Source: a bacterium BMS3Abin14 | GTDB lineage: Bacteria > BMS3Abin14 | Length of the DNA stretch: 64,000 nt | Assembly (NCBI GenBank): GCA_002897695.1 | Contig: BDTG01000043.1 | Span: forward strand, 7,934 to 71,933 | Direction of reading: 5' to 3' | In this document: one piece after another, positions 1 to 64,000 of the stretch | Numbering within the stretch: the first letter of the stretch is position 1 | Layout of the letters: the number at the start of each line of letters is the position of its first letter | The notes under the pieces: model-generated | What the model was told of the DNA's origin: nothing | Database searches by the model: none | The model's input: only the letters and a program-made list of their open reading frames with translations | Position numbers and translations under genes: made by a program

Positions 1-357
1 TCCAATAATGACCTTCTGAGCAGCAGGATACAGAACTACCGCCGGATGAACGAAAGGCGGGTGGTCTTTTCCCTTGGAGTTACCTACCAGACCACCGCCG
101 GGAATCTGGAGGCTATCCCGGGCTGGATTCGGGATATCATTCAATCACAGGAGAAAGTACGTTTCGACAGGGCACACTTCAAAACCTACGGGGATTTTTC
201 TCTTAACTACGAGGTTGTCTACTACGTTCTCGGCAGGGATTATGCCCTTTATATGGATATCCAGCAGGATCTCAATCTGGCGATATTCCGGAAGTTCGAG
301 GAAAAGGGTGTGGAGTTCGCCTATCCGACGCAGACGGTGTTCGTAGAAAAGTCATGA
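1..357 (+). CDS. Mechanosensitive ion channel (MscS family) C-terminal portion; 5'-truncated by window edge
   Basis: Open frame from nt 1 with no upstream stop. C-terminal beta/alpha-beta domain-like sequence (…FDRAHF…VEFAYPTQTV…) resembles MscS C-termini. Confidence 0.5.
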   Translation, partial: SNNDLLSSRIQNYRRMNERRVVFSLGVTYQTTAGNLEAIPGWIRDIIQSQEKVRFDRAHFKTYGDFSLNYEVVYYVLGRDYALYMDIQQDLNLAIFRKFEEKGVEFAYPTQTVFVEKS

Positions 358-459
358 GGGTCATCGTAACAACGAGTACCTGGCGTTGAAACCTGTTTTC
401 TCACGCCCGCTCGTCACACAGAAACGCGACTCGCTTAAGGCGCAAAGGACGCCAAGTCA

Positions 460-1026
460 TCAATCCTTCCGGCTGTACCCGTAACTTCCCAAAGCGTCCC
501 CCAGCGACCTGTAGGAACGGTCCGGCGGTAAAAAGGCCAGGGGGTTGATTATCCCCATCCTGATCTTTCCATCCTCGTCGAAAGCATCCTCGGCAACATG
601 GGTCGCCACGATCTCCCCCAGAAACATGTCGTGAATCCCCAGCGGGACTATTTCGGTAAGGCTGCACTCGAGCGCGACGGAACACTCCTCGATGAGGGGA
701 GGGGACACCTTTTCGGCCGGGGCAGCGGTCAGGCCTGCTTCCTTGAATTTGTCCACGTTCTTCCCGGAGATGATGCCGCAGAGGTCAACCTTTCTGATAA
801 TCTCCACAGGGGGGATATTGACCACAAACTGGCCTGTCTCCTTGATGATGCCGTGGGAGTAGCGGCTGGGCCTGATGCTTATGCTCACCATGGGAGGGTC
901 GGAACAGATGATGCCTGCCCAGGCGATGGTGATGATGTTGGGTCGCCCCCCCTTGTCCTGACAGGTAACCAGGACGACTGGAGCCGGGCACAGGAATGTT
1001 GAGGGTTTAACTGATCGTTTCTTCAT
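460..1026 (-). CDS. Flavin reductase-like (FMN-binding) domain protein
   Basis: 188 aa; VVLVT…GRPN…TIAW motif pattern typical of the flavin reductase-like domain family. Confidence 0.7.
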   Translation of the reverse strand: MKKRSVKPSTFLCPAPVVLVTCQDKGGRPNIITIAWAGIICSDPPMVSISIRPSRYSHGIIKETGQFVVNIPPVEIIRKVDLCGIISGKNVDKFKEAGLTAAPAEKVSPPLIEECSVALECSLTEIVPLGIHDMFLGEIVATHVAEDAFDEDGKIRMGIINPLAFLPPDRSYRSLGDALGSYGYSRKD

Positions 1027-1046
1027 CTTATCCTCGTTTCAGAATA

Positions 1047-1262
1047 GTCCAGAGTCCAGTGTCCAGAGTCGCAGATTCAAGTCCGAAACGCATAAAAAGA
1101 GGTGACATTGGGTTAAGTCTTGATAGTTTGAGTTTTAGCGGAAACCAAGCTAAGGAGACCACCCAATGTCACACGGTTATATTAGCATTGAGGAGCGTGA
1201 AATCATAGCGTTTATGTCCCCGTGCCTGTCTTTCCCCTCTGGACACTGGACTCTGGACTGGT
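1047..1262. repeat. 23-bp perfect inverted repeat built of (GTCCAGA) heptamers, bracketing a 166-bp segment with a nested 12-bp stem
   Basis: 1047-1069 agtccagagtccagtgtccagag equals the reverse complement of 1237-1259. Inner stem ggtgacattgggt (1101-1113) pairs with acccaatgtcac (1161-1172). Confidence 0.7.
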
Positions 1263-1278
1263 TTCCATACCTCGACAC

Positions 1279-2010
1279 TCACAGTATCTGTGCAAGGAAC
1301 AGCTTTGTACGTTCGTTCCGGGGATTGTTGAATATGTCCTGAGGCGTTCCAACCTCTACGATTTTTCCCTCGTCCATGAATATAGTCCTGTCGGCCACCT
1401 CTTTCGCGAAACCCATCTCATGGGTGACGCAAACCATGGTCATCCCCTCGCGTGCCAGCGTTTTCATGACATCCAGAACCTCACCGATCATCTCCGGATC
1501 CAGAGCCGAGGTTGGTTCGTCAAAGAGCATGATCTTTGGCTGCATGGCAAGCGCCCTGGCTATAGCCACCCGCTGCTGCTGACCGCCCGACAGCTGCCCC
1601 GGGTGGACAGGAGCTTTCTCGGGGATCCCCACCTTTTCCAGCAGCTTCATGGCGATCTCCTCGGCCGCCCTGGTGGATCGCCCCCGGACCTTTGTCTGGG
1701 CGATGGTTACGTTGCCCAATACAGTCATATGGGGAAAGAGGTTGAAGCTTTGGAAAACCATACCCACTTCCGCCCGGACCTTGTTTATATTGGTTTCGAG
1801 ATCGGTGAGCGAGATTCCGTCGATAACGACCTCCCCTTTGTCAACAGTCTCCAGATGGTTCAGGCAGCGCAGGAGTGTGCTTTTCCCTGAGCCGGAGGGA
1901 CCCATGATGACCACCACCTCGCCCCTGTCGACGTGCATGGAGACATCGGTCAGGGCGTCGACCTGATGAGTGGTGTAGAAGGTCTTGGAGATGTCCCGTA
2001 CATCAATCAT
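1279..2010 (-). CDS. Polar amino-acid ABC transporter ATP-binding protein (GlnQ/HisP family)
   Basis: Walker [10 protein letters not shown], signature [15 protein letters not shown], Walker [13 protein letters not shown]. Confidence 0.9.
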
Positions 2011-2082
2011 GGTCGACTCGCAAAGTTCATCATGCAGGATGGGTGCAAGGCATGTATCCTGAAGAGATTTTTTTCGCGGGTA

Positions 2083-3066
2083 TCAATCAATAGTCGCATA
2101 CCTCCTCTCGAGGTACTGGACGAACATGGAAAGGGAGAAGGTCAGCATGAGATAGAGGGCCGCCACGGTAAAGAAGGCCTCGAATGGGTTGAACGTCGAG
2201 GTCGCGATCTCGCGGCCCGCCTTGGTGAGATCGGTAATGGCAATTATCGATACCAGGGACGAGTCCTTGATAAGTGATATGAACTGGCCCGCCAGAGGCG
2301 GCATTATGCGTTTGAGAGCCTGTGGAAGAATTATGAACTGCATGGCCTGGGGATAGGTCATGCCAAGGGACCTGGCGGCCTCCATCTGTCCCCTGTGAAT
2401 GGACTGGATCCCGGCTCGCACGATCTCCGCCACGTACGCGCCGGCGAAGAAGGAGAGGGCCAGGATTCCGGCAACCTCGTTGGACAGTGAGAATAGCTGT
2501 CCGATGAAGAAGTAGAAGATGTAGATCTGGACCAGAAGAGGGGTCCCACGGATCAGTTCGATGTATCCTATGGCCAGCCATTTGGGCGCGGGGCTGGAGG
2601 ATATGCGCGCAAGACCGGTAATGAGTCCGATGAACACCGCCAGGATAACCGAAATGAAGGACATTTTAAGGGTGAGCCATAGACCGATGAGGAGAATTCC
2701 CGGCACCCATTTTTTATATGATCCGATGACATCCCCTGAATCCAGGTTGTCGCCCTCGTAAACCTCTACTTCTCCGGCAGGCACCCGGTACGTTTCGTCC
2801 TTTCCGTCGAAAGTGCGCAGGACGACCACTCTGTCTTTCCCGTCATCCCTGATGGCCGAGACAGTGCCAGGGTCCGTTGCCGTTATATCTATCTGTTTAT
2901 GGAAATAGAGATATCGGGGCATTCGCTGCCATTGCCAGATGTAATCAATCTTTTCTGTGGCCCTTCCGATTCCGAGGACCATGCCGAGGAGAACGAGGAC
3001 GAGGATACTCCAGGAGATGCTGTGTCGAACCCTTACATCACGGGACAGGCGTTTTAAAGCATTCAA
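2083..3066 (-). CDS. Polar amino-acid ABC transporter permease (HisM/GlnP family) with ~110-aa N-terminal extension
   Basis: C-terminal two-thirds matches the His/Glu/Gln/Arg/opine permease family (…ELIRGTPLLVQIYIFYF…). Operon with the ATPase and the binding protein. Confidence 0.85.
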   Translation of the reverse strand: MNALKRLSRDVRVRHSISWSILVLVLLGMVLGIGRATEKIDYIWQWQRMPRYLYFHKQIDITATDPGTVSAIRDDGKDRVVVLRTFDGKDETYRVPAGEVEVYEGDNLDSGDVIGSYKKWVPGILLIGLWLTLKMSFISVILAVFIGLITGLARISSSPAPKWLAIGYIELIRGTPLLVQIYIFYFFIGQLFSLSNEVAGILALSFFAGAYVAEIVRAGIQSIHRGQMEAARSLGMTYPQAMQFIILPQALKRIMPPLAGQFISLIKDSSLVSIIAITDLTKAGREIATSTFNPFEAFFTVAALYLMLTFSLSMFVQYLERRYATID

Positions 3067-3180
3067 CAGGGGTTTTCCCCTTCAGGATGTCAGGATGAAA
3101 ACGGTTACCGGGGAGGCTGTACCGCTCCCCCCCGGTAACCGGAGGATCGTCAATCGGAGAGATTCTTTACGAGGCCGCCC

Positions 3181-4002
3181 TTACTGGACGGTCTTTACCC
3201 AGTCGGTGCCGATGATCCACTTATTGTAGATCCGGTCGTAGCGGCCATCCCCTTTGACCTGGCGCAGGAAATTGTTCAACCAGTTGAGAAAATCCGGATC
3301 ACCCTTCTTGACCGCCCACCCGAGAGGCTCGAAGGTGAAAGGCTTATCAAGGAACACCAGCTTTCCCTGACCCTTCTGGGCGAAGAAAACCGAGCAGTAC
3401 GGCAGATCATACACGAAGGCGTCAGCGCGGCCGTTGATGACCTCCATGGCAGCTTCAGGTTCAGTTTCGAAACTTTTGTAGTTGGCTTTCGGGATGAGCC
3501 TCTTGGTCGCCTGTTCCCCGGTGGTTCCCAGCTTGGAAACCACCGTGTATTTTTTATTGTTCAGGTCCCTGTAACTTTTGACCTTGCCCTCCAGTTTTTT
3601 GGAGATGAGGATAGTCTGCCCGACGATGATATATGGATTAACAAAGTTGATCTTCAGGTTTCTCTCCTGGGTTATGGTCATGCCGCTCATGATGATGTCG
3701 AATTTGTTCGTTAAAAGGGCGGGGATAATACCGTCCCAGGCAGTGTTGACGAGCTTCAGTTTTACGCCCATGGACTTGGCCATCTCTTTGGCCATGCTAA
3801 CGTCAAAACCGACGATATCTCCTCTTTTGTCCCTCATTTCAAATGGGAGATATCCCGTCTCCAGCCCGACGCGCAGGGTGCCTGATCGAATGATTGACTC
3901 AAGGGTTGAACTCTTGGCCAGATCGATGTTAGCGGCATGCACCGGCAGTGACGGAAGAACAAGAACAGCGGCAAGTGTTAATAAAGCGGCGAAACGTTTC
4001 AT
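3181..4002 (-). CDS. Family-3 periplasmic substrate-binding protein (polar amino-acid ABC transporter)
   Basis: Signal peptide (…LPVHA/AN), SBP_bac_3-like sequence (GFDVSMAKEMAK…GIIPAL…FDIIMSGMTIT). Confidence 0.85.
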   Translation of the reverse strand: MKRFAALLTLAAVLVLPSLPVHAANIDLAKSSTLESIIRSGTLRVGLETGYLPFEMRDKRGDIVGFDVSMAKEMAKSMGVKLKLVNTAWDGIIPALLTNKFDIIMSGMTITQERNLKINFVNPYIIVGQTILISKKLEGKVKSYRDLNNKKYTVVSKLGTTGEQATKRLIPKANYKSFETEPEAAMEVINGRADAFVYDLPYCSVFFAQKGQGKLVFLDKPFTFEPLGWAVKKGDPDFLNWLNNFLRQVKGDGRYDRIYNKWIIGTDWVKTVQ

Positions 4003-4022
4003 TGCTCCCTCCTAAGTGAAAT

Positions 4023-4061
4023 TTGACAGGGTTGTAAAAAGTCCATCAATGGCTTTTTACC
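4023..4061 (+). repeat. Family-2 dispersed motif copy (TTGACAGGGTTGTAAAAAGTC) with hairpin GTAAAAAG…CTTTTTAC
   Basis: Seen directly. Same ~21-nt motif at 13864, 53891 and, reverse-complemented, at 40807, 5868 and 34467. Confidence 0.7.
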
Positions 4062-4083
4062 GGTTAAGTATCCTGAAACAGCT

Positions 4084-4281
4084 TCAGTACGATTTTCCTT
4101 CGTCAAGGAGTTCGCAAAGGACCATTCGAACTCCGCAGTCCGGGCACCTGGGGATTTCTTCCTTGGGAAGGTAGATGATCGCTGTCCGGCCGCACTTGGG
4201 ACATTTCACCTGAACGGCCTCGGCTTTTTCACGCAACCCAACACCTCCTTCTTCCTTATGAAAATATATCATCGCTGTCAT
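4084..4281 (-). CDS. Small zinc-ribbon protein (two CxxC pairs), hypothetical
   Basis: 65 aa; CPKCG…CPDCG. Confidence 0.45.
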   Translation of the reverse strand: MTAMIYFHKEEGGVGLREKAEAVQVKCPKCGRTAIIYLPKEEIPRCPDCGVRMVLCELLDEGKSY

Positions 4282-4360
4282 ATCGGGTCAATGAGCGTGT
4301 TCGCCCGCCACAGATCTTTCCATGCAGGCTAATTCCCTGGACCGGGCATGGAAAGGCATG

Positions 4361-4389
4361 TTGACAGTGATCGGGGGCTGCCTTAAAAT
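4361..4389 (+). promoter_or_regulatory. Near-consensus sigma70 promoter TTGACA-N17-TAAAAT upstream of membrane-protein gene
   Basis: TTGACA at 4361-4366, 17-nt spacer, TAAAAT at 4384-4389; RBS aaggagg follows at 4399-4405. Confidence 0.5.
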
Positions 4390-4410
4390 GGCGCCGTCAA
4401 GGAGGTTTAT

Positions 4411-4806
4411 GTGGAGGATTATCTGGTCCCGATTCTGGGTTCAGTGACAGGCGTGAAAATGGCCCAGTGGAAGGTTATCTTTTTCTTTTCACTGAAAGTT
4501 TTTCTTTTCTGTGTCCCTTTTATTGTTCTGGGTCTGCTCATCGAACATGACGTGATCCGGGTGCCTGTGAAAAACAGGGTTATCAAGATCTGCGTGGCGC
4601 TTCTGTTTGCCACTCCTGTTTTTCTTTTCGGTCTGTTTAACTTTATTGCTCCACGGCTGCCCGATGCATTCTGGGCCACCCATTCCACCCTGGAACAGTT
4701 CTGGATCATGGAAGGAAAATGGTCTCCGCTTGTTCTCATGGCAATTGTGATCCTTTTTGTGCTCCTGTATCTCCTTGAGACGATAGGTGGAGAGCTGACG
4801 AAATAG
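4411..4806 (+). CDS. Hypothetical integral membrane protein (GTG start)
   Basis: 131 aa with 3-4 hydrophobic helices; strong promoter and RBS immediately upstream. Confidence 0.5.
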   Translation: MEDYLVPILGSVTGVKMAQWKVIFFFSLKVFLFCVPFIVLGLLIEHDVIRVPVKNRVIKICVALLFATPVFLFGLFNFIAPRLPDAFWATHSTLEQFWIMEGKWSPLVLMAIVILFVLLYLLETIGGELTK

Positions 4807-4932
4807 GATCTTGGGCTTTTTGGACTTCCGAACAGAAACCCGTCGATGGCTATTGACATGATTGGCAATTTGTACTAATGGTTCCCTTTCGTTTCGGGTT
4901 GTTCTGTCTATTCAGCGAGGAATCAAGCAGCG

Positions 4933-5361
4933 ATGAAAACGTTCAGTGCAAAAAAGGAAGAGGTTCAAAGGCGGTGGGTCGTTGTGGATGCTGAGGATGC
5001 CGTTCTCGGAAGGCTCGCTTCCCAGGTTGCCAGCATCATCAGGGGAAAGAACAAACCGATTTTTACTCCCCATGTGGACACGGGTGATTTTGTTATAGTT
5101 GTGAACGCCGAAAAGGTCCGGTTGACCGGCAATAAACTTGATCAGAAGTTTTACTATCGCCACTCCGGCTATCCAGGCGGCATCAAGGGTGTCTCCGCCC
5201 GGGACCTGCTTCAAAAAAAGCCTGAAATGCTGGTCAGGAATGCCGTTCGGGGGATGCTTCCCAAAAACAGGCTTGGCAGACAGATGATAGGTAAACTGAA
5301 GATATACGCAGGACCGGAGCATCCCCATGAGGCACAGCAGCCCAGGAAAGTCTCCATTTGA
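4933..5361 (+). CDS. rplM: 50S ribosomal protein L13
   Basis: 142 aa, typical L13 sequence (…[36 protein letters not shown]…). Confidence 0.95.
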
Positions 5362-5397
5362 CTCCACCTATTTGATCCCAGAGGGTAAATATTAAAG

Positions 5398-5790
5398 ATG
5401 GAACAGACGACATACTACGGGACAGGGAAAAGAAAGACCTCCATTGCGCGCGTATGGCTGAAGGAGGGGGATGGAAAGATCCATATCAACAGGAAAGAAG
5501 CTGACGGATATCTGGGCAGGGAAACCCTGAAGATGATAATCATGCAGCCCTTCGATGTGACGGGGACCGTTGGACAGTTTGATGTCAATGTCACTGTCAA
5601 GGGCGGCGGTGTCAGCGGCCAGGCCGGGGCCATAAAACATGGTATCAGCAGGGCCCTCCTTAACATCTCGGGCGAATACAGGAAGCCGCTTAAAAAAGCG
5701 GGATATCTGACCAGGGACGCTCGAGAGGTTGAGCGTAAGAAGTATGGACAGAAGGGCGCCCGTGCGAGGTTCCAGTTCTCCAAACGTTGA
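5398..5790 (+). CDS. rpsI: 30S ribosomal protein S9
   Basis: 130 aa ending …[11 protein letters not shown]; conserved L13-S9 operon. Confidence 0.95.
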
Positions 5791-5813
5791 TCTTTCCTCG
5801 ACAGGAATTTTCA

Positions 5814-5847
5814 GGGGAAGGGCCGTTGCGGCTCTTCCCCTTTTTTA
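5814..5847 (+). terminator. Rho-independent terminator after rpsI
   Basis: GGGGAAGggccgttgcggCTCTTCCCC stem followed by TTTTTTA. Confidence 0.7.
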
Positions 5848-5947
5848 TCCACCGTGAAACGCTTTATGGGCTTTTTACGACTCTGTTAATGATTTGTGAT
5901 ATGATTCAATACCTTGGCTGTTCAGGGTAATGTAGACGGGAGGGACG

Positions 5948-6994
5948 ATGACCGCCAGAGTGGGCATAATCGGGGCAACGGGTTATACGGGGATGGAGCT
6001 CATCCGGATTCTGCTGCGTCACCCCGAGGCGGACCTGACATACGCCTCGTCCAGAAGGTGGGCCGGAAAGCATCTTTTCGAGGCATTTCCAGCCTTGTCC
6101 GGACAGACGGACCTGAGGTTCAGGGCCTTGGATCCGGCCGAGGCAGCCCTGGAATCGGACCTGGTTTTCGTTTGCCTTCCCCACGGGGGGGCCATGGATA
6201 CCTCAGCTGCCCTGATGGAAAAAGGGGTTCGAACCATCGACCTGAGCGCCGACTTCAGGTTGCGGGAACGGGAGGTCTACGAGGAGTGGTATGGTCCCCA
6301 CAGTCAGGCCCAACTGCTTTCGGCCGCCGTAAACGGCTTCCCCGAGCTTTTCCGGGGGGAAATATGTGACGCTTTACTTGTGGCCAACCCGGGGTGTTAT
6401 CCGACCAGCATAATCCTGGGGTTGGTCCCGCTTGTGGAAAAGGGTCTTCTGAAGACGAATTCTATTATTGCAGACTGCAAGTCCGGTGTAAGCGGAGCCG
6501 GAAGGGAACCTAAGGATAATCTCCATTTTCCAGAGGTGGAGGGCAACTTCTCGGCCTATGGAATTGCCGGCGTGCACAGGCACACTCCCGAGATTGACCA
6601 GGAACTGACCAGGGTAGGGGGGATGGAAGTCAAGGTGACCTTTTCCCCGCATTTGCTTCCGGTCAGCAGGGGGATATTCTCGACAATCTATGCCGAACCA
6701 GCTGATTCCCTTGATGAGGAAGCCGTCTGTGATCTGTACAGGGAACGATACGGGGATGAGCCGTTCGTACGGATCCGTGAGAATCAGGAACCGCTTCCGA
6801 CCTTGAAGGAGGTTCGCGGAACCAACATGTGCATCATCGCCCCCAGGATAGATCGGAGAAACGGAAAGGTGATAATTATATCCTGTCTGGATAATCTTGT
6901 GAAAGGGGCCTCCGGACAGGCTGTACAGAACATGAATGTCATGCTGGGCCTTCCCGAGACCCTCGGGCTGCTGGATCTGCCCCTTATTCCGTAG
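5948..6994 (+). CDS. argC: N-acetyl-gamma-glutamyl-phosphate reductase
   Basis: 348 aa; N-terminal GATGYTG NAD-binding motif; ArgC family. Confidence 0.95.
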   Translation: MTARVGIIGATGYTGMELIRILLRHPEADLTYASSRRWAGKHLFEAFPALSGQTDLRFRALDPAEAALESDLVFVCLPHGGAMDTSAALMEKGVRTIDLSADFRLREREVYEEWYGPHSQAQLLSAAVNGFPELFRGEICDALLVANPGCYPTSIILGLVPLVEKGLLKTNSIIADCKSGVSGAGREPKDNLHFPEVEGNFSAYGIAGVHRHTPEIDQELTRVGGMEVKVTFSPHLLPVSRGIFSTIYAEPADSLDEEAVCDLYRERYGDEPFVRIRENQEPLPTLKEVRGTNMCIIAPRIDRRNGKVIIISCLDNLVKGASGQAVQNMNVMLGLPETLGLLDLPLIP

Positions 6995-7266
6995 GAGAAA
7001 GTTCAAGGCCCGGAGTCCAGGGTCCAACGGTTACTACAGATCCTTTCGTTTTACAGGGCCGAAAAAATCCATTCATGGTTTTTTTCTTCACCACAACCCC
7101 ACGCGGTGCCGGGTAATTAACAAAAAGTCCAATTATATCGAAAGGTTACGGCTTAACATCCAGCCTGTTTTTCTTGACACCCCATCGGTCGCGTGTTAAC
7201 TCTTAATCGAGATATGGGCAATGGGCAATAAAAGCAAGTTTGGCGTTCGAATTTCAAGGTTGTTTC

Positions 7267-7296
7267 CACTCTGGACTCTGGACTCTGGACTCTCCC
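7267..7296 (-). repeat. (GTCCAGA)3 tandem heptamer repeat, antisense orientation
   Basis: ccactctggactctggactctggactctcc on + strand; followed by a 9-bp GC stem-loop at 7292-7330. Confidence 0.7.
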
Positions 7297-7352
7297 GGCC
7301 TGAGCTTGCCGAAGGGCCGGCGGCCGGGAGTTGAACCGGTAAAGGGGATCAA

Positions 7353-10016
7353 ATGCCTGGGTTGAAGATCCTTGTCATTGAGGATGACCAGTTTTTTCAG
7401 CAATATGTCAACGACCTCCTGCAGGATTTTAACGTTGACCTTATTAACGCCATGGATGGCGAGGAAGGGCTTCTCCTTGCCCAATCGGAGAAGCCTGACC
7501 TGATCCTTACCGACATTGAAATTCCTAAAATCCAGGGATTTGTCCTGTTGAACCAGTTAAAGGAGATGCCTCAGACAGCCGATATTCCCGTGGTCCTCAT
7601 GTCCGGGAAGGTGGAAAAGGACCTTCTTGACAAGCATTCACGGCTGAGCGTTCACGCCGAAGGGTACCTCCTGAAGCCTTTTTCCCGGGCTGAGCTCCAC
7701 GGAGAAATCACCAGAGTCATGGGGCCGGATGCCCTGACGGCGGACGGAGTTTCCGGTGATGCTTCCGCAGAAGAATCACTGCCCGTGGCGCCTGCCCCCG
7801 TCTTGCCCCCCACCGCTGAAGGGGCCGGGATTAAGAAACGATCCAGGCCGCTGGTCCTTGTGGTTGATGATTCCTCCTATGTTTTAATCCAGACAAGCGA
7901 TCTCTTAAAGGAAGCCGGGTTGGATGTCGATGTTGCCATGGATGGGGATGCAGGCCTTGCCAAATGCATGGAGATCAGGCCGGACATCGTTCTCCTGGAT
8001 GTGCAGATGCCTTCAAGCAACGGTTTCATCGTCTGTGAGACGCTTAAGAAAAACCCGGACACGAGAACAATTCCAGTAATTCTCATGTCGGCAGTGGTTG
8101 ATACTGATTCATTTGAACGGCATTCCAGGCTGAAATACCATGCCGACGCCTATCTGCAGAAGCCCTTTAAGAGGGCCGAACTGCTGGATCTGATTTTCGG
8201 GCACCTTGCGATGGATCCATCGTCGGACGGAGTGCAGAGCAGGACCGGTTTTCTTTTTCAGGATGAAAACAGATTGCCGGTGGAACAGTCGGAAAGGGAA
8301 ACCCGGTTGGCTGTCAGGCTCGCCGAAATTGAAGGCAAACTTAATGAGGCGGCTGAATTGCTGGAATCGCACCGATCCCGGGAGGAGGCTTTCCAAAAGG
8401 AGATCGATAATCTTCGGAAGGATAATGATCAGTTTGCCGAGGAACGGAAAGAAGAACTTCGCCAATGGGAGGATCGTAGAAGACGGCTTGTTGAAAAAGT
8501 CACAATTGCTTCCAGACGTGCAGAAGAGGCAGTCGGGGAAGCCGAGGAGATCAGGAACAATGGCCTGAAGCTGAAAATGGACATGGAAGCAGCCCTTATG
8601 GCCAAGGCCGAAATAGAGGAACAGGCCAAATCTGTAGTTGAGGGCATGAAGAATAGTCTGGGCGGCGCCGAATCGGATGATGGCCTTGCTCGTCTCGGCA
8701 AGGAGAATATTGAGCTGCGGAGCCGTCTGGCTGAGGCAGGGGCCGGAGCAGCAAGCCTGGTGCGGCTGCAGTCCGATCTGGACCGGGCCAGGGAGGAAAA
8801 CCGTGAGCTCAGGGAGTCCATGTCTTCCATGCCGGACCGCTCGGGCTTGAATGAGGAAATAAAAAACCTCCAGGAGCAACTGAAAGCTGCCAACGCCGGG
8901 ACCACCGCCGGCAACGAGGAGAAACTTGGACTTCAATCCACCATCGATTCACTGCATGCCGAGAAGGGGAAAGCTCGGGAAGAGGAAAAAAAGGCAGCTG
9001 AAAAAATGGCCGAGGCCCTCGATGATTTTAACCGGATCCGGGTGGAGGCTGAGAATTTAAGAGCACAACTGGCCGAGGCTCAGCAATTGGCCCTTCAGAC
9101 GGAGACACTGGAGAAAGAGCTGGATTCCCTGAGAACGACGGCAGGGGAAGCCAAGGGGTTGCGGGACCTCAATGGAAAATTGCGTGCTGAACTGGAAGGG
9201 CTAAAGCAATCCTGCGCGGCCCTTTCCGAAAGCCTGGAGCACGAACGCGAGAAAATGTCCATTGCTCAGAAAGAGGCCGAATTTGCCCGAAAGGAGTTGG
9301 AAGGTGCGCAGGAGGAAAGAAAACGTTCTGCCGGGCTGAAAAGGGATCTTGAGGAGAAGACGAACAGGTTGGAGACATTGCAGGCTCAAAGCCGGATACT
9401 GGAAAAGGAAAATCATCTTTTGCAGGAGCGCCTCCAGGCCGGAATTCAATCGGGCGGCGTTTCGCTTCAGGCGGGGCAGGCCAACCCTCAGGAGGAACTC
9501 CTTTCCAGCCGGTTAAGCCAGTTGGAGCAGGTCCTGAGGCGAACCGTAGGTGATGCCCAAGCTGTTCTCATGGATCAACAGGGTAAGGAGAAGGGGCTTG
9601 AGGAGAAGATAAACACCCTTGTGAATACCCTTGAGGCTGAACGGAAAGAGCATGGAAAAGAAAGGGAGGAATGGCGTTCCCGTGAAGTCGACCTCAAAAA
9701 TAGCATGGAGGAATTTTTTGATGAGCGCAGCAGACGGATGGGGGAGGAATTGTCACGGCTTTACCCCATTCCCGTCGCAAGGGCGCAGCGCCCCCTTGAG
9801 GTAGTTCGTCCGGGCCGCCGATTTGGATCTTTTGCCCTCATTGGCCTGCTTTTGCTGATAGCCATTCTCCTGGGCTACCTGGTGATCTCACGATTACCGG
9901 AGAAAAAACTCCCCGCCGGCCAGGGGAGGCTTCAGGGACAGACTATGATATTACCACATGGCCCAGGGCGGCCCGACCCCGGCCAGGGCATAATACAGCA
10001 ACCCGTCAATTGTTGA
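7353..10016 (+). CDS. Tandem response-regulator receiver (REC-REC) protein with ~550-aa coiled coil and C-terminal transmembrane anchor
   Basis: Two CheY-like domains each with a phospho-acceptor Asp (LILTDIEIP; IVLLDVQMP) and K (LLKPF / LQKPF). Residues ~295-830 are heptad-rich, E/K/R/L/A-rich. C-terminal hydrophobic FGSFALIGLLLLIAILLGYLVI. Confidence 0.85.
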   Translation: MPGLKILVIEDDQFFQQYVNDLLQDFNVDLINAMDGEEGLLLAQSEKPDLILTDIEIPKIQGFVLLNQLKEMPQTADIPVVLMSGKVEKDLLDKHSRLSVHAEGYLLKPFSRAELHGEITRVMGPDALTADGVSGDASAEESLPVAPAPVLPPTAEGAGIKKRSRPLVLVVDDSSYVLIQTSDLLKEAGLDVDVAMDGDAGLAKCMEIRPDIVLLDVQMPSSNGFIVCETLKKNPDTRTIPVILMSAVVDTDSFERHSRLKYHADAYLQKPFKRAELLDLIFGHLAMDPSSDGVQSRTGFLFQDENRLPVEQSERETRLAVRLAEIEGKLNEAAELLESHRSREEAFQKEIDNLRKDNDQFAEERKEELRQWEDRRRRLVEKVTIASRRAEEAVGEAEEIRNNGLKLKMDMEAALMAKAEIEEQAKSVVEGMKNSLGGAESDDGLARLGKENIELRSRLAEAGAGAASLVRLQSDLDRAREENRELRESMSSMPDRSGLNEEIKNLQEQLKAANAGTTAGNEEKLGLQSTIDSLHAEKGKAREEEKKAAEKMAEALDDFNRIRVEAENLRAQLAEAQQLALQTETLEKELDSLRTTAGEAKGLRDLNGKLRAELEGLKQSCAALSESLEHEREKMSIAQKEAEFARKELEGAQEERKRSAGLKRDLEEKTNRLETLQAQSRILEKENHLLQERLQAGIQSGGVSLQAGQANPQEELLSSRLSQLEQVLRRTVGDAQAVLMDQQGKEKGLEEKINTLVNTLEAERKEHGKEREEWRSREVDLKNSMEEFFDERSRRMGEELSRLYPIPVARAQRPLEVVRPGRRFGSFALIGLLLLIAILLGYLVISRLPEKKLPAGQGRLQGQTMILPHGPGRPDPGQGIIQQPVNC

Positions 10017-10143
10017 TGATTTTGCAAAAAGTCATCGATAATCTCCCTCTCGCTCTCTATGGGAGAGGGTCAGGGTGAGGGCTTGGAACCGGGTGGATTT
10101 ACCAGGGACTTTTAACGAGTCCATCAACACGTCGAGGTTATCG

Positions 10144-11955
10144 ATGGACAGGATTCAGGACCTGCTCAGTCAGGTAAGGAAAAATCCTAATCGCCCCGAC
10201 CTTCACAGCAGCCTTGGGAGGCTGTATCTTCAGAGGGGCGACAGGGTTGCTGCATCGAAACACTTTCTTTCCTCTGCAAGGCTCTTCGCCGACAGGAGAA
10301 GTCCATCCCGAAACATCAACAAGGCTGTGGCATCCCTGAGAAAATTGATCCGCGATTTTCCCGAAAATCATGACTCGTATTATCTGCTGGCTGATCTTCA
10401 TCTGGAAATGGAAGATACGGAATCGGCCATCGTTATTTATCGTTCCCTCGCCGATATATACCAGAGGGACGGAAAGCTCCTCATGGCTGTTTCGGTATAC
10501 GACAAGATAACCAACTCCGATCCTGAAAATATGGATGGGTGGATAAAGTTTGCGGACCTGAATAAAGAGGCGGGTATGCCCTTCCACTCATCACATTCCT
10601 ATATGCGGGCTGCGTTCCTGAGCTCCGGCATGGGCAGATCGTCCGAGGAGTACGATCTTGCCCTGAGAGCGCTTAAGGTGGACCCGGAAAACAAGCCCGC
10701 GCTTGAGTTGATAGGCCGCCTCATAAAAGAGGGCAATGGGGCAAAACATGATATGGAAGAATTGGTTTCCCTGTCAAGGGAACTGGACAGAGATGGCCAT
10801 TCGGAGCAGGCTCTGACCCTCATTTCTATGCTGGAAAGCGCTTCCGGGGAGCAACGATTTGCCGTCATGGCCGCACAGATGCGTGAGAGGTTGGGCAAGG
10901 ATGGAACACCGGAGACGGAAATTGCCCATCGTAATAAATCATTTTCAGGCAAGTACTCCGGCATGAAGGTTCTCATTGTCGATGATGAGAGGGAAATCAT
11001 TCTTCTGCTTGAACAGATACTCAAGGAGGAGGGATTTCAGGTTCTGATGGCCAGGGATGGTCAACAGGGATACGACATTTTCATGCGTGAAAGGCCTCGT
11101 CTGGTGGTCTCGGATGCGATGTTGCCCAAACTGCACGGCTTTGAACTGTGCAAGAGAATAAAGGAGGAAGCCGGCGAGTCCACAAGGGTGATGATCCTGA
11201 CTGCGGTGTACAAGAAGTACAAATACAAGGGCAAGGTAGAGAAAGAATATGGCGTTGATGAGTATCTGGACAAACCTTTCCAGATCACGGAGTTTATTGA
11301 CACCCTGTATCGAATGGCCAAGGCGGTATCCGGCAAGCCGGACATGAAAAATGCTGCCCTCGATAATGGGAAAAATTCGGCCGAAGGTCTTTTTTTCCTG
11401 ATTGCAGGGGATAATGAGGAGCTTCTTTCCGAGGTCTCGTCCTTTTGCGACCGGAAAGGCTGTGCGTTCAAGGCTGTTCGGGATGCAAAGTCCATGATCT
11501 CTTTCCTCGAGGGAGTAGTGCCGGACATCCTGCTGGTGACCGATCAGCTGCGTGATCTGGCGCCCCCCGCAGCTGCCTGGCTGGTTGAAAGGGTGTTGGG
11601 TATTCGATCTGCCACGAGGGTGTTCATCACAGGAAGCGCCATTCCCGGGGAACGGGACTCCTCCGACTTTCATCACACTGTTTCGGCGCCCGTTAATTTT
11701 GAAACTCTCAATGCAATCGTCCGGTTGCACAGAGGTGCCGATGCCCGTACCGGCCTGAGGGGAAAAGAGAAAAAAATCGGGGTAGACGGAAGACGGATGG
11801 AGGCATTGATCAGGAGCAAGGTCGAGAGGGTATTGAAGAGCCAATATCAGCTGGAACACTACTACACCGGAAAGATCCAGAAGCTGGAGGATGAACTCGG
11901 GGCTATCAAGGCCAGGGGCAAAGGGAAAGACACGGCCAGGGGAAACGGCCAATGA
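10144..11955 (+). CDS. TPR-repeat protein with central receiver (REC) domain and C-terminal degenerate receiver-like domain
   Basis: TPR-like N-terminal half. REC block KVLIVDDEREII…VVSDAMLPKLHGFELC…YLDKPF. Alternative GTG start at 10075 directly after the upstream terminator hairpin; ATG at 10144 preferred. Confidence 0.75.
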   Translation: MDRIQDLLSQVRKNPNRPDLHSSLGRLYLQRGDRVAASKHFLSSARLFADRRSPSRNINKAVASLRKLIRDFPENHDSYYLLADLHLEMEDTESAIVIYRSLADIYQRDGKLLMAVSVYDKITNSDPENMDGWIKFADLNKEAGMPFHSSHSYMRAAFLSSGMGRSSEEYDLALRALKVDPENKPALELIGRLIKEGNGAKHDMEELVSLSRELDRDGHSEQALTLISMLESASGEQRFAVMAAQMRERLGKDGTPETEIAHRNKSFSGKYSGMKVLIVDDEREIILLLEQILKEEGFQVLMARDGQQGYDIFMRERPRLVVSDAMLPKLHGFELCKRIKEEAGESTRVMILTAVYKKYKYKGKVEKEYGVDEYLDKPFQITEFIDTLYRMAKAVSGKPDMKNAALDNGKNSAEGLFFLIAGDNEELLSEVSSFCDRKGCAFKAVRDAKSMISFLEGVVPDILLVTDQLRDLAPPAAAWLVERVLGIRSATRVFITGSAIPGERDSSDFHHTVSAPVNFETLNAIVRLHRGADARTGLRGKEKKIGVDGRRMEALIRSKVERVLKSQYQLEHYYTGKIQKLEDELGAIKARGKGKDTARGNGQ

Positions 11956-12830
11956 CAGCCAAACTCAACAGCATTCAGAGCATGACCGGCTACGGCAGGG
12001 ATGTGTACGATACATCCAATGGCACCATAACGGTGGAAATTCGTTCCCTTAATCACCGATTTCTCGACCTTTCATTGAAAGTCCCCAGGGAATACCTTTA
12101 CCTGGATCCCGGCATCAGGCAGATGATGCGAAAAAGACTTTCACGCGGAAAGGTGGAAATTTTTGTCTCCATCAAGGGCGGTTCAATCGGTCTTTCCGTG
12201 GATGTTGAGCGTGCGAAGGAAGTCGCAAGACTCCTGGCAGACATCGCGAATATAGTAGACGACAGGGTTGGTCTGGAACACCTGCTTGCTTTTGGCGACA
12301 TTATCAGGCCAGGTGATGATGAGGACCGGGAGAATACCGCAGATGCCATTAAAAGCGCCGCAATGGGCGCTCTCGCCAGGCTTCTCTCCCACAGGGAAGA
12401 GGAGGGGACGGCGCTTGTTGAGGAGCTTGAGCCGAGAATATCCCTCCTGCGTGAGATAATGGCCCGGATAGAACCGCTCGCCCGTTCGGTTCCTGAGAGA
12501 TCAAGGCGCCAGGTAATGGATTTCATTGAGGGCATCGAGTTCCACGGCAAGGTTGACCCCCAGCGGGTCGAAGCCGAGGTGGCTATCCTGTCCCAAAAAG
12601 TTGACGTTTCGGAGGAGGTGACCCGCCTTTTTACCCATCTGGATGCCATGACGGAGACCCTTCGTGTCGGAGGGGCCGTGGGAAGACGGCTGGATTTTAT
12701 CATTCAGGAGATGCAGCGGGAGATGAACACCCTCGGTTCCAAGGCAGGGATAATGGGTGTCTCCCCCCTCGTGGTTGATTTCAAATCGGAGTTGGAAAAA
12801 ATCCGCGAGCAGGTCCAGAACATTGAGTAA
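11952..12830 (+). CDS. yicC: YicC family stress-induced protein (YicC endoribonuclease family)
   Basis: 292 aa; N-terminal TGYGR motif; conserved yicC-gmk-rpoZ gene order. Confidence 0.85.
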   Translation: MTAKLNSIQSMTGYGRDVYDTSNGTITVEIRSLNHRFLDLSLKVPREYLYLDPGIRQMMRKRLSRGKVEIFVSIKGGSIGLSVDVERAKEVARLLADIANIVDDRVGLEHLLAFGDIIRPGDDEDRENTADAIKSAAMGALARLLSHREEEGTALVEELEPRISLLREIMARIEPLARSVPERSRRQVMDFIEGIEFHGKVDPQRVEAEVAILSQKVDVSEEVTRLFTHLDAMTETLRVGGAVGRRLDFIIQEMQREMNTLGSKAGIMGVSPLVVDFKSELEKIREQVQNIE

Positions 12831-12842
12831 CGCGAGGAATCC

Positions 12843-13478
12843 ATGAAGATTTACCCGGACGAAAACGGCCGGGAAGGGAAGGGGATCCTGTTCGTTATCT
12901 CCTCTCCGTCCGGTGGAGGTAAATCTACCATAGCCAGACGGTTGATCGCCGCCTTGTCCGGGATCGTCATCTCCGTATCGCACACCACCAGGGAACCCAG
13001 ACAGGGGGAGGTTGACGGTTCCGAGTATCACTTCGTTTCGCCCGAGGAGTTCGAACGAATCAGGGCCGGGGGAGGTTTTGTCGAATGGGCTGAGGTCTAT
13101 GGAGAATTTTACGGCACCTCCAGGAAGGAGATCGACCGGATAACCGGAACGGGGAAGGATGTGCTTCTGGACATTGATGTGCAGGGAGGGCAGCAGATCC
13201 GGGAACGTTTTTCGGGAGCTGTACTGATTTTTGTCGTGCCTCCGGAAAGGGCCGAGCTCGAAAAGAGGCTCCAGAAAAGAGGGACCGAATCACCTGATCA
13301 GATAAATCGGCGTCTTGCTGCTGAGGCCGGTGAGCTTGCCTTGATACCGTATTATGATTATGCTATTCGAAACGATGACCTGGAGGAGGCGTTTTGTGCT
13401 GTCCGTTCCATTATAACGGCCGAACGCTGCCGGGTGTCCAGGCGTGCCAATAATGAAGTTTCAGCGAGGAGGTATTAA
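12843..13478 (+). CDS. gmk: Guanylate kinase
   Basis: P-loop SPSGGGKST and HTTREPRQGEVDG motifs. Confidence 0.9.
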   Translation: MKIYPDENGREGKGILFVISSPSGGGKSTIARRLIAALSGIVISVSHTTREPRQGEVDGSEYHFVSPEEFERIRAGGGFVEWAEVYGEFYGTSRKEIDRITGTGKDVLLDIDVQGGQQIRERFSGAVLIFVVPPERAELEKRLQKRGTESPDQINRRLAAEAGELALIPYYDYAIRNDDLEEAFCAVRSIITAERCRVSRRANNEVSARRY

Positions 13479-13482
13479 CAGT

Positions 13483-13818
13483 ATGGATTTGAGAGTCCTT
13501 GAAAAATCTCTTGAAAATCAACCCAACCGATTCGAATTGACGATGATGGCTGTCGCCAGGGCGAGGGAACTCAGCGCCGGGGAGAAACCGTTGATTGAGG
13601 TCAGCAAAGACGAGAAGGTGGCAATCGTGGCCTTAAAAGAGCTTGCCGCCGGCCTTCTTGTCCCGGCTACCCTTGAGGAGATGGAGAGCATCCGGGAGGA
13701 GACAAGACTCGAGAGAGAGAAAGCACGGAGGAAGGCCATGGAGGCCGTCGAAGCCGAGGCGGAAAGCGAAATGAACAGCCAGAGCGCTTCGTCCGCCGAC
13801 GGGTCGACTTCTCCCTGA
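13483..13818 (+). CDS. rpoZ: DNA-directed RNA polymerase subunit omega
   Basis: Conserved N-terminal region (…NRFELTMMAVARAREL…) with acidic tail. ATG at 13483 with RBS gaggagg preferred over the overlapping 13444 start. Confidence 0.8.
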   Translation: MDLRVLEKSLENQPNRFELTMMAVARARELSAGEKPLIEVSKDEKVAIVALKELAAGLLVPATLEEMESIREETRLEREKARRKAMEAVEAEAESEMNSQSASSADGSTSP

Positions 13819-13863
13819 CGCAGCAGCTTTCAATACACGCCCAGATTGCATCCCCGCCCGTAT

Positions 13864-13904
13864 TGACAGGGTTGTGAAAAGTCCGTCAGCGACTTTTTCT
13901 ACCT
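13864..13904 (+). repeat. Family-2 motif copy (TTGACAGGGTTGTGAAAAGTC) with hairpin GAAAAGTC…GACTTTTC
   Basis: Seen directly, in the rpoZ-spoT intergenic region. Confidence 0.7.
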
Positions 13905-13990
13905 TGCCGTACTTGATGACTCCCTGAAAAGCCATCACAATAACGGACGGGGGTTTTTTCTCGCGTGGGGAGATCACTGAGGCCAATCAG

Positions 13991-16153
13991 ATGATAAGGC
14001 TGGGTGACATACTTGATCGGGTCCAGAGCTACAATTCGAAAGCTGACCTGGAACTCATCAACAGGGCATATGTTTTTTCGGCCAAGGCCCATGCCGGGCA
14101 TGTCCGCCAATCCGGGGAGCCGTATCTCATTCATCCCATCGAGGTTGCGTCTATCCTGACCGAGATGAAGATGGATGTGACTACCATCGTGGTGGGGCTG
14201 CTCCACGACACAGTCGAGGACACGGAGATTACCCGTGAGGACCTCCAGCGTCATTTTGGCGAGGAGACTGCCTTTCTGGTCGATGGATTGACAAAGATCA
14301 GCCGTCTGGAGTTCGCGACTTCGCAGCATGCACAGGCTGAAAACCTTCGACGGATGATCATCTCAATGGCCAAGGACATTCGGGTCATTATGGTGAAGCT
14401 CGCGGATCGGCTCCACAACATGCGCACCCTGGAACACCTCAACCCGGAAAAGCAGGTGAAGATTGCCGGGGAGACCATGGATATCTACGCCCCCCTGGCG
14501 AACCGGCTCGGGATTTCCTGGATCCAGGGAGAGCTGGAGGACATATCATTCCGGTATCTTCACCCCGAGGCATACAGGGCGCTGAATGCCAAGGTCCAGG
14601 CCAGGCGCAAGGAGTATGAGACTTACATCAAGAAAGCCATCAAGATCCTGAACAAGGCCATTGCAGACCATAACATTGATGGTGAAGTGACGGGACGGAT
14701 CAAACATCTGTACAGCGTCTATAGCAAGATGAAAGCCCAGAGCCTGACCTTTGAACAGATATACGATCTCATCGCTTTCAGAATACTCGTGAATTCGGTC
14801 AAGGACTGCTACGGTGTTCTGGGGATTATCCATTCAATGTTCAAACCGATCCCCGGCAGATTCAAGGACTATATAGGTGTTCCCAAGTCGAATCACTATC
14901 AATCCCTTCATACCACGGTCATCGGCCCCTTCCGTGAGCAGATGGAGGTCCAGATCCGTACATGGGAAATGCATCAGACAGCCGAAGACGGGATTGCCGC
15001 CCACTGGCGTTACAAGGCCGGCGAACAGCCCGTTCCGGACAAGGATATCAAACGATTTACCTGGTTTAAGCATATTCTGGAAGAGCTGAGTGATCTGGAA
15101 GATCCAAGGGAACTGATGGAAACGGTGCGCACTGATCTGTTCCCTGACGAGGTGTATGTTTTTACCCCCAAGGGACAGGTCAAGGAATTCCCCCATGGCG
15201 CTACCCCTATTGATTTTGCCTACAGCATACATACCGATGTCGGCAACTGGTGTGTCGGCGCCAAGGTCAACGGTCGAATTGTTCCCCTGAAGTACAAATT
15301 GAAGAATGGGGACATGGTCGAGATTACAACTTCGAAAAACCATAAACCAAGCAAGGACTGGCTGAAGCTGGCCGCGACAAACAGCGCCAGATCAAAGATC
15401 CGCAACTTCATTAAAAGGGAAGAAAGAGAAAAGAGCCTGGGGATAGGGGAGGAACTGCTGGACCGTGAACTCAAGAAGATGGGCACAAGCCTCAAGAAGG
15501 TGCTCAAGACCGATGCGCTTGAAAAGGTCGCTTCAACGTTCGGGTTCCATAAAGCGCAGGACCTGATCGCCACGGTGGGATTTGGAAAATATTCCTCCAG
15601 GCAGATCCTCGGCAGATTGTTCCCTGCGGAACAGATTGACGACATGCTCGGTCATGAAGAAGAGGTAAAGGCCAGGACCAAACAGGCCCGGGTCCGGGCG
15701 CAAAAGGACGGGATCGTGGTGGATGGAGTCGATGATCTCATGGTCCGATTCGCCCATTGCTGCAATCCGCTTCCGGGAGATGAGGTCGTGGGGATAATCA
15801 CACGCGGCAGAGGTATCTCCGTGCACACTGTGGATTGTCCTAACGTACTTGCCGAAGGGTACGATCACGACCGGATGGTGAAGATCAATTGGGATACCAG
15901 GGCAAAGGTCCCGAGGCTTGTCAGGATAAGGGTGATCTCGGAGGATAAAAAAGGAATTCTGGCCGAGATGACAGCAGTAATTTCATCCCGGAATATCAAT
16001 ATTTCCCATGCCGATATCAGTACGACGGCCGATTTAAGGGCCGAGAACATCTTTGAGGTCCAGGTGGAAGATCTTGGGCAGCTTCAGAGCCTCCTGAAAA
16101 ACCTGGAGGCTGTTAAAGGAGTGATGTCGGTGCAGAGGATCAAGGCAAAGTGA
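13991..16153 (+). CDS. spoT: Bifunctional (p)ppGpp synthetase/hydrolase (RelA/SpoT homolog)
   Basis: 720 aa; HD hydrolase domain (HD…TVEDT), synthetase domain, TGS and ACT regions; gmk-rpoZ-spoT synteny. Confidence 0.95.
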   Translation: MIRLGDILDRVQSYNSKADLELINRAYVFSAKAHAGHVRQSGEPYLIHPIEVASILTEMKMDVTTIVVGLLHDTVEDTEITREDLQRHFGEETAFLVDGLTKISRLEFATSQHAQAENLRRMIISMAKDIRVIMVKLADRLHNMRTLEHLNPEKQVKIAGETMDIYAPLANRLGISWIQGELEDISFRYLHPEAYRALNAKVQARRKEYETYIKKAIKILNKAIADHNIDGEVTGRIKHLYSVYSKMKAQSLTFEQIYDLIAFRILVNSVKDCYGVLGIIHSMFKPIPGRFKDYIGVPKSNHYQSLHTTVIGPFREQMEVQIRTWEMHQTAEDGIAAHWRYKAGEQPVPDKDIKRFTWFKHILEELSDLEDPRELMETVRTDLFPDEVYVFTPKGQVKEFPHGATPIDFAYSIHTDVGNWCVGAKVNGRIVPLKYKLKNGDMVEITTSKNHKPSKDWLKLAATNSARSKIRNFIKREEREKSLGIGEELLDRELKKMGTSLKKVLKTDALEKVASTFGFHKAQDLIATVGFGKYSSRQILGRLFPAEQIDDMLGHEEEVKARTKQARVRAQKDGIVVDGVDDLMVRFAHCCNPLPGDEVVGIITRGRGISVHTVDCPNVLAEGYDHDRMVKINWDTRAKVPRLVRIRVISEDKKGILAEMTAVISSRNINISHADISTTADLRAENIFEVQVEDLGQLQSLLKNLEAVKGVMSVQRIKAK

Positions 16154-16161
16154 GGTATTGA

Positions 16162-16194
16162 AGTCCAGAGTCCAGAGTCCAGAGGGAGAAAGAG
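16162..16194 (+). repeat. (GTCCAGA)3 tandem heptamer repeat immediately downstream of the spoT stop
   Basis: agtccagagtccagagtccagagggagaaagag, 8 nt after the stop codon. Confidence 0.75.
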
Positions 16195-16224
16195 CGCTCT
16201 CTAGACTTTCACGGGAGGAGTGTT

Positions 16225-16611
16225 ATGCAAAGGAAGATAATCCAGACAGATAAGGCCCCGGCGGCAATCGGGCCCTACAGCCAGGGAACCGTGCTGGGAG
16301 ACCTGGTTTTTACCGCGGGCCAGATTCCACTGGATCCGGAAAGCGGAAAGCTCCTGAAAGGGGGCATTACCGAGCAGGCCCGGCGGGCGATCGAGAATCT
16401 TGGGGCGGTTCTCAATGAGGCCGGCAGCGGTCTCGACGGGGTTTTGAGGCTGGACGTTTATATGGCCGACCTGAGTCAGTTCTCAGCCGTCAACGAATTT
16501 CTCGGGGGTGTTTTTCCGGAAAACCCTCCGTCGAGGGTGACCGTGGAGGTGGCCGGGCTCCCCATGGGGGCGCAGATTGAGATCGCGGCAATCGCCGCAA
16601 TCAAAAAATAA
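16225..16611 (+). CDS. ridA: RidA family protein (YjgF/L-PSP reactive-intermediate deaminase)
   Basis: 128 aa, typical RidA sequence (…APAAIGPYSQG…VTVEVAGLPMGAQIEIAAIA…). Confidence 0.9.
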   Translation: MQRKIIQTDKAPAAIGPYSQGTVLGDLVFTAGQIPLDPESGKLLKGGITEQARRAIENLGAVLNEAGSGLDGVLRLDVYMADLSQFSAVNEFLGGVFPENPPSRVTVEVAGLPMGAQIEIAAIAAIKK

Positions 16612-16802
16612 AATTAAGGTTCATCCGGGAAATGATTACCTGCATGATGACCGGAGCCACCATACAGGCCGCATGAGATTGCCGCGCCTACAGTTTCACT
16701 CCGGCTCGGAATGACAGCAAATTTATCCAGGCACTTGTTTCCAAGATGATCCAATAATGGAAATAATGGAGACAGTTTGGGTCGAGACCGGGCGAGAATC
16801 TT

Positions 16803-16994
16803 CTAAACGGCTTTCTCGAAATTGCCGGTGCGTATGCAGCGGGTACAGACCATGGCCTTCCTGACCTCGCCGTTTTCCCTGATCCTGACCGGCTGGAGGT
16901 TTGGAAGGTATCGTCTCTTTGTCTTGTTGTGAGCGTGGCTTACATTGTTGCCGACCATGGGCCCCTTGCCGCAGATGTCGCATGTTCGTGCCAT
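16803..16994 (-). CDS. rpmB: 50S ribosomal protein L28
   Basis: 63 aa; [12 protein letters not shown]…[19 protein letters not shown] matches the L28 family. Confidence 0.9.
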
Positions 16995-17106
16995 GATGCC
17001 CTCCGGGGTAAATTATTTAAACGAATAAACTTGCGGTAAAAGCTCTGGATTGCTAACATAATCCCCAGCAAAATGCAAGATGCCTATTTGACGAAAGGGT
17101 GGGAAA

Positions 17107-26991: not shown

Positions 26992-27717
26992 GTGCCGCCA
27001 ATGAATCGGGAGATCGGGGAACATCTGAGGCTTCTCAGGGAAGAGTCCGGGGTGGACCTGCATTCTCTGGCCGCACGAACCAGGATCGGCGTAAGGCAGC
27101 TCAAAGCCCTGGAAAACGGTGATTTCGAGTACCTTTCCGGTACCGTTTTCGTCCGTGGGTACATCCGTAATATCTGTTCCGAACTCAATCACAGCCCCCG
27201 GAAACTTCTCAAAATGCTGGATGAGACGCTTCTTGAGGACGAACCCGAAGAACTGCCGGCCCCCACCGGCGGCGCCAGGAGAGTATTGCTGCCGGTAGCA
27301 GTTGCTTCCGCCATTTTCCTGGCCCTTTTGGTCGGGAGCTATCTGCTCCATGGGGGAAAGGGTGAGGTTCGGCCTGCGGACGGGAACAGGCAGGGGAAGA
27401 TTGCGGCCACTGCCGGCCTCCTGCCGATGGAAACCGATGAACGGGCTCTGAGCAATGCTGATGCCTTCCTTTACCTTGACCTCGTTGTCAACGCTGTCGA
27501 AAAGACCTGGCTCAGGATTAGCACTGACGGGTCCGAACCCTGGGAGACCACGATGAAACCCGGTGACGTTGTTCATCTGAAGGCAACAGAGAGCATAGAA
27601 CTGCTTATCGGGAATGCCGGGGGGATATTCTTCGAGCTTAACGGAAAGCGATTTGGCCCGCCCGGGTCCCACGGGCAGGTTATTTCCCATTACCTCATTA
27701 CAAGGGATAATTTATAA
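26992..27717 (+). CDS. rodZ: Cytoskeleton protein RodZ (HTH-XRE, TM, C-terminal DUF4115)
   Basis: N-terminal HTH (…LRLLREESGVDLHSLAARTRIGVRQLKALE…), TM helix, C-terminal RodZ_C-like beta domain. Confidence 0.8.
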   Translation: MPPMNREIGEHLRLLREESGVDLHSLAARTRIGVRQLKALENGDFEYLSGTVFVRGYIRNICSELNHSPRKLLKMLDETLLEDEPEELPAPTGGARRVLLPVAVASAIFLALLVGSYLLHGGKGEVRPADGNRQGKIAATAGLLPMETDERALSNADAFLYLDLVVNAVEKTWLRISTDGSEPWETTMKPGDVVHLKATESIELLIGNAGGIFFELNGKRFGPPGSHGQVISHYLITRDNL

Positions 27718-27770
27718 GAGAAGGTTTGGGAGTTTGAGGTTTGAAGTAAAACCTGGAACCTGTTTTTAAG

Positions 27771-29807
27771 GTGGAATCTGAATTGTCTGTCGAAAAATTG
27801 CGAAACATAGGGGTGATTGCCCACATAGATGCGGGCAAGACCACCACGACGGAGCGAATCCTTTTTTATACCGGCAAGATACACCGTATGGGTGAGGTTG
27901 ATAATGGGACTGCCCAGATGGATTGGATGCCGCAGGAGCAGGAGCGTGGTATAACCATTACCTCTGCCGCGACAACCTGCCGATGGCGGGATTTTTTCAT
28001 CAATATCATCGACACACCCGGCCATGTTGATTTTACTGCCGAAGTTGAGAGGTCTCTCCGCGTCCTTGACGGCGCCGTGGTAATTTTTTGTGCGGTTGCA
28101 GGTGTTCAGCCGCAATCCGAAAAGGTCTGGAGACAGGCTGATAAATACCATGTTCCACGTATAGTATTTGTTAATAAATTGGACCGTATAGGGGCGAATC
28201 ATGATAAAACACTTGAAGACATGAAATCCATCCTCGACGCTGCGCCCCTTCCGTTGCAGATGCCCGTCGGTGAAGAATCCCTCTTCTCCGGCGTGGTGGA
28301 TCTTCTTTCCATGGAACTCATTACCTGGGGCGAGGGAACTGCGGACCCCATTAAATCCCCGGTGCCCGAGGAGCTGAAGGAAGAAGCTTCCCTGTGGAGA
28401 GATTCCCTTCTGGAACTTCTTTCCGAGTCCGATGAGAGGGTGATGGAACTTTTTCTGGATGGAGAGGATGTGCCCGCCGAACTGGTGATGGAGGCGGTTC
28501 GCAGCGGGACCCTCAGGAGGGAATTCTACCCCGTCCTGTTCGGATCTTCCCTGAGGAACAAGGGTATTCAGCCGCTGCTCGACGCCATCGTTGATTATCT
28601 TCCGTCCCCTCGGGACCTTCCGGCCGTGTCGGGAAGCTGGAAGGGCGAGAAAATTTTCCGGGCGCCTGACCCCGACGAACCGTTCAGCGCCCTTATGTTC
28701 AAGATCATGACCTATTCGGGAAGACCCAACCTCCACTACGTCAGGGTATATTCCGGGAGCCGCCGGTTCGGTGAAAAGATGTTCAATGCCAGATCCGGTA
28801 AGGTGGAGAGAGCCCTGAAAATTCTCCGAATGCACGCTAACCGCAGGGAGGAGATACGACGAATGGATGCTGGAGACATCGTTGCGTTGGTTGGGCTCAA
28901 AGACGTCCGTTCAGGGGACACGCTGTGCGATGAACAGGCTCCCATCGTCCTTGAGGAACTCTCCTTTCCGGAGCCGGTCATATTTATCGCCATTGAGCCG
29001 AAAAGCGCCAAAGACCAGGAGAGGATGATGGAGGTCCTGGCCTTGCTGGCCAGGGAGGACCCCAGTTTCGTGGTCAAGGTGGATGAGGAAACAGGCCAGG
29101 TCATACTCAGCGGCATGGGCGAGCTTCACCTTGAGGTGCTTGTCGACAGGCTTTTTCGGGATTTCAAGGTCGAAGGGCGGGTGGGCAGGCCCCAGGTGTC
29201 GTATCGCGAGACCATCACCGGGCAGGTCACGGCTCAGGAGAGGTTCGCCAGGGAAATAGCGGGAAAAGAACATGAGGTGTCCTTAACTCTCATGCTTGAA
29301 CCGCTGCCGCATGGTGGGAAAGTCCATTACGTAGATGTCTGCCCGGACGATAGTATCCCGGTCTCTTTCAAGGATATTGTCGCTCAGAGCATCAGCGATG
29401 CGGCGTCCAGCGGAGCCCTGGCCGGATATCCGGTGATTGACATCCAGGCAACCTTGCTGGATTGTGCCTACAACCCCGAGCGTTCCACCGACATTGCCTT
29501 CCGCGCCGCCGCCGTCAACGCCTTCAACAGGTGTTTAAGAGAGGGCGCCCCGGTACTTCTGGAGCCGGTCATGTCGGTGGAGGTTGAAACGCCGGAAGAA
29601 TTTACGGGTGATGTAATGGGAAGCCTCAATGCCAGGCGTGCGGTGATCCAGGGAACGGACAGGCATTGTAATGTGGAGGTTGTAAGGGCAAAGGTGCCCC
29701 TCAAGGAGATGTTCGGATACACTACATCCCTGAGGTCGGTCACCCAGGGGAGGGGTGTGTTTTCCATGGAATTGTCGCACTATGATCCGGTGGAGAAGGA
29801 ATCGTGA
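27771..29807 (+). CDS. Elongation factor G paralog (EF-G2-like translational GTPase)
   Basis: G domain AHIDAGKTT…DTPGHVDF…NKLD and EF-G domains II-V; 678 aa, shorter than canonical FusA; not in a str operon context. Confidence 0.85.
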
Positions 29808-30616
29808 CGTTCGTCGTGTTCACAGATCTGGACGGCACACTCCTTGACCATCGCACCTACGGTTTCAGAATGGCCCTGCCTGCTCTTGACATGCTCCTCA
29901 GGAGAAATGTCCCTGTTGTGCCGGTCACCAGCAAGACCTCAGACGAGGTGCGTTGGTGGATGGGTATCCTCGGGCTCAAAGGACCCTTTGCCTACGAAAA
30001 TGGCAGCGGAATCATCATCCCCGAAGGCTACTTCCCCGGAAAAATCAAGGGGGCTTCCGGTCAGAAGGGCGGGCTGAGGATTTCCACCGGCAGGGAGATC
30101 GGTGATGTGCGAAATGCCTTGAGGAATATTGCCGTTGAGCTTGGGTTGTCCATCCGGGCCTACGGTGACATGTCAAGCGACGAAATTACGGCGGCTACGG
30201 GCCTGCAGGGTAAGGAGTTGGAGAACAGCAAAAGGCGTGAATTCGACGAGCCATTCCTCGTAAATGGGGACTATGACCACGACGATTTCGTTAATGCCGC
30301 AGCGGCCAGGGGGATGACAGCTGTCCGCGGCGGTCGTTTTCACCATCTGCTCGGTGATTGTGACAAGGGTAAGGCTGTGCGTTTTCTGATGGATCTCTTC
30401 CGCAGGAAAGACGGAAATGTCATTTCCATTGGAATAGGTGACAGTGAAAATGACATGGGCCTTTTTCAATCTGTGGACCGGCCTTTTCTGGTTCAGCGTC
30501 CGGATGGGACCTACTCCTCCGGAATTCCGGAGGATGAGGCCGAGAGGGTCGCCGGCCCCGGTCCTGCGGGATGGCGGATGGCCGTAGAAGGGTTTGTCTC
30601 AAATGCAATCAATTGA
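29804..30616 (+). CDS. HAD-IIB hydrolase, mannosyl-3-phosphoglycerate phosphatase (MPGP/YedP) family
   Basis: DxD motif FTDLDGTLL; HAD-IIB C-terminal GDSENDM; GTG start overlaps the EF-G stop (GTGA). Confidence 0.7.
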
Positions 30617-31277
30617 GTCCCTGCTGGGGTATAGCTTCCGGGACAAAAGGCTTCTGACCCAGGCCTTAACCCACTCCTCGGCCGTATCCGAGGGCAGGTC
30701 CGATGGCCCGGACTATCAGCGGTTGGAGTTCCTTGGTGACGCGGTCCTTCAGCTTGTCGTCTCCCAGGTTCTCATGTCTCGTTACCCACAGCGGAGTGAG
30801 GGGGACCTCAGCTTCATCAGGTCGGAAATTGTCAGGAAAGAGACCGTGGCCGACAGGGGTGAAAAGATAGGGATACTCGATCACGTAATAACGGGGGCAA
30901 GCCTCGCATCCGCCGAAAATGCAGCTTTCCGGACACTGGCGGCCGAGACCGTGGAAGCCCTCCTCGGGGCAGTTTTTCTGGACGGTGGTTGGGATGCCGC
31001 CAGGGGTGTGACCATTCTGGTCCTGGGGGACCTGCCGAATCCGGGGGATGGCCTGAAAGGGGCTAAATCCCATCTGCAGGAGATTATCCAGAGCCGTTTC
31101 GATGGAGATGTCCCCACCTACACGGTTGAGGAGGTAAACCGCGGAGTCCCGGAGAACAGGTTTCGGGCCGCGGTTTTCCATGCGAAAAGGCTTCTCGGCA
31201 CGGGTTTAGGGAGGAGCAAGAAGAGGGCTGAGGAATCGGCGGCCGAAAAGGCCCTCAGAAAGTTGAAAAAGCCATGA
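30594..31277 (+). CDS. rnc: Ribonuclease III
   Basis: RNase III signature ERLEFLGDAVL; C-terminal dsRBD. Confidence 0.9.
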   Translation: MSQMQSIESLLGYSFRDKRLLTQALTHSSAVSEGRSDGPDYQRLEFLGDAVLQLVVSQVLMSRYPQRSEGDLSFIRSEIVRKETVADRGEKIGILDHVITGASLASAENAAFRTLAAETVEALLGAVFLDGGWDAARGVTILVLGDLPNPGDGLKGAKSHLQEIIQSRFDGDVPTYTVEEVNRGVPENRFRAAVFHAKRLLGTGLGRSKKRAEESAAEKALRKLKKP

Positions 31278-31329
31278 GATGCCGTTGTCGGGAGCGCAAG
31301 CGCTGCAGCAGTTTTCCGCCGGGTTTTTC

Positions 31330-32223
31330 ATGGTAGCCGCATATAAGTCGGGTTTTGTCGGTATCCTGGGCAGGCCGAATGTCGGGAAGTCTACCCTCCT
31401 CAACACCCTTTGCGGGGAGAAACTCGCCATCATATCGGCCAAGCCGCAGACAACCCGGAATCGCATCCTCGGGGTCCTGCACGGCTCCGGTTTCCAGGTC
31501 GTTTTTCTTGACACACCCGGGATGCATGAGTTCGGAAAAGCGCTGAACCGGTACATGCGCAGGGTTATCGAAGGTGTGGTAAAGGACGTGGACACCGTGA
31601 TTTACATGGTGGATGCGACCCGTGAACAGGGCCGGGAGGATGCACTCGCGTTGGACCTGATCCCCGCAGGGACGGACAAACCGGTCATTCTGGTGGTCAA
31701 CAAGATGGATCAGGCGGGGGAGAGAAAGACCGGAGAACGCGTCAAATTGCTGGAGGATGCCTATCCGTTCAGCGGCATTTTCCCCGTGAGCGCCCTGAAG
31801 GGCACAGGCGTAAACCACCTGCGAGAGCAAATCATTGAGGACCTGCCGGAGGGGGTCCCGTATTTTCCGGAGGATATGGTTACCGACCAGCCCCTGGACT
31901 TCAGGTTGGCGGAGATCATCAGGGAAAAACTGTTTGACCTGACCGGGCAGGAAGTTCCCTACGCCACGGCTGTTGTTGTAGAGGAGCTGTCACCCCGGGA
32001 CGACGGTCTGCTCGAGGTTTCCGGTATGATCTTCGTCGAGAGGGAGACACAGAAGGGCATTATTATCGGCAAGGGCGGAAGGATGATCAAGGATGTAGGC
32101 CAGGCCGCTCGCCTTGACATGGAAGAATGGCTGGGCCGAAAAATATACCTGGCCCTGCGGGTCAAGGTCAAGAAGAGATGGACCGACAGGGAAGGGCTTC
32201 TAAGACATCTTGGTTACAGATAA
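31330..32223 (+). CDS. era: GTPase Era
   Basis: G1 GRPNVGKST, G3 DTPG, G4 NKMD, C-terminal KH domain; rnc-era-recO synteny. ATG 31330 preferred over 31279. Confidence 0.9.
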   Translation: MVAAYKSGFVGILGRPNVGKSTLLNTLCGEKLAIISAKPQTTRNRILGVLHGSGFQVVFLDTPGMHEFGKALNRYMRRVIEGVVKDVDTVIYMVDATREQGREDALALDLIPAGTDKPVILVVNKMDQAGERKTGERVKLLEDAYPFSGIFPVSALKGTGVNHLREQIIEDLPEGVPYFPEDMVTDQPLDFRLAEIIREKLFDLTGQEVPYATAVVVEELSPRDDGLLEVSGMIFVERETQKGIIIGKGGRMIKDVGQAARLDMEEWLGRKIYLALRVKVKKRWTDREGLLRHLGYR

Positions 32224-32259
32224 ATTATCGGCGGAAAACCGCCCGGGAGAGGGTGAAAG

Positions 32260-33612
32260 ATGTATATCAGCAAGATCGATACCCTGATTGACAGCATCAG
32301 AAAACTCGTCAGGCGTGGAGCCAACCAGAACGTGAAGAAGATCATCGAGAAGATGCACGCCGCCGACGTGGCCTATATTTTCAGATACCTTAACGATAAC
32401 GAACAGTCGGTGATCTTCGGCCTTATTGACGATCCCGAGACCTCATCCGAGCTCCTCAGCCAGCTGGATACGCCCGCGAGTGCCAATATCCTCACACGTA
32501 TCGGGGCTCAAGGGGCTGCTGTCCTTCTCAAAACAATGGATCCTGACGATGAGGTGAGCGTTCTCGAGGAAGTGAACGAGGATGTCCGTGAAGAAATACT
32601 GAGCTTCATGTCCACCTCCCACAGCGAGAGGGTGGAGGAGCTGTTCCAATATCCTGAGGACAGCGCCGGGCGAATCATGAATACGAATCAGTTCGTGCTC
32701 TTTGAGGACGTGACTGTGTCTGATGCCATCGGAGATCTTCAGCGAAAGGGCGCCGACTCGACCGAGATGGTCTTTTATCTTTACGTGATCGATAAACGCA
32801 ATCATCTTGTGGGGGTTTCCTCCCTGAGGCAATTGCTCCTTGTCCCTCCGGAAACCGCAATCAAGAGTGTGATGACGCAGGATGTGGTCAGTGTGAAGCC
32901 GGAGACCGACCAGGAGGAGGTTGCGAGAGTTGTTGAGCGGTACGATCTGCTGGCTGTCCCGGTGGTTGACCATGAGAACAAGCTCCTGGGGATCGTTACG
33001 GTCGACGATGTCATCGATGTTATCCGGGAGGAGGCCACCGAGGATATCCTGAAGATGGCGGGCACGGGTGATGAGTACCTGTCCAGGTCCATTTTCCGGC
33101 GTGCAAGAATGAGGTTCCCATGGCTACTGGCGGCTTTCGTAGGCGAGGGTATCGGTATCCAGTTCATGCACTTTTTCCACGGGACCCTTGAACAGATTAT
33201 CGCTCTGGCCAACTTCCTCCCCATTATCCTGGCCATGGGGGGCAATATCGGCAGTACTTCCGTCACCATCGTTGTTCGCGGGCTTGCCACCGGCCGTCTG
33301 AATGTTAAAGAATTGGGAAAGGTTATTCTGAAGGAGTTGGGGGTTGCGCTGATTCTCGGTGGGATTTACGGAGTCCTGCTCCTGGCCCTTGTTTATATCC
33401 AGTTTGGCGATATCAGCTATCTCGGTTTTGTGGTTGGATCCAGCCTTCTGATCTCCATGCTCATGGCCGCTGCCGTCGGTACCCTGATGCCGATCATCCT
33501 GCACCTGTCCGGGGTTGATCCGGCGGTAGCCACCGGTCCTTTCGTCACCAGCACCATAGACAGTCTCGGAATTCTCGTTTATCTGGGAATGGCAACTCTG
33601 GTGCTGATATAG
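32260..33612 (+). CDS. mgtE: Magnesium transporter MgtE
   Basis: N domain, two CBS domains, five C-terminal TM helices. Confidence 0.9.
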   Translation: MYISKIDTLIDSIRKLVRRGANQNVKKIIEKMHAADVAYIFRYLNDNEQSVIFGLIDDPETSSELLSQLDTPASANILTRIGAQGAAVLLKTMDPDDEVSVLEEVNEDVREEILSFMSTSHSERVEELFQYPEDSAGRIMNTNQFVLFEDVTVSDAIGDLQRKGADSTEMVFYLYVIDKRNHLVGVSSLRQLLLVPPETAIKSVMTQDVVSVKPETDQEEVARVVERYDLLAVPVVDHENKLLGIVTVDDVIDVIREEATEDILKMAGTGDEYLSRSIFRRARMRFPWLLAAFVGEGIGIQFMHFFHGTLEQIIALANFLPIILAMGGNIGSTSVTIVVRGLATGRLNVKELGKVILKELGVALILGGIYGVLLLALVYIQFGDISYLGFVVGSSLLISMLMAAAVGTLMPIILHLSGVDPAVATGPFVTSTIDSLGILVYLGMATLVLI

Positions 33613-33621
33613 GGTAACTGA

Positions 33622-34374
33622 ATGGGCAATATCCACCAGACAGATGCCATAGTGCTATCGCGGACCAAGGTCGGAGAGGAGGATAGCATCCTCACCTTTC
33701 TCACCAGGGATTTCGGACTGTTGAGGGCGGCTGCCGGTGGCGCAAGGAGCCTGAAAAGAGGGCAGACCGGGCGTCTGGACCTTTTCGTCCTCAGCAACAT
33801 CCGGTTTTACGTTTCGGATAAACCGGAAAAACTGTGCCGAATCCGTGCGATTGATGTTGTGGAACCCTACCTGGGGATCAGGGAGGATTTTAAGCGGCTT
33901 TGTGTGGCTTCCGCCATGGCCGAACTGGCTGCACACTGTGTCCAGGAGGGCGACCCTGTTCCCGCCGTTTTTGAACTCCTGTCAGCCTGTCTGGGCCTGC
34001 TTGGCGACGGAGTGGCCCCTATGCGTGTGCTCCTCATCTTCGAGATGAGGTTTCTGAAGGAACTTGGACTGGCCCCTGAACTGTCCAGATGCCTGATCTG
34101 TGGAAAAGAGATTACGGGAAAGTCATTCATCAGCCCCCCAAAGGGCGGACTTCTTCACCCGGAATGCTCGTCTGGAGGAGAAGATGAGGAACTCACATCG
34201 GGGGATCTGGCAACCCTCCGCTTTATCGCCGGTAAATCAATGAGTTCCATCGGCAGGTTGTCCATAACGGATGGTTCGGCGGGTAGAATATGTGCGGAAC
34301 TGAACCGTTTTTCGGCACACCATCTCGGGTTTGAGGCGAAAGCGCTCAGGGTCTTACTGCAGAACGTGCCATAA
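33622..34374 (+). CDS. recO: DNA repair protein RecO
   Basis: N-terminal OB fold, zinc-binding CxxC…C region (CLICGKE…HPEC). Confidence 0.85.
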   Translation: MGNIHQTDAIVLSRTKVGEEDSILTFLTRDFGLLRAAAGGARSLKRGQTGRLDLFVLSNIRFYVSDKPEKLCRIRAIDVVEPYLGIREDFKRLCVASAMAELAAHCVQEGDPVPAVFELLSACLGLLGDGVAPMRVLLIFEMRFLKELGLAPELSRCLICGKEITGKSFISPPKGGLLHPECSSGGEDEELTSGDLATLRFIAGKSMSSIGRLSITDGSAGRICAELNRFSAHHLGFEAKALRVLLQNVP

Positions 34375-34521
34375 AACAGTGCATCTCCTTACCCTTCCTC
34401 TCCCTGGAAAACTTGACATCATGGGGCATTAGCGGTTAATTGTCCCACTTGGCAGAAAGAGCTGTAGACTATTTTTACGACCATATCACACATATCACAG
34501 TTGTTTTGAGAGGAATGGGCA

Positions 34522-35433
34522 ATGACGGAGAAAAAATCGTACCAGCAGGTTGTCCTTGACCTTGAGCGGTTCTGGGCCGAAAAAGGCTGCGTTATTCAGC
34601 AGCCCTACGACCTGGAGGTGGGCGCGGGAACCCTTAATCCCGCCACGCTGCTGAGGGTCCTGGGCCCCGAACCATGGAACGTGGCATACGTTGAGCCCTC
34701 CAGGCGTCCAACGGACGGGCGGTACGGGGAAAATCCCAACCGGCTTCAGCATTACTATCAATATCAGGTTATCCTTAAACCATCACCCGACAACATCCAG
34801 GACCTCTATTTAGAGAGCCTTTATGCCCTCGGTATTGATCCCAACCGGCATGATATCCGGTTTGTTGAGGATGACTGGGAGAATCCGACGGTGGGGGCCT
34901 GGGGGCTCGGATGGGAAGTCTGGCTGGATGGGATGGAGATTACCCAGTTTACGTACTTTCAGCAGGCGGGAGGCATCGACCTGAAACCTGTGTGTTCTGA
35001 GCTCACCTACGGGCTTGAACGAATTACAATGTATCTGCAGGGTGTGGACAATGTGTACAATCTGATCTGGACAGACGGTGTGACTTACGGGGACGTCCAT
35101 CACCAGGGGGAGGTGGAGAACTCCACCTACAACTTCGAAACAGCGGACACGGCCATGCTCTTTAATCTGTTTGACATGTACGAGGCCGAATCCCGGAGAA
35201 CCCTCGAAAGGGGTTTGGTCCTGCCCGCCTACGACTACTGTTTGAAGTGTTCCCACACGTTCAACCTGCTGGATGCGCGAGGAGCCATCAGCGTAACTGA
35301 GAGGACAGGTTTTATTCACCGGGTGAGAAATCTCTGCCGGGCCGCCGCCGAGGCCTACGTCGCCCAGCGGGAGGCGATGGGATACCCCCTCATGGGGAAG
35401 AACCTTCTGCCGGAGCAAAAGGGACTGGAGTGA
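34522..35433 (+). CDS. glyQ: Glycine--tRNA ligase alpha subunit
   Basis: 303 aa, highly conserved GlyQ sequence (FQQ…[10 protein letters not shown]…). Confidence 0.95.
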
Positions 35434-35463
35434 CTTCATGTCCAACGTCCAGCGGGGTAGAAC

Positions 35464-35493
35464 AGTCCAGAGTCCAGAGAGAAGAAAGGCGGA
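35464..35493 (+). repeat. (GTCCAGA)2 heptamer repeat in the glyQ-glyS spacer
   Basis: cagtccagagtccagagagaag; a degenerate copy gtccaacgtccagcgg lies at 35439-35454. Confidence 0.65.
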
Positions 35494-35587
35494 CGCGGGG
35501 GACGAAAGGGTGTGGCAGGAGTGGACTCCAGACCCCAAGATCCAGGACCCTGAATGATCGAACTCGAAAACTGTGAGGATTTAATAG

Positions 35588-37657
35588 ATGAATCGTGAGC
35601 TGATTTTGGAGATAGGCACTGAGGAGATCCCTGCAGGCTACCTGCCGCCGGCAATCGAACAGCTCAAGAAGCTGGTAGTCAAGGAGCTGGCAGGACAGCG
35701 CCTTTCCCACGGAGATGTCGCTGTTTACGCGACGCCCAGGCGCCTTGCGTTGATAGTTCAGGGTGTATCCGAAAGGCAGGATGCAAACGTAAAGGAGGTC
35801 CTTGGACCGGCCCGGGGTGTGGCATTTGGTGATGACGGCAAGCCCACCAGGGCGGCGGAGGGGTTCGCCCGGGGTCAGGGAGTGGCGGTTGGGGATCTGA
35901 AGATCATTGATACACCCAGGGGCGAGTACGTCGCGGCCGTAAAGGAGGAGACCAGCGCACCTGCCATGGAGATCCTTCCCCAGATGATGTCGCGAATGAT
36001 CACCTCTCTTCACTTTCCCAAATATCAGCGCTGGGGGTACGGGAATCTGAGATTTCCAAGACCCATCCGATGGATACTGTGTCTTTTAGGCACCGAGATT
36101 GTTCCCTTTGAACTTGACGGTATCGTTTCCGGACGGAAAACCAGAGGACACAGGTTCCTTTCTCCCGGACCTTTTGAGGTGCCGAATACGGGCGAATACC
36201 TGAAGATCATCAGGAATGCCAATGTCGTCCTGGATCAGGACGAGCGACGGAAGATCATCGAGGCCGGGGTCATCAAAGCCGCGGCCGGTGTCAACGGCGT
36301 CCCCATCGACGCCCCTGAACTGCTGGATGAGGTGACCTTTCTTGTTGAGTATCCAGTAGTGCTGCTCGGATCCTTTGAGGAAAAGTATCTTTCCCTGCCG
36401 TGGGAGGTCCTGATCACCTCCATGGGATCCCACCAGCGGTATTTTGCCGTAATCGACGGCAAGGGAAACCTTCAGCCCAACTTTATTACAGTCAGCAATA
36501 CCAGGACGGACGATGACACCGTGGTCATCAAGGGCAATGAGCGTGTGCTTCGGGCGAGACTGGAGGACGGCATGTTCTTCTTCCAGGAGGACAGGAAAGT
36601 TCCGTTGGAGCAGAGGATCGAGGAGCTCAAGGACGTCGTCTTCCAGGAGAAGCTCGGGACCTCTTTTGAGAAGATGGAGAGGTTCTCGGAAATCGCCCGG
36701 ACCCTCGCGGAGGCTGTGGCGCCCGATCGGGTGGATGAGGTCCTCCAGGTTGCCTATTTGTGCAAAGGGGATCTTGTGACCCAGATGGTGGGTGAGTTTG
36801 CGGACCTTCAGGGGGTTATGGGAAAGGAATACGCCCTGCTCGAAGGCGTCGGGGAAGAGGTCGCGCAGGGTATTGTCGATCACTACCTGCCAAAGACCTC
36901 CGGGGGAAAGACGCCCGGAACTGTCGGCGGGGCGGTGGTCAGTATTGCGGACAGGCTCGATACCGTTTGCGGATGTTTCGGCATCGGGATCACACCCTCT
37001 GGGACAGCCGATCCCTACGGTCTCAGGCGCCATGCCCTTGCCATTATCGCCATCCTAATGGACCAGGGTTGGAGGGTCTCCATATCCGACATGATGGTCC
37101 GTTCCCTGGATCTTCTCCAGGGAAAGATAGATATTCCGTCAGAGGAAGTCACGGCCAGGCTGCATGAGTTCTTCAAGGGGCGGCTGCAGAACCTTTTCAC
37201 CGGAAAAGGCCATCGTTACGATCTGGTGCAGGCTGTTCTCGAGGAGCAGTGGGAGGATCCCGTTGATGCCGCCGCGCGACTGGAGGCGCTTGGAGATTTC
37301 GCACAGCAGGCTGGATTCACCGATCTGATGTTGTCCTTCAAACGGGTTATGAATATCATCCCGGCTGATTTCCGGGGATCCTTGAACCGGGACGTTCTGT
37401 CCGAAAAAGCGGAAAAAGAGCTGCTTGAGGCTGCCGATTCCGTCGGGAACCAGGTGAAAGGCATGCTGGCTGCGGGAGACTATAGTGGCGTTCTTATTGC
37501 CCTGGCCGCACTCAAGGCGCCGGTTGACGGTTTTTTCGACGGAGTCATGGTCATGGACAAGGACCCGGAGGTCAGGGAAAATCGACTCTCCATCCTTGCA
37601 GCAGTTTCCACACTTTTCGAACGGATAGCCGACTTCAGAAAGGTTGTTACTGAATAG
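35588..37657 (+). CDS. glyS: Glycine--tRNA ligase beta subunit
   Basis: 689 aa; GlyS family. Confidence 0.95.
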   Translation: MNRELILEIGTEEIPAGYLPPAIEQLKKLVVKELAGQRLSHGDVAVYATPRRLALIVQGVSERQDANVKEVLGPARGVAFGDDGKPTRAAEGFARGQGVAVGDLKIIDTPRGEYVAAVKEETSAPAMEILPQMMSRMITSLHFPKYQRWGYGNLRFPRPIRWILCLLGTEIVPFELDGIVSGRKTRGHRFLSPGPFEVPNTGEYLKIIRNANVVLDQDERRKIIEAGVIKAAAGVNGVPIDAPELLDEVTFLVEYPVVLLGSFEEKYLSLPWEVLITSMGSHQRYFAVIDGKGNLQPNFITVSNTRTDDDTVVIKGNERVLRARLEDGMFFFQEDRKVPLEQRIEELKDVVFQEKLGTSFEKMERFSEIARTLAEAVAPDRVDEVLQVAYLCKGDLVTQMVGEFADLQGVMGKEYALLEGVGEEVAQGIVDHYLPKTSGGKTPGTVGGAVVSIADRLDTVCGCFGIGITPSGTADPYGLRRHALAIIAILMDQGWRVSISDMMVRSLDLLQGKIDIPSEEVTARLHEFFKGRLQNLFTGKGHRYDLVQAVLEEQWEDPVDAAARLEALGDFAQQAGFTDLMLSFKRVMNIIPADFRGSLNRDVLSEKAEKELLEAADSVGNQVKGMLAAGDYSGVLIALAALKAPVDGFFDGVMVMDKDPEVRENRLSILAAVSTLFERIADFRKVVTE

Positions 37658-37810
37658 CCCGCCATCTCCTGTCGTCCCAAATCGCCAGAATGTTCTTGAC
37701 CGGAATCGTGGAATTGTACCAGAATGGGCCCGGATAGGGTTTTTCGTTCATGAGTCTTGAGGATCTTGTCCGTCTTATTGTTGGTCGAACAGCTGAAGGG
37801 AACTGGGAGA

Positions 37811-39118
37811 ATGGGAGCTTTCAGAAAGAATGGTTGTGGATATTTTCCGCTTTTTTTGACGGTCTTGGGTTGTCTGGTGGTTCTTGCATCCATGGTTCCT
37901 GTCGCCTGGGCAGCTGAATATTCCCTTTCTTCCAGATCCTATCTCTATCTCCACGAACGTGATAACGCAATCGGTCCCAATGACCATCTGGCTCCCCTTT
38001 ACGAGTACCTGTCCCTTGACGTATGGGACCTCAAGGAGGCTAATCTATCGTTCCATTCGTACGGATGGGGGAGGGTCGATCTCGCGGATGCATCAGCAGG
38101 CGGAAGGAACAGCGGCGACATTTCCAGCGCCTACCTCCAATACCGGTATCCCACCGGAAACGGCCAGGCGAAACTGGGCAGGTTCTTCCTGGCCGAGGGT
38201 ACTACCACCGAAACCCTGGACGGCCTTTTTCTGAAGGGCACAGGGAAAGGGGGCTTCGGCGCGTCATTCTACGCCGGGAACCCGGTGGAGAACTCAATTA
38301 TAGCTTCGGGGGGAGGGAACTCCCTCGTGGGGGGAAGGGTCTTTTACGTCCGTCCCGGTCTTGCCGAAGCCGGTTTTGGCTACCTCTTCGAGAATGGGGA
38401 TTTTCAGGGTAAAAACCGGGAGGAAGCAGGCGGCGATCTCTGGGTGCGTTTCGCGCCTTCATGGGATCTCACCGGTAAGATTGTTTACAACCTGACCACC
38501 AGCGAACTTGCCTCTCATCGGGTAGCGTTCCGCCTGGTCCCCGTCAACACTATTGACCTTGAACTGGGCACTGAAGGTTACCGCTACGATGGTCTGTTTC
38601 AAAAATCCCTTCATCCGGCGTTTCTGCCGCCGTCCGCAAATGGCAGCGACAAGGTCCGAAAACTGTTCGCGGACTGTGACTGGCAGGCCACTGAGAGACT
38701 GTCCGTTCAGGCCGGCGTCAAAAGAATCCACCACGACGCCGATGATCCGGGTGACGCTGCCTACGGAGAGCTTGGCTTTCGCCTTCAGATGGAAGGGGTC
38801 CTGAACCTGCTCGGTTTTTCGGCAGCCCTTCAGACTGCCGATCTGTCGGAGAACGAATATCGGGAATTAAGAGGATGGCTCATGGGAACCGTCAGGAAGT
38901 GGAGTTTTTCCCTCGATGCCCTGACCTATCTCTACGAGGTGCCCGTCAACGGAGTGGATACCTCCACCCAGATTGTAGGCTCTGCCGGTTGGAAGGCCAG
39001 TACCCTTCTTTCTCTTTCCGGCGACGTGAGATACACCCGGAGCCCCCGGTATGCCAAGGATCTGACCATACTGCTCAGGGCGGACTTTGCCCTGGACGGA
39101 TCATGGGGAGGGAAGTAA
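37811..39118 (+). CDS. Secreted Gly-rich protein, putative outer-membrane beta-barrel (porin-like), adjacent to multihaem cytochromes
   Basis: Signal peptide …LASMVPVAWA/AEY; alternating amphipathic beta-strand-like segments; Gly-rich stretches. ATG 37811 preferred over the listed 37757. Confidence 0.5.
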   Translation: MGAFRKNGCGYFPLFLTVLGCLVVLASMVPVAWAAEYSLSSRSYLYLHERDNAIGPNDHLAPLYEYLSLDVWDLKEANLSFHSYGWGRVDLADASAGGRNSGDISSAYLQYRYPTGNGQAKLGRFFLAEGTTTETLDGLFLKGTGKGGFGASFYAGNPVENSIIASGGGNSLVGGRVFYVRPGLAEAGFGYLFENGDFQGKNREEAGGDLWVRFAPSWDLTGKIVYNLTTSELASHRVAFRLVPVNTIDLELGTEGYRYDGLFQKSLHPAFLPPSANGSDKVRKLFADCDWQATERLSVQAGVKRIHHDADDPGDAAYGELGFRLQMEGVLNLLGFSAALQTADLSENEYRELRGWLMGTVRKWSFSLDALTYLYEVPVNGVDTSTQIVGSAGWKASTLLSLSGDVRYTRSPRYAKDLTILLRADFALDGSWGGK

Positions 39119-39120
39119 TT

Positions 39121-39585
39121 ATGAGGTACGTGAGGGGATTTCTGCTTTTTGTGCCGGTGCTGCTTCTCCTGACCGCCTGCTCCGGGTTATCCACAAGAGA
39201 GTCGGTACCGCTCCGCCACCCGGAGGAGCTTGAGCAGGGCAGGGTCAACTGTCTCGAATGTCACGAAGACGAAACGTCCGGAGCCCTTAAACCCTACGGC
39301 TCTTTCCCGCACACGGCGGTTTTTCTCAAGGAACACGGATCTTACGCCTCTCAGACCCAGAACCTCTGTTCCACCTGTCACTCACCCTCCTGGTGTCAGA
39401 CGTGTCATGCCGTCCGTGAGGAACTCAAGCCTGGAATCAAGTACGGCAATCGTCCTGATCTGGGCCTGCCCCATCGGGGAGATTTCATAATACAGCACCA
39501 GAAGGAAGGGAGGATCGACCCGGGATCGTGTCTGACTTGTCACGGCAACCGGAACAACCGGGTATGCGGCAGGTGCCATCATTGA
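39121..39585 (+). CDS. Pentahaem c-type cytochrome lipoprotein
   Basis: Lipobox LLTAC; five CxxCH motifs (CLECH, CSTCH, CQTCH, CLTCH, CGRCH) in 154 aa. Confidence 0.8.
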   Translation: MRYVRGFLLFVPVLLLLTACSGLSTRESVPLRHPEELEQGRVNCLECHEDETSGALKPYGSFPHTAVFLKEHGSYASQTQNLCSTCHSPSWCQTCHAVREELKPGIKYGNRPDLGLPHRGDFIIQHQKEGRIDPGSCLTCHGNRNNRVCGRCHH

Positions 39586-39609
39586 TGACTTCGTGAAAAG
39601 TCATCAATG
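39580..39609 (+). repeat. 12-bp-stem hairpin CATTGATGACTT…AAGTCATCAATG (family-2 related) overlapping the cytochrome stop codon
   Basis: Seen directly; related AAAAGTCATCAAT core also at 10014-10043. Confidence 0.6.
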
Positions 39610-39771
39610 CGCCCACTTGGGGGCCTCAAATCGAAGATTTGTGAGGAGAGCGGAAATGACACTTTTCGCTTTCCGTGGAGTAAAAGGTAACGGATGCACT
39701 TTTTACGACTCTAATAATATATACAGAGCCCGCGAACCAGGGAAACTGTCTGTGATATTCCGGAGGTTGAG

Positions 39772-40431
39772 ATGAAAACAGGGATAAACAGGATAAAAAG
39801 GGAACGGGGAATTGCCGCGGGCCTTTCATCGCCCTGGATACCCGGTGTCTGGGCCCACCCCCTCACCCACACGGATCCGGTAGTATCCCACGGCCAGTTC
39901 AAGGGCACCCCTGACGAGACTGTTTGCATCAACTGCCATGATGTCAACAACCAGTTCGGCAACATGCCCACGCCGTTCTGTCACAACTGCCATGGAAGTT
40001 CCCATAGCGTTCCCTCTCTGGACCACAACCAGGTTGCGCCGCTGCAGGTGGATTTCGATGGGAACTGTTCCGGTTGCCACAGTATCGACGGTTCTGCCCA
40101 GTCATTCGCCCCCGCGTGTACCACCTGCCACAAGGGGGGAAGCCCCTACATCTACACTAACTGCAGGTCCTGCCACGGAAAACCCCCCGACGGCGGAGCC
40201 CCCGTATACAGTAATTTCCCCAATCTGCAGGGGAAGCATGACAAACACAAAAGCGTCGCCACCTGTTCCGACTGCCACAGCGGCGGCGGATCGGGCGCGG
40301 GTCTCAACCACGGTTATGACAACATTGTGAACCTCCAGGCGCCTTCTGGAATCACCTTTTCTCCGGGGAGCGGCAACGTAACCTGTGCCGGTACGTGCCA
40401 CGAGAATCACAACAACCGACAATGGTACTGA
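39772..40431 (+). CDS. Multihaem c-type cytochrome (6 CxxCH plus one CxxxCH)
   Basis: CINCH, CHNCH, CSGCH, CTTCH, CRSCH, CSDCH and CAGTCH; weakly hydrophobic N-terminal region. Confidence 0.75.
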   Translation: MKTGINRIKRERGIAAGLSSPWIPGVWAHPLTHTDPVVSHGQFKGTPDETVCINCHDVNNQFGNMPTPFCHNCHGSSHSVPSLDHNQVAPLQVDFDGNCSGCHSIDGSAQSFAPACTTCHKGGSPYIYTNCRSCHGKPPDGGAPVYSNFPNLQGKHDKHKSVATCSDCHSGGGSGAGLNHGYDNIVNLQAPSGITFSPGSGNVTCAGTCHENHNNRQWY

Positions 40432-40520
40432 ACCACACCCTGTCGATGACATATGGGTTGAGTTGTGTGACGACCCGGCAGTGGATAGCGAAGGAGGAAG
40501 CTTCGCCAGGAAGCGAAGGA

Positions 40521-40597
40521 TGGTGCCCCCGGCAGGACTCGAACCTGCGGCCCCAGGATTAGGAATCCTGTGCTCTATCCTGCTGAGCTACGAGGGC
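40521..40597 (-). tRNA. tRNA-Arg (anticodon CCT), CCA encoded
   Basis: Reverse complement folds as a cloverleaf: acceptor GCCCTCG/CGGGGGC, D-stem GCTC/GAGC, anticodon stem CAGGA/TCCTG with loop TTCCTAA, T-arm GCAGG-TTCGAGT-CCTGC, discriminator A and CCA. Confidence 0.85.
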
Positions 40598-40806
40598 ATT
40601 TGAAGCCTGAAAACGAGTAATGGAAACTAGCACTCAATAATACCGGTGTCAATGCAGGTGCAGCCCCGCAACCCATGCCGGATCAGCATTCTCCGGTGTG
40701 TAACCGACAATTCTCTCCTTGACCATCCCTGGATTTACATATATTTTCCCAAGTTAGCAAATATGTTAATTACTGAAATTTCGGGTCATCGCAAAAACGA
40801 GTATTT

Positions 40807-40830
40807 GAAGACTTTTTACGACCCTGTCAG
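40807..40830 (-). repeat. Family-2 motif copy (reverse orientation), 62-85 nt upstream of the UDP-sugar dehydrogenase gene
   Basis: gaagactttttacgaccctgtcag is the reverse complement of ctgacagggtcgtaaaaagtcttc. Confidence 0.65.
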
Positions 40831-40891
40831 TATGTGACTGAAAACTTTTTTCTCGCATCCGTTTGTCACACACATTAACCGGAGACCAACC

Positions 40892-42199
40892 ATGTCGAAT
40901 CTAGCTGAGCTGAAAAAAAAGATTGAAACCCGAACCGCGGTGTGTGCGGTAATCGGCCTGGGATATGTGGGCCTTCCCCTGGCCGTGGAACTTGCACTTG
41001 CCGGTTTCAATGTTGTCGGGATAGACAACGACCCATCCAAAGCCGCCCGCGTCCTGGAAGGGGAGTCGTACATACCGGACGTGCCCTCCGATGTCCTTAA
41101 AAAGGTCACTGAATCAGGCGCCTTTTCCGCAACCGTCGATTTTTCCGTCCTCTCGGATTGCGACACCGTCAACATCTGTGTGCCGACTCCCTTGAACAAG
41201 ACCAGGGATCCGGATATCTCCTTTATTGTCGACAGCCTCGAGGGGATAAAACCTCATGTTCACTCGGGGATGATGATAATTCTGGAAAGTACCACCTACC
41301 CCGGGACCACCGATGAGATCGTTGTGCCTGCCGTTACGGGGACAGACCTGAAGTTGGGGAAGGACATCTTTGTCGCATTCTCACCGGAAAGGGTGGATCC
41401 GGGGAACCCGACATTCAATACCAGGAACATCCCTAAGGTGGTAGGCGGCGCAACCTCCAAATGTACTGAAGTCGCGGTCCTCTTTTACAGGCAGTTTCTG
41501 GAAAAGGTCTTTCCTGTGAGCACCACGGCCGTCGCCGAGATGGTGAAAATCCACGAGAATACCTTCAGAAGTGTTAATATCGGTCTGGTCAACGAACTGG
41601 CCCTCATGTGCGACCGGCTGGAAATCGATGTCTGGGAGGTCATCGAAGGCGCTTCAACCAAACCTTTCGGGTTCCTTCCGTTCTATCCCGGCCCCGGCCT
41701 CGGGGGACACTGCATACCTATCGACCCCTATTACCTCTCCTGGAAGGCCCGTTCGGTAGGTTTCGAGGCCAGATTTATCGAACTGGCAGGGCAAGTCAAC
41801 AGTTTCATGCCCACCCACGTGGTTTCCAGAGCGGTTGACGCCCTTAACGATGTCGGCAAAGCGTTAAAAGGCGCCCGCATCGTGATTTTGGGGGTGGCGT
41901 ACAAGAAAAATATCGACGACCTGCGTGAATCGCCTGCTCTGGACATCATGAATCGACTGAGTGATAAAGGGGTTCAGCTTTCCTTTTCCGATCCATACAT
42001 CCCCACCCTTGACATCGGGGAACGTTCTTTCACCGCAGTTGAGGCTACGCCTGACCTCCTGCAGATGGCCGATCTCGTGATCATCGTCACCGATCACGAC
42101 CTGTTCAATTACGACATGATCGTGTCAAACGCACCCCTCATACTCGACACGAGAAATGCGCTCAAGGGAAAGAACGGGCCGAAGATCTGGAGAATCTAG
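40892..42199 (+). CDS. Nucleotide-sugar dehydrogenase, UDP-N-acetyl-D-glucosamine 6-dehydrogenase-like (WbpO/TviB family)
   Basis: UDPG/MGDP dehydrogenase family with N-terminal extension before GLGYVG, as in WbpO/TviB-type enzymes. Confidence 0.8.
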   Translation: MSNLAELKKKIETRTAVCAVIGLGYVGLPLAVELALAGFNVVGIDNDPSKAARVLEGESYIPDVPSDVLKKVTESGAFSATVDFSVLSDCDTVNICVPTPLNKTRDPDISFIVDSLEGIKPHVHSGMMIILESTTYPGTTDEIVVPAVTGTDLKLGKDIFVAFSPERVDPGNPTFNTRNIPKVVGGATSKCTEVAVLFYRQFLEKVFPVSTTAVAEMVKIHENTFRSVNIGLVNELALMCDRLEIDVWEVIEGASTKPFGFLPFYPGPGLGGHCIPIDPYYLSWKARSVGFEARFIELAGQVNSFMPTHVVSRAVDALNDVGKALKGARIVILGVAYKKNIDDLRESPALDIMNRLSDKGVQLSFSDPYIPTLDIGERSFTAVEATPDLLQMADLVIIVTDHDLFNYDMIVSNAPLILDTRNALKGKNGPKIWRI

Positions 42200-42215
42200 A
42201 TATTGGAGGCCGCGT

Positions 42216-43169
42216 ATGAATGATCGGGTGCTCGTTACCGGCGGTGGGGGGTTCATCGGATCGCACCTGGTCCGTGGGCTCCTGTCTGAGGGTTACAGGG
42301 TATCCGTGCTCGATAACTTCATGACAGGACACAGGAAAAACCTCCAGGAAGTTGCGGGCGATATCGAAGCCGTCTGGGAATCGGACGTAAGGGACCTTCA
42401 ATCCTGTCTGAAAGCCGTGAAGGGCGTCACCGCCGTGTTCCATCTCGCGGCCCTCGCCTCGGTTTCGGGAAGCATTGAGGAACCGATCCTCTCCCATGAG
42501 ATAAACCTCACCGGCACCCTGAACATGCTTCAGGCCGCACGGAAAAATAGCGTTCAGGGATTCATCTTTTCCTCATCCGCGGCTGTTTACGGGGATGGTC
42601 CCGCCATGCCGAAAAAAGAGAACATGAAACCTGATCCGATGTCCCCTTATGCACTTCACAAGCTTGCCGGGGAATACTACTGCAGGCAATATTCAGCTCT
42701 TTTCGGTCTAAAGACAGCATCCCTGAGATACTTTAACGTATTCGGCGCCCGGCAGGACCCTGAAAGTCAGTACGCCGCCGCGGTTCCCATTTTCATGTCG
42801 GCCATCCTGAAGGACGAACCGGTCCATATCTACGGGGATGGGGAGCAAACCAGGGACTTTGTCTACGTCGGGGACGTGGTACGGGCCAATCTTCAGGCCC
42901 TCAGGTCCGAGGGGCTCAACGGACAGGTGATGAACATCGCCGGTGGAGAGAAGGTCACTATTAACGGGCTCCTGAAGGCTCTCGAAGCCGTCTCGGGCGT
43001 ATCGGCCGAAAAGGTGTACTCCGATCCACGGCCAGGTGACATAAGACACTCCAGGGCTGATATTTCAGCGGCTTCCGCCCATATCGGCTACAAACCGGCA
43101 GTTGGTCTCGAGGATGGTTTACGCAGGACCTTTCAATGGTTCCGCAAGGCCCGGTGGGCCGGGCAATGA
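42216..43169 (+). CDS. NAD-dependent epimerase, UDP-GlcNAc(A) C4-epimerase-like (WbpP/TviC family)
   Basis: GGGGFIGS Rossmann motif, YxxxK catalytic motif (YALHK); paired with the WbpO-like gene. Confidence 0.8.
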   Translation: MNDRVLVTGGGGFIGSHLVRGLLSEGYRVSVLDNFMTGHRKNLQEVAGDIEAVWESDVRDLQSCLKAVKGVTAVFHLAALASVSGSIEEPILSHEINLTGTLNMLQAARKNSVQGFIFSSSAAVYGDGPAMPKKENMKPDPMSPYALHKLAGEYYCRQYSALFGLKTASLRYFNVFGARQDPESQYAAAVPIFMSAILKDEPVHIYGDGEQTRDFVYVGDVVRANLQALRSEGLNGQVMNIAGGEKVTINGLLKALEAVSGVSAEKVYSDPRPGDIRHSRADISAASAHIGYKPAVGLEDGLRRTFQWFRKARWAGQ

Positions 43170-44275
43170 TCTCCCGCGACGGTTTCGCGCTGAAAGTCCT
43201 GAAGCACATGAAGAGCGCGCTCGTCGTCATTGACAGGGAGGGAAGTGTGCTTGTCCTGAACCGGTCTGCAAGAAAAATCCTCTCCCTCGGCAACGAGGAC
43301 ATCGCAATAGGGAAAAGCTGCAGAGATGTCTTTGCGGCCTACCCGTATCTTTCGGATCTGCTCATGACCTCCTTCGACATCCACACTCTGCCGGATCGAG
43401 CCGAGCTGGAATTGAAGGGGCGGCCTGCCGGAGACCGGAAGGTTGTAGGGTACACCCTTTCCCCGGTTTACGGGGACGATGGTGAACGGCTGGGAACGGC
43501 CCTGTTCTTCAAGGATCTTACTGAGGTTGAACGCCAGGAAACGAAGGAACGGATCAGGGATCGCCTTGTATCCCTGGGTGAGATGGCTGCCTGGCTCGCG
43601 CATGAGATACGCAACCCTCTTGCCGCCATCGAGGTATCCGCCGGCCTCCTTTTGAAGGATGAGAAGGATCCATCACGCACGGAATCCGTACGGGATATCC
43701 TTTCGGAAGTTAAAAGGCTCAATACGATTATTACCCAGACCCTGGATTTCGTCCGATCCAGGCCTTTGAACCTGCAGTACTGTGATCTCAACGCGGTGCT
43801 CACCGACACCCTGAATGAATGCCTCCAGGGCAGGAATGACATCGAAATTTCGCTCACATTGAACGATATCGGCCCCGTGCTCCTTGACACACCCCAGATC
43901 TCCCATGCGCTGGGAAACATCATTGTCAACTCCTGTGAGGCGATGCCCGATGGAGGTACATTGAGCGTGTCCATATACACAGTGCCTTCGGAAGCGGGAG
44001 GTCAGGTTCCCGAAACTTTCACGAATCATGTCGTACGGGAAATGGAGAACATCGTGGTGGAGATAGCCGATACGGGTGTCGGAATCCCGGAGGATGTGAT
44101 CGGCAAGGTCTTCACCCCTTTCTTTACTACAAAAAACGGTGGAACGGGGATCGGCATGTCCCTTGCCCAGAAAGTGGTTACGGAGCACTGGGGTATTCTG
44201 GACATTGAAAGCGCCTATGGAAAAGGGACCAAATTCAAGGTTATACTACCCAAATTCACATCTGTGGAGGGTTAG
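43166..44275 (+). CDS. Sensor histidine kinase (PAS - HisKA - HATPase_c), cytoplasmic
   Basis: H-box AHEIRNPL, N/G1/G2 boxes (…NSCEAM…, DTGVGI, GGTGIGMS). Start overlaps the epimerase stop (ATGA). Confidence 0.8.
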   Translation: MISRDGFALKVLKHMKSALVVIDREGSVLVLNRSARKILSLGNEDIAIGKSCRDVFAAYPYLSDLLMTSFDIHTLPDRAELELKGRPAGDRKVVGYTLSPVYGDDGERLGTALFFKDLTEVERQETKERIRDRLVSLGEMAAWLAHEIRNPLAAIEVSAGLLLKDEKDPSRTESVRDILSEVKRLNTIITQTLDFVRSRPLNLQYCDLNAVLTDTLNECLQGRNDIEISLTLNDIGPVLLDTPQISHALGNIIVNSCEAMPDGGTLSVSIYTVPSEAGGQVPETFTNHVVREMENIVVEIADTGVGIPEDVIGKVFTPFFTTKNGGTGIGMSLAQKVVTEHWGILDIESAYGKGTKFKVILPKFTSVEG

Positions 44276-44299
44276 ACAGCATTACAACAGGAGATTTGA

Positions 44300-45671
44300 C
44301 GTGGGCAGGTTTCTGATAGTGGAAGACCAGGCGGTGCTTCGCAAGGGCATCGTCAAGGTGTTTATTGCCGATGGTCACAATGTGGACGAGGCGGCAGATG
44401 GTGAGACAGCACTTCAATTGCTGTCCCGGTGGAATTACGATGTGGTGATCACGGACCTTAAACTTCCCGGGATCAGCGGGATGGAGGTCCTGAAGCATTC
44501 GAAGGCCAACGCTCCGGCCACCGACGTGTTGATCATGACCGCCTACGGGACCATCGAAACAGCCATCGAGGCCATGAAACTTGGGGCCTTTGATTTCCTG
44601 CAGAAGCCGTTCGGCATACCGGAGCTGGAAATGCGCGTTGAAAAGGCTCTGCAGCAGAGAATGCTGAAAAACGAGGTGGATTATCTGCGTCATGAGAGGG
44701 ATATCGTCTACAGGATTGAGGACTTTATCGGGGAGAGCCCGGCCATAAAGAAAGTTTACCGCGATGTATCCAGGGTGGCTCCATCCTCAACCAACGTCCT
44801 TATCACCGGTGAGACCGGGACCGGAAAAGAACTTATCGCCGGGGCGATCCATTACAACAGCCCAAGGGCAAAAAACAGCTTTATCAAGGTTAACTGCGCT
44901 GCCATCCCGGAAAACCTTCTTGAGAGCGAGCTGTTCGGCCATGAAAAGGGGGCGTTCACAGGTGCTGTCAACCAGAGAATAGGGCGTTTTGAACAGGCGA
45001 ACGGCGGGAGTATCCTCCTGGACGAGATCGGGGACATGAGCCCCCTTATTCAGGCCAAGATACTCCGTGTGATCCAGGACCGGCAGTTTGAAAGGCTCGG
45101 AGGCAATGCGGTCATTACGTCGGATGTGAGGATCATAGCGGCTACCAACAAGGACCTCGCCAGGGAGATGGAGATAGGTACATTCAGAGAGGATCTGTTT
45201 TACCGTTTGAATGTCGTTCACATCCCTCTTCCCTCCCTCAGGGAACGGCAGGGGGATATCCCCCTGCTCACGGATTTCTTTATCAAGCGCTTTAACGGGG
45301 AATTAAAGAGGGATGTCAAGGGTGTCGGTGAGCAGGCCATGAAGACCATGCTCAGCTACACATGGCCGGGAAACGTCCGGGAGCTGGAAAATGCACTTGA
45401 GCGAGCGGTTCTCATGTCTGACGGTGACTATCTGGATGTGTCGGACATTAATATCTCCGCCCCTGTCATGCCATTCAGGGATGTTCATACCCCCGGCACC
45501 TCCCCGCTCGATCTCAAGGACCTGGAAAAGGAGGCGGTCCTGGAGGCCCTGAGAAAGACTGACTATGTCCAGAAGGACGCCGCAGAGGTCCTCGGAATCT
45601 CAAAGAGGGTCATGCACTACAAAATCCAGCAGTTCGGCATCAAGCATCCCCGATGGATCAAAAACCGATAA
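44300..45671 (+). CDS. Sigma-54-dependent transcriptional regulator, NtrC-type (REC - AAA+ sigma54-activation - Fis HTH)
   Basis: REC with ITDLKLP; Walker [15 protein letters not shown], Walker [20 protein letters not shown]-terminal HTH; GTG start with RBS aggag. Confidence 0.9.
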
Positions 45672-45673
45672 CG

Positions 45674-45716
45674 AAAGTCCAGAGTCGAAAGTCCAGAGTC
45701 CAGAGGGGAAAAGCGG
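45674..45716 (+). repeat. (GTCCAGA) heptamer repeat cluster directly after the stop of EBP1
   Basis: gaaagtccagagtcgaaagtccagagtccagaggggaaaagcggg. Confidence 0.75.
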
Positions 45717-45992
45717 GCAATGCGCTGTAGGCTCTGGGCTATGGGTAAAGAGGTCCAGAAAACAATGTCCAATGACCAGCGATGTCATTGCGAGGAGCAT
45801 CGAGGGAAACGAGAGTGACGGTTTACCACGTCGAAGCCACAGGAGCGAAGACGGGCGGCAATCCAGAAGGCGGAACCTTTATAACATATTGACAACATGA
45901 CTGCCTAAAAGTTATTACAAAATTGAAACATCTCATGGAATTGTGTGCAGAAATCTGTTCTGCCGGGGGGCGAGGGGAGTCGGAAGTTGGCA

Positions 45993-47345
45993 ATGGTGCT
46001 GGTAGTAGAGGATGATCTTGATTTCAGGGAACTTGTGGCTGGAGTTCTGTCGGAAAACGGGTACAGGGTTGACGAGGCGCCTGACGGTGAGACGGCCCTC
46101 CAGCTGATCGGCAATACAAAGTATGACGTCATTATCTGTGACGTAAAGCTCCCGGGGATTTCCGGCATGGATGTGCTCCGGGAGGCCAAATCCCAGTCGC
46201 CAGACACTGAAGTCCTCATAATGACCAGTTACGGATCAGTGGACAGCGCCGTAAAATCCATGAAGATGGGCGGGTTCGATTATCTTCAGAAACCGTTTGG
46301 CCTTGCTGAACTTGAGATGAGGGTAGAAAAGGCGGTTCGCCACAGGATGCTCTGCAATGAGGTCTCCTATCTCAGGCACGAGCGTGACATCATATACCGG
46401 TTTGAGGACATCATCGGAAGGAGCCACTCGACCAGGGAGTTCCTGGAGGAGGCTGAACGCGCTGCGATGGTGGACGGCCCGGTCCTTCTTTACGGAGAGC
46501 CGGGAACCGGTCGAAAACTCATTGCGGGGGCGATCCATTACAACAGCGAACGTCATAGCGGGGGTTTTGTGCGTGTCAACAGCGCCGGCATGCGGGAAAG
46601 ATACCTTGCCGGCGACCTCTTCGGCCACGTACGGGGCGCTTTTGACGGCGCCGGCCGCGCCAGGACCGGGCGTTTCGAACAGGCCAATGACGGCACCATC
46701 CTCCTCGAGGAAATCTCCCATGTTTCCCTTGACAACCAGGACCGTATTCTCGAGTTTCTTGAAACCGGAAAACTCCTTCGGATCGGACACTCGAAGTCCA
46801 TTTCACTTGACGTCCGCCTTATTGTCACATCAAGCACGGACCTTGGAAAGAAGGTGCGCGAAGGGGGGTTCCGCGAGGAACTGTATTCATTGATATCTGC
46901 CACCACCATTCGGGTTCCCCCATTGAGAAGTCGAAAGGAAGACATTCCCCTCCTTGCCGAATATTTTTTGAGATCTCTTCCAAAAGAGCTTATGAAACAG
47001 GATGTTGTCAGTATCTCCTCCTCAGCTTTCGTGAAGCTCACAGAGTATCCATGGCCCGGGAATATCAGGGAATTGAAGAACGTTATCGAACGTTCCGTTC
47101 TGACCGGCACCGGGGAGATAATTGAGGCGTCGGACATCCAGCTGCCCGATGAGAATGTGGCTTCCTCAGGATACTCGGGACTGATTCTGAAAGAAATGGA
47201 GAAAGCCGCCGTTGTGGACGCACTGAGGAGAGCAAACTTCGTTCAGAAGGACGCCGCAAAGATACTGGGCATCACAAAAAGGGTGATGCACTACAAGATC
47301 CAACAGTTCGGGATCAAGCATCCCCGGTGGATTAAGAACAGATAA
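45993..47345 (+). CDS. Paralogous NtrC-type regulator with degenerate AAA+ motifs (putative ATPase-inactive pseudo-EBP)
   Basis: Same architecture and an almost identical C-terminal HTH (VQKDAA…[21 protein letters not shown]). Walker A GEPGTGRKL (K to R), GAFDGA in place of GAFTGA, Walker B ILLEEI (D to E). ORF opens at GTG 45945; ATG 45993 preferred. Confidence 0.8.
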   Translation: MVLVVEDDLDFRELVAGVLSENGYRVDEAPDGETALQLIGNTKYDVIICDVKLPGISGMDVLREAKSQSPDTEVLIMTSYGSVDSAVKSMKMGGFDYLQKPFGLAELEMRVEKAVRHRMLCNEVSYLRHERDIIYRFEDIIGRSHSTREFLEEAERAAMVDGPVLLYGEPGTGRKLIAGAIHYNSERHSGGFVRVNSAGMRERYLAGDLFGHVRGAFDGAGRARTGRFEQANDGTILLEEISHVSLDNQDRILEFLETGKLLRIGHSKSISLDVRLIVTSSTDLGKKVREGGFREELYSLISATTIRVPPLRSRKEDIPLLAEYFLRSLPKELMKQDVVSISSSAFVKLTEYPWPGNIRELKNVIERSVLTGTGEIIEASDIQLPDENVASSGYSGLILKEMEKAAVVDALRRANFVQKDAAKILGITKRVMHYKIQQFGIKHPRWIKNR

Positions 47346-47347
47346 AG

Positions 47348-47380
47348 AAAGTCCAGAACTGTTCTTCCCCTCTGGACTCT
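47348..47380 (+). repeat. GTCCAGA-derived hairpin directly after the stop of EBP2
   Basis: aaagtccagaactgttcttcccctctggactct forms an 8-bp stem AGTCCAGA/TCTGGACT. Confidence 0.7.
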
Positions 47381-47396
47381 TAATCAGGAGGTTAAA

Positions 47397-48704
47397 ATGC
47401 ACATTACAGTTATCGGAACCGGGTACGTCGGGCTGGTGACAGGAACCTGTTTCGCCGAGTTCGGGGTTGATGTTACCTGCGTGGACAACGATCCGGAGAA
47501 GGTCTCCATGCTCAAGAAAGGCAAGATCCCCATTTACGAGCCCGGGCTCGAGGAGATGGTGAGGAAAAATACTGATGAGGGGAGGCTGCACTTTTCCACC
47601 AATATCGTTGATGGAATTGAAGAATCCCTGGTTATCTTCATCGCTGTCGGAACGCCACCCCGGGAGGATGGAAGCGCCGATCTGACCTATGTGGAGGATG
47701 TGGCCGGCAGCATCGGGAAGAACATGAACGATTACAAGGTGATCGTTACCAAGAGCACAGTTCCGGTGGGAACAGGAGAGAGGATTCGGGAGATCATTTC
47801 CGGCTACAGGCCGGACAACGATTTTGATGTCGCCTCGAACCCGGAATTCCTGCGGGAGGGATCAGCTATCGAGGATTTCATGCGGCCTGACCGTATCGTT
47901 ATCGGGGCGGAAAGTTCCCAGGCCAAGGCCATTCTCAAGGACCTGTACAAGCCCCTGTATCTCATCGAAACGCCCTTTGTGATAACCAACGTCGTTACGG
48001 CCGAACTTATAAAATACGCCTCCAACGCCTTTCTGGCCACCAAGATCTCCTTTATTAACGAGATGGGAAATATCTGCGAGGCCATTGGAGGCGATGTCAA
48101 CGTTATTGCCAGAGCCATGGGGCTTGATGGACGGATCGGCCCGAAATTTCTTCATGCCGGACCGGGCTACGGGGGGTCCTGCTTTCCCAAGGACACCAGC
48201 GCCCTGACGCGGATCGCCAGGGAGGTGGGAGAGCCGACCGGAATCGTGGAATCGGTGATCAGGGTCAATGAGAAGCAGAAGATGAGAGCATTTGAGAAAG
48301 TCCTGCATGCCTCCGGCGGCTCGCTCATGGGAAAAACGGTCGCCCTTCTCGGCCTGGCGTTCAAACCCAATACCGACGATTTTCGGGATGCCCCCGCCGA
48401 GGTAATTATTCGGGGGATCACAGGTGGAGGCGGGAACGTGAAAGCATACGATCCCGCGGCCATGGGACAGGCAAGGGATGTCCTCGGCGACGATGGGATA
48501 AAATACTGCAAAAATGCCTATGATGCCGTTGAGGATGCCGATGTGATGGTAATCGTCACCGAGTGGAATCAATTTCGTCTCCTGAACCTGGCCAGGTGCA
48601 TGGAACTTATGAAGGAGCCTGTCCTCGTTGATCTCCGAAATGTCTGCGACCCGAATCTCACACGGGAGATGGGGTTTAAATACATATCCGTTGGAAGACC
48701 GTAA
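47397..48704 (+). CDS. ugd: UDP-glucose 6-dehydrogenase
   Basis: GTGYVG NAD motif; catalytic Cys region GGSCFPKD. Confidence 0.9.
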   Translation: MHITVIGTGYVGLVTGTCFAEFGVDVTCVDNDPEKVSMLKKGKIPIYEPGLEEMVRKNTDEGRLHFSTNIVDGIEESLVIFIAVGTPPREDGSADLTYVEDVAGSIGKNMNDYKVIVTKSTVPVGTGERIREIISGYRPDNDFDVASNPEFLREGSAIEDFMRPDRIVIGAESSQAKAILKDLYKPLYLIETPFVITNVVTAELIKYASNAFLATKISFINEMGNICEAIGGDVNVIARAMGLDGRIGPKFLHAGPGYGGSCFPKDTSALTRIAREVGEPTGIVESVIRVNEKQKMRAFEKVLHASGGSLMGKTVALLGLAFKPNTDDFRDAPAEVIIRGITGGGGNVKAYDPAAMGQARDVLGDDGIKYCKNAYDAVEDADVMVIVTEWNQFRLLNLARCMELMKEPVLVDLRNVCDPNLTREMGFKYISVGRP

Positions 48705-48709
48705 CCACC

Positions 48710-49693
48710 GTGGAAATACAGGCAAAAGACCCCGCTTCGGGGAGAATTGCACCCGGTAAGGTCCTCGTGACGGGCGGAGCGGGATTTATCGGATCCCATC
48801 TGTGTGAGAGACTGCTGGAGCTTGGCTGTGAGGTGGTATGCCTGGACAATTTCAACGATTTTTACGACCCGGCCATTAAGAGGCATAATATTGCCGGTCT
48901 GTTGGCGAATCCGGGTTTTTCCCTCCATGAGGGGGACATAAGGGATGTGACCCTTGTGAATACACTTTTCGAAGGGGAAAGGCCGGAAGCTGTGGCCCAC
49001 CTCGCCGCCATGGCCGGGGTCAGGCCCTCCATCGAGGAACCGGTTCTCTATTACGATGTCAACGTGACCGGGACTGCAGTCGTACTGGAGGCCGCAAGGA
49101 AGCAAGGGGCTTCCAATTTTATCTTCGGATCCTCTTCCTCGGTGTACGGGAGCCAGGAAAAGACACCCTTTAGTGAAAAGGACCCCGTGAGCCGTCCTAT
49201 CAGCCCTTACGCGGCATCCAAGGCGGCGGGAGAGCTTCTGTGCCACACCTGCCATCACCTTTTCGGTATGCCCATAACCTGTCTCCGCTTTTTCACCGTT
49301 TACGGGCCGAGGCAGAGGCCCGAGATGGCAATCCACCTTTTTGCGAAACTCATTAGAGACGGAAAAGCTGTTACCGTGTATGGTGATGGTCACAGCCGGA
49401 GGGATTATACATTCGTCGAGGATATTATTGACGGAATTGTGAGATCGCTTGAAAGGCCCCATGGATACGAGATCTTCAATCTCGGCGAGTCCAGGACCGT
49501 TGAGCTGCTTGAGTTGATCGGGTTGATCGAGAAGGGGGTCGGCCGCAAGGCAATTCTGAGGATGCTTCCGGTTCAGCCAGGTGATGTCCCTGTCACTTTC
49601 GCGGATATTGACCATGCCCGTTCTTCTCTGGGCTACAACCCCTCCACACCCATTGAGGAGGGAATCGAGAGATTCATCGAGTGGTTTTCTTGA
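48710..49693 (+). CDS. NAD-dependent epimerase, UDP-glucuronate 4-epimerase-like
   Basis: GGAGFIGS, YAASK catalytic motif; directly downstream of ugd. Confidence 0.75.
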   Translation: MEIQAKDPASGRIAPGKVLVTGGAGFIGSHLCERLLELGCEVVCLDNFNDFYDPAIKRHNIAGLLANPGFSLHEGDIRDVTLVNTLFEGERPEAVAHLAAMAGVRPSIEEPVLYYDVNVTGTAVVLEAARKQGASNFIFGSSSSVYGSQEKTPFSEKDPVSRPISPYAASKAAGELLCHTCHHLFGMPITCLRFFTVYGPRQRPEMAIHLFAKLIRDGKAVTVYGDGHSRRDYTFVEDIIDGIVRSLERPHGYEIFNLGESRTVELLELIGLIEKGVGRKAILRMLPVQPGDVPVTFADIDHARSSLGYNPSTPIEEGIERFIEWFS

Positions 49694-49747
49694 GAAAGCC
49701 ACGAATGGATTTTTTATGACCCTATCAAGACAAAAGGGAGTCGAGCC

Positions 49748-50026
49748 ATGTCATTCGATCGAAAAAACATATTGAAAGAGGCGAAATCCAAGGTCTTTGT
49801 TATTACGGAGCATTATGAATTCATAGGGCTGCTTCATCTCGTCAACATTGACCGGAGGGAAAGCGACGTCCTGAATGACGAAAAACCGTTCATCCACCTC
49901 ACGGATGTCGAGGTCAGGGTCAAGGCTACAGGCAAGAGCAGCCAGGTGCCTTTCGTGGCCATCAACAAAAGAAACGTCATCTGTGTTATCCCGTTTGAGT
50001 CAAGCAAAAGTACCCAGAAAGAGTAG
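49748..50026 (+). CDS. Hypothetical small protein (92 aa), lower GC than neighbours
   Basis: ORF with RBS gggag; no recognised domain. Confidence 0.35.
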   Translation: MSFDRKNILKEAKSKVFVITEHYEFIGLLHLVNIDRRESDVLNDEKPFIHLTDVEVRVKATGKSSQVPFVAINKRNVICVIPFESSKSTQKE

Positions 50027-50033
50027 CACGGGA

Positions 50034-50696
50034 ATGATAGACCTGCACGCCCACACCTTTGCCAGCGACGGTGAACTTCTACACTCGGAGCTCATCCGAC
50101 GGGCCATTTCGGCCGGGTATCGGGCCATCGGTATTACGGACCATGCTGATGAAACGAATTTGGAAGAGCTTGTGAGCCGGGCTGTCAGGGCATCGGACGC
50201 GTGGAAGGGCACAGCAAAGCTCCAGGTCGTTCCAGGTGTGGAGATTACCCACGTTCCCCCTGAAAGAATCCCCGGGTTAGCCGCAAGAGCCAGGGAATTG
50301 GGCGCGCTTCTGGTAGTAGTGCACGGAGAGACCATAACGGAGCCCGTTACTCCGGGAACCAACGCGGCCGCGGCCGGATGCCGGGATGTAGACATTCTGG
50401 CCCATCCCGGCCTTATTTCCAGGACAGATGCCGCACTGGCTGCTGAAAATGGGGTTTTCCTGGAGATTACCGCCAGACCGGGCCACTCTGCCGCCAATGG
50501 CCACGTGGCTGCTGTCGGAAGGGCCTCCGGGGCGCCTCTCGTTCTGAATACGGATACCCATGCTCCCGGCGATCTCATCAGCCTGGACATGGCTGCAATA
50601 ATTCTGGAGGCGGCGGGACTCGATTCCAGTGAGGGAGAAACCGTTATCCGGAATGCCGGCCGCCTTCTGAGCGCCATCATGGCGCACGGACGGTAA
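50034..50696 (+). CDS. PHP-domain metal-dependent phosphoesterase (histidinol-phosphatase family)
   Basis: N-terminal MIDLHAHT…SDG, internal ITDHAD, HGET, C-terminal …NTDTHAP histidine/aspartate motif set of PHP domains. Confidence 0.7.
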   Translation: MIDLHAHTFASDGELLHSELIRRAISAGYRAIGITDHADETNLEELVSRAVRASDAWKGTAKLQVVPGVEITHVPPERIPGLAARARELGALLVVVHGETITEPVTPGTNAAAAGCRDVDILAHPGLISRTDAALAAENGVFLEITARPGHSAANGHVAAVGRASGAPLVLNTDTHAPGDLISLDMAAIILEAAGLDSSEGETVIRNAGRLLSAIMAHGR

Positions 50697-50764
50697 CTCC
50701 AGCATGGATCAGTTGCAATAACATAAAATTTTCAGTTCTATCAAAATAATACGGAGGATAGTTA

Positions 50765-51496
50765 ATGGGTTACGTTAAAAAAAGAATCCGAAAGAGGAAG
50801 ACCACCGATCCTGACGAGTTTGTCTCATTCTATCAGCGGATACTGGACCGGACTCGGGACAATCTCAACCTTGTCCTGTACTCCGGCACAGCCATCGTCC
50901 TGGTGGTTTTTGTCGTTTTCGGCCTTATGTGGAACAGGGCAAACAGGGATAAAGCCGCAGGCGAGGCGCTTGGCGCTGCTGTTTTAAACTATCAGTCTCA
51001 GACATTTGAGAATGGAACGACAGATGCCCAGACGGTAAAAGATGTGCTGAGGCAATCCTTGAAGTCCTTCAGGAAGGTGTCATCCACGTATCCGGGAACA
51101 CTTCAGGGAAATTCCGCAACCCTCTACGCTTCCAACATACTTGTCCGCATGGGCAGCTACAATGAAGCGGCCGCGGTGTTGGAAGATCTCATTTCCAGAG
51201 AGCCGGATTTTGCCGAAAAACTTCGCGTGTCATATCTGCTCGGGCGTGCATACGAGGGTGGCGGAAACTACGAAAAGGCCCTCTCCGTCTATGGAAACCT
51301 GCTGGAAAACAGCGGCGTTGAGATGCGTCCTGTCCTCATGATGGACCGTGCCAGATGCTTTGAACTCAAAGGTGACAGGGACAAGGCAGCCGAAACATAC
51401 CGCAATGTCATTCAGGATTTCTCCGACAGCGTTATAGGGCTTAAGGCAAAATCCGAACTGGCCCTTCTGGGTGAATCCACAGAAGAATCCCCTTGA
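50765..51496 (+). CDS. Single-pass membrane protein with TPR-like periplasmic domain (YfgM-like)
   Basis: Basic N-terminus, one TM helix (LVLYSGTAIVLVVFVVFGLMW), helical TPR-like C-terminal domain. Confidence 0.5.
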   Translation: MGYVKKRIRKRKTTDPDEFVSFYQRILDRTRDNLNLVLYSGTAIVLVVFVVFGLMWNRANRDKAAGEALGAAVLNYQSQTFENGTTDAQTVKDVLRQSLKSFRKVSSTYPGTLQGNSATLYASNILVRMGSYNEAAAVLEDLISREPDFAEKLRVSYLLGRAYEGGGNYEKALSVYGNLLENSGVEMRPVLMMDRARCFELKGDRDKAAETYRNVIQDFSDSVIGLKAKSELALLGESTEESP

Positions 51497-53256
51497 GACG
51501 TATTCTTTCCGGCAACGAAGCCATTGCCCAGGGCGCCCTGGATGCAGGGGTTTCCCTCGCATCTGGATACCCTGGCACACCGAGCACGGAGATTCTGGAG
51601 AACATCTCCAGGCTCGGTGGGGTGAGGGCCATTTGGGCCCCAAACGAAAAGATTGCCGTGGAACTGGCCAGCGGTGTTTCCTACGCCGGGCACCGGACAC
51701 TTGCCGCCATGAAACATGTTGGCGTCAATGTGGCCGCAGATCCTCTTTTTACCATTGCCTATACTGGGATCAGGGGAGGTTTCGTCGTCGTCACGGCTGA
51801 CGACCCGTCCCTTCACAGTTCCCAGAATGAGCAGGATAATCGCCGGTATGCCTCATTTACCTGCATCCCGATGCTCGAGCCTTCCAACAGCCAGGAGGCC
51901 CTCGATTTTACCAGGGAGGCGTTCGTTTTAAGCGAGAGATTTGACCTTCCTTTTTTCCTCAGGACCACTACGAGGATCTCCCATGGAAAATCAATCGTCG
52001 AGGTCTCAAAGTGGGAAGAGAGTGGGGAACGACCTGTTCCCGGACTGGTAAAAGACCCGGCCAAGTACGTAATGGTCCCCGCCAACGCCAGGGCAAGGCA
52101 CAGGGACCTGTTCGAGCGGGTCGCGCGCGTGGCCGCCTTTTCCGAAACATTCCCCTTTAACAGGGTCGAGTCGGCGGATTCCGCCCTGGGAATAATTACC
52201 TCGGGCGCAAGCTACAATTATGTCAGGGATGCGTTTCCCAACGCCTCCATATTGAAGCTTGGACTGGTGTTCCCTCTGCCGACGCGCATGATCCTGGAAT
52301 TTGCCGAAAATTGCGAGAGGCTCATCGTGGTCGAGGAGTTGGAGCCCCACATCGAGGAGTGGGTCAGGGGGCTTGGTATAAAAGTTGAGGGGAAATCCAT
52401 TATCAGCCGCCTCGGGGAACTTGATTCGGGTATTGTCCGACGGGCCATTGAGGGGCGCGGTGAGGACCCTGTTGTACCGGCCCATGAACCGGAGGTTGTA
52501 CCCGTCAGGCCCCCCGTCATGTGTATCGGATGCCCTCACAGGGGGATATTTCACCTCCTTTCCCGGAAGAAAATTTTTGTGGCGGGTGATATCGGATGCT
52601 ACACGCTTGCCGTGACTCCACCACTGTCAGCCATTCACACCACCGTCTGCATGGGCGCAGGAATCAACCAGGCGGCCGGAATGGAGGCTGTTCTTCCGGA
52701 TCAGCACGGCAAAGTGGTGGCGGTCATCGGCGATTCGACCTTCCTGCACAGCGGCATGGGGGGTGTTTTGAACATGGCCTTCAACCGCATCCCCGCGACT
52801 GTCCTCATCCTTGACAACTTCACCACGGCCATGACAGGCCGTCAGAACCACCCCGGGAGCGGCTTTGACATGAAGGGCAACCGTACCCGGCAGGTGAACT
52901 GGGATACCCTGTTGCGGGGGTTGGGTATCGAACACATAAGGATCGTTGACGCATACGACCTGGAGGAGATCGATGCGGCGCTGATGGAGGAGATGAACAG
53001 GGATGCGCCGTCGGTTATCGTCGTTCAGGGCGCCTGCATGCTGCTGAAGAACCAGCCGGTCAAAAGGGAGCCGCCCTATGAGATCTACGAGGATAAGTGT
53101 ACCGACTGCGGCATATGCCTGCGTATCGGCTGCCCGGCCATTTCGAGGAAGGACGGCTTGCCCGGTGAAAAACCGGTCATTGATCCCAGGGAGTGCACGG
53201 GCTGCAGCCTCTGTTTCCAGGTTTGCCGCTTCGAGGCTATCGGGGTGCTGAAATGA
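51493..53256 (+). CDS. iorA: Indolepyruvate:ferredoxin oxidoreductase alpha subunit
   Basis: 587 aa; TPP-binding region GDSTF…; C-terminal 2x[4Fe-4S] (CTDCGICLRIGCP…CTGCSLCFQVC). Confidence 0.9.
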   Translation: MRRILSGNEAIAQGALDAGVSLASGYPGTPSTEILENISRLGGVRAIWAPNEKIAVELASGVSYAGHRTLAAMKHVGVNVAADPLFTIAYTGIRGGFVVVTADDPSLHSSQNEQDNRRYASFTCIPMLEPSNSQEALDFTREAFVLSERFDLPFFLRTTTRISHGKSIVEVSKWEESGERPVPGLVKDPAKYVMVPANARARHRDLFERVARVAAFSETFPFNRVESADSALGIITSGASYNYVRDAFPNASILKLGLVFPLPTRMILEFAENCERLIVVEELEPHIEEWVRGLGIKVEGKSIISRLGELDSGIVRRAIEGRGEDPVVPAHEPEVVPVRPPVMCIGCPHRGIFHLLSRKKIFVAGDIGCYTLAVTPPLSAIHTTVCMGAGINQAAGMEAVLPDQHGKVVAVIGDSTFLHSGMGGVLNMAFNRIPATVLILDNFTTAMTGRQNHPGSGFDMKGNRTRQVNWDTLLRGLGIEHIRIVDAYDLEEIDAALMEEMNRDAPSVIVVQGACMLLKNQPVKREPPYEIYEDKCTDCGICLRIGCPAISRKDGLPGEKPVIDPRECTGCSLCFQVCRFEAIGVLK

Positions 53257-53876
53257 TCGATGTCTCATCCGGGATCTTCAACGTCCTCATTGTGGGCGTA
53301 GGGGGTCAGGGCACCATTCTCGCCAGTGAATTGCTGTCGTACGTTGCTCTTGCGGCAGGCTACGACGTGAAGAAAAGCGAGGTCCACGGGATGTCCCAGA
53401 GGGGTGGGCGGGTGGAGTCCTATGTCAGGTTCGGGAAGCAGATATATTCACCCCTGATTCCCAAAGGGGAGGTGGACTTTCTGGTGGGTTTTGAACTGGC
53501 CGAAACATTACGGAGCATCGAGTGGCTTTCGGCCGGTGGTATCATCCTCACCGACACCAGGGCCATTCTGCCCTACACCTCCCAGGTAGGAGAGTCCCCA
53601 TATCCCTTCGATGCCCTTCACAGAATCAGGCGGCGGGGGTTCGATCCCCGGGTTGTAGAGGGGGAGAAGCTGGCGGCACAGCTCGGTGAACCCAAGGCGG
53701 CAAATGTCGTCCTCATGGGGGCGCTGGCAAGGCTTCTCCCTGTTGACGGGGATGTCTGGAGGTCGGTGATCAGGGAAAACATGCCGGGGAATCTGGCGCC
53801 TGTTAACCTGGAGGCGTTTGAGCTGGGATATGGATCGGGGATATTGACACAAGGACACGATTCGTCTACAAAATAA
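53253..53876 (+). CDS. iorB: Indolepyruvate:ferredoxin oxidoreductase beta subunit
   Basis: N-terminal GVGGQGT motif; start overlaps the iorA stop (ATGA). Confidence 0.85.
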   Translation: MIDVSSGIFNVLIVGVGGQGTILASELLSYVALAAGYDVKKSEVHGMSQRGGRVESYVRFGKQIYSPLIPKGEVDFLVGFELAETLRSIEWLSAGGIILTDTRAILPYTSQVGESPYPFDALHRIRRRGFDPRVVEGEKLAAQLGEPKAANVVLMGALARLLPVDGDVWRSVIRENMPGNLAPVNLEAFELGYGSGILTQGHDSSTK

Positions 53877-53890
53877 AATCCTGTTTCCCG

Positions 53891-53915
53891 TTGATAGGGT
53901 GGTAAAAAGTCGTAT
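53891..53915 (+). repeat. Family-2 motif copy (TTGATAGGGTGGTAAAAAGTC)
   Basis: Seen directly, just downstream of iorB and ~160 nt upstream of paaK. Confidence 0.6.
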
Positions 53916-54074
53916 TTCGCTCGAATGTGTCATTACGAGCGAAGCGTGGCGGTCCCTTGCCTCGTGATATTATTACGGGCTGCCGTGTCGTTGATCTCCT
54001 TTCAATGACGGGCATGGGTTTTTTGCGGCCCTGATAACGTTGAGCTTTGGCCTTTATGCAGGAAAGGAGACACA

Positions 54075-55378
54075 TGATCTGGGACGAAGAATTCGAAACC
54101 ATGCCGAGGGAGGCACTGGAATCGCTGCAGGCTTACAGGCTCAGGAAAATCGCCGAGAGGGTTTACGCTACCGTACCATTTTACAAGGAGGCCTTTGACA
54201 GGGCAAAGGTTCATCCATCCCGGATCAAATCCCTGGATGACCTGAAAAGATTGCCGTTTACAAACAAAACCGACCTCAGGGATAACTATCCTTTCAAGCT
54301 CTTTACCCTTCCGTTGCACGAGGTCGTCCGTATTCACGCGTCTTCAGGGACAACCGGAAAACCGACAGTTGTGGGGTATACCCGGCGGGATATCGATACA
54401 TGGTCATCACTCATGGCCAGGACCTTGTCCTGTGCCGGCGTTCAAAAAGGGGATGTGGTTCAGAACGCCTATGGCTATGGCCTTTTTACCGGCGGGCTCG
54501 GGTTTCACTACGGATCGGAGAAGCTGGGAGCCACCGTTATCCCCATCTCCGGGGGGAACACAAAGCGGCAGATCATGATCATGGAGGACTTCGGCAGCAC
54601 GGTCCTCGTCTGCACCCCTTCATATGCCCTGACCATCGCGGAAGCCATGGATGAAATGGGGGTCACGAAGGACCGGCTCAAACTACGGATAGGTATCTTC
54701 GGCGCTGAACCGTGGTCCCGGAACATGCGCCAGCAGGTCGAGGCCAGGCTGGGTATTCAGGCTGTTGACATCTACGGCCTTTCCGAAGTTATCGGGCCGG
54801 GAGTCAGCGTCGAGTGCATCGAAGCCCAGAACGGACTGCATATCTTCGAGGACCACTTCATCCCGGAGGTGATTGACCCGGATACGGGGGATGCGCTTCC
54901 ATTCGGCGAGGAAGGGGAGCTCGTATTTACGACCCTGACCAAAGAGGCATTTCCGGTTATCAGGTACCGGACCAAGGATATAACCCGGCTGTTCCCGGAA
55001 CCGTGCCGCTGCGGCAGAACCCATGTGAGGATGGACCGCGTGACAGGCCGCACCGACGACATGCTCATCATCAGGGGCGTTAATTTCTTCCCAAGCCAGA
55101 TTGAGAGCCTCCTCATGAACATTGATGGACTTGAACCCCATTATCAGATTATAGTTCGGAGGGAAGGCACACTGGATACCCTGGAGGTGAGGATCGAGGT
55201 CAACGAGGCAGTGTTCTCCGATGAAATAAGGAAGCTGGAGGCCCTGGAAAAAAAGGTGACAAGTGAATGCAAGGAAATCCTGGGGATCTCGGCCAGGATA
55301 AAGCTGGTTGAACCGAAGACCCTTCAACGGTTCGAAGGGAAGGCAACAAGGGTCATCGACGAGCGAAAAATTCAGTAG
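54075..55378 (+). CDS. paaK: Phenylacetate--CoA ligase
   Basis: AMP-binding [10 protein letters not shown] motif and PaaK family length. ORF opens at 54047; ATG 54075 with RBS ggaaaggaga preferred. Confidence 0.9.
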
Positions 55379-55388
55379 GGGGTTCAAG

Positions 55389-55814
55389 ATGAAGGTCAAA
55401 CAGGTTTCCGTTTTTATGGAGAATAAAGCCGGCAGACTTGCTCAGATAACACGGGCGCTCGGAGACGAGGGCATCAATATCCTTACCTTGTCCCTTGCCG
55501 ACACGGCCGATTTTGGCATATTGAGGCTTATGGTCGGTGACACCGGGAAGGCGGTTCGCGTTCTGAAGGCAGCCGGGTTTACCGTAGGAGAAAACGATGT
55601 TCTGGCGGTTGACATCCCCGATCAGCCGGGCGGGCTGGCGGACTTCCTTGAGCTCATCGGGGTCAATGACATCAATATCGAGTATATGTACGCATACAGG
55701 AAGGGCGGTAAGTCCATCCTCATATTCCGGTTTGAGGACCTGGACCGGGCGGGAAAGATCTTTGCCGATACCCCGTTCAAGCTCCTTTCAAGCGAGGAGC
55801 TATACGGGCTTTAA
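55389..55814 (+). CDS. ACT domain-containing protein (tandem ACT)
   Basis: 142 aa; commonly co-clustered with iorAB/paaK. Confidence 0.75.
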   Translation: MKVKQVSVFMENKAGRLAQITRALGDEGINILTLSLADTADFGILRLMVGDTGKAVRVLKAAGFTVGENDVLAVDIPDQPGGLADFLELIGVNDINIEYMYAYRKGGKSILIFRFEDLDRAGKIFADTPFKLLSSEELYGL

Positions 55815-55896
55815 ACGAGGCGCAACGCATTTCAGCGATAAAACGCGTTGTGGGCGAAATAAACTACCAGGAGGTAGGGGGCGGGAGGAAAAGGAT

Positions 55897-57072
55897 ATGA
55901 ATTGGATCAGGAAAACGACGGTTTTGTGTGCCGCTTTGACCCTGGCCGTGGCCATGGTTGTCGGTTCGGCGGGTCCCGCAGCGGCACGTAAGGTGTACAA
56001 GATCGGCGCGCTCTTCGCAACCAGCGGGCCGGCATCCATGCTCGGGTTGCCCGAGAAAAACACGGCGTCCATGCTGGAGGAATCCATCAACAGCCAGGGC
56101 GGGATCAACGGTACGCCGATTAAACTGATTATCTACGATACCCAGGCCGATCCGACCAAAACCGTCACCGCGGCAAAGAAGCTTATCAAGAAGGATAAAG
56201 TCGACGTCATTATCGGGCCCACCACCTCGGGAGCTACCCTTGCCATAATAGACGTGATTCAGAAGGCCGAGATACCGTTGATCTCCTGCGCGGCATCGGT
56301 CCGTATCGTTCAGCCGGTAAAAAAGTGGGTATTCAAGACGCCCCAGACCGACGTCATGGCAGTTGAAAAGATCTACGCCAAGCTTCAGAAAGAGGGAAAG
56401 AAGAAGATCGCCATAATCACGGTCAGCAACGGGTTCGGCGATTCGGGCCGGGTCCAGCTCAAGAAGTTCGCAAATAAATACGGCATTACCGTCGTAGCCG
56501 ATGAACGGTACGGTTCCAAGGACACGGATATGACGGTTCAGATGACCAAGATAAAGGGCACTGATGCCGAGGCCATTATCTGCTGGGGAACAAACCCCGG
56601 GCCTGCCGTCATCGCCAAGAACAGAAAGCAGTTGGGCATAACGATCCCGCTGTACAATAGCCACGGCGTTGCCTCAAAGAAGTTCATCGAGCTTTCCGGC
56701 GGCGCTGCCGAGGGGACCTTTCTCCCCGCAGGCAGGTTGCTCGTAGCAGACCAGCTGCCCGATTCCGATCCCCAGAAGGCCGTTCTGGTCGGCTACAGGG
56801 ACAACTACGAGAAGAGGTTCGGTGGTTCCGTCAGTACCTTCGGCGGACACGCCTACGACGCCTTTAATATCGCTGTGCAGGCCCTAAGAAATCTCTCCGA
56901 CAAGAAGATGGATCCCACCAGGGGAGCGATTCGCAGCGCGATAGAGAAGATTCACGGTTTCGTCGGAACGGGCGGAGTGTTCAACTTTTCACCCGAGGAT
57001 CACAACGGCCTCACCCAGGACGACTTCGTCATGATCAAGATAGAGAACGGTAGCTGGAAACTGGCCGAGTAA
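55897..57072 (+). CDS. Branched-chain amino-acid ABC transporter substrate-binding protein (LivK family)
   Basis: Signal peptide, periplasmic-binding-protein type-I fold sequence. ATG 55897 with RBS gggaggaa preferred over the listed ORF start. Confidence 0.85.
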   Translation: MNWIRKTTVLCAALTLAVAMVVGSAGPAAARKVYKIGALFATSGPASMLGLPEKNTASMLEESINSQGGINGTPIKLIIYDTQADPTKTVTAAKKLIKKDKVDVIIGPTTSGATLAIIDVIQKAEIPLISCAASVRIVQPVKKWVFKTPQTDVMAVEKIYAKLQKEGKKKIAIITVSNGFGDSGRVQLKKFANKYGITVVADERYGSKDTDMTVQMTKIKGTDAEAIICWGTNPGPAVIAKNRKQLGITIPLYNSHGVASKKFIELSGGAAEGTFLPAGRLLVADQLPDSDPQKAVLVGYRDNYEKRFGGSVSTFGGHAYDAFNIAVQALRNLSDKKMDPTRGAIRSAIEKIHGFVGTGGVFNFSPEDHNGLTQDDFVMIKIENGSWKLAE

Positions 57073-57081
57073 AATAAATCA

Positions 57082-57169
57082 ATCCAGAGTCCAAGGCCTT
57101 CCGCGGTGTAGCCCGAAGGACGAAGACGGGTCCAGAGTCCAAAGAATAGGGGGGCCGAATTTCGGCCCC
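57082..57169 (+). repeat. Two TCCAGAGTCCAA units separated by a GC stem, followed by a perfect hairpin GGGGCCGAA-TTTCGGCCCC
   Basis: Seen directly in the livK-livH spacer, beginning 10 nt after the stop codon. Confidence 0.7.
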
Positions 57170-57194
57170 CTCGTATGTCCAAGGGACGCAGAAC

Positions 57195-58079
57195 ATGACC
57201 TTATCCCAGCAGATTCTTCAGTACATCATAACCGGTGTGACCATCGGAAGCGTCTATACGCTTATAGGGCTTGGTTTCAACATTATCTACAACGCCACGG
57301 AGATCATCAACTTCGCGCAGGGGGAGTTCGTCATGCTGGGCGCCCTTTTTACGATTTCGGGCGTGCAGCTGCTGCATCTTCCCCTGATCGCGGCCTGCGT
57401 TCTGGCAACCCTGGCAGTGGCCCTTGTCGGGGTGATATTCGATTTCACTGCCATCAGACCTCTTAAAGAAGCCAACCCAATCACGCTGATCATTATCACC
57501 ATCGGAGCGTCCATCTTCATCAGGGGGATTGCGAGCCTTGTCTGGGGAAAAGAACCATATCTCTTGAAGGCTTTTTCGGGCGAAGAGCCGATTCCTTTTT
57601 TTGGCGCCGTTCTGCAGCCGCAGAGCATCTGGGTCATGGCGACCGCATTTATCATCGTCATGGGATTGAGGCAGTTTTTTGGAAAGACGCTCACCGGAAA
57701 GGCGATGATGGCCAGCGCCGTTCAGCCCCGAGCCGCAAGGCTCGTGGGCATCGACGTGCGGAACATGGTCCTTCTGTCCTTCGGCCTCAGCGGAGCCGTC
57801 GGTTCGCTTGCCGGCATTGTTATTTCCCCCATAAGCATGGCCCAGTACGATATGGGCGTAATCCTGGGCCTTAAAGGTTTTTGCGCGGCCATCATCGGCG
57901 GTCTGGGAAACCCATGGGGGGTGGTGGTGGGTGGCATCTCACTCGGTGTTCTGGAATCGTTGGGAGCGGGCCTGATCTCCAGCGGGTACAAGGATGCCAT
58001 CGCCTTCATTATTCTCCTGCTCATGCTCTTTTTTCGGCCCCAGGGGATTCTCGGCAGAACCAGGGGAGACCGGGTGTGA
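57195..58079 (+). CDS. livH: Branched-chain amino-acid ABC transporter permease LivH
   Basis: 294 aa, 8 TM helices, LivH family. Confidence 0.9.
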   Translation: MTLSQQILQYIITGVTIGSVYTLIGLGFNIIYNATEIINFAQGEFVMLGALFTISGVQLLHLPLIAACVLATLAVALVGVIFDFTAIRPLKEANPITLIIITIGASIFIRGIASLVWGKEPYLLKAFSGEEPIPFFGAVLQPQSIWVMATAFIIVMGLRQFFGKTLTGKAMMASAVQPRAARLVGIDVRNMVLLSFGLSGAVGSLAGIVISPISMAQYDMGVILGLKGFCAAIIGGLGNPWGVVVGGISLGVLESLGAGLISSGYKDAIAFIILLLMLFFRPQGILGRTRGDRV

Positions 58080-59068
58080 ACATCCGGTCCGGTCTGAGGT
58101 CACCTTACGCAGGATTCATCCTGTTTGCCGTTCTCGCTCTTTGCATGCCCCTGTTGGTCACCAACGATTACTATCTGAACCTTCTCGTCATAATAGGCAT
58201 CAATTCCATCACCGTCATAGGGCTGGATCTTCTCATGGGATATACCGGCCAGATATCCCTTGGCCATGCGGCGTTTTACGGGCTGGGGGCCTATGCGTCC
58301 GGGATCCTTTCTGTCCGCTATGGATGGCCCGCCCTGGCTGAACTTGCCGTAGCCCTCATCGTCGTCGCATCCATCGCCTTTCTTATCGGCATTCCCACCC
58401 TCAAGCTCCACGGCCACTACCTGGCAATGGCGACCCTGGGCTTCGGCATCATAGTCTACATTGCCTTTCAGGAGATGGATTTCCTCACGGGCGGCCCCTC
58501 GGGGTTGGTGGGGATCAAGCCCATGTCCATTTTCGGTATTCCCTTCGAATCCGACAGGGCATATTATCTTCTGGTCTGTGGTTTTCTTCTCGTTTCTCTC
58601 ATCCTTTCCATAAACCTAATCCGGTCGCGGGTGGGCAGGGCGCTGCGCGCTATCCACGGGTCCGAAGTAGCTGCCTCTGTCCTGGGTGTGAACACAGCTC
58701 GTTTCAAGGTCGGTATCTTTGTCCTCTCAGCTATGTACGCCGCAACGGCGGGATGGCTGTATGCCCATTACATCGGGTTTATCAGCCCTAGCTCTTTCGG
58801 TTTCCTCTTTTCAATTAAACTGGTGACCATGGTTGTCATCGGGAGCCTGGGCAGTGTCTGGGGAGGGATATTCGGGGCCGCTCTCCTGACAAGCCTGCCC
58901 GAATTTCTCGCATTTTTTGAGAATTATGAGAGCGCGGTTTTTGGATTTGTACTTCTGGTTGTCATGATATTCATGCCGAGGGGACTTCTTCGGGGGGTTG
59001 AGGAGCTCATGATACGTGTCTTTGGCGCCTTTACCGGTCAGTCTGCCGGAGCAGGTGATAAAAGGTGA
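58076..59068 (+). CDS. livM: Branched-chain amino-acid ABC transporter permease LivM
   Basis: GTG start overlapping the livH stop (GTGA); LivM family membrane protein. Confidence 0.85.
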   Translation: MNIRSGLRSPYAGFILFAVLALCMPLLVTNDYYLNLLVIIGINSITVIGLDLLMGYTGQISLGHAAFYGLGAYASGILSVRYGWPALAELAVALIVVASIAFLIGIPTLKLHGHYLAMATLGFGIIVYIAFQEMDFLTGGPSGLVGIKPMSIFGIPFESDRAYYLLVCGFLLVSLILSINLIRSRVGRALRAIHGSEVAASVLGVNTARFKVGIFVLSAMYAATAGWLYAHYIGFISPSSFGFLFSIKLVTMVVIGSLGSVWGGIFGAALLTSLPEFLAFFENYESAVFGFVLLVVMIFMPRGLLRGVEELMIRVFGAFTGQSAGAGDKR

Positions 59069-59823
59069 GTCCCTTACTCAAAACGGAAAAACTGACGAAG
59101 TATTTTGGCGGTGTCAAGGCCCTTAACGGGGTAGACATAGAGGTGCGCCGGGGGATCATACAGTCGGTCATCGGGCCCAACGGAGCCGGCAAAACGACTT
59201 TTTTTAACGTGGTGTCCGGAATTTTCCGGCCTTCCGCGGGCGAGATAGTCTTCGACGGGGAGCTGATCACTGGAATGCAGTCCCACAGAATCGCCTCCCG
59301 CGGCCTCACAAGGACCTTTCAGAATCTGCAGCTTTTTTCCGAGATGACGGTCCTCGAGAACGTTATGGTGGGGATGCACCTGCGATCGAGCTCCGGATTT
59401 TTTTCATCTGCGGTAAAGCTGCCTTCGGCGATCAGGGAAGAGCGAGCTATCCGGGAACGTTCCATGGATTGGCTGCGATTCGTGGGCCTCGATGAACAGT
59501 GGGAACGGATAGCCTCCGGCCTCCCGTTCGGAAACCAGAGGCTCCTCGAGATGGCCAGGGCGCTGGCCTCGGAGCCCCGTCTCCTGATGCTGGATGAACC
59601 GGCGGCGGGGTTAAACAACAGGGAGACACAGGACCTTGCCGAACTGATTGTACGCATCAAAAACGAAAATATTACGGTGCTCCTGGTGGAACACGATATG
59701 GACCTGGTCATGGAGGTTTCAGAACGCGTTATGGTGATGGATCAGGGAAAGGTTATTGCCCAGGGTGATCCGGAGGCTATCCGCAAGGACGAAAAAGTGC
59801 TCAAGGCCTATCTCGGGGTTTAG
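59065..59823 (+). CDS. livG: Branched-chain amino-acid ABC transporter ATP-binding protein LivG
   Basis: Walker [10 protein letters not shown], signature and Walker B LLMLDEPAAG. Confidence 0.9.
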   Translation: MSPLLKTEKLTKYFGGVKALNGVDIEVRRGIIQSVIGPNGAGKTTFFNVVSGIFRPSAGEIVFDGELITGMQSHRIASRGLTRTFQNLQLFSEMTVLENVMVGMHLRSSSGFFSSAVKLPSAIREERAIRERSMDWLRFVGLDEQWERIASGLPFGNQRLLEMARALASEPRLLMLDEPAAGLNNRETQDLAELIVRIKNENITVLLVEHDMDLVMEVSERVMVMDQGKVIAQGDPEAIRKDEKVLKAYLGV

Positions 59824-59860
59824 TAGATCCGTGAGGAAGGCCGAAGGAGGTAGCTGACCG

Positions 59861-60601
59861 TTGCTGAGGGTCCGGAATATTACCACATACTACGGACGAA
59901 TCCAGATCCTGAAGGGGATCTCCATCCATGTGGGGGAGGGGGAGATCGTTGCTCTTATAGGGGCCAACGGAGCAGGCAAGACAACATTGATCCACACCAT
60001 AAGCGGGTTATTGAAAGTGCAGAGCGGGACGATTAAACTCGGAGACAAGGAGATCCAGAACCGTCCCCCGGAGTGGATCGTGAGGCGAGGGATCTCCCAG
60101 GTCCCGGAGGGCCGCCTTGTTTTTGCGCCCCTCAGCGTGGAGGATAACCTTAAACTGGGAGCCTACGTCAGGTATCGTGCGGGGAAAAAGGATGAGATAT
60201 CCCGGAGTCTGGAGGAGGCATTTGCCCTTTTCCCGCCCCTTGAGGAACGAAGATCCCAGCAGGCCGGCACTTTAAGCGGAGGGGAACAGCAGATGCTGGC
60301 TGTCGCAAGGGCGCTTATGGCGCAGCCGAAACTCCTGCTCCTGGACGAGCCTTCCCTGGGGTTGGCGCCCATCGTTTCAGCGGAGATCTTCAGGGTCATT
60401 TTACGGTTGAGGGAAAGCGGGGTCACGATCCTCCTGGTTGAACAGAATGCCCATGCGGCCCTCGCGGTAGCCGATCGCGCCTATGTGCTGGAGACCGGGA
60501 CCGTGGTTCTTCAGGACAGCGCCGACCGATTATTGCAGAACCGGGAGGTCCAGCGGGCATACCTGGGCAAGGGGAAGAAGGAGATCTGGGACGCCGATTG
60601 A
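59861..60601 (+). CDS. livF: Branched-chain amino-acid ABC transporter ATP-binding protein LivF
   Basis: Walker A GANGAGKTT, LSGGEQQMLAVARAL, LLLDEPSLGL; TTG start with RBS gaaggagg. Confidence 0.9.
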   Translation: MLRVRNITTYYGRIQILKGISIHVGEGEIVALIGANGAGKTTLIHTISGLLKVQSGTIKLGDKEIQNRPPEWIVRRGISQVPEGRLVFAPLSVEDNLKLGAYVRYRAGKKDEISRSLEEAFALFPPLEERRSQQAGTLSGGEQQMLAVARALMAQPKLLLLDEPSLGLAPIVSAEIFRVILRLRESGVTILLVEQNAHAALAVADRAYVLETGTVVLQDSADRLLQNREVQRAYLGKGKKEIWDAD

Positions 60602-60663
60602 GCGTGGGGCAGGGTCCCGGGCGTTTGGACATTTACAGGAATGTGTGATCAAGAGGGTTTCAT

Positions 60664-61974
60664 ATGAATAACTACAGGGCATGGAACGAATCGGCCGAAA
60701 AGATGTCCCGGGATGAACTGGAACAGCTTCAGTTCGAGAGGCTCCAATCCACACTGAACCGGGTTTACAGGAACGTAAAGTTCTACCAGCGTCGTTTCGA
60801 CGATCTGGGCCTCCAGCCGTCCGACATACGGACCATGGACGATCTGGAAAAGATCCCCTTTACGACAAAGGATGACCTGCGCGAGAACTATCCCTACGGG
60901 ATGCTCGCGGTTCCCCTCAGGGAGGTTGTCCGCATTCACTCCTCGACGGGAACAACCGGCAAGCCAACCGTTATCTGTTATTCGCGAAACGACCTGGACA
61001 AGTGGAGTGAACTGGTTGCCCGTATCCTCACCTCCGGAGGCGTTACGAGGGACGATGTGGTCCAGATCGCCTTCGGATACGGTCTTTTTACCGGGGGGTT
61101 CGGACTGCACGCCGGCGCTGAAAAGATCGGCGCCTCGGTTATTCCTGTCTCCAGCGGCAACACAGCGAAGCAGTTGATGATCATGGAGGATTACCGCACT
61201 TCCGCACTTGTGTGCACCCCCTCCTATGCCCTGTTTATCAGCGAGGTGATGGAGAAAAACAGTATCGACCTCCGGAGGCTAAGCCTGCGTTACGGCCTTT
61301 TCGGCTCCGAGCCATGGTCCGAAAGGATGAGGTCGGAACTCGAGGAGAAGCTGGGGATAGTAGCTACCGACAATTATGGCCTTTCTGAGGTCATGGGCCC
61401 GGGCGTGGCCGGGGAGTGCATCGTAAAATCAGGTCTTCACCTCAATGAGGACCACTACCTTCCGGAGGTTATTGACCCGGACACCGGGGAGCGCCTGCCC
61501 ATGGGCAAGGTCGGGGAACTGGTGATTACCACCATAACCAACGAGGCGATGCCCCTGATACGTTTCAGAACCAGGGATCTCACACGCCTTTATGTTGACG
61601 ATTGTCCCTGCGGACGATCCCTGATAAAAATAGAGAAGGTGAAGGGCCGATCCGATGACATGATCATCATCAAGGGGGTGAACGTCTTTCCGAGCCAGGT
61701 TGAGGAGGTACTCAGCCAGTTCGAGGGTGTTACCCCCCACTATCAGATCGTCCTGTCGCGAGACGGCGCCCTGGATTCGATGGCGGTTCTTGTCGAAATC
61801 ACGGAGGCCTTCTTTTTCGACGAGATGAAAAAGCAGCGCGACCTCCTTGACCGGATAAGGGAGGACCTTCGCAGCACACTGGGCCTCGGGGTGAATGTCA
61901 AGCTCGTGGAACCGAAAACCATCGAGAGGTTCGAGGGAAAGGCGCAAAGGGTCGTGGACCGGAGGGAGTTGTAG
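60664..61974 (+). CDS. paaK: Phenylacetate--CoA ligase (second paralog)
   Basis: [11 protein letters not shown]; ~55% identical to the first PaaK. Confidence 0.9.
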
Positions 61975-61979
61975 GAACG

Positions 61980-63020
61980 ATGAAAAAGGCGTTGATCACA
62001 GGCATTACGGGGCAGGATGGATCCTATCTCGCTGAGTTTCTTCTGGCGAAAGGCTACGAGGTTCACGGAATCATCAGAAGGGCCAGCACTTTCAATACCG
62101 CACGGATCGACCACCTCTATGTGGATACTCACATCAACAACGTCACCTTCTATCTTCATTACGGGGACTTAGCGGACCCAAGCCAGATTTACAACATCAT
62201 CCACAACATCCATCCTGACGAGATCTACCATCTTGGGGCCCAGAGCCACGTTCGCGTCAGCTTCGACATCCCGGAATACACAGGCGACGTTACGGGACTG
62301 GGGACGATACGGCTCCTCGAGGCGATCCGGAGGAGCGGGATCAAGACCCGCTATTACCAGGCGTCCAGCAGCGAGATGTTCGGTAATTCACCCCCTCCCC
62401 AGGGCGAGAACACGGTATTTTATCCCAGGAGCCCCTATGCGGCCGCAAAGGTTTACTCCCACTGGATGACCGTAAACTACCGGGAGGCGTACAGCCTTTA
62501 CGCATGCAGCGGCATCCTTTTTAACCACGAAAGCCCAAGGAGGGGTGAGACGTTCGTTACCCGGAAGATAACCCGGGCTCTCGCCAACATCCAGGCGGGC
62601 AGGCAGAAGAAACTTTATCTGGGGAACCTTAAGGCCGGCAGGGACTGGGGGTTCGCCCCCGATTACGTCAAGGCCATGTGGATGATCCTCCAGCAGGAGC
62701 GCCCGGAAGATTTCGTCATCTCAACAGGTGAGACGCACACCGTGGAGGAGTTCCTCGTTGAGGCGTTTTCCTACGCCGGGCTCGATCATCAGAAATACGT
62801 CGAGATCGATCCAAAATATTTCAGGCCCACGGAGGTGGACGTTCTCACCGGTGACTCCTCCAAAGCCCGCCGCGTACTCGGCTGGAAGCCCCTGGTCTCC
62901 TTCAGGGAACTCGTCAGGATCATGGTTGACTCCGACATGGAGGCCGCAGGCCTCACTTCGCCGGGGGAGGGAAAAGCGATTCTGGCGGAGAAGGACTTCG
63001 GATGGATAAAGAGACCCTAG
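61980..63020 (+). CDS. gmd: GDP-mannose 4,6-dehydratase
   Basis: [16 protein letters not shown]-terminus; YAAAK catalytic motif. Confidence 0.95.
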
Positions 63021-63049
63021 ATGTGGGCGACAGCACCGATAGGGGTGGT

Positions 63050-63988
63050 ATGGATCTGAGGGAAAAGAATATTCTGGTTACCGGCGGCGCCGGGTTCCTG
63101 GGCGGTTTCGTCACCCGGGCGCTCAGGGATGAAGGAGTTTCGTCGTCCAGGATACACATACCAAGGAGCCGGGATGTTGACCTCAGAATCCAGGAAAACT
63201 GTGTCGCCGCCGTAAGGGGGAAGGAAGTCGTTATCCACCTCGCCGCCAGTGTCGGGGGGATCGGGTTCAACAGGAGAAACCCGGGAGTTCTCTTCTACGA
63301 CAACATCATTATGGGCGCCAACCTCATGGAGGCGGCCCGTCTCGAAGGTGTGGAGAAGTTTGTTCAGGTGGGCACCGTATGCGCCTACCCCAAAAACACC
63401 CCTGTTCCGTTTTCCGAGGATTCCCTCTGGGACGGGTATCCCGAGGAAACCAACGCTCCCTACGGCGTAGCCAAAAGGGCGCTTCTGGTTCAGGCTCAGG
63501 CCTACCGGGAACAGTATGGATTAAATGCCGTATTTCTCCTCCCGGTCAACCTCTACGGGCCCAACGACAACTTCGACCTGGAGGATTCCCACGTTATTCC
63601 GGCCCTTATCAGGAAGTGCGTTGAGGCGGTGGATGGGGGAAGGGATATTCTCGACGTCTGGGGCTCAGGAAACGCAACACGGGAGTTTCTTTACGTACAG
63701 GACTGCGCAAGGGGAATTGTTCAGGCCACCCGTGATTACGATGGTTCCGAACCTGTGAACCTGGGATCCGGCAGGGAGATCACCATAAGGGACCTGGTGG
63801 GGCTCATTGCGAAACTCACAGGCTTTACGGGATCCATAAGGTGGAACCTCACCCGGCCGGACGGCCAGCCGAGGAGATGTCTCGATACCTCCAGGGCCAG
63901 GGCGTTCGGTTTTTCGGCCACCACATCCCTGGAGGATGGGCTTGCCCGCACCATCAGATGGTACCGTGAACACGGGAAGGAAATTTAA
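63050..63988 (+). CDS. fcl: GDP-L-fucose synthase (GDP-4-keto-6-deoxymannose epimerase/reductase)
   Basis: GGAGFLG, YGVAK motif. ATG 63050 preferred over the listed 63002, which overlaps gmd. Confidence 0.9.
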
Positions 63989-64000
63989 TGGGCGATCTTT

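Follow-up and report, generated by a model that had tools for sequence, protein, structure and literature searches.

In the spacer between a glnQ-like gene and a flavin reductase gene of the bacterium BMS3Abin14, the segment under study is an inverted pair of (AGTCCAG)3 arrays, and its assignment to a lineage-specific family of repeats dispersed in the candidate phylum BMS3Abin14 is well supported. So is the rule followed by this family: its members lie in spacers between co-directional genes, a few bases past a stop codon, oriented so that the mRNA reads AGUCCAG, and they usually have a downstream inverted partner, which is often degenerate. The DNA analyzed here (the window, 64 kb in length) comes from the genome after which a GTDB candidate phylum is named, a phylum comprising 12 genomes of 1.5–2.9 Mb (PMC11382960). 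As to what the pair does, the explanation we favor, tentatively, is a REP-like intercistronic stem in a polycistronic mRNA, acting either as a barrier to decay or as an RNase III site, a function which we infer from the position, orientation and conservation of the arms.

Layout of the glnQ–flavin reductase spacer

A repeat search of the window identified two arms of 23 nt, at 1046–1068 (AGTCCAGAGTCCAGTGTCCAGAG) and 1237–1259 (CTCTGGACACTGGACTCTGGACT), which are 100% complementary. The perfect 23-bp inverted repeat described in the first-pass annotation is thus real, although its left arm had been placed one base off, at 1047–1069, and the distance between the arms is 168 nt instead of the 166 bp given there. 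The nested inverted repeat which had been located at 1101–1113 and 1161–1172 also exists, as a 12-nt stem formed by 1102–1113 (GTGACATTGGGT) and 1161–1172 (ACCCAATGTCAC), separated by 47 nt; the G at 1101 is unpaired and lies outside it. Each arm consists of about 3.3 copies of the heptamer AGTCCAG (TRF), and the variant unit TGTCCAG has its exact mirror image in the opposite arm. The element was rightly placed between an ABC transporter gene, the glnQ-like ABC ATPase gene (1279–2010), and the flavin reductase gene (460–1026). Since both neighbors are on the minus strand and the arms and core fill the spacer between them, the element is intercistronic. Along the mRNA, the stop codon is followed after 19 nt by the AGUCCAG array; then come the 168-nt core and the complementary array, and a further 19 nt including a GAGGA Shine-Dalgarno sequence lead to the AUG. 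The parts of the spacer are as follows, L006 being the locus of the closest relative.

1260–1278, minus strand: 5' flank of 19 nt from the stop codon to the arm, GTGTCGAGGTATGGAAACC; 17 of the 19 positions are the same in L006
1237–1259, minus strand: 5' arm, in mRNA sense AGTCCAG AGTCCAG TGTCCAG AG; begins 19 nt past the stop codon of the glnQ-like gene (1279–1281)
1069–1236, minus strand: variable core of 168 nt; unique, 57.7% identical to the nearest relative in a forced alignment, and holding all three strain SNPs
1102–1172, minus strand: nested hairpin in the core; 12-bp perfect stem with a GGTCT/AGACT extension in the minimum-energy fold, not conserved in L006
1046–1068, minus strand: 3' arm, reading CTCTGGACACTGGACTCTGGACT in mRNA sense; pairs perfectly with the 5' arm and ends 19 nt ahead of the flavin reductase ATG (1026)
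1027–1045, minus strand: 3' flank of 19 nt, ATTCTGAAACGAGGATAAG; carries the flavin reductase Shine-Dalgarno sequence GAGGA and lies outside the stem

The 252-nt spacer was folded in both orientations, a check proposed at the first reading, and gave z = -6.4 for the mRNA strand and z = -8.0 for the opposite strand, none of the 200 shuffles folding as well. A 252-nt spacer with an identical layout is present in five independent metagenome assemblies, the only differences being three SNPs, all of them in the core and none in the arms, which are too few for significance (estimated P ~0.3). The fact that the number of heptamer copies is identical in these five assemblies indicates that the arrays are not hypermutable.

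The first-pass annotation had also suggested a structured RNA, a 5'-UTR or a terminator. A structured RNA or UTR fits better, since the arms bracket nearly the whole spacer and co-vary between lineages (see below), whereas neither a canonical terminator nor an Rfam family was found. That the segment is a conventional RNA signal (an intrinsic terminator ending the transporter operon, or else a core-encoded riboswitch or discrete small RNA) is highly improbable. The stem does start shortly past the stop codon, the core has a 12-bp hairpin of its own, and six T follow the 3' arm in the relative's locus L133. In the window, however, the 3' arm is not followed by a U-tract, the loop measures 168 nt, and the core is not conserved in L006. 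A promoter and terminator scan of both strands of 900–1400 gave no sigma-70-like promoter and no U-tract terminator, and the only match at gathering score in an Rfam search of the window is a tRNA, with nothing in 950–1350 even at E <= 10. A 58-aa ORF overlapping the core (1166–1342), which has a good Shine-Dalgarno sequence and an N-terminus reminiscent of the IS30 type, was rejected as spurious: it has no Pfam match and was not called in L006, where it has no counterpart.

The AGTCCAG family in the window

The arms had been attributed to a dispersed heptamer family, and the rest of the window bears this out. The sequence GTCCAGNGTCCAG, with at most one mismatch, occurs 13 times in the 64 kb versus 0.33 times expected, and none of 100 shuffles reached 13. 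AGTCCAG arrays are present at seven sites, every one of them intergenic and flanked by Pfam-confirmed co-directional genes, including those of the obvious operons glyQ–glyS and livK–livH; the arrays detected by TRF in the window have a period of 7 and 3.3–4.3 copies. The sites were lettered A to G:

Site A, arms at 1046–1068 and 1237–1259, minus strand: glnQ to flavin reductase; perfect inverted pair
Site B, 7010–7294, plus strand: argC to response regulator; degenerate 5' arm GGAGTCCAGGGTCCA 19 nt after the stop, partner array (ACTCTGG)x3.7 at 7268–7293
Site C, 16162–16184, plus strand: relA/spoT to ridA; (AGTCCAG)x3.3, 8 nt after the stop, forming a small hairpin with CTCTCTAGAC
Site D, 35440–35533, plus strand: glyQ to glyS; degenerate units 6 nt past the stop, then (AGTCCAG)x2.3 at 35464–35479 and a partial partner at 35522–35533
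Site E, 45676–45744, plus strand: sigma-54 activator to sigma-54 activator; array 4 nt past the stop, degenerate partner at 45725–45744
Site F, 47350–47378, plus strand: sigma-54 activator to UDP-glucose dehydrogenase; mini hairpin of AGTCCAGA and TCTGGACT with a 13-nt loop, 4 nt past the stop
Site G, 57082–57142, plus strand: livK-like binding protein to livH permease; ATCCAGAGTCCAA 9 nt past the stop and GTCCAGAGTCCAA at 57130, as direct copies

A separate GC hairpin (57150–57170) follows the direct copies of site G.

From A to G, the stop codon is separated from the first unit by 19, 19, 8, 6, 4, 4, and 9 nt, in spacers of 51–358 nt. By our own arithmetic, the chance of all seven arrays falling within 20 nt of the stop under uniform placement is about 1e-6. 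The coding strand reads AGTCCAG, hence AGUCCAG in the mRNA, in seven arrays out of seven. A downstream inverted partner is present at five sites (A, B, D, E, and F), the pairing being perfect at A, 88% over 17 nt at a distance of 245 nt at B, 83% over 12 nt at D, 75–85% over 13–16 nt at E, and 100% over 8 nt at F. A purine-rich tail comes after the arrays, and the motif ACGCGGGGG/GCGGACGCGGGGAC is common to site A (in L006), site D, and the arrays of CP070719.1. The repeated unit thus consists of the array and about 30 nt more. The AGTCCAG unit was found not only in the window but also in its close relatives L006, L214, and CP070719.1.

Conservation and turnover of the arrays in relatives

The relatives' loci compared with the window are designated by L-numbers (L006, L007, L008, L131–L136, L214, L215–L217, L219–L220), and the glnQ to flavin reductase synteny is widely kept among them. 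Between the window and L006, the nucleotide identity amounts to 86.6% in glnQ and 87.8% in the flavin reductase gene, versus 95.2% in the 5' flank and arm, 90.5% in the 3' arm and flank, and 57.7% in the core, the latter being a forced alignment of sequences which cannot in fact be aligned. The description of the 168 nt between the arms as a fast-evolving filler, which in relatives consists partly of small palindromic insertions, is well supported.

These values bear directly on the suggestion, also made at the first reading, that the element is a MITE-like mobile element, in which case the 23-nt arms would be the terminal inverted repeats of a 216-bp unit placed by a transposase acting in trans. 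Site A does resemble a MITE in having perfect terminal inverted repeats and a short non-coding interior; genuine MITE-like elements exist in the lineage, such as that at 39570–39716 in the window, and positions 1063–1083 weakly resemble the terminal repeat (AGAGTCGCAAAAAGTCCATTCG) of this family. The resemblance stops there. When the core was compared by BLAST with the window and 1.24 Mb of loci (covering ~75 kb of the source genome), it matched only itself. The flanks (CAGAAT on one side and GGTTTC on the other) have no direct repeat in common, which means that there is no target-site duplication. No empty collinear site was found in about 12 syntenic spacers (L006, L007, L008, L131–L136, L215–L217, L219–L220), so that no presence/absence polymorphism was seen. 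L006 has kept matching arms around a different core, and arms which outlive their core are the reverse of what copies of a MITE would be expected to show. On these grounds, we regard a MITE origin of site A as extremely unlikely. Divergence of the core from a copy of the family present at 39570–39716 (and also in L006 and L131) was considered and dismissed, as the idea relied on a weak local match over 48 columns and the multiple alignment was unconvincing.

In more distant loci, the spacer carries arms built from other heptamers:

L008 and L133: (AGTACCM)x4 opposite (GTACTGR)x4; in L133, a run of six T follows the 3' arm
L131 and L132: (ATTCAAN)x4 opposite (TTGAATN)x3–4, with a loop of ~30 nt
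L136 and L219/L220: purine-rich arm of the GGAAGRA type opposite a pyrimidine arm
L215–L217: degenerate direct heptamers (RAGNNCT); fold not significant, z = -0.8
L007: no heptamers; GC stem not significant, z = -0.5

Six of the nine spacers of one comparison gave folding z values of -3.0 to -7.0, and L219/L220 gave z = -3.3. When the 5' and 3' arms were paired in all combinations (RNAduplex matrix), the mean duplex energy was -41.9 kcal/mol within a lineage group, as against -20.1 kcal/mol with arms from other groups. The complementarity of the two arms therefore co-varies between lineages: the hairpin architecture is retained while the sequence of the arms is replaced, though not in every lineage. 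Since the ~30-nt loop of L131/L132 is too small to accommodate a promoter, the hairpin must lie in a read-through transcript, which speaks against a terminator combined with a separate promoter. Period-7 arrays of many different units are dense in the relatives, however (in the 20 kb of L008, they occupy about 8 spacers out of 18), which makes their recurrence in the glnQ–flavin reductase spacer less surprising than it appears. The inverted partner is absent from about half of all arrays.

The glyQ–glyS spacer illustrates how the arrays reach new places. In relatives with GlyQ proteins 86–89% identical to that of the window, the stop and start codons overlap (ATGA) and there is no spacer, whereas the window has an array-bearing spacer of 154 nt, which implies that array-bearing DNA has colonized a new site. 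The AGTCCAG family, consisting of the array and a short tail, thus appears to colonize new sites, the glyQ–glyS spacer being a lineage-specific insertion. In L214, which is about 85% identical to the window at the nucleotide level, this spacer is 94.8% identical, versus 90.3% for glyQ, 87.1% for glyS, 84.7% for recO, and 76% for a neighboring spacer. L214 also shows a 46-nt insertion within the glyQ–glyS array, consisting of a 29-nt palindrome of the form TCCRCC-N3-GCTC-N3-GAGC-N3-GGYGGA with duplicated heptamers on both sides (each flank holds two AGTCCAG units, as against a total of two in the window). The palindrome recurs in the core of site A as found in L006, and a further spacer of the source genome also has it. 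The variable cores are thus made, at least in part, by small insertions. Another family, MITE-like and with several hairpins, has the terminal repeat AGAGTCGCAAAAAGTCCATTCG and occurs at 39570–39716 in the window, in L006, in L131 (three copies), and in L214 (two copies). It shows true presence/absence differences between species and inserts after stop codons, at places in L006 and L214 where the window has no insertion.

This turnover might also be explained by selfish or neutral repeat DNA, in which slippage and insertions into arrays would make them grow, template switching would perfect their inverted copies, and the hairpin would be a by-product with no role in expression; arrays would pile up past stop codons because this is the only place where they are tolerated in compact operons. 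The 154-nt spacer missing from the relatives, the palindrome lodged between duplicated heptamers in L214, and the post-stop insertions of the MITE-like family all fit this explanation, and so does the presence of many different heptamers in a single relative's genome. According to Mrazek (2007), as cited in PMC4679880, heptanucleotide repeats are the most abundant class of long simple-sequence repeats in many prokaryotes and are ascribed to slippage. It is less easy to explain in this way why the arms have changed much less than the coding DNA on either side while the core next to them decayed, why the unique parts of the glyQ–glyS spacer also exceed the genes in conservation (94.8% versus 84.7–90.3%), why the arrays are strictly oriented on the sense strand and anchored to stop codons, and why the copy number is the same in five independent assemblies. 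We consider a selfish or neutral explanation rather unlikely, but it carries real weight.

A proposed role in the transcript and relation to known heptamer repeats

Several features together point to a role in the transcript: the placement after stop codons, the orientation on the sense strand, the presence inside clear operons, the conserved arms, and the 30-nt loops of L131/L132, which leave no space for a promoter. The REP-like reading assumes that glnQ and the flavin reductase gene are co-transcribed and that the arms fold in vivo. The glnQ-like and flavin reductase genes would be transcribed into one RNA, in which the arms would pair as a perfect 23-bp helix, and the transporter operon's stop codon would come to lie within ~40 nt of the ribosome-binding site of the following gene. 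The helix might block 3'-to-5' decay, as REP/BIME stem-loops do in enterobacterial operons; alternatively, with its two turns of perfect duplex, it might be a substrate for RNase III. Barrier or cleavage, the effect would be to uncouple the mRNA level of the upstream operon from that of the flavin reductase gene. An RNase III gene lies within the window (30594–31277).

Several observations speak against this REP-like stem. In 10 hairpins, 195 pairs were Watson-Crick; G.U pairs numbered 10 on the sense strand and 17 on the antisense strand, and 11 positions were mismatched in other ways. The surplus of sense-strand G.U pairs that would mark selection for pairing in the mRNA was not seen, and the structure might just as well act at the DNA level or have no importance. 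The hairpin is not significant at this spacer in two lineages (L007 and L215–L217), a loop of 168 nt is unusually large for an exonuclease barrier, and the perfect arms with their mirrored variant could stem from "quasipalindrome correction" by template switching instead of selection. Since there is no wobble signal on the RNA strand, a selfish or neutral origin, whether or not followed by co-option, is a serious rival.

The missing wobble asymmetry is also compatible with a target in double-stranded DNA, in which the heptamers would be iterated binding sites of a regulatory protein, or of one associated with the nucleoid, and the inverted pair would serve as a looped or symmetric operator. 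One heptamer is dominant in the window, L006, L214, and CP070719.1, as would be expected if a sequence-specific factor acting in trans maintained it, and binding arrays of this kind have been proposed in Geobacter metallireducens (PMC2700814) and for Nostoc recF/recO (bioRxiv 10.1101/2022.06.06.494920). A site recognized in double-stranded DNA does not readily account for the anchoring to stop codons and the sense orientation, however; co-variation of the arms is not required of a tandem binding site, relatives employ many different heptamers in a single genome, and no candidate binding protein was identified. A DNA-level function of this kind seems to us very improbable.

With the REP-like stem still the preferred reading, the element can be compared with known repeats. 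Classical REPs within operons include those of malE–malF and hisJ–hisQ, and site G, which follows a periplasmic binding-protein gene, occupies what we take to be a classical REP position. Like REP/BIME/REPIN sequences (PMC3116915), the AGTCCAG arrays are extragenic, lineage-specific, hairpin-forming inverted doublets located past stops in operons and spreading to new sites. A hairpin-forming extragenic doublet at many sites is indeed what the family shows (seven sites in 64 kb, five of them with a partner), but its arms are tandem heptamers and not an imperfect palindrome of 20–35 nt, and the GTAG head is absent. No RAYT transposase gene was seen among the selected window proteins scanned. The parallel with REPs would be a resemblance in working, not membership.

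The "class 3" repeats (MTYCTGA) of G. metallireducens are similar in that about five tandem heptanucleotides are paired and drawn as a fold-back, in the proB–proA spacer, where a sister species has a different repeat (PMC2700814); they differ in their unit and in numbering only eight pairs, which the authors read as putative IHF/HU-type binding sites (PMC2700814). The TAACTGA repeats of marine Beggiatoaceae (PMC4679880) are likewise intergenic heptamers occurring in many operons with a strong rule of position and orientation, a scattered phylogeny, and a proposed post-transcriptional role. They lie directly upstream of start codons, over the ribosome-binding site, whereas AGTCCAG arrays follow stops, and they form 169 direct sets and one indirect set (PMC4679880), whereas AGTCCAG arrays commonly pair. 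The element described here also shares with the STRRs (short tandemly repeated repetitive sequences) of cyanobacteria its tandem 7-nt units, its dispersed intergenic sites, and its lineage-specific unit; arrays of this very unit, (AGTCCAG)>=3, are present in the genomes of Scytonema, Nostochopsis, and Plectonema, and the ATTCAAA of L131/L132 is a rotation of TTCAAAA, listed for Nostoc 7120 (bioRxiv 10.1101/2022.06.06.494920). In Nostoc, heptamer repeats upstream of recF and recO alter the expression of a reporter (bioRxiv 10.1101/2022.06.06.494920). The host here differs, the candidate phylum BMS3Abin14 being unrelated to the heterocyst-forming cyanobacteria of the original definition; since the STRR class is a descriptive one, site A was filed as STRR-like.

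The STRRs are the classic case of heptamer repeats, and their arrays can form long helices, such as the one extending helix P12 of RNase P RNA. They were reportedly described in heterocyst-forming cyanobacteria by Mazel et al. in 1990, and small dispersed repeats in Nostoc are said to have been treated by Elhai et al. in 2008. To our knowledge, a strict stop-codon rule (4–19 nt, sense strand) has not been described for STRRs. A scan of a genome collection gave at least 120 loci with (AGTCCAG)>=3, in Scytonema, Nostochopsis, Plectonema, many Planctomycetota, Verrucomicrobiota, Acidobacteriota, and others, figures which reflect raw occurrence and not enrichment. Strict inverted pairs were present in 8 of the 120 loci from other phyla, among the matches listed, so that AGTCCAG arrays do not pair everywhere. 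By long-ORF heuristics, 90 of 122 arrays of other phyla lie "inside" an ORF, a figure made uninformative by spurious ORFs in high-GC genomes.

The element is thus a further case of an already known and poorly understood kind of heptamer repeat, now in an uncultured candidate phylum. For genome annotation, it serves as a warning that long perfect inverted repeats of heptamer arrays should not be labeled MITEs, and that gene callers put spurious small ORFs into them. A bolder proposal, which we think improbable, is that the heptamer arrays of the phylum, and by extension the cyanobacterial STRRs, are written or renewed by an active, sequence-specific process and not by passive slippage. A candidate process is the repeated insertion and excision of tiny palindromes duplicating multiples of 7 bp of their target, as might have occurred in L214; another candidate is an RNA- or DNA-binding protein that reads the heptamer. 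If this were true, diverging lineages would keep the hairpin between the genes and rewrite both of its arms in another 7-letter "alphabet" (AGTCCAG, then AGTACCM, then ATTCAAN), which would provide a mechanistic handle on a class of repeats unexplained since 1990. Heptamer repeats have been noted for decades in cyanobacteria, Geobacter, and Beggiatoaceae without an accepted function, and the present locus makes for a clean comparative series within a candidate phylum of small genomes: one spacer and one architecture, with at least four different heptamers. This series, together with the conserved arms beside a decayed core and the post-stop sense rule, argues that such arrays are not mere slippage noise.

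AGTCCAG arrays in other genomes and the ORF crossing the right arm

Exact (AGTCCAG)3 arrays were found by a genome-collection scan at no fewer than, that is at least, 120 loci belonging to very diverse phyla, and some genomes carry several such loci, e.g., Vicinamibacterales ant_bin.512, Pyrinomonadaceae TH_ant_mag_244, and CP070719.1. Among the matches listed, the longest AGTCCAG arrays have 18 units, and a strict inverted partner at a distance of 600 nt or less is present at only 8 of the 120 loci. A further arm-core-arm pair of AGTCCAG arrays occurs in the complete MAG CP070719.1 (locus L083, 3714-4060), where the core is partly N-masked in the collection sequence; this pair lies 3' of the stop codon of an unannotated ORF ending in ...KEAYLGE.

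The right arm of the inverted pair in the window is traversed by an ORF that also extends into the 3' end of glnQ, a gene of the other strand:

1166-1342, + strand, ORF of 58 aa; four assemblies list it among their called genes, and its Shine-Dalgarno sequence (AAGGAG) is good

Since this ORF has no match in Pfam and no counterpart in the relative L006, it is probably spurious.

Small palindromes and a MITE-like element

A palindrome of 29 nt with the pattern TCCRCC-N3-GCTC-N3-GAGC-N3-GGYGGA, in which the R/Y changes between copies are compensatory, was identified in the source genome (L001) and in two relatives, with zero copies in the 64-kb window:

L001 12787-12815, copy in the source genome, just beyond the window
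L006 5758-5786, copy
L214 10953-10981, copy

The copy in L214 is located within an AGTCCAG array and has duplicated heptamers at either side. This palindrome recalls the 'SDR' elements of Nostoc. These elements are reportedly very small and mobile.

A dispersed, MITE-like multi-hairpin element of about 150-170 nt with the terminal repeats AGAGTCGCAAAAAGTCCATTCG / CGAATGGACTTTTTACGACTCT was also detected, and no match to it was found in Rfam:

Window 39570-39716, copy
L006 1436-1612, copy
L131 1003-1165, 5585-5700, and 5849-5960, three copies
L214 1292-1395 and 2309-2435, two copies

The copies show 85-92% identity between species, while the genes of the same species are far more diverged. In L006, the element has been inserted immediately 3' of the stop codon of rplM, the corresponding spacer of the window being just 36 nt long, and the two insertion sites of L214 are both empty in the window.

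Other spacers and a gene cluster of the window

A second conserved array site is located immediately 5' of a YgjP-like gene:

L131 4334-4364, (ATTCAAG)x4 array
L133 4372-4398, (ATTCAAG)x4 array
L136 4337-4364, (ATTCAAG)x4 array

These three relatives have (ATTCAAG)x4 in common at this site, whereas their glnQ spacers carry three different heptamers. At the opposite end of the spacer adjoining the YgjP-like gene, L131 and L133 carry a poly-(GGGGGAG)-type array. The spacer of L135 starts with a perfect 20-bp palindrome (30-88, GTCCCGCCTGTGGCGGGAT...ATCCCGCCACAGGCGGGAC), and a different palindrome occupies this position in the related L136.

Within the window, the genes at 27771-35433 form a cluster in the order rnc, era, mgtE, recO, and glyQ, which places the RNase III gene about 30 kb away from the inverted array pair. 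The spacer between glyQ and glyS (35434-35587) measures 154 nt in the window and 200 nt in L214, and the two genes overlap as ATGA in the relatives L211-L213. The spacer is a gain specific to the lineage; although lineage-specific, it is 94.8% conserved, i.e., above its flanking genes.

Follow-up and report, generated by a model that had tools for sequence, protein, structure and literature searches.

The question raised by this locus is whether a 21-nt sequence that begins at position 4023, and recurs in other intergenic regions, marks a set of commonly regulated genes or belongs to something larger. The window, which is the whole 64,000-nt stretch of DNA analysed here, comes from bacterium BMS3Abin14 (GCA_002897695.1, BDTG01000043.1:7934-71933). 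Three proteins encoded in the window match database entries of this bacterium exactly (GBE15713.1, GBE15719.1, and GBE15743.1). The name BMS3Abin14 serves as a placeholder for a candidate phylum (Candidatus Hudomiota), whose 12 genomes (1.54-2.86 Mb) come from hydrothermal and sub-seafloor sulphide settings (PMC11382960, PMC12400630). An earlier note on this DNA had interpreted the motif as a shared cis-regulatory site or promoter-proximal element. That interpretation did not hold: the 21-mer is very probably the left terminal repeat of a lineage-specific, non-coding, multi-copy family of modular palindromic elements resembling MITEs, REPINs, and BIMEs.

The sequence TTGAYAGGGTYGTAAAAAGTC was found six times in the window at up to three mismatches (4023+, 5869-5889-, 13863+, 40810-40830-, 49708-49728-, and 53891+), and no match appeared in 100 dinucleotide-preserving shuffles of the window. 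The 16-mer core of the 21-mer gave 11 matches compared with 0.74 expected, and GTAAAAAGTC at up to one mismatch gave 15 compared with 2.4 expected. In most window copies the 21-mer is followed by CCATnnnTGGCTTTTTAC, which forms an A/T-rich hairpin (H1). Profiles of the left, middle, and right modules of the element were built solely from copies in other genomes and then searched against the window. The left-module profile gave nine matches at E<0.05 (4023+, 5888-, 7053+, 13863+, 34488-, 39714-, 40829-, 49728-, and 53891+), the right-module profile three or four (39582-39607, 10013-10036, and 13913-13937, with 23156-23177 as a marginal match), and the middle-module profile one, at 39611-39676 only. 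All the element modules lie outside called genes in a window that is ~85% coding, and the probability that ten independent sites would all be intergenic is roughly 5e-9. A recurrent intergenic motif of ~21 nt, as the earlier note described, is therefore well founded. Its positions were right to within 1-3 nt, but the copy at 49728 and the degenerate copy starting at 7050 had been missed.

To determine where else the motif occurs, we scanned the genomes of 185,579 species (one genome per species) with the query GAYAGGGTNGTAAAAAGTC. The scan returned 77 loci, and 55 of them were in three MAGs: QIFJ01 'Proteobacteria bacterium SZUA-178' (22 loci), DAOVVW01 'Pseudomonadota bacterium CSMAG_1715' (22 loci), and JBGMRC01 'bacterium N04 bin.36' (11 loci). 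These MAGs share about 85-92% protein identity with one another, and the window shares 49-87% identity over six proteins, with conserved gene order, with locus L081 of JBGMRC01. Two further loci, L014 (a Mariprofundus MAG) and L017 (Nitrospirae SZUA-226), carry real element copies on contigs binned elsewhere; L017 and SZUA-178 come from the same metagenome sample, and mis-binning is the likely origin of both copies rather than horizontal spread. The other 20 loci are singletons in unrelated taxa without the downstream element sequence, and by our own arithmetic about 35 chance matches are expected in the 596 Gb scanned. Viral contigs contained no real element copies, with two chance matches. 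A literature search with sequence strings gave no relevant match; one string occurred once, in an unrelated poxvirus preprint. An nhmmer search of about 625 kb of loci and, in addition, the window, with a profile built from six copies, gave 126 matches.

In the three MAGs, the same ~135 nt follow the 21-mer in most copies. The element consists of the left end with H1 (TTGATAGGGTCGTAAAAAGTCCATCCATGGCTTTTTAC), H2 (TCCGCGGAAAGCGAAAAGTGTCATTTTCACTTTCC), H3 (TCACAAATCAATAACTTGCGGTGCAAGTCATTGATTTG), the G+C-rich H4 (GGCGCCCCTCAATGGGCGC), and a right-end palindrome (GTTGATGACTTCTTGCGAAGTCATCAA). The alignment of 23 full copies has a mean identity of 88%, and their consensus fold has five hairpins and 42 pairs in all, with compensatory changes in 5 pairs. 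The terminal inverted repeats are imperfect: read from the consensus, the left end TTGATAGGGTCGTAAAAAGTC and the reverse-complemented last 21 nt agree in 15-17 of 21 positions. The basic unit of 49 nt, TTGATAGGGTCGTAAAAAGTC-CATCCAT-GGCTTTTTACGAAGTCATCAA, consists of the two ends only and folds end to end (z=-5.4 and -4.1). The standard form of ~157 nt additionally carries H2-H4 between H1 and the right end, and long forms of ~290 nt contain a second, diverged copy nested in H3. Tandem copies abut as ...GTCATCAAYNTTGAYAGGG..., and deletion derivatives are reduced to the bare left end or to the left end followed by ATCAA. At one site common to loci L037 and L051, one of the two copies lacks 23 nt between the direct repeats AAGTC...AAGTC, showing that one minimal form arose by this deletion. 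The family is short and non-coding, with units of 49-290 nt, and the 126 profile matches show that it is multi-copy.

The ends of the element can also serve as stop codons: TTGATAGGG has TGA and TAG in one frame, and four ORFs in related genomes end exactly at left-end stops (L027, L078, L019, and L017). The related MAGs contain other, unrelated dispersed repeats (L079 at about 3000-3160, L081 at 4570-4700, and L042 at about 890-960), namely GGCTATAGGCTATAGGCGGTAGGCTATAGG...GGGATGAAGGGGATGG and a palindromic array of TTCCATGTTCC / GGAACCTGGAACC; both types sometimes adjoin copies of the 21-mer element.

The most complete copy in the window is the near-full-length one at 39582-39717 on the minus strand, which was detected by a profile from other genomes only (nhmmer E=2.6e-30). 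It has the left end, H1, H2, a truncated H3, H4, and the right-end palindrome (39582-39607), and its fold gave z=-3.75 on the motif strand and z=-4.80 on the opposite strand. The right end of this copy (TTGATGA) supplies the stop codon (39583-39585) of the ORF at 39121-39585, and the stem reported across a stop codon was recovered there with 12-13 bp (39580-39609). Minus-strand copy 40810-40830 is minimal, with the left end directly followed by TTCAAAT (1 mismatch; profile E=4.5e-5); it lies between tRNA-Arg(CCT) and a UDP-glucose-dehydrogenase-like gene, whose ATG (40892) is at 61 nt. The tRNA-Arg(CCT) gene is at 40521-40597 (-), and the 1.1 kb from the full copy (39717) to the minimal copy (40810) contain this tRNA and ORFs with poor coding scores.

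The copy at 4023-4060 (+) is a short form comprising the left end (4023-4043) and H1 (4034-4060), with 0 mismatches and a profile E of 3.4e-11, and 20 nt separate its left end from the ATG (4002, minus strand) of a solute-binding-protein gene. Two strong sigma-70-like promoter sites with opposite directions were seen in the same region. One, at 4361-4389 (+), is TTGACA-17-TAAAAT (11/12) ahead of the 131-aa, rplM, and rpsI genes; the other, at 4291-4263 (-), is TTGACC-17-TATATT with an upstream TG (10/12) and is directed at the solute-binding-protein gene. In related contigs, a 50-aa ORF was called between the latter site and the motif. The copy at 13863-13937 (+) is a two-ended short form that was also folded, with the left end at 13863-13883 (left module E=0.0045), H1, and the right-end palindrome at 13913-13937 (right module E=0.0027); it lies between rpoZ and relA/spoT with its left end toward the rpoZ stop. 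The hairpins at 4033-4061 and 13874-13900 fold as had been claimed, each of them alone being marginally better than shuffles (z -1.2 to -2.4).

The remaining left ends are more degraded. On the minus strand, the copy at 5866-5889 has a degenerate H1 (3 mismatches; profile E=0.0031) and lies between the rpsI terminator (5813-5841) and argC, whose ATG (5948) is at 58 nt. Beside argC, there is a single CRP/FNR-like half-match to the palindrome TGTGA-N6-TCACA, TGTGA-N6-TCAAT, at 5896-5911 (TGTGATATGATTCAAT), and TGATTTGTGATATGATTCAATA (5890-5911), directly upstream of argC, loosely resembles the arginine-repressor (ARG) box half-palindrome TGAAT...ATTCA, again as a single instance. A degenerate left end with H1, TTTACAGGGCCGAAAAAATCC..., is found at 7050-7086 (+; profile E=6.3e-5 over 7053-7084) with its left end toward the argC stop (6994). 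The degenerate solo left end at 34469-34489 (-), which had been placed at 34467, is a profile match but a weak one (E=0.025; 16-mer core with 3 mismatches), and the glyQ ATG (34522) is at 32 nt. The copy at 49695-49728 (-), a left end with weakened H1 (3 mismatches; profile E=3.7e-9), occupies most of the 54 nt that separate two same-direction genes, with the ATG (49748) at 19 nt. A solo left end at 53891-53911 (+; 2 mismatches; profile E=0.0034) lies 14 nt past the stop (53876) of the upstream gene.

Most of the sites previously listed as weaker AAAAAGTC(A/C)TCAAT copies represent another module of the element, the right-end palindrome TTGATGACTTnnnnnGAAGTCATCAA. Two are clear, namely the right end of the near-full-length copy at 39582-39607 and a solo palindrome, TTGATGATTTTGCAAAAAGTCATC(GA), at 10013-10036, which has no assigned strand (right-module E=2.9e-4; 13-bp stem, z=-5.45) and overlaps the stop of a response-regulator gene by 4 nt. 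The site at 23156-23177 (-) is a possible right-end remnant of low confidence (right-module E=0.096), and the one at 7115 had no right-end score and is a possible remnant by eye.

The position of the copies relative to genes was analyzed with our own crude ORF and codon-usage gene caller, the calls of which are approximate; same-site copies in different genomes were collapsed, giving 74 independent loci in four genomes. The gene context of the window was taken from contigs of the same species. It reads solute-binding-protein gene (minus), motif, 131-aa gene, rplM, rpsI, motif, and argC; rpoZ, motif, and relA/spoT; recO, weak motif, glyQ, and glyS; and tRNA-Arg, motif, and the UDP-glucose-dehydrogenase-like gene. 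Over the 74 loci, the left end faced a gene start in 40 cases and a gene end in 18 (p=0.005), so the proposed preference for gene starts was borne out overall, but within same-direction gene pairs the counts were 23 toward the downstream start and 12 toward the upstream stop (p=0.09), which is a trend. Among the 40 copies facing a start, 7 lie 18-23 nt and 10 lie 31-62 nt before the start codon. The tendency toward the 5' side of genes and the pile-up just outside the ribosome-binding site are thus real but modest.

Of the nine left ends in the window, six are turned toward starts (20, 58, 32, 54, 61, and 19 nt away) and three toward stops. The distances given earlier for the solute-binding-protein gene (20), argC (58), glyQ (32), and the UDP-glucose dehydrogenase-like gene (61) were reproduced. 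The shared orientation of these four copies was also correct, but the choice was selective: two more copies are oriented alike (one 19 nt from ATG 49748, the other 54 nt from the ORF at 39772), and those at 7050, 13863, and 53891 have the opposite orientation, toward the stop of the upstream gene. In two species, a response-regulator-like gene (MKDKKLLLVDD...) has its ATG 4 nt from a left end (L034 at about 691 and L055 at about 760), with no Shine-Dalgarno sequence between the left end and the ATG; the leader of this gene therefore consists of repeat sequence.

The gene-start bias is one reason to consider that the 21-mer is an operator or promoter-proximal site through which one regulator controls a set of genes. 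The 40:18 ratio, the six of nine window copies located 19-61 nt before a start codon, and a perfect TTGACA in four window copies are all consistent with this idea. However, the motif forms the end of a modular repeat that also exists in full length, a result which the earlier note had listed as refuting its reading. Its sites do not stay with the same genes from one related genome to another, and three of the nine window copies lie just past a stop codon in the opposite orientation. Nor do the neighboring genes have related functions; they are the genes of an ABC-transporter binding protein and a sugar dehydrogenase, together with argC, glyQ, and relA. In the 'upstream' copies, TTGACA is directed away from the adjacent gene, and as a sigma-70 -35 element it was rejected, as TTGAYA has no -10 partner at 16-18 nt. 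No sigma-70 promoter was called on either strand of four window copies and two standard elements, and no sigma-54, sigma-28, or ECF-type spacing was seen by eye on either strand. A shared operator is therefore very unlikely. The three copies past stop codons (7050, 13863, and 53891) would instead suit simple intrinsic transcription terminators, and the right-end palindrome with its T-rich junction does have a terminator-like score, on the motif strand only. This reading, in turn, is highly improbable for the motif and its hairpin: H1 is A/T-rich with its T-run inside the stem, no intrinsic terminator was called at the left end or H1, six of the nine window copies are upstream of genes in a non-terminator orientation, and the gene before argC is already followed by a canonical terminator (5813-5841), beside the motif. 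The same terminator-like right end, together with the five-hairpin fold common to all full copies, could be expected of small-RNA genes that form a multi-copy family and have a promoter (TTGACA) and a terminator (H4/right-end hairpin) of their own. Such a family is extremely improbable, because TTGAYA lacks the -10 element, most window copies consist of the left end and H1 only, and forms such as the nested, tandem, and deleted copies are usual for repeats rather than for genes. Rfam also gave no match: in the window, tRNA alone reached a gathering threshold, and for the elements in L016, L020, and L031 there was no match at E<=1, apart from one weak and unrelated match elsewhere in L016. A small ORF opposite the motif strand (GAGGAAAG-N5-ATG, MTLFAFRGVKSHGWTFYDPI...) was also considered and rejected, since the ATG is absent from 14 of 52 copies and the stops are scattered.

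Another possibility, which we consider unlikely, is that left ends with H1 near ribosome-binding sites have been co-opted as 5'-UTR RNA elements. Here the mRNA would be the strand opposite the motif, H1 would be a 5' stem-loop, and ACCCU would base-pair with the Shine-Dalgarno sequence, thereby affecting translation or the stability of the mRNA. The cluster of copies 18-23 nt before start codons (7/40) fits this arrangement, and in minimum-energy folds CCCU pairs with AGGG/GGAG in about half of 20 leaders; however, any C-rich tetramer pairs with a Shine-Dalgarno sequence by default, and the leader count has no control set. The full copy folds more stably on the strand opposite the motif (z=-4.8 vs -3.75), and the promoter at 4291-4263 (-), if used, would put the 4023 copy in the mRNA leader of the solute-binding-protein gene. 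Nevertheless, many copies either have no start within 100 nt or are turned toward a gene end. Assigning a functional strand from G-U wobble asymmetry was rejected because the hairpins were inconsistent, with H1 having a fixed wobble on the motif strand and H2 having wobbles on the other. It is likewise doubtful that the left end and H1 form a portable 5'-leader element, fixed ~20 nt before starts, in which ACCCU would sequester the Shine-Dalgarno sequence and H1 would cap the 5' region of the mRNA. If this were true, selfish repeats in this compact-genome lineage would at the same time act as a translational control module scattered over the genome. The gene-start excess and the 18-23 nt cluster are not predicted by a purely neutral repeat and leave room for co-option.

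The repeat-family interpretation was compared with known mobile systems. Target-site duplication was evaluated in 28 two-ended copies at all boundary offsets for lengths of 3-9 nt, and no setting fitted more than 7 copies at 3 nt or more than 5 at 5 nt. A perfect 9-bp flanking repeat was present in one of the 28 copies (L015). As there is no consistent duplication, the evidence falls short of a classical DDE-type MITE. The apparent direct repeats of L031 and L033 were rejected as duplications; they derive from the weakly conserved junction ATCAAYNTT|GAYAGGG of left flanks and right ends. The left flank has a weak consensus, T-C-A-W-T-N, before TTGAY, and its conservation of just 45-68% per position means that it is not an obligatory cleavage site, so an IS200/IS605-type fixed target was rejected. 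The left flank and the right end form the palindromic junction ATCAAYNTTGAY; an unlikely further possibility is that a non-DDE enzyme recognizing this junction moves the family. An HUH...Y pattern search for IS200/RAYT-type proteins, a crude test on incomplete genomes, covered the 363 proteins predicted in the loci (about 370 kb) and gave no match. Judged by the size of protein clusters and the length of genes, no transposase-like multi-copy gene family was found among the loci of up to 8 kb. All-against-all protein clustering gave one 22-member cluster, the members of which are taken, from gene lengths and window homologues, to be response-regulator or sigma-54-activator paralogues.

BIMEs of E. 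coli are extragenic mosaics of distinct palindromic modules that vary in number and order. The present elements are similarly mosaics of palindromic modules, but the modules and sequences are different. In REPINs, two inverted REPs form a hairpin, and a single-copy RAYT moves the unit (PMC3116915, PMC3337134). Like REPs and REPINs, the elements are short, multi-copy, intergenic palindromes (PMC3116915, PMC3337134) without target-site duplication; they are inherited vertically within a lineage, and singlet remnants outnumber intact units. The 49-nt unit is also REPIN-like in that two inverted ~21-nt repeats with a short spacer form one long hairpin. In contrast to REPINs, the sequence is unrelated, the standard form has three extra internal hairpins, nesting is possible, and a RAYT gene was not found in the about 370 kb screened with the crude motif test. 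Similarities to Correia elements (PMC2649163) and MITEs (PMC2229807, PMC10969869) include a size of about 50-160 bp, terminal inverted repeats, long and short forms distinguished by an internal deletion, presence or absence that varies between related genomes, and frequent location near gene starts, possibly within transcribed leaders. Neisseria Correia elements, however, duplicate a TA target and create sigma-70 promoters at their ends (PMC2649163); the present elements showed neither a consistent duplication nor a promoter call, and the sequence is unrelated. With an unrelated sequence, no consistent target duplication, and no RAYT found, the family falls outside every named family; it is a new, lineage-specific MITE/REPIN-like family of a kind that is itself well known.

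Insertion sites were compared between related genomes and between strains. The gene order of L081 matches that of the window at 30.6-37.7 kb; upstream of glyQ a copy is present in the window and absent from L081, whereas between the era-like and mgtE genes a copy is present in L081 and absent from the window. The three MAGs have some insertion sites in common. A solo left end in L045 corresponds to an empty site in L020, and L034 and L055 have a common left end with completely different interiors. Within the species of the window, every window copy covered by strain contigs is present except the full copy in L084 (SONG20-1 scaffold_8), where a 1.1-kb deletion with breakpoints not at the repeat borders has removed it. 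Compared with the window and L085/L086, the segments 37675-37896 and 38742-39840 are missing in L084, and the latter deletion also removes the 3' part of a 435-aa gene and a 154-aa gene. No recent movement was seen among the strain contigs compared. The family in the genome of the window looks old and decayed: its copies have diverged and become fixed among strains, and a single one is near complete. The eye-catching part is therefore the surviving left end with H1.

A repeat family of this type would account for the bias around genes as follows. Copies would have been spread by an enzyme acting in trans and then have decayed by slippage deletion, and effects on neighboring genes would be a by-product. 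The right-end hairpin with its T-rich tail may act as a weak terminator on the motif strand. A weak terminator between a promoter and its gene would be selected against, which would favor the opposite orientation between or upstream of same-direction genes. Insertions that break a ribosome-binding site would be lost, leaving left ends piled up just outside it; the weak-terminator right end may contribute to this pile-up as well.

In summary, the family has about ten copies in the 64 kb of the window and occupies a visible share of its scarce intergenic space. For annotation, these motifs should be masked as repeats, and no regulon or promoter should be inferred from them in BMS3Abin14-type genomes. 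This is a first description of a dispersed repeat family in an uncultured deep-sea candidate phylum with small genomes. None of its features is unprecedented for bacterial MITE/REP-type elements; nevertheless, the modular build, the lack of target duplications, and the bias toward sites just upstream of ribosome-binding sites make the family a useful case for how repeats spread and are tolerated.

Follow-up and report, generated by a model that had tools for sequence, protein, structure and literature searches.

What do two neighboring response-regulator genes do if neither product carries an output domain? The pair at issue, here A and B, lies in a 64,000-nucleotide stretch (the window) from bacterium BMS3Abin14, after which its GTDB candidate phylum is named. 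The GenBank records, identified by exact-sequence look-up, call A a 'DNA-binding response regulator MtrA' (GBE15714.1) and B 'PhoP' (GBE15715.1); both are mislabels. An earlier reading made from the letters alone (the sequence-only reading) had denied A and B any DNA-binding or enzymatic output, and beyond the matches described below we found no others to Pfam, NCBIfam or PDB sequences. Judged by these profiles, both proteins lack an enzymatic, DNA-binding or SMC-like part, and the middle of A in particular proved neither enzymatic nor SMC-like in the Pfam and PDB searches. In agreement with that reading, no histidine kinase or CheA was found near the pair, the sole kinase in the 64 kb being a PAS-HisKA-HATPase protein (43136-44275) beside two NtrC-type regulators. 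We consider the domain anatomy of A and B (Table 1) to be well supported, with little room for doubt; as to function, we infer by analogy, and hold only tentatively, that they constitute a lineage-specific, phosphorylation-gated pair of membrane-tethered scaffold and adaptor.

Table 1. Features of the A-B locus, in window coordinates
Feature	Position	Strand	Basis
Promoter-like block upstream of A: AT-rich stretch, TTGACA, 16-nt spacer, TTAACT	7117..7210	+	alignment
Heptamer array (TCTGGAC) x3.7 in A leader	7268..7293	+	TRF
GC-rich stem-loop between heptamer array and ribosome-binding site	7292..7330	+	folding
Gene A, REC-REC-coiled coil-TM, 887 aa, GBE15714.1	7353..10016	+	ORF, exact look-up, homologue family
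A receiver 1 (aa 5-122)	7365..7718	+	Pfam, NCBIfam
A inter-receiver linker, Pro/Ala/Glu-rich (aa 123-167)	7719..7853	+	variable in alignment A4
A receiver 2 (aa 168-281)	7854..8195	+	Pfam best stretch
A segmented coiled-coil rod (aa ~305-715)	8265..9497	+	heptad score vs shuffles, Gly/Pro breaks
A family-invariant rod motif AAL.AK.EIE.QAK (aa 413-426)	8589-8630	+	alignment A4
A juxtamembrane helical module (aa 716-824)	9498..9824	+	indel-free alignment with TM
A TM helix (aa 825-847), GSFALIGLLLLIAILLGYLVISR	9825..9893	+	hydrophobicity, conservation
A tail, 40 aa, Pro/Gly/Gln-rich, extracytoplasmic, and stop codon	9894..10016	+	
Palindrome GATGATTTTGCAAAAAGTCATC at A end/A-B spacer	10015-10036		sequence
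A-B spacer, 127 nt	10017..10143	+	sequence
Alternative B start, GTG (626 aa)	10075 (ORF 10075..11955)	+	ORF list
Gene B, TPR-REC-pseudoREC-helix, 603 aa, GBE15715.1	10144..11955	+	ORF, homologue starts, exact look-up
B TPR-type superhelix (aa 1-250, 14 helices)	10144..10893	+	Pfam, AF2, Foldseek
B receiver (aa 275-395)	10966..11328	+	Pfam, AF2, invariant columns
B degenerate receiver-fold domain (aa 417-530)	11392..11733	+	AF2, PleD alignment, profile
B C-terminal 46-residue helix (aa 547-592)	11782..11919	+	AF2 secondary structure
ATGA overlap, B stop/yicC start	11952..11955	+	sequence

Pfam Response_reg matched A twice (E 1.4e-43, with its best stretch at 168-281), and NCBIfam receiver models matched 5-122 and 168-281. 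The active-site residues are E10-D11-D12, D54, S84 and K108 in receiver 1, at least 90% conserved in the family alignment (A4), and D172-D173, D216, S246 and K270 in receiver 2, invariant there; by these residues both receivers are catalytically intact, as first read. The linker between them varies in length and sequence and gave no heptad signal. Given that the phospho-acceptor and switch residues of the three receivers of A and B are invariant or nearly so across 25-28 homologues of 35-83% identity, we conclude that all three are used as receivers. A spans the inner membrane once, and its N-terminus is placed in the cytoplasm, since receivers take phosphate from cytoplasmic donors.

Of the continuous coiled coil of ~550 residues originally seen in the middle of A, a heptad-rich rod remains, but it appears to be ~500 aa long and segmented: the heptad score exceeds background from ~305 to 805 (mean 0.246 vs. 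0.121 +/- 0.014 in shuffles), and Gly/Pro breaks fall at ~431-449, 463-465, 494-498, 512-526 and 697-712. The coiled-coil call comes from our own heptad heuristic plus weak keratin and tetherin matches, not from an established predictor; in PDB searches the rod gave only weak keratin-type matches (intermediate-filament coil 2B; E about 1e-3), a compositional similarity, and the juxtamembrane block only a weak match to the tetherin coiled coil. Among relatives the rod measures 321 to 705 aa (~900 aa in L045), with A413, A414, A417, K418, E420, E422 and Q424 of its motif invariant, whereas the juxtamembrane module and TM helix form a block of 133 residues free of indels in 25 aligned relatives (132 in one). 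A profile of this block found only 16 matches among 1.84 billion cluster representatives, 14 with E below 1e-30 and two near 8e-6, of which one is a fragment and the other a distant paralogue with only one receiver (P0245). A rod of variable length fits a spacer or scaffold; its contrast with the indel-free block, the short conserved motifs inside the coil and the dispensability of the periplasmic domain (see below) all point to that character.

The single C-terminal TM helix with its tail of about 40 aa was read correctly: the 19-residue Kyte-Doolittle mean reaches 2.99 at 827-845, five K/R occur among the 15 residues preceding the helix, and all full-length relatives keep the helix, which ends G-[YF]-[LF]. 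We do not regard 825-847 as an amphipathic helix, a doubt raised at the outset, because its hydrophobic moment is 0.10 with a mean Eisenberg hydrophobicity of 0.71. Tail anchoring, on the other hand, is not a family trait, in that most relatives carry a conserved extracytoplasmic domain of 215-235 aa after the TM helix, a predicted beta-sandwich with 70% mean column identity and 40 invariant columns, whose fold matches only uncharacterised Ig-like lipoproteins and no enzyme. Short forms without it occur in relative groups of widely differing sequence. The short-tailed A of the window is a truncated derivative whose tail replaces the ancestral periplasmic beta-sandwich domain, and this domain is dispensable.

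B is a soluble protein comprising a TPR superhelix, a phosphorylatable receiver, a receiver-fold adaptor domain and a helix. The reading frame from GTG that gave 626 aa is present, but 603 aa is more likely, since 28 of 28 aligned homologues start at the Met encoded at 10144, an ATG that a GAGG Shine-Dalgarno precedes by 7 nt. TPR repeats and a complete receiver were borne out by Pfam (TPR 40-160; Response_reg 299-410, E 1.4e-24; 626-aa numbering) and by an AF2 model with an overall pLDDT of 83. The TPR region, mostly above pLDDT 90, matched the OGT and SPY TPR domains in Foldseek, and its strongly conserved motifs include GKxLMAVSV and AGMPFHAAQA; the receiver adopts a (beta-alpha)5 fold in the model, with D280-D281, D324, T353, K377 and an invariant insert TAVYKKYKYK. 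The C-terminal domain was rightly suspected of being a degenerate receiver: modeled as a receiver-like beta/alpha domain without helix alpha-4 (pLDDT mostly 80-94), it keeps the PD..L...D motif, carries Ala where receivers have the conserved Lys and has no acidic pair. In structural alignment it and the receiver jointly resemble the PleD D1-D2 tandem (~285 columns, E 2e-10); its profile matches receivers in register (E 0.003-0.02), and hhalign against B's own receiver gave E 1.4e-3 with a probability of only 17%. The terminal helix, conserved at K559, E571, Y574 and an LEE pattern, probably dimerises as a coiled coil.

A and B are a real conserved unit with their own conserved promoter-like block. 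A, for which a homologue search returned a family of ~50, is single-copy and sits within conserved housekeeping synteny throughout the lineage, with rplM-rpsI-argC kept before the pair and yicC-gmk-rpoZ-relA after it; all long loci retain the order A-B-(DUF4416)-yicC-gmk-rpoZ-relA. The conservation on which the sequence-only reading had staked its proposal was found: A lies directly upstream of B in L003, L004, L006-L012, L017-L019, L022, L023, L026 and also L045 to L049, it precedes B in every related locus having sufficient upstream DNA, and contigs of matching length in the A and B homologue tables add further co-occurrence. The genes are separated by 14-32 nt or overlap by 4 nt in several loci (14 nt in L003, 22 nt in L004). 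One complete genome (L005) has a long-form A without B after it, preceded by cell-wall genes (PBP1A, an Amidase_3 gene and a GerM-domain gene). Adjacency by itself carries less weight here than it normally would, because housekeeping gene order is also conserved in this lineage. The promoter-like block, a putative promoter at which a consensus promoter scan made no call, is near-invariant when the window is aligned with L003 and L046, although the gene preceding it is cheD in L003 and argC in the other two. In L003, the closest relative (75% identity), a complete che operon (CheR, MCP, CheW, CheY, CheA, CheC/X, CheD) ends 455 nt upstream of A; this occurs in that locus only, argC taking the place in all others. 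From A to relA no terminator-like site was found on the + strand outside coding sequence, and A-B transcription probably reads through into yicC-gmk-rpoZ-relA.

Among known systems the pair is akin to the FrzS-SgmX, PodJ and PleD kinds, and a role in polarity would be suggested by analogy. The likeness to FrzS and AglZ pointed out earlier holds for architecture only. The FrzS receiver is one of many equal matches, the best PDB matches of the second A receiver (RpaA, PleD D1, MtrA and FrzS) all lying at ~E 1e-16; moreover, it lacks the phosphorylatable Asp (PMC1974792) that is present in both A receivers, so the precedent is a non-phosphorylatable docking domain whereas the A receivers are canonical. 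In line with what was stated, FrzS is not described as membrane-anchored; its receiver domain docks on TPR9-11 of SgmX, and in E. coli its coiled coil builds large periodic structures (PMC9811614). PodJ has coiled coils on the cytoplasmic side, a TM anchor and a domain in the periplasm, and has a natural short form without the periplasmic part (PMC8980812). On these precedents we surmise that a kinase encoded elsewhere, either an orphan histidine kinase or CheA, would set the phosphorylation of the three intact receivers, which would control the docking of A, via its receivers or conserved coil motifs, to the TPR surface of B, much as the FrzS receiver domain docks on the TPR triad of SgmX, and would also control dimerisation of B via its receiver/pseudo-receiver pair and terminal helix, as in PleD. 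The output would be a client recruited to or released from the membrane, rather than transcription or catalysis. The finding of the pair together in relatives argues for a phosphorylation-controlled scaffold; the mechanism as drawn is possible, falling somewhat short of probable.

The conserved extracytoplasmic domain suggests another output, in which the A receivers signal through rod and TM helix to the beta-sandwich acting on the envelope, with B merely tuning the input and the window's A being a decayed or re-purposed version. The fixed length of the juxtamembrane-TM block would suit a conformational relay, the cell-wall genes preceding A in L005 are in keeping with it, and unrelated REC-TM-TonB_C proteins do wire receivers to periplasmic domains. 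Yet the domain is lost in divergent relative groups while the cytoplasmic parts and B remain conserved, a rod with flexible Gly/Pro breaks and a more than two-fold variation in length would transmit poorly as a rigid element, and the fold matches include no enzyme; we consider this rather unlikely. The same cell-wall genes, the long heptad-rich rod with its weak similarity to coil 2B, the single-copy housekeeping setting and the periodic structures built by FrzS (PMC9811614) could also be read as signs of a DivIVA-like cytoskeletal element that self-assembles to shape the cell or mark division sites or poles, phosphorylation tuning its assembly. This we judge unlikely: no evidence speaks for higher-order assembly of A, the keratin similarity is compositional, and the conserved TPR-REC partner is left unexplained. 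The cytoskeletal and scaffold explanations overlap and are not exclusive.

Tandem or extra CheY-like receivers acting as phosphate sinks are an established theme, and three catalytically intact receivers without outputs, together with the che operon of L003, might suggest that A and B mainly drain or relay phosphoryl groups in a pathway that is chemosensory or multi-step, with coil and TM helix only positioning the receivers at the membrane beside a kinase array. However, A retains its own promoter-like block in the one locus with che adjacency, the 64-kb window encodes neither CheA nor Hpt, and a sink needs neither a 500-aa motif-bearing rod nor a conserved juxtamembrane module and TPR partner, which makes it quite unlikely. 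The overlap of the B stop with the yicC start, the terminator-free stretch to relA and the order kept in all long loci could mean that A-B senses a signal and modulates YicC, Gmk, RpoZ or RelA encoded downstream (a stringent-response/translation block). But gmk-rpoZ-spoT/relA is present in many bacteria without A-B, co-transcription is not a physical link, and in Pfam and NCBIfam neither protein resembles a nucleotide- or RelA-binding module; we find this very improbable.

The leader of A contains both the (GTCCAGA)3 array and the stem-loop of the sequence-only reading, but the array is not specific to the gene. GTCCAGA is the opposite-strand reading of TCTGGAC, an array of period 7 in TRF (3.7 copies, 100% matches) with four copies in L003 and a degenerate version in L046, and arrays of the heptamer, as a dispersed family of repeats, lie at nine intergenic places of the window (15 matches vs. 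0.65 expected). The stem-loop, common to the window and L003 and absent from L046, has a 9-bp outer stem in both MFE and centroid folds, with a leader folding z-score of only -0.75, and neither a T-run terminator nor an Rfam match was found at it. A palindrome similar to that of the A-B spacer occurs once, upstream of A in L003.

Two open reading frames on the + strand, at 7353..10016 for the 887-residue protein A (two receivers, REC1 and REC2, a coiled coil and a transmembrane segment) and at 10075..11955 for protein B (TPR helices, a receiver, a degenerate receiver and a helix), comprise a lineage-restricted pair of response regulators for whose architecture we found no description; when the literature was queried for response regulators of the tail-anchored coiled-coil type, no match was returned, and a census-type search gave nothing specific. 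B had been taken as 626 residues from the sequence, and an ORF of this length does run from a GTG, but all 28 aligned homologues start at the Met encoded at 10144, with a GAGG seven bases before it, so B is most likely 603 residues, the numbering used here. By exact-sequence look-up, the two proteins are the "bacterium BMS3Abin14" entries GBE15714.1 (A) and GBE15715.1 (B) from a 176-kb contig in GenBank, labeled "DNA-binding response regulator MtrA" and "PhoP", respectively. We rejected the OmpR/PhoB-family identity implied by these labels, as neither protein has a DNA-binding domain; the NCBIfam matches to MtrA (102.7 bits vs. a cut-off of 300) and PhoB (119.7 vs. 296) reach about one third of the equivalog cut-offs and are confined to the receiver portion of each profile, with no C-terminal winged-helix domain. 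The labels are mislabels that should not be propagated. Pfam, NCBIfam and PDB searches gave receivers together with TPR or coil parts and no enzyme or DNA-binding domain, in keeping with the view of the sequence-only reading that both proteins lack an output domain.

The sole Pfam family in A is Response_reg (PF00072), matched over two stretches (148 bits vs. a cut-off of 30.2, E 1.4e-43). Both receivers are intact, as had been proposed, with complete active sites in REC1 (E10-D11-D12, D54, S84, K108) and REC2 (D172-D173, D216, S246, K270), residues that are invariant or at least 90% conserved among 25 homologues of 28-78% identity. From residues ~305 to 805 the protein is rich in Glu, Leu, Ala and Arg, with a heptad score of 0.246 vs. 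0.121 +/- 0.014 in shuffles as judged by our own heuristic, which is not an established predictor; the long coiled coil envisaged earlier is borne out by this signal, but not its continuity, since the rod is interrupted by Gly/Pro-containing breaks near 431-449, 463-465, 494-498, 512-526 and 697-712. In the PDB, this middle region had just weak coiled-coil matches (keratin 5 coil 2B, tetherin and the Rad50 coil). A hidden SMC/Rad50 head or enzyme was rejected, with Pfam, NCBIfam and PDB yielding receivers and weak coiled-coil matches, and the middle region thus remains the non-enzymatic, non-SMC coil that it was taken for. Five Arg residues lie close ahead of the TM helix GSFALIGLLLLIAILLGYLVISR (825-847; Kyte-Doolittle mean 2.99), for which an amphipathic nature was rejected on the basis of an Eisenberg hydrophobicity of 0.71 and a hydrophobic moment of 0.10, confirming a genuine TM segment; a Pro/Gly/Gln-rich tail of 40 residues follows. 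Given the need of the receivers for cytoplasmic phospho-donors, we infer an N-in topology for A, and the protein is probably dimeric.

A full-length search with A recovered ~50 homologues, all from metagenomes or MAGs and labeled "bacterium" or "Deltaproteobacteria bacterium", and outside this MAG family nothing but generic receiver matches in hybrid kinases. A TM helix is present in all full-length relatives, which occur as short forms of ~770-880 aa with non-conserved tails of 36-66 aa, A among them, and as long forms of ~1040-1380 aa with a conserved C-terminal extension of 212-236 aa (~35 relatives). The term tail-anchored therefore fits A itself, with its TM segment near the C-terminus, but not the family. 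The periplasmic domain of the long forms had no match in Pfam or by PDB sequence profile, and a fold search assigned it an Ig-like beta-sandwich. From REC2 to the juxtamembrane region, the spacer ranges from 321 to 705 aa (447 aa in A) and extends to ~900 aa in a 1491-aa homologue; the last 133 residues through the TM helix are devoid of any indel in 25 family sequences. A profile of this 133-residue block matched just 16 of 1.84 billion cluster representatives, 14 of them below E 1e-30 and the two weakest near E 8e-6, one of the latter being P0245, a 510-aa single-receiver REC-coil-TM paralogue. P0245 is encoded in a divergent related locus (L045, 3497-11272, GCA_040961635.1), where the 1491-aa long-form A with its ~900-aa coil is followed by P0245 and then by a B homologue; P0245 retains the AAL.AK.E.EDQA motif and overlaps the B homologue by 4 nt.

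B has ~70 homologues of ~600 aa with 37-83% identity, and its receiver matched Response_reg (PF00072) with 86.8 bits vs. a cut-off of 30.2. In an AF2 model built from a 28-sequence alignment (mean pLDDT 83), B is predicted to fold into the parts listed in the table. The active site of the receiver (D280-D281, D324, T353, K377) is conserved in the family and its insert TAVYKKYKYK is invariant. In the second beta/alpha domain, a PD..L...D motif is retained, but the Lys is replaced by Ala and the acidic pair is missing; its family profile matched solved receivers, in register yet with E-values no better than 0.003-0.02. Because comparison of this domain with the receiver of B itself was weak in hhalign (E 1.4e-3, probability 17%), the case for a degenerate receiver draws on the AF2 model and on the joint alignment of the two domains to the D1-D2 tandem of PleD (Foldseek: 1w25_A, 2v0n_A and 9g85; 280-297 columns, E 2e-10 to 1e-8), which together support this predicted assignment, already suggested from the sequence and now upheld mainly by structure prediction. 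No GGDEF match was found in B with Pfam or NCBIfam, and its C-terminus is a single helix. In one related locus (L049, 10609-12380), the B homologue appears in the ORF calls as two separate frames, with 272 aa for the TPR part and 318 aa for the receiver part, which may reflect a frameshift or a genuinely divided gene.

The pair was expected to be conserved together, and among loci gathered via the B alignment and exact look-ups, A is upstream of B in every one with enough upstream DNA. In the window, rplM, rpsI and argC lie upstream of A, with yicC, gmk, rpoZ, relA/spoT and recG downstream of B; the order across loci is rplM-rpsI-argC-[small ORF]-A-[117-aa TPR ORF, one subclade]-B-[DUF4416]-yicC-gmk-rpoZ-relA, with the DUF4416 gene of most relatives absent from the window and the stop codon of B overlapping the yicC start as ATGA (11952-11955). 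Looked at from A, there is one exception: in the related locus L005, no B gene adjoins the long-form A, which lies with the small TPR gene behind genes for PBP1A, Amidase_3 and GerM. Pfam gave nothing useful for the small ORFs of the relatives (131-136 aa and ~290-300 aa upstream of A, 117 aa between A and B), and the notion that the 117-aa TPR protein is a copy of the TPR part of B was rejected.

Coordinates of the parts of protein B and of DNA elements and signaling genes in the window and in related loci (L003, L004)
Feature	Location	Basis or remark
B, 14 TPR-type helices	aa 1-250	AF2, pLDDT mostly >90
B, disordered linker	between TPR helices and receiver	AF2
B, receiver, (beta-alpha)5	aa 275-395	AF2
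B, second beta/alpha domain	aa 417-530	AF2; receiver strand order, without alpha-4
B, terminal helix, 46 residues	aa 547-592	AF2
Nearly invariant block upstream of A	7117-7210	aligned in window, L003 and L046
GC stem upstream of A	7292-7330	
Palindrome, window	10015-10036	GATGAyTTTTGCAAArGTCATC
Palindrome, L003	7691-7712	
PAS-HisKA-HATPase kinase, window	43136-44275	soluble
Kinase and NtrC-type activators, window	43136-47345	
che operon, L003	861-7545	
Heptamer arrays, window	1046-1075, 1237-1259, 7268-7293, 16162-16184, 35464-35479, 45672-45705, 47370-47383, 57083-57144	
Heptamer arrays, L003	7910-7937, 18020-18033	
Heptamer array, L004	559-572	

To our knowledge, response regulators whose output is the positioning of proteins are few and are well studied in model organisms only. 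They include FrzS, AglZ and RomR in Myxococcus, and DivK and PleD around PodJ and PopZ in Caulobacter. The sequence-only reading had likened A to FrzS and AglZ, and the architectures do agree in having an N-terminal CheY-like domain, then a long coiled coil, and no enzymatic or DNA-binding output; in addition, FrzS has a TPR protein, SgmX, as a functional partner, with its receiver domain docking onto TPR9-11 of SgmX (PMC9811614), and A adjoins the TPR protein B. There are differences, however, as evidenced by: 1) FrzS and AglZ have one pseudo-receiver without the phospho-Asp (PMC1974792; PMC9811614) and A has two canonical receivers; 2) the published account of FrzS (PMC9811614) names a pseudo-receiver, a coiled coil and, between them, no membrane segment but a degenerate DNA-binding domain, which we read as the description of a soluble protein, and FrzS moves from pole to pole, whereas A is anchored by a TM segment and ancestrally had a periplasmic domain as well, AglZ likewise being described without an anchor; 3) the FrzS receiver is a good PDB match for REC2 of A (E 1e-15), yet no better than RpaA, PleD or MtrA, and the coils of A and of FrzS/AglZ are not detectably homologous in the full-length A search; 4) SgmX is without a receiver, unlike B. 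With two canonical receivers, a TM anchor and only generic receiver similarity, A falls outside the FrzS/AglZ group, and neither MglA, SgmX, type IV pili nor gliding genes were seen in the annotated parts of the window. The likeness thus holds for architecture but not for sequence; overall, the earlier observations stand with minor corrections and their interpretation is partly supported.

The long forms of A also recall PodJ of Caulobacter crescentus, with cytoplasmic N-terminal coiled coils, one TM segment and a periplasmic C-terminal domain. PodJ has a natural short form without the periplasmic part and scaffolds two-component signaling proteins (PMC8980812). In contrast to A with its two receivers, PodJ has none; its periplasmic part consists of TPR and a peptidoglycan-binding domain instead of a beta-sandwich, and its short form arises by proteolysis, whereas that of the A family reflects gene truncation in evolution. 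We detected no sequence similarity between A and PodJ, and surmise that A may work like PodJ-type scaffolds without homology. For B, the closest likeness is PleD (REC-REC'-GGDEF), in which a degenerate adaptor receiver likewise follows a phosphorylatable one (~285 columns aligned); B differs in having no GGDEF domain and in adding a 250-aa N-terminal TPR superhelix and a C-terminal helix. PleD dimerizes through its D1/D2 stem. The receiver subtype of B, marked by an AMLPK.HGFELC motif and a Tyr/Lys-rich insert before beta-5, is shared at ~40-44% identity by REC-TM-TonB_C proteins of Aminicenantes-type MAGs and by an MshEN(T2SSE_N)-REC-TPR protein (P0193-P0213, P0207). These, too, have receivers fused to TPR or membrane-spanning parts, but in architectures that differ from that of B; in the two REC-TonB_C proteins that were read (P0193 and P0196), Glu replaces the phospho-Asp. 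A and B are best filed with protein-interaction-type response regulators and single-pass coiled-coil scaffolds.

What is conserved in the pair comprises three intact receivers, a membrane anchor and a juxtamembrane block of fixed length, with a TPR-REC-REC' partner co-located; the length of the rod is free to vary and the periplasmic domain is dispensable. Reasoning by analogy, we tentatively favor, as a possible mechanism, a scaffold and adaptor gated by phosphorylation, with precedents in FrzS-SgmX docking (PMC9811614) and the PodJ scaffold (PMC8980812), and a further one in the dimerization of PleD. A would serve as a membrane-tethered scaffold, probably dimeric; an unlinked kinase would phosphorylate the receivers and thereby gate the docking of A with the TPR surface of B, the dimerization of B, or both; and the output would be recruitment of a client at the membrane. 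The kinase would have to be unlinked in the sense that the sole one in the window is distant and none lies near A and B, as had been remarked from the sequence. If this scaffold reading is true, phosphorylation-gated TPR docking to coiled-coil receiver proteins arose independently outside Myxococcota, and the pair would offer a handle on cell organization in the candidate phylum BMS3Abin14.

Other readings have to be weighed against this gated scaffold. Inside-out envelope signaling seems fairly unlikely. That the pair is a structural coiled-coil element is in our view unlikely. A role as phosphate sink or relay for a chemosensory pathway appears quite unlikely: in L003, the related locus of the closest relative, a complete che operon (CheR, MCP, CheW, CheY, CheA, CheC/X and CheD) replaces rplM-rpsI-argC directly upstream of A, but we rejected a che-coupled operon, since L003 is the single case of this arrangement and A retains a promoter-like block of its own even in L003. 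A link to the downstream stringent-response genes, which lie beyond B in the shared gene order, would be very improbable. On a broader scale, we consider it doubtful that A and B are the core of a phylum-specific envelope-spanning scaffold, in which a dimeric rod would combine switchable cytoplasmic receivers with an ancestral ligand-binding periplasmic beta-sandwich coupling both sides of the inner membrane, and the TPR-REC-REC' adaptor would position a machine for envelope growth, polarity, motility or stringent-response control; if true, this would amount to a new class of response regulators with spatial organization as the output.

Relative to the positioning regulators of model organisms, A and B differ as a solution: a rod fixed in the membrane carries two canonical receivers, and the neighboring gene encodes an adaptor of TPR-receiver type dedicated to it. 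Across the related loci read, L005 apart, the pair occupies one conserved chromosomal position; it belongs to the uncultured namesake organism of a phylum known only from metagenomes, the phylum name deriving from this very bin. BMS3Abin14 is a GTDB candidate phylum (Ca. Hudomiota) whose 12 genomes measure 1.5-2.9 Mb and stem from hydrothermal, sub-seafloor and freshwater environments (PMC11382960).

Upstream of A, the nearly invariant block is AT-rich, with TTGACA, 16 nt and TTAACT. The gene preceding A is cheD in L003, where A is 75% identical, and argC in another related locus (L046); the leaders of the window and L003 share 85% identity, counting a 14-nt indel in repeat number, with third codon positions of REC1 at just 69%. 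As the consensus scan did not call this block, we only infer that it may be A's own promoter. The array and stem noted earlier upstream of A are both present. The array (7268-7293) counts four copies in L003, with a degenerate version in L046, but it is not a feature specific to gene A: nine intergenic arrays of (TCTGGAC)n occur in the window in both orientations, often after yTTyCCC, and a two-unit probe gave 15 matches vs. 0.65 expected. This array could be a dispersed repeat or the binding site of a common regulator. The GC stem does fold, although the region does not exceed shuffles in stability (z -0.75); it is absent in L046 and has no T-run. Since the leader of A had no Rfam match, the consensus promoter/terminator scan found no + strand site and z was -0.75, we do not claim a structured regulatory RNA.

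Some smaller observations concern these repeats and their surroundings. The copy number of the heptamer varies among close relatives (3 in the window and 4 in L003), and two arrays at 1048-1257, 170 nt apart, point away from each other. The PAS-HisKA-HATPase kinase gene is followed by genes for two NtrC-type sigma-54 activators; this group sits between UDP-glucose dehydrogenase and epimerase genes, with heptamer arrays following two of the genes. The palindrome of the window lies in the 127-nt spacer between A and B, a spacer of only 14 nt in L003, where the single palindrome is located upstream of the promoter-like block of A; the palindrome may represent an operator or else a small element that was inserted.

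Follow-up and report, generated by a model that had tools for sequence, protein, structure and literature searches.

GTCCAGA heptamers form the arms of oriented palindromes that are dispersed past stop codons in an uncultured bacterium

In the uncultured hydrothermal or marine bacterium BMS3Abin14, the heptamer GTCCAGA is found in short tandem arrays whose organising unit is an oriented palindrome of the form 5'-(GTCCAGA)n, loop, (TCTGGAC)n-3'. This organization is described here for a stretch of 64,000 nucleotides, termed the window, in which an earlier note had listed nine heptamer loci including the focal array at 16162-16194. We propose, with moderate confidence, that the palindromes constitute a genome-specific, REP/REPIN-like family of small non-coding interspersed repeats, which form hairpins and whose arms are heptamer microsatellites of the STRR/LSSR class. 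Proteins encoded in the window have been deposited in GenBank under the names 'bacterium BMS3Abin14' and 'Proteobacteria bacterium'.

All nine loci are present and all are intergenic, and each of them contains tandem heptamers of the GTCCAGA type, which in total corresponds to an enrichment of about 60-fold over chance. That the repeats form a genuine dispersed family, as the earlier note had held, is supported by 13 matches to (GTCCAGA)2 with up to two mismatches in the window compared to 0.56 expected from shuffled sequences, and by nine matches to at least two copies of the relaxed consensus GTCCRRN compared to 0.145 expected. Latter all reside in non-coding sequence, which accounts for 10% of the window (p about 1e-9), and the same relaxed scan detected no family copy inside a coding sequence of the window. 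Period-7 arrays were identified by TRF at 1046-1075, 1237-1259, 7268-7293, 16162-16184, 35464-35479 and 45676-45705 with copy numbers ranging from 2.3 to 4.3 at these six loci, and the exact sequence (GTCCAGA)3 is located at 7270-7290 and 16163-16183. The arrays recur in assemblies of the species from ENA, NCBI and Logan, which are independent of each other, and are thus not assembly artefacts. A second candidate heptamer family in the window (ATGGGCA/GGCTATA) does not exceed the count expected by chance. Equally, the lack of stop codons in all six reading frames of a GTCCAGA array was rejected as a special feature of this unit, as 50% of all heptamers share the property. Gene context was assigned from database gene calls and from a gene finder with a pooled codon model, which reproduces the database calls in the window; longest-ORF calls and codon models built for each locus were dropped as too noisy, because the stop-free arrays lengthen open reading frames. 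A spurious ORF fusion introduced by an element was observed in L001, where it joins uvrA to uvrA.

The position of the arrays with respect to genes is strongly constrained. In seven of the nine arrays the start is located in sense orientation 5-20 nt past a stop codon, with the upstream genes coding for an ABC ATPase, ArgC, SpoT, GlyQ, the proteins EBP1 and EBP2 and a LivK-type binding protein. Eight of nine had been counted before; the arrays at 1047-1070 and 7267-7296 do not follow a stop codon and instead constitute antisense arms, which precede the ATG of a flavin reductase gene on the minus strand (460-1026) by 20 nt and a response-regulator gene (7353) by 57 nt, respectively. The elements finish ahead of the Shine-Dalgarno sequence (SD) of the next gene and they occupy seven of the 25 co-directional spacers of at least 40 nt in the window and none of the eight convergent or divergent spacers. 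In the window, the direction of genes coincides with positive GC skew, and thus with the G-rich and probably leading strand, so that a bias linked to transcription and one linked to replication are inseparable there.

The full module starts with a GGGTAnAAC flank, which is followed by two to four copies of (A)GTCCAGA, a purine-rich tail of the type GGGGAAAAG, a loop of 13-240 nt and one to four copies of TCTGGAC. The 5' flank and the GGGGAAAAG-type tail on the 3' side are both conserved in this genome. Such a tail succeeds six of the seven 5' arms (GGGGAAAG, GGGGAAAAG, GGGAGAAAG, GAGAAGAAAG, GGGGAAGAA and GTGGAAAC), in accordance with the ending of the type GGGGAAA(A)G that had been noticed on several copies. 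Since the tail is found on one side, the module is asymmetric and its orientation can be read: E1, E3, E4 and E5 are in sense with their flanking genes, E2 and E6 are antisense. We find three inverted pairs of arms (1047/1238, 7013/7267 and 47351/47371) in place of the two reported previously, and further imperfect partner arms at 16197-16207 and 45732-45744. The arms of E1 and E2 bracket entire spacers of 252 nt and 358 nt, in each case with the sense arm placed after the preceding stop codon. In predicted RNA folds, stems of 8-23 bp are obtained for E1, E2, E5 and E6, and E3, E4 and E7 fold no better than shuffled sequence.

The most complete palindrome is found in E1 (1041..1262, minus strand), which fills the region between the stop codon of the ABC ATPase gene (1279) and the ATG of the flavin reductase gene (1026). 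Its 5' arm GTCCAGA-GTCCAGT-GTCCAGA (1258-1238) is followed on the minus strand by the tail GGGGAAAG (1237-1230), by about 165 nt of loop sequence that holds an inner inverted repeat of 12-17 bp and by the 3' arm TCTGGAC-ACTGGAC-TCTGGAC (1067-1047). Both arms mirror each other including their variant units, with GTCCAGT being compensated by ACTGGAC, and the predicted outer stem is a perfect 23 bp helix (z = -5.5 for the RNA fold against shuffles). In a comparison of the family with the layout of a MITE, the arms act as inverted termini, and the junctions, as read in E1, show no direct duplication of a target site. In E2 (7013..7296, minus strand), located between the stop codon of argC (6994) and the ATG of the response-regulator gene (7353), the degenerate arm AGTCCAGGGTCCAAC (7014-7028) is combined with plus-strand (TCTGGAC)3 at 7270-7290. 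It is on the minus strand that the arm with the tail is read, as three copies of GTCCAGA continuing into GTGGAAAC, and the module is thus antisense to its genes. A long-range stem of 17 bp containing G·U pairs is predicted for this element (z = -2.1); its loop holds a terminator-like and a promoter-like site, and its arms may therefore never share one transcript.

The focal element E3 (16162..16207, plus strand) is located between spoT (13991-16153) and a gene of the RidA family (16225-16611) and reads TGA-ggtattga-A(GTCCAGA)3-GGGAGAAAGAG-cg-CTCTCTAGACT-ttcacGGGAGGAGtgttATG. Its (GTCCAGA)3 array (16163-16183) starts 8-9 nt past the stop codon of spoT and is followed on the same strand by the tail GGGAGAAAGAG (16184-16194), the imperfect partner arm CTCTCTAGACT (16197-16207) and, downstream of the element, the SD and ATG of ridA (16213-16227); the local hairpin is no better than those of shuffles (z = -0.3). 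In E4 (35439..35493, plus strand) between glyQ and glyS, two degenerate units, GTCCAAC-GTCCAGC (35440-35453), precede (GTCCAGA)2 (35465-35478) and the tail GAGAAGAAAGGCGGACGCGGGGGAC, without significant folding (z = +1.6). E5 (45674..45745, plus strand) starts 5 nt past the stop codon of EBP1 with the array AGTCCAGAGTCGAAAGTCCAGAGTCCAGA, which extends to 45704, and continues with the tail GGGGAAAAG (45705-45713). Its inverted arm CTCTGGGCTATGG (45732-45744) is imperfect, and 11 pairs are predicted in the stem of the resulting imperfect hairpin (z = -2.3). Directly after this array (at 45691), a gap opens in the scaffold of strain SONG20-1. A minimal hairpin is found in E6 (47348..47380, minus strand) between EBP2 and ugd, where AGTCCAGA (47350-47357) pairs with TCTGGACT (47371-47378) in a stem of 8 bp and the tail GGGGAAG on the minus strand places the module antisense to its genes. 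Finally, E7 (57082..57144, plus strand) is situated between the gene of the livK-type binding protein and livH and contains the arrays ATCCAGAGTCCAA (57082-57094) and GTCCAGAGTCCAAA (57130-57143) with a small hairpin in between; a G+C-rich hairpin lacking a T tract is found downstream (57149-57170). The livK-livH position of E7 fits the classic REP pattern.

The comparison of loci within the genome provides evidence for copying. An eighth copy, E8 (L227:14787), was identified 10 kb past the end of the window between ubiA and a DUF362 gene. Although about 77 kb apart, E8 and E1 carry the identical array GTCCAGA-GTCCAGT-GTCCAGA, and E1, E4 and E8 align over about 55 nt as GGGTAnAAC-(AGTCCAG)n-AGGGGAAAGAC-GGAC-GCGGGGAC. 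The flanks and the variant unit that are common to separate loci thus indicate a spread by copying instead of an independent origin at each site. A profile HMM scan of 82.7 kb revealed no copies beyond these eight modules, equivalent to a density of about one per 10 kb, and no transposase, RAYT-like gene or copying enzyme was found in about 83 kb of this genome.

The comparison of strains, in turn, uncovers changes in array length. In a strain that is 99.2% identical, the arrays at 7267 and 1047 are exactly one unit shorter and the other comparable arrays are unchanged; the difference in E2 was found in strain L121 and the one in the 3' arm of E1 in strain SONG20-1. Gain or loss of exactly 7 nt between near-identical strains reflects replication slippage. 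The focal element E3 is invariant across four strains. In a more distant relative (L134, with 74% identity in SpoT and 68% in RidA), the orthologous spoT-ridA spacer shows the same architecture with a unit of the GTCCAAC type: the 5' arm GTCCAAT-GTCCAAC-GTCCAAC-GACCAAC after the stop codon, an inverted arm about 50 nt ahead of the start of ridA and a predicted outer stem of about 28 bp (z = -7.3). The position was thus retained or re-used, and the unit is genome-specific. The family consensus is GTCCARN, and one unit family dominates per genome, GTCCAGA in BMS3Abin14 and GTCCAAC in the relative.

Arrays of the same heptamer are widespread. A scan for exact (GTCCAGA)3 covering one genome per species yielded at least 120 stretches in at least about 90 genomes from more than 10 phyla, which among the matches listed include Planctomycetota, Acidobacteriota, Verrucomicrobiota, Chloroflexota, Cyanobacteria (with loci in Nostochopsis, Scytonema and Plectonema), Bacteroidota, Gemmatimonadota, Nitrospirota, Latescibacterota, Proteobacteria, Myxococcota, Actinomycetota and CPR. 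In these loci, which were ascertained by the presence of a repeat, the matches listed contain 201 exact arrays of at least three copies with a period of 7 nt, 76 of them composed of other units, and at most 15 arrays for every other period between 4 and 12 nt. In 519 kb of sequence selected without such ascertainment, we found six arrays of period 7 and none of periods 5, 6 and 8-12. The excess of heptamers in bacteria, which is reproduced here, has been described previously (PMC4679880, PMC4692102). In viral contigs, arrays of three copies number four for GTCCAGA, zero, four and two for control heptamers of the same composition and four for STRR1, and GTCCAGA can therefore not be claimed to be specially common among heptamers.

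In other phyla, the elements also enter genes. Units of arm, loop and arm are found in frame in the housekeeping proteins DnaE, PurL, CarA and Der, as confirmed by Pfam, which places the insertions in linkers of CarA, Der/EngA and PurL and matches the HHH_6 domain of DnaE with 122 residues to a profile of 90 positions. In PurL, an acidobacterium and a planctomycete carry the insertion at one and the same site. A peptide search with (VQSPESR)6 returned 894 word candidates and only six significant short proteins.

The most pronounced regularity of the family concerns the order of its arms. We analyzed 106 arrays with full flanks among the matches listed for an inverted arm with at least 12 of 14 matches within 200 nt. 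Such an arm was found downstream of the GTCCAGA-sense arm in 21 of the 106 arrays, which correspond to 19 elements from about 16 genomes among the matches listed, and upstream in none (p = 4e-6). In every paired element, both in this genome and across more than 10 phyla, the order is thus fixed, with GTCCAGA on the 5' and TCTGGAC on the 3' side, and it is identical for related units such as GTCCAGG, AGTCGAG, AGTTCGG and others. As paired elements among the matches listed reside in coding sequence (9) and in co-directional (6), convergent (4) and divergent (1) spacers, the order is not explained by convergent 3' untranslated regions, nor is it explained by thermodynamics, since either arrangement gives the same stem. 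Slippage and tolerance likewise do not account for the order. About 65-80% of the arrays in other phyla have no detectable partner arm among the matches listed, and the arms found there contain periodic transversion mismatches, which implies that perfect pairing is not strongly maintained.

Proximity to stop codons, for which a test over genomes had been proposed, extends to these phyla. Among the matches listed, the sense arm is located within 12 nt of an upstream stop codon in 22 of 42 cases, compared to five of 41 on the antisense side (p = 1e-4), and in other phyla the stop codon is often generated at the junction to the array (T|AGTCCAG). Unpaired arrays in coding sequences are in sense in 25 and antisense in three cases among the matches listed, a bias that is readily explained by the hydrophilic character of the encoded peptide VQSPESR compared to the hydrophobic SGLWTLD.

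According to the explanation that we favor, the module is dispersed by copying among loci and its arrays are resized by slippage in steps of 7 nt. Copies survive only where a stop-free hairpin insert does little harm, which is the case in the first 5-20 nt past a stop codon ahead of the next ribosome-binding site and, in other phyla, also at in-frame positions in linkers of housekeeping proteins. Complementarity between the arms may be preserved through intrastrand template switching or through selection on the hairpin. In the transcript, a stem-loop just past a stop codon could act as barrier to 3'-to-5' exonucleases or as site for RNase III, as in REP/BIME, and would then stabilize the upstream over the downstream cistron. 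We consider this effect of a hairpin at the 3' end of the mRNA as plausible and do not regard the element as a demonstrated RNA regulator.

The earlier note had taken the strict position after stop codons and the sense bias as indication for an element that acts at the level of RNA. In its strongest form, this reading assigns the family the role of a dedicated stabilizer in the 3' untranslated region, an RNase III processing site or an attenuation signal that is maintained by selection on the mRNA, which we regard as rather unlikely. It draws on the 5' arm of all seven window elements being located 5-20 nt past a stop codon with the element ending before the next SD, on their exclusive placement in co-directional, operon-like spacers and on the retention of an element in the spoT-ridA spacer over a protein divergence of about 26%. 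Its part concerning location has thus held, namely that the arrays are intergenic and placed 5-20 nt past stop codons. The sense bias, however, follows from the palindrome, which reads alike from either strand so that the arm adjacent to the stop codon always appears in sense, and the modules themselves occur in both orientations relative to transcription. Among unpaired intergenic arrays from other phyla, sense outnumbers antisense (22 to 11 among the matches listed), but this bias is not significant (p = 0.08) and confounded with the replication strand. On the sense strand, the seven G·U compared to four A·C mismatches, in a set consisting mostly of transversions, reveal no signal of selection for an RNA stem in what is an uninformative test. 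The proposed Rfam search returned no family at the elements: the scan of the whole window at the gathering threshold identified only a tRNA, and the scan of region 1000-1300 containing E1 with E <= 1 a single spurious match of 8 bits. No T run follows the arms, which for this reason do not qualify as intrinsic terminators, and a scan for such terminators between 1 and 20 kb found none at the elements and a single canonical one at 5813-5841. The presence of the same type of element inside coding sequences of other phyla also argues against selection on the mRNA; in conjunction with the shared flanks of dispersed copies it points to a repeat at the level of DNA.

A very improbable explanation in our view is that of plain microsatellites, in which slippage in place would favor units of 7 nt without dispersal or function and the inverted partners would be coincidental or fold-back duplications. 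The restriction of periodicity to heptamers, the polymorphisms of one unit, the similar counts of control heptamers in viral contigs and the mosaic tracts of related heptamers that are found beside many arrays among the matches listed agree with this explanation, as does the slippage hypothesis of Mrazek in the form in which it is summarized in later work (PMC4679880, PMC4692102). It does not account for non-repetitive flanks and an identical variant array being shared by loci that are 77 kb apart, for the tail conserved at six arms or for the dominance of one unit family in each genome, and it predicts a ratio of about 1:1 for the arm order, both for fold-back and for chance, where 19:0 is found among the matches listed. 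We assign an equally low probability to a multivalent binding array, in which structure-free (GUCCAGA)n or the GGA-containing (UCUGGAC)n would serve as landing pad for a CsrA-, Csp- or S1-like protein. A GTCCAGA array indeed contains no self-complementary trinucleotide, the antisense arms, which precede two start codons by 20 and 57 nt, offer a GGA every 7 nt, genomes and phyla have the core GTCCA/AGTCC in common, always with the same polarity, and a related hypothesis has been put forward for TAACTGA repeats (PMC4679880). Conversely, there is no candidate protein, the flanking genes share no functional theme, the number of units varies freely, arrays are tolerated inside proteins, and most arrays of the window either reside in a stem or can be taken up into one. 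Extremely improbable, finally, is a contingency switch that would tune the downstream gene by phase variation or a hairpin terminator of transcription. Both strain-variable arrays (1047 and 7267) are arms upstream of a start codon, and hairpins sit past stop codons. On the other hand, it is not obvious how a 5' leader that is 7 nt longer or shorter would switch a gene on or off, and genes for a flavin reductase and a response regulator are untypical of contingency loci. T tracts are absent behind all stems, and the spacers that E1 and E2 span in full contain a promoter-like site.

The dispersed, REP/REPIN-like family that we propose shares features with several known repeats. STRR heptamers of heterocystous cyanobacteria were reportedly introduced by Mazel in 1990, and heptamers are said to be the dominant long microsatellite class in bacteria according to Mrazek in 2007; to our knowledge, origin and function of heptameric tandem repeats are not understood. 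As in the STRR/LSSR class, the family described here is based on an exact unit of 7 nt, which occurs in tandem, in dispersed and mostly intergenic copies, with several variants of the unit per genome and a variable and unstable number of units. The STRR1 unit, which we take to be AGTCCCC, has the core AGTCC in common with AGTCCAG. The original definition of STRR refers to heterocystous cyanobacteria as host, to which the uncultured bacterium of hydrothermal or marine origin studied here does not belong; the broader LSSR class carries no such restriction. Unlike STRR, the GTCCAGA family forms a module with conserved non-repetitive flanks, a fixed order of inverted arms and a position close to stop codons, none of which we know to be documented for STRR.

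REP/BIME elements and REPINs of Enterobacteria and Pseudomonas are short extragenic imperfect palindromes, which are present in many copies and both orientations and frequently form inverted pairs. Their typical location is past stop codons and within operons, for example after genes of ABC-transporter binding proteins, and they can form hairpins at the 3' end of the mRNA. Conserved in REPs is a GTAG on the 5' side, and RAYT transposases mobilize them. Rickettsia palindromic elements (RPE), which are confined to Rickettsia, encompass 100-150 bp and persist in frame in conserved genes. The heptamer hairpins residing in frame in DnaE, PurL, CarA and Der of other phyla resemble RPE, although latter are not built of tandem heptamers and the window contains no copy in a coding sequence; this likeness speaks for an origin of the elements at the level of DNA, with tolerance acting as the filter. 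With REP/BIME/REPIN (PMC3116915), the elements share the extragenic imperfect palindrome that forms a stem-loop and has a common consensus, whereas the arms of REPs are not tandem heptamers. GTAG is absent at the feet of the arms. The earlier note did not recognise the repeat as a named REP/BIME-type family. There is no match in Rfam, and our search of the literature revealed no bacterial description of the GTCCAGA repeat or of the peptide it encodes, but the kind of repeat has a name, since it fits STRR/LSSR and resembles REP/BIME.

Two further heptamer families provide a useful comparison. TAACTGA repeats of marine Beggiatoaceae, cyanobacteria and Bacteroidetes come in sets of two to six copies, of which a genome contains hundreds; an identical unit recurs in distant phyla and no mechanism is known, inverted sets are almost absent (one in 170) and the unit contains stop triplets (MacGregor, 2015; PMC4679880). 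The GTCCAGA family, in contrast, starts past stop codons, lacks stop triplets in all six frames and commonly faces an inverted partner. The repeats GGGAATC and GGGGA(C/T)T of Xanthomonas and Nostoc contain G-tracts forming G-quadruplexes (Rehm, 2015; PMC4692102). They are similarly heptameric, intergenic, variable in length among close relatives and sometimes arranged in inverted pairs (PMC4692102), whereas GTCCAGA has no run of G and cannot form a G-quadruplex. A G-quadruplex heptamer was accordingly ruled out for a unit lacking GG.

The fixed order of the arms, with (AGTCCAG)n on the 5' and (CTGGACT)n on the 3' side in more than 10 phyla and in all genomic contexts, and the genome-specific units at orthologous sites could also mark the hairpin as substrate of an unrecognized and widespread machinery with specificity for sequence and structure, which we consider unlikely. 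It could consist of an HUH/RAYT-like enzyme acting on single-stranded DNA, a templated copying system or a process coupled to replication. If it existed, such machinery would create, spread and homogenize heptamer-armed palindromes and it would offer a mechanistic explanation for the excess of heptamers in bacteria, including the cyanobacterial STRRs with their AGTC(C) core. In practical terms, the elements break assemblies and cause spurious ORF fusions, and they offer markers for strain typing in uncultured lineages. The present family adds three facts to what is known of heptameric repeats: the copied module with conserved flanks, the inverted array with one fixed order across distant phyla and the tolerance of elements both directly past stop codons and, in frame, within essential proteins. 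If the order of the arms were to reflect a dedicated enzyme or a mechanism coupled to replication, the question of why the unit comprises 7 nt would become approachable by experiment.

The intergenic GTCCAGA modules, in which tandem heptamers and an inverted arm flank a loop, also carry a second heptamer family (ATGGGCA, GGCTATA, GGCTGTA or GGGTAAA), which lies within or immediately upstream of them at 7214-7227 and 45727-45747 of the window and at 14752-14779 of L227, the comparison locus that holds a further module copy. Tracts of more than one heptamer family are thus combined in the elements, which have a mosaic build; in the window, the count of the second family is not above chance (2 versus 1.5 expected).

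The loops have contents of their own. Inside the loop of E1 (1041-1262), positions 1095-1185 contain an inner inverted repeat, GTGACATTGGGTGGTC ... GACTTAACCCAATGTCAC; its halves pair over about 17 bp in the predicted fold, and it could serve as an operator or as a component of a nested structured element. A 58-residue ORF is called in the database on the opposite strand at this repeat. The loop of E2 (7013-7296) holds two features between 7050 and 7215, a promoter-like site of the TTGACA type and a hairpin that resembles a terminator and has a T run (GGGCCGAAAAAATCCATTCATGGTTTTTTT), and the two arms of E2 may thus be located on separate transcripts.

In the region between 40892 and 49693, paralogous pairs of UDP-glucose dehydrogenase and epimerase genes (40892-43169 and 47397-49693) enclose the genes for a sensor kinase and for the two sigma-54 enhancer-binding proteins EBP1 and EBP2, with E5 placed at the EBP1/EBP2 junction and E6 at the junction of EBP2 and ugd. 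Immediately 3' of E7 and ahead of livH is a perfect G+C-rich hairpin, GGGGGGCCGAATTTCGGCCCCC (57149-57170), which lacks a T tract. Short-read assemblies are broken by the GTCCAGA repeats; in that of strain SONG20-1, a scaffold gap of 100 N (L125:18793-18892) starts right behind the E5 array. The stretch at 37658-40891 is a variable region adjoining tRNA-Arg(CCU) (40521-40597, minus strand). In the locus comparison, the genes downstream of glyS in SONG20-1 differ from those in the window, L126 and L127, and this region may be a small integration hotspot.

Heptamer palindromes extend beyond the GTCCA family, as is evident from an unrelated family, (TTAGGAA)n with inverted partners, which several gut bacteria carry close to spoT at orthologous sites (metagenomic loci L183, L192, L196 and L203). 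In an alphaproteobacterial MAG (L107), one gene for a CarB-like carbamoyl-phosphate synthase large subunit contains several distinct in-frame insertions from different heptamer families, which encode SESRVQSPE, SSEFRVQSS and NSELRTPNS. In a Planctomycetaceae MAG (L001), two neighbouring uvrA-like genes, each holding additional heptamer-derived insertions, are spanned by a single ORF of 1694 residues running through 5948-5975, because the intervening heptamer palindrome contains no stop. Elements of this kind can generate gene fusions, whether spurious or real.

Follow-up and report, generated by a model that had tools for sequence, protein, structure and literature searches.

The three-gene module at positions 37811-40431 of the window (the whole 64,000-nt stretch of DNA analysed, from a genome of the candidate phylum BMS3Abin14) probably encodes a distant porin-cytochrome conduit of the ExtE/ExtF type, in which gene A would provide an outer-membrane barrel, gene B a haem wire and gene C a variable cytochrome; we put the probability of this reading at about 0.7. 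By homology, the A-B pair is most probably a divergent member of the known, structurally uncharacterised ExtE/ExtF conduit family. The module would be new as a family member in candidate phylum BMS3Abin14, and not as a kind of conduit. A preliminary description of this DNA had proposed a "divergent or novel conduit"; the divergence is borne out by a barrel identity of about 30%, whereas the novelty gives way to probable membership of the ExtE/ExtF family.

The three open reading frames lie where they had been placed before, all on the + strand, with gene A at 37811..39118, gene B at 39121..39585 and gene C at 39772..40431. The module is bounded, as also described, by glycyl-tRNA synthetase genes (glyQ/glyS) upstream and by a tRNA-Arg(CCT) gene (40521-40597, - strand) downstream of gene C, and its wider neighbours are housekeeping or sugar-nucleotide genes. 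Open reading frames with at least two CxxCH motifs are confined, within the 64-kb window, to the cytochromes of the module, which indicates that the clustering of haem motifs is not due to chance; no other multihaem cytochrome was found in the window.

The assignment of A and B to ExtE and ExtF of Geobacter sulfurreducens runs via Geobacter intermediates and a published table. Gene A aligns over its full length with the barrels of Geobacter argillaceus and Geobacter sp. OR-1 at 29-31% identity (E = 2e-41 to 2e-57), and gene B with their adjacent cytochromes at 47-49% identity (E = 3e-45 to 3e-48). For the G. argillaceus pair (scaffold00034.34, equated with our locus L074 by scaffold name and gene order), the identities are 30.6% to A and 48.7% to B. 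Supplementary file 3 of Jiménez Otero et al. 2018 (PMC6148476) enters the G. argillaceus and OR-1 barrels as homologues of ExtE, to which they are 44.8% and 45.3% identical, and their partner cytochromes as homologues of ExtF, with identities of 54% and 58.6%. Searches of Pfam and NCBIfam yielded no match for A and only sub-threshold matches for B, and sequence searches against solved structures, using the A profile, B or full-length C, returned nothing significant. The Geobacter ExtE-like and ExtF-like proteins, too, stay below every curated cut-off in Pfam/NCBIfam; thus, the silence of these databases on A and B reflects missing models and the negatives are uninformative. The lack of a Pfam or NCBIfam model for either family also explains the "hypothetical protein" annotations.

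Gene A (GBE15744.1, BMS3Abin14_01819) encodes a 435-aa ExtE-like protein, which starts with MGAFRKNG...VLASMVPVAWA/AEYS and has a predicted signal peptide cleaved at AWA/AE. The glycine richness, the cleavage site and the missing terminal aromatic residue noted in the preliminary description all held: 12.2% of the residues are glycines, and the chain ends in ...SWGGK. The structure model that had been suggested for this protein came out as a barrel of 22 β-strands with an empty, open pore and no plug domain, in keeping with the ~21-strand outer-membrane barrel encoded first in ExtE-type clusters. Some homologues bear a C-terminal OmpA peptidoglycan-binding domain, which places the C-terminus in the periplasm and supports an outer-membrane location. 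A search against the MtrB family, also suggested beforehand, left PF11854 (MtrB_PioB) unmatched at E <= 1.

Gene B (GBE15745.1) starts 2 nt past the stop codon of A and encodes a 154-aa ExtF/ExtC-like lipoprotein, with the lipobox LLTA-C20 and a serine at position +2. The earlier count of five CxxCH motifs was confirmed (residues 44, 83, 92, 137 and 149), and five histidines outside the motifs (H33, H64, H72, H118 and H126) are conserved as well, which fits five bis-histidine electron-transfer haems. A pentahaem lipoprotein next to the barrel is the arrangement of ExtE/ExtF. ExtC and ExtF share 49% identity, and B is therefore assigned by sequence to a joint ExtC/ExtF family. The AF2 model of B is of low confidence (pLDDT 65, pTM 0.39).

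A gap of 186 nt separates B from C. A hairpin at 39580..39609 (+ strand), with a perfect 12-bp stem and a 6-nt loop, spans the stop codon of B and has no U tract; a 76-nt stretch that includes it folds at -25.9 kcal/mol (z = -2.0). The hairpin may serve as an mRNA stabiliser or as an attenuator of read-through from B to C. An RNA element in the gap was considered and rejected, as an Rfam scan of the gap found no family, no intrinsic terminator of the canonical kind was called, and the hairpin stands alone.

In its assembled form, gene C (GBE15746.1) encodes 219 aa, the remnant of a multihaem lipoprotein of 373 aa. The six CxxCH motifs and the one CxxxCH motif (CAGTCH at residue 205) that had been read from it are all present. 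Alignment with four homologues of 368-373 aa (P0331, P0121, P0332 and P0333) showed that its intact relatives are lipoproteins with nine CxxCH, one CX3CH and one CX9CH. Compared to these, the assembled C has lost its signal peptide and lipobox together with three CxxCH and the CX9CH, so that four haem sites are gone. The N-terminal segment RVLAGAGIAFLLIASGVLFAC/S of P0331 and P0121 is missing, no in-frame start codon lies further upstream, and none of the other frames of the 186-nt gap conceals an N-terminus. What the preliminary description took for a weak signal peptide is actually the junction of an in-frame deletion, and the assembled protein has neither a Sec signal nor a lipobox; as written, it could not mature as a c-type cytochrome.

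The junction lies at 39841..39849 (+ strand), in the single retained copy of a 9-bp direct repeat, CCCGGTGTC. Intact relatives have two copies of CCCGGTGTC, and one copy together with 453 bases (in total 462 bp, or 154 codons) is missing here. BLASTN of three related assemblies (L091, L092 and L093) against the window gave two aligned blocks that overlap at 39841-39849, with flanks 99.94-100% identical. These alignments identify the 219-aa C as a deletion derivative of the 373-aa lipoprotein. An earlier candidate explanation, a mosaic or chimeric C, was suggested by 24 mismatches that cluster just past the junction in a comparison with locus L006; it was rejected because L006 is a different allele, and the three assemblies match the window on both sides of the junction.

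There is a nearly even chance that C is intact in the organism and that the 219-aa frame is an assembly artefact or a minor variant, in which case all three parts of the module would be exported. The same three assemblies, one of which (L091) is a 145.7-kb contig with a coverage of 25.7, encode the full 373-aa lipoprotein between nearly identical flanks, and the 219-aa form is present in the BMS3Abin14 record only. However, a repeat of only 9 bp would not by itself make a de Bruijn assembly collapse, so that reads spanning the junction probably exist; an exactly in-frame deletion flanked by microhomology is typical of real slippage deletions; and relatives such as L007 and L078 manage without a third gene. 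Until the reads have been checked, it would be unsafe to treat gene C of this public MAG as coding for a functional cytochrome.

The architecture of the module is conserved across a large family. At E <= 0.001, the ExtE/ExtF pair family has 697 cluster representatives across Deferrimicrobiaceae and Geobacteraceae, and the closest homologues of the module are found in Deferrimicrobia, which are predicted iron reducers; the module is not described in the Deferrimicrobium genome paper. The pentahaem gene directly follows the barrel gene in all 77 informative loci, i.e. those with room for it, and a third multihaem gene comes next in 69 of 70, an order that holds in both families. Over its N-terminal domain, full-length C shares 30-38% identity with the third gene at other loci. 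The number of haem motifs in this third gene ranges between about 4 and 24, whereas A and B are constant, and two loci (L007 and L078) consist of two genes with no third.

Comparison with characterised conduits upheld the Pcc/Ext-like layout of a barrel with lipoprotein multihaem cytochromes that had been proposed for this module. The closest counterpart is ExtEFG of G. sulfurreducens (GSU2726-2724; PMC6148476), which has the barrel gene first and the pentahaem lipoprotein gene right after it, as in A-B; ExtE is predicted to have 21 transmembrane segments (PMC6148476). There are differences as well. ExtG is a periplasmic dodecahaem cytochrome and has no counterpart in the present cluster, whereas the third gene in the intact relatives of C encodes a lipoprotein; most relatives, including G. 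argillaceus, OR-1 and Geomonas, have such a third-gene lipoprotein with unusual CX3-9CH sites. ExtG is, however, a weak defining feature: within Geobacter as well the third component shows poor conservation, and PMC6148476 found no ExtG homologue that satisfied its criteria. The present host is a member of candidate phylum BMS3Abin14 and not of Desulfuromonadales, and even against the Geobacter intermediates barrel A reaches an identity of only about 30%. ExtB-ExtC-ExtD of the ExtABCD cluster (GSU2645-2642) likewise combines a barrel with two lipoproteins, one with five haems and a larger multihaem one, and PMC6148476 notes that extBCD is contiguous in some genomes that have no extA in the vicinity; nevertheless, the Geobacter matches of A are listed under ExtE, not ExtB.

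Two further conduits were compared. MtrCAB of Shewanella (PDB 6R2Q) has a 26-strand barrel, compared to 22 strands in A, where PF11854 finds no match, and a soluble decahaem MtrA in place of the candidate inserted five-haem lipoprotein B. OmbB-OmaB-OmcB (Pcc) of Geobacter resembles the module in its ~20-strand porin-like protein of similar size and its multihaem cytochromes, which include an outer-membrane lipoprotein, but its cluster has a soluble periplasmic octahaem OmaB. Moreover, G. argillaceus and OR-1 have separate OmbB/OmaB homologues at other loci, which makes A-B-C a different cluster family from Pcc. No periplasmic non-lipoprotein cytochrome is encoded beside the present module, unlike ExtG, ExtA, MtrA and OmaB in their systems.

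The analysis shows the homology, the predicted barrel fold, the motifs, the synteny and the deletion; from these features we infer how the proteins would assemble into a complex, their topology, what they do and which way the electrons flow. Protein A would sit in the outer membrane as an empty 22-strand barrel, and B, as a mature lipoprotein of ~135 residues with five putative bis-histidine haems, would form with it the invariant core of the conduit. B would lie inside the lumen of A as a haem wire across the membrane, like MtrA in MtrB and in line with the porin-cytochrome model of Richardson et al. 2012, an arrangement to which the empty lumen and the strict A-B pairing lend indirect support. 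Intact C would be a surface-exposed acceptor or donor module, and the conduit would carry electrons between carriers in the periplasm, whose genes lie elsewhere, and minerals or partners outside the cell.

A tentative extension of this scheme, which we consider rather unlikely, holds that A and B alone are a minimal two-protein wire across the outer membrane, to which the C-type cytochrome would be a swappable and dispensable outer adaptor, and which in some lineages would be OmpA-anchored to peptidoglycan. If so, B would occupy the lumen of the 22-strand barrel in much the same way as the plug domain does in FhuA, and both the deletion in C and the two-gene loci would be functional states rather than defects.

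As for direction, the same machine could run in reverse, taking in electrons from Fe(II) or reduced minerals, from a cathode-like surface or from a partner cell, like PioAB/MtoAB. Candidate phylum BMS3Abin14 has been recovered from sub-seafloor sulphide and hydrothermal settings and is reported with rTCA carbon fixation, and its discussion as an rTCA autotroph suggests that the flow may be inward; bis-histidine haem wires are reversible and sequence sets no direction. Against this, ExtEFG of G. sulfurreducens is linked to Fe(III)/Mn(IV) oxide reduction by genetics alone, and the Deferrimicrobia with the closest homologues are predicted to reduce iron, which makes inward flow the less likely direction.

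It is improbable that the module makes no contact with solids and that the barrel is a solute channel, with the cytochromes reducing a soluble or colloidal substrate such as selenite, tellurite or polysulfide at the outer membrane. The modelled barrel is indeed an open pore, and a title cited in PMC10553843 implicates ExtI, another Ext-cluster barrel, in selenite/tellurite reduction. Yet the five haems of B all appear to have bis-histidine ligation, with no site left open for catalysis, a 22-strand barrel without a plug would leave the outer membrane leaky, and the pairing in 77 of 77 loci argues for a complex and not a free channel. The missing database matches and the lack of sequence relatives among solved structures might suggest a new kind of conduit with no kinship to any characterised family. 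Provided that scaffold00034.34 and L074 were equated correctly, this is very hard to credit, since the homology to the published homologues of ExtE and ExtF is clear and spans the full length, and the Geobacter proteins likewise fail to reach curated cut-offs.

Altogether, the ExtE/ExtF-type reading places an Ext-type conduit in candidate phylum BMS3Abin14 (Candidatus Hudomiota), whose sulphide-deposit and hydrothermal habitats make electron exchange with minerals ecologically plausible. The ExtE/ExtF pair is a large and widely spread family with no Pfam or NCBIfam model of its own, and a model built on the invariant core of barrel and pentahaem lipoprotein would sharpen metagenome surveys of extracellular electron transfer.

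The module comprises three genes on the plus strand. Gene A (37811-39118) encodes a 435-residue protein (12.2% Gly) whose N-terminus is of Sec type, up to AWA/AE, and whose last residues are ...SWGGK. Gene B (39121-39585), which starts 2 nt after the stop codon of A, encodes a 154-residue lipoprotein (lipobox LLTA-C20) containing five CxxCH motifs. Gene C (39772-40431), separated from B by a gap of 186 nt, encodes 219 residues with six CxxCH motifs plus CAGTCH. All three ORFs were reproduced at the positions assigned in the preliminary description, and correspond to GBE15744.1 to GBE15746.1 of the 'bacterium BMS3Abin14' record, each labelled hypothetical protein. The module is preceded by mgtE, recO, glyQ and glyS, and followed by tRNA-Arg(CCT) (40521-40597, minus strand), a UDP-glucose/GDP-mannose dehydrogenase family gene, an epimerase gene and genes for a PAS histidine kinase and a sigma-54 response regulator. 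A scan of the whole 64-kb window found no other ORF with at least two CxxCH motifs. The stop codon of B is spanned by a perfect inverted repeat (39580-39609; 12-bp stem, 6-nt loop, no U tract), and a 76-nt stretch at this repeat has a folding energy of -25.9 kcal/mol (z = -2.0). The hairpin might let the third gene be expressed independently of A and B.

Pfam and NCBIfam scans of A gave zero matches, and solved structures searched by sequence with the A profile, B and full-length C gave no significant match. Homologue search returned 231 proteins, mostly 45-50% identical to A, from Deferrimicrobiaceae or 'Deltaproteobacteria' MAGs. A is predicted to form a 22-strand barrel with an open lumen, and not a soluble, non-barrel protein, which upholds its original reading as a barrel. 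The absence of a terminal aromatic residue is a family trait (consensus C-terminus ...TGGKK) and no counter-argument. Since the predicted strand number is even, both termini should be periplasmic, in agreement with the OmpA peptidoglycan-binding domain at the C-terminus of some homologues. Such fused barrels, 640-710 aa in total, have a long Ala/Pro-rich linker followed by a C-terminal OmpA domain (PF00691), and occur in relatives' loci L004 (6001-8100), L005 (1871-3970), L027, L028, L032, L040, L042 and L057. Their domain composition implies a conduit that would be anchored to the cell wall; we know of no description of such a tether for Ext, Mtr or Pcc barrels. Alignment of Deferrimicrobiaceae-type and Geobacter-type barrels revealed the invariant residues H82, R124, D137, R176, D209 and D369, which are candidate lumen contacts.

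A profile scan with A, using one genome per species, returned 80 loci. Alongside close Deferrimicrobiaceae relatives, the matches include full-length Geobacteraceae proteins of 26-31% identity, among them those of the cultured Geobacter argillaceus, Geobacter sp. OR-1, Geomonas silvestris and Geomonas limicola. At all Geobacteraceae loci a gene for a 157-158-aa pentahaem lipoprotein comes after the barrel gene, and one for a large lipoprotein cytochrome comes next. The gene order on G. argillaceus scaffold00034.34 (locus L074) agrees with the published pair, namely the ExtE homologue Ga0052872_03681 (44.8% identity) and the ExtF homologue Ga0052872_03680 (54%, and 43% to ExtC); the OR-1 pair Ga0098289_10179 and Ga0098289_10180 is 45.3% and 58.6% identical to ExtE and ExtF, respectively (Jiménez Otero et al. 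2018, PMC6148476, supplementary file 3). The OR-1 locus L082 lies on the first contig, at ~100 kb. In BLASTP alignments, A shares 30.6% identity over 451 aa with the G. argillaceus ExtE homologue (E = 2e-57), 29% with the Geomonas silvestris barrel (E = 3e-48) and 29% with the OR-1 ExtE homologue (E = 2e-41), and B shares 47-49% with ExtF homologues (E = 3e-45 to 3e-48). The tie of A and B to G. sulfurreducens ExtE/ExtF proper runs through the published homologue table, and not through direct alignment. As ExtF and ExtC are 49% identical (PMC6148476), B is placed in a joint ExtC/ExtF family. Geobacter ExtE- and ExtF-like proteins do not reach the curated Pfam/NCBIfam cut-offs either, which explains why the window's proteins resembled orphans. 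The full HMMER profile search gave 697 cluster representatives at E <= 0.001 (165 at E <= 1e-30), and the family is therefore large.

Of the 80 loci, 77 have room for a gene after the barrel gene, and all 77 carry a homologue of B there; in most loci the start and stop codons of the two genes abut or overlap. An additional multihaem ORF comes next in 69 of 70 loci, with a CxxCH count ranging from ~4 to 24. Loci L007 and L078 lack it and consist of barrel and pentahaem lipoprotein only; the L007 module (6736-8465) resides in a complete 2.16-Mb genome (CP070682.1), which suggests that the two-gene core may stand alone. As the third gene is variable or missing and B is always paired with the barrel, A and B constitute an invariant core to which an exchangeable third cytochrome is added, consistent with the report that variation of extracellular components far exceeds that of the rest (PMC6148476). 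The B family has invariant lipid-anchor cysteine, five CxxCH motifs and non-motif histidines H64, H72, H118 and H126, with H33 nearly invariant. These could supply five distal ligands for five haems, suggesting bis-His electron-transfer haems and no open catalytic site. The predicted structure of B was too poor for use.

Gene C as written is a deletion derivative. Its closest relative is P0121 (371 aa, locus L006), and its 90%-identity cluster contains forms of 368-373 aa, the 219-aa form being exclusive to the BMS3Abin14 record; P0331 (HDL53402.1, 373 aa) is identical to C throughout the overlap. Both window flanks are 99.94-100% identical at the DNA level in three assemblies: L091 (ENA ERZ1742237 NODE_13, 145.7 kb, coverage 25.7), L092 (GCA_011040875.1) and L093 (Logan SRR7786992). 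In each, the alignment to the window falls into two blocks that share window positions 39841-39849; the window is thus 462 bp (154 codons) short, the missing stretch lying between a pair of 9-bp direct repeats (CCCGGTGTC). Lost with it are a lipoprotein signal peptide (...LLIASGVLFAC/S), three CxxCH motifs and one motif of the CX9CH type (CASSSYNGQSCH), and the missing N-terminal domain is the part 30-38% identical to the third gene of Deferrimicrobiaceae and Geobacter loci. The string formerly taken for a weak signal peptide (…IAAGLSSPWIPGVWA/HP) is the deletion junction. C-type haem is attached on the periplasmic side, so C as written, which is not exportable, could not receive haem. A real microhomology-mediated event in this population and an assembly error are about equally likely origins of the deletion. 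A mosaic origin of C, considered from its pattern against L006, was dropped, as L091 shows L006 to be merely a different allele. The CX3CH site of C is probably a genuine haem site, since close relatives conserve it as C[AN]G[TLS]CH.

Non-standard candidate haem sites occur at conserved positions across the third-gene family (P0331 residues 101-112 and 359-364; L001 7858-9246; L003 7795-8388). The same position holds CX9CH in some members (CASSSYNGQSCH, CFSNTLNGVACH) and CX4CH in others (CFLAECH), and a C-terminal CX3CH or CX5CH also occurs (CAGTCH, CFNGTLCH). Geobacter third-gene proteins score just under the cut-off of the TIGR01904 CxxxxCH/CxxCH domain.

Divergently transcribed DsbC/thioredoxin-like genes precede Deferrimicrobiaceae-type modules (L001 71-5781, L003 3656-5773, L004 3922-5603, L005 664-1473), joined in L001 and L003 by DsbD_TM (CcdA-like) and thioredoxin genes; they could serve haem attachment as a thiol-redox set dedicated to it. 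The window has no such genes, and its module is preceded by glyQS instead. In one MAG (L009 2204-6497), the genes directly upstream encode an NrfC-like 4Fe-4S protein, a membrane protein resembling NrfD and three glycine-cleavage H family matches; this set could feed the conduit from quinol at the inner membrane, although its H-protein paralogues are unusual. Upstream of the G. argillaceus ExtE-like barrel gene (L074 223-1995) is a further multihaem cytochrome (scanned ORF of 590 aa, 9 CxxCH) with no counterpart in the window, which may be the 'additional lipoprotein decahaem cytochrome upstream of extE' footnoted for one cluster (PMC6148476). The tRNA-Arg CCT differs between the window (40529-40550) and L006 (2392-2468) by six substitutions clustered in the T-arm and acceptor stem, within an otherwise identical 3.4 kb; the T-arm changes are compensatory, positions 5-68 form G-U in the window and A-U in L006, and the L091 tRNA is identical to the window's. 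The first 171 nt of the L006 contig (ENA ERZ1742235 NODE_1668) include low-complexity sequence and an adapter from Illumina sequencing (AATGATACGGCGACCACCGAGATCTACACTCTTTCCCTACACGACGCTCTTCCGATCT), and this end is therefore an artefact.

We infer a complex of A with B, whose small pentahaem fold would fill the otherwise open 22-strand lumen. Left unplugged, so wide a barrel would make a hole in the outer membrane. The plug domain of FhuA has ~160 residues, which we take to be comparable in size to mature B with its five haems. An intact C would lie outside the cell to contact minerals, electrodes or partner cells, and periplasmic carriers encoded elsewhere would feed the wire. Electron uptake rather than export is a live alternative, in line with the rTCA cycle reported for the host phylum; against it, Geobacter ExtEFG is genetically linked to Fe(III) and Mn(IV) oxide reduction, and Deferrimicrobia are predicted iron reducers. 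Whichever way electrons flow, the module would share its working principle with MtrCAB and Pcc, and its layout resembles ExtBCD; A falls outside the MtrB/PioB sequence family, and by sequence and gene order the module probably belongs with ExtE/ExtF. Its third part is a lipoprotein, as in most Geobacteraceae relatives seen, in contrast to the periplasmic ExtG of the G. sulfurreducens prototype. Rather than a conduit of a categorically new kind, as had been considered, the module, judged from these comparisons, adds a new and divergent member to a known kind, from an unusual phylum. Its value lies chiefly in caution on one MAG gene, in ecology, and in the annotation of a large family that lacks a model.
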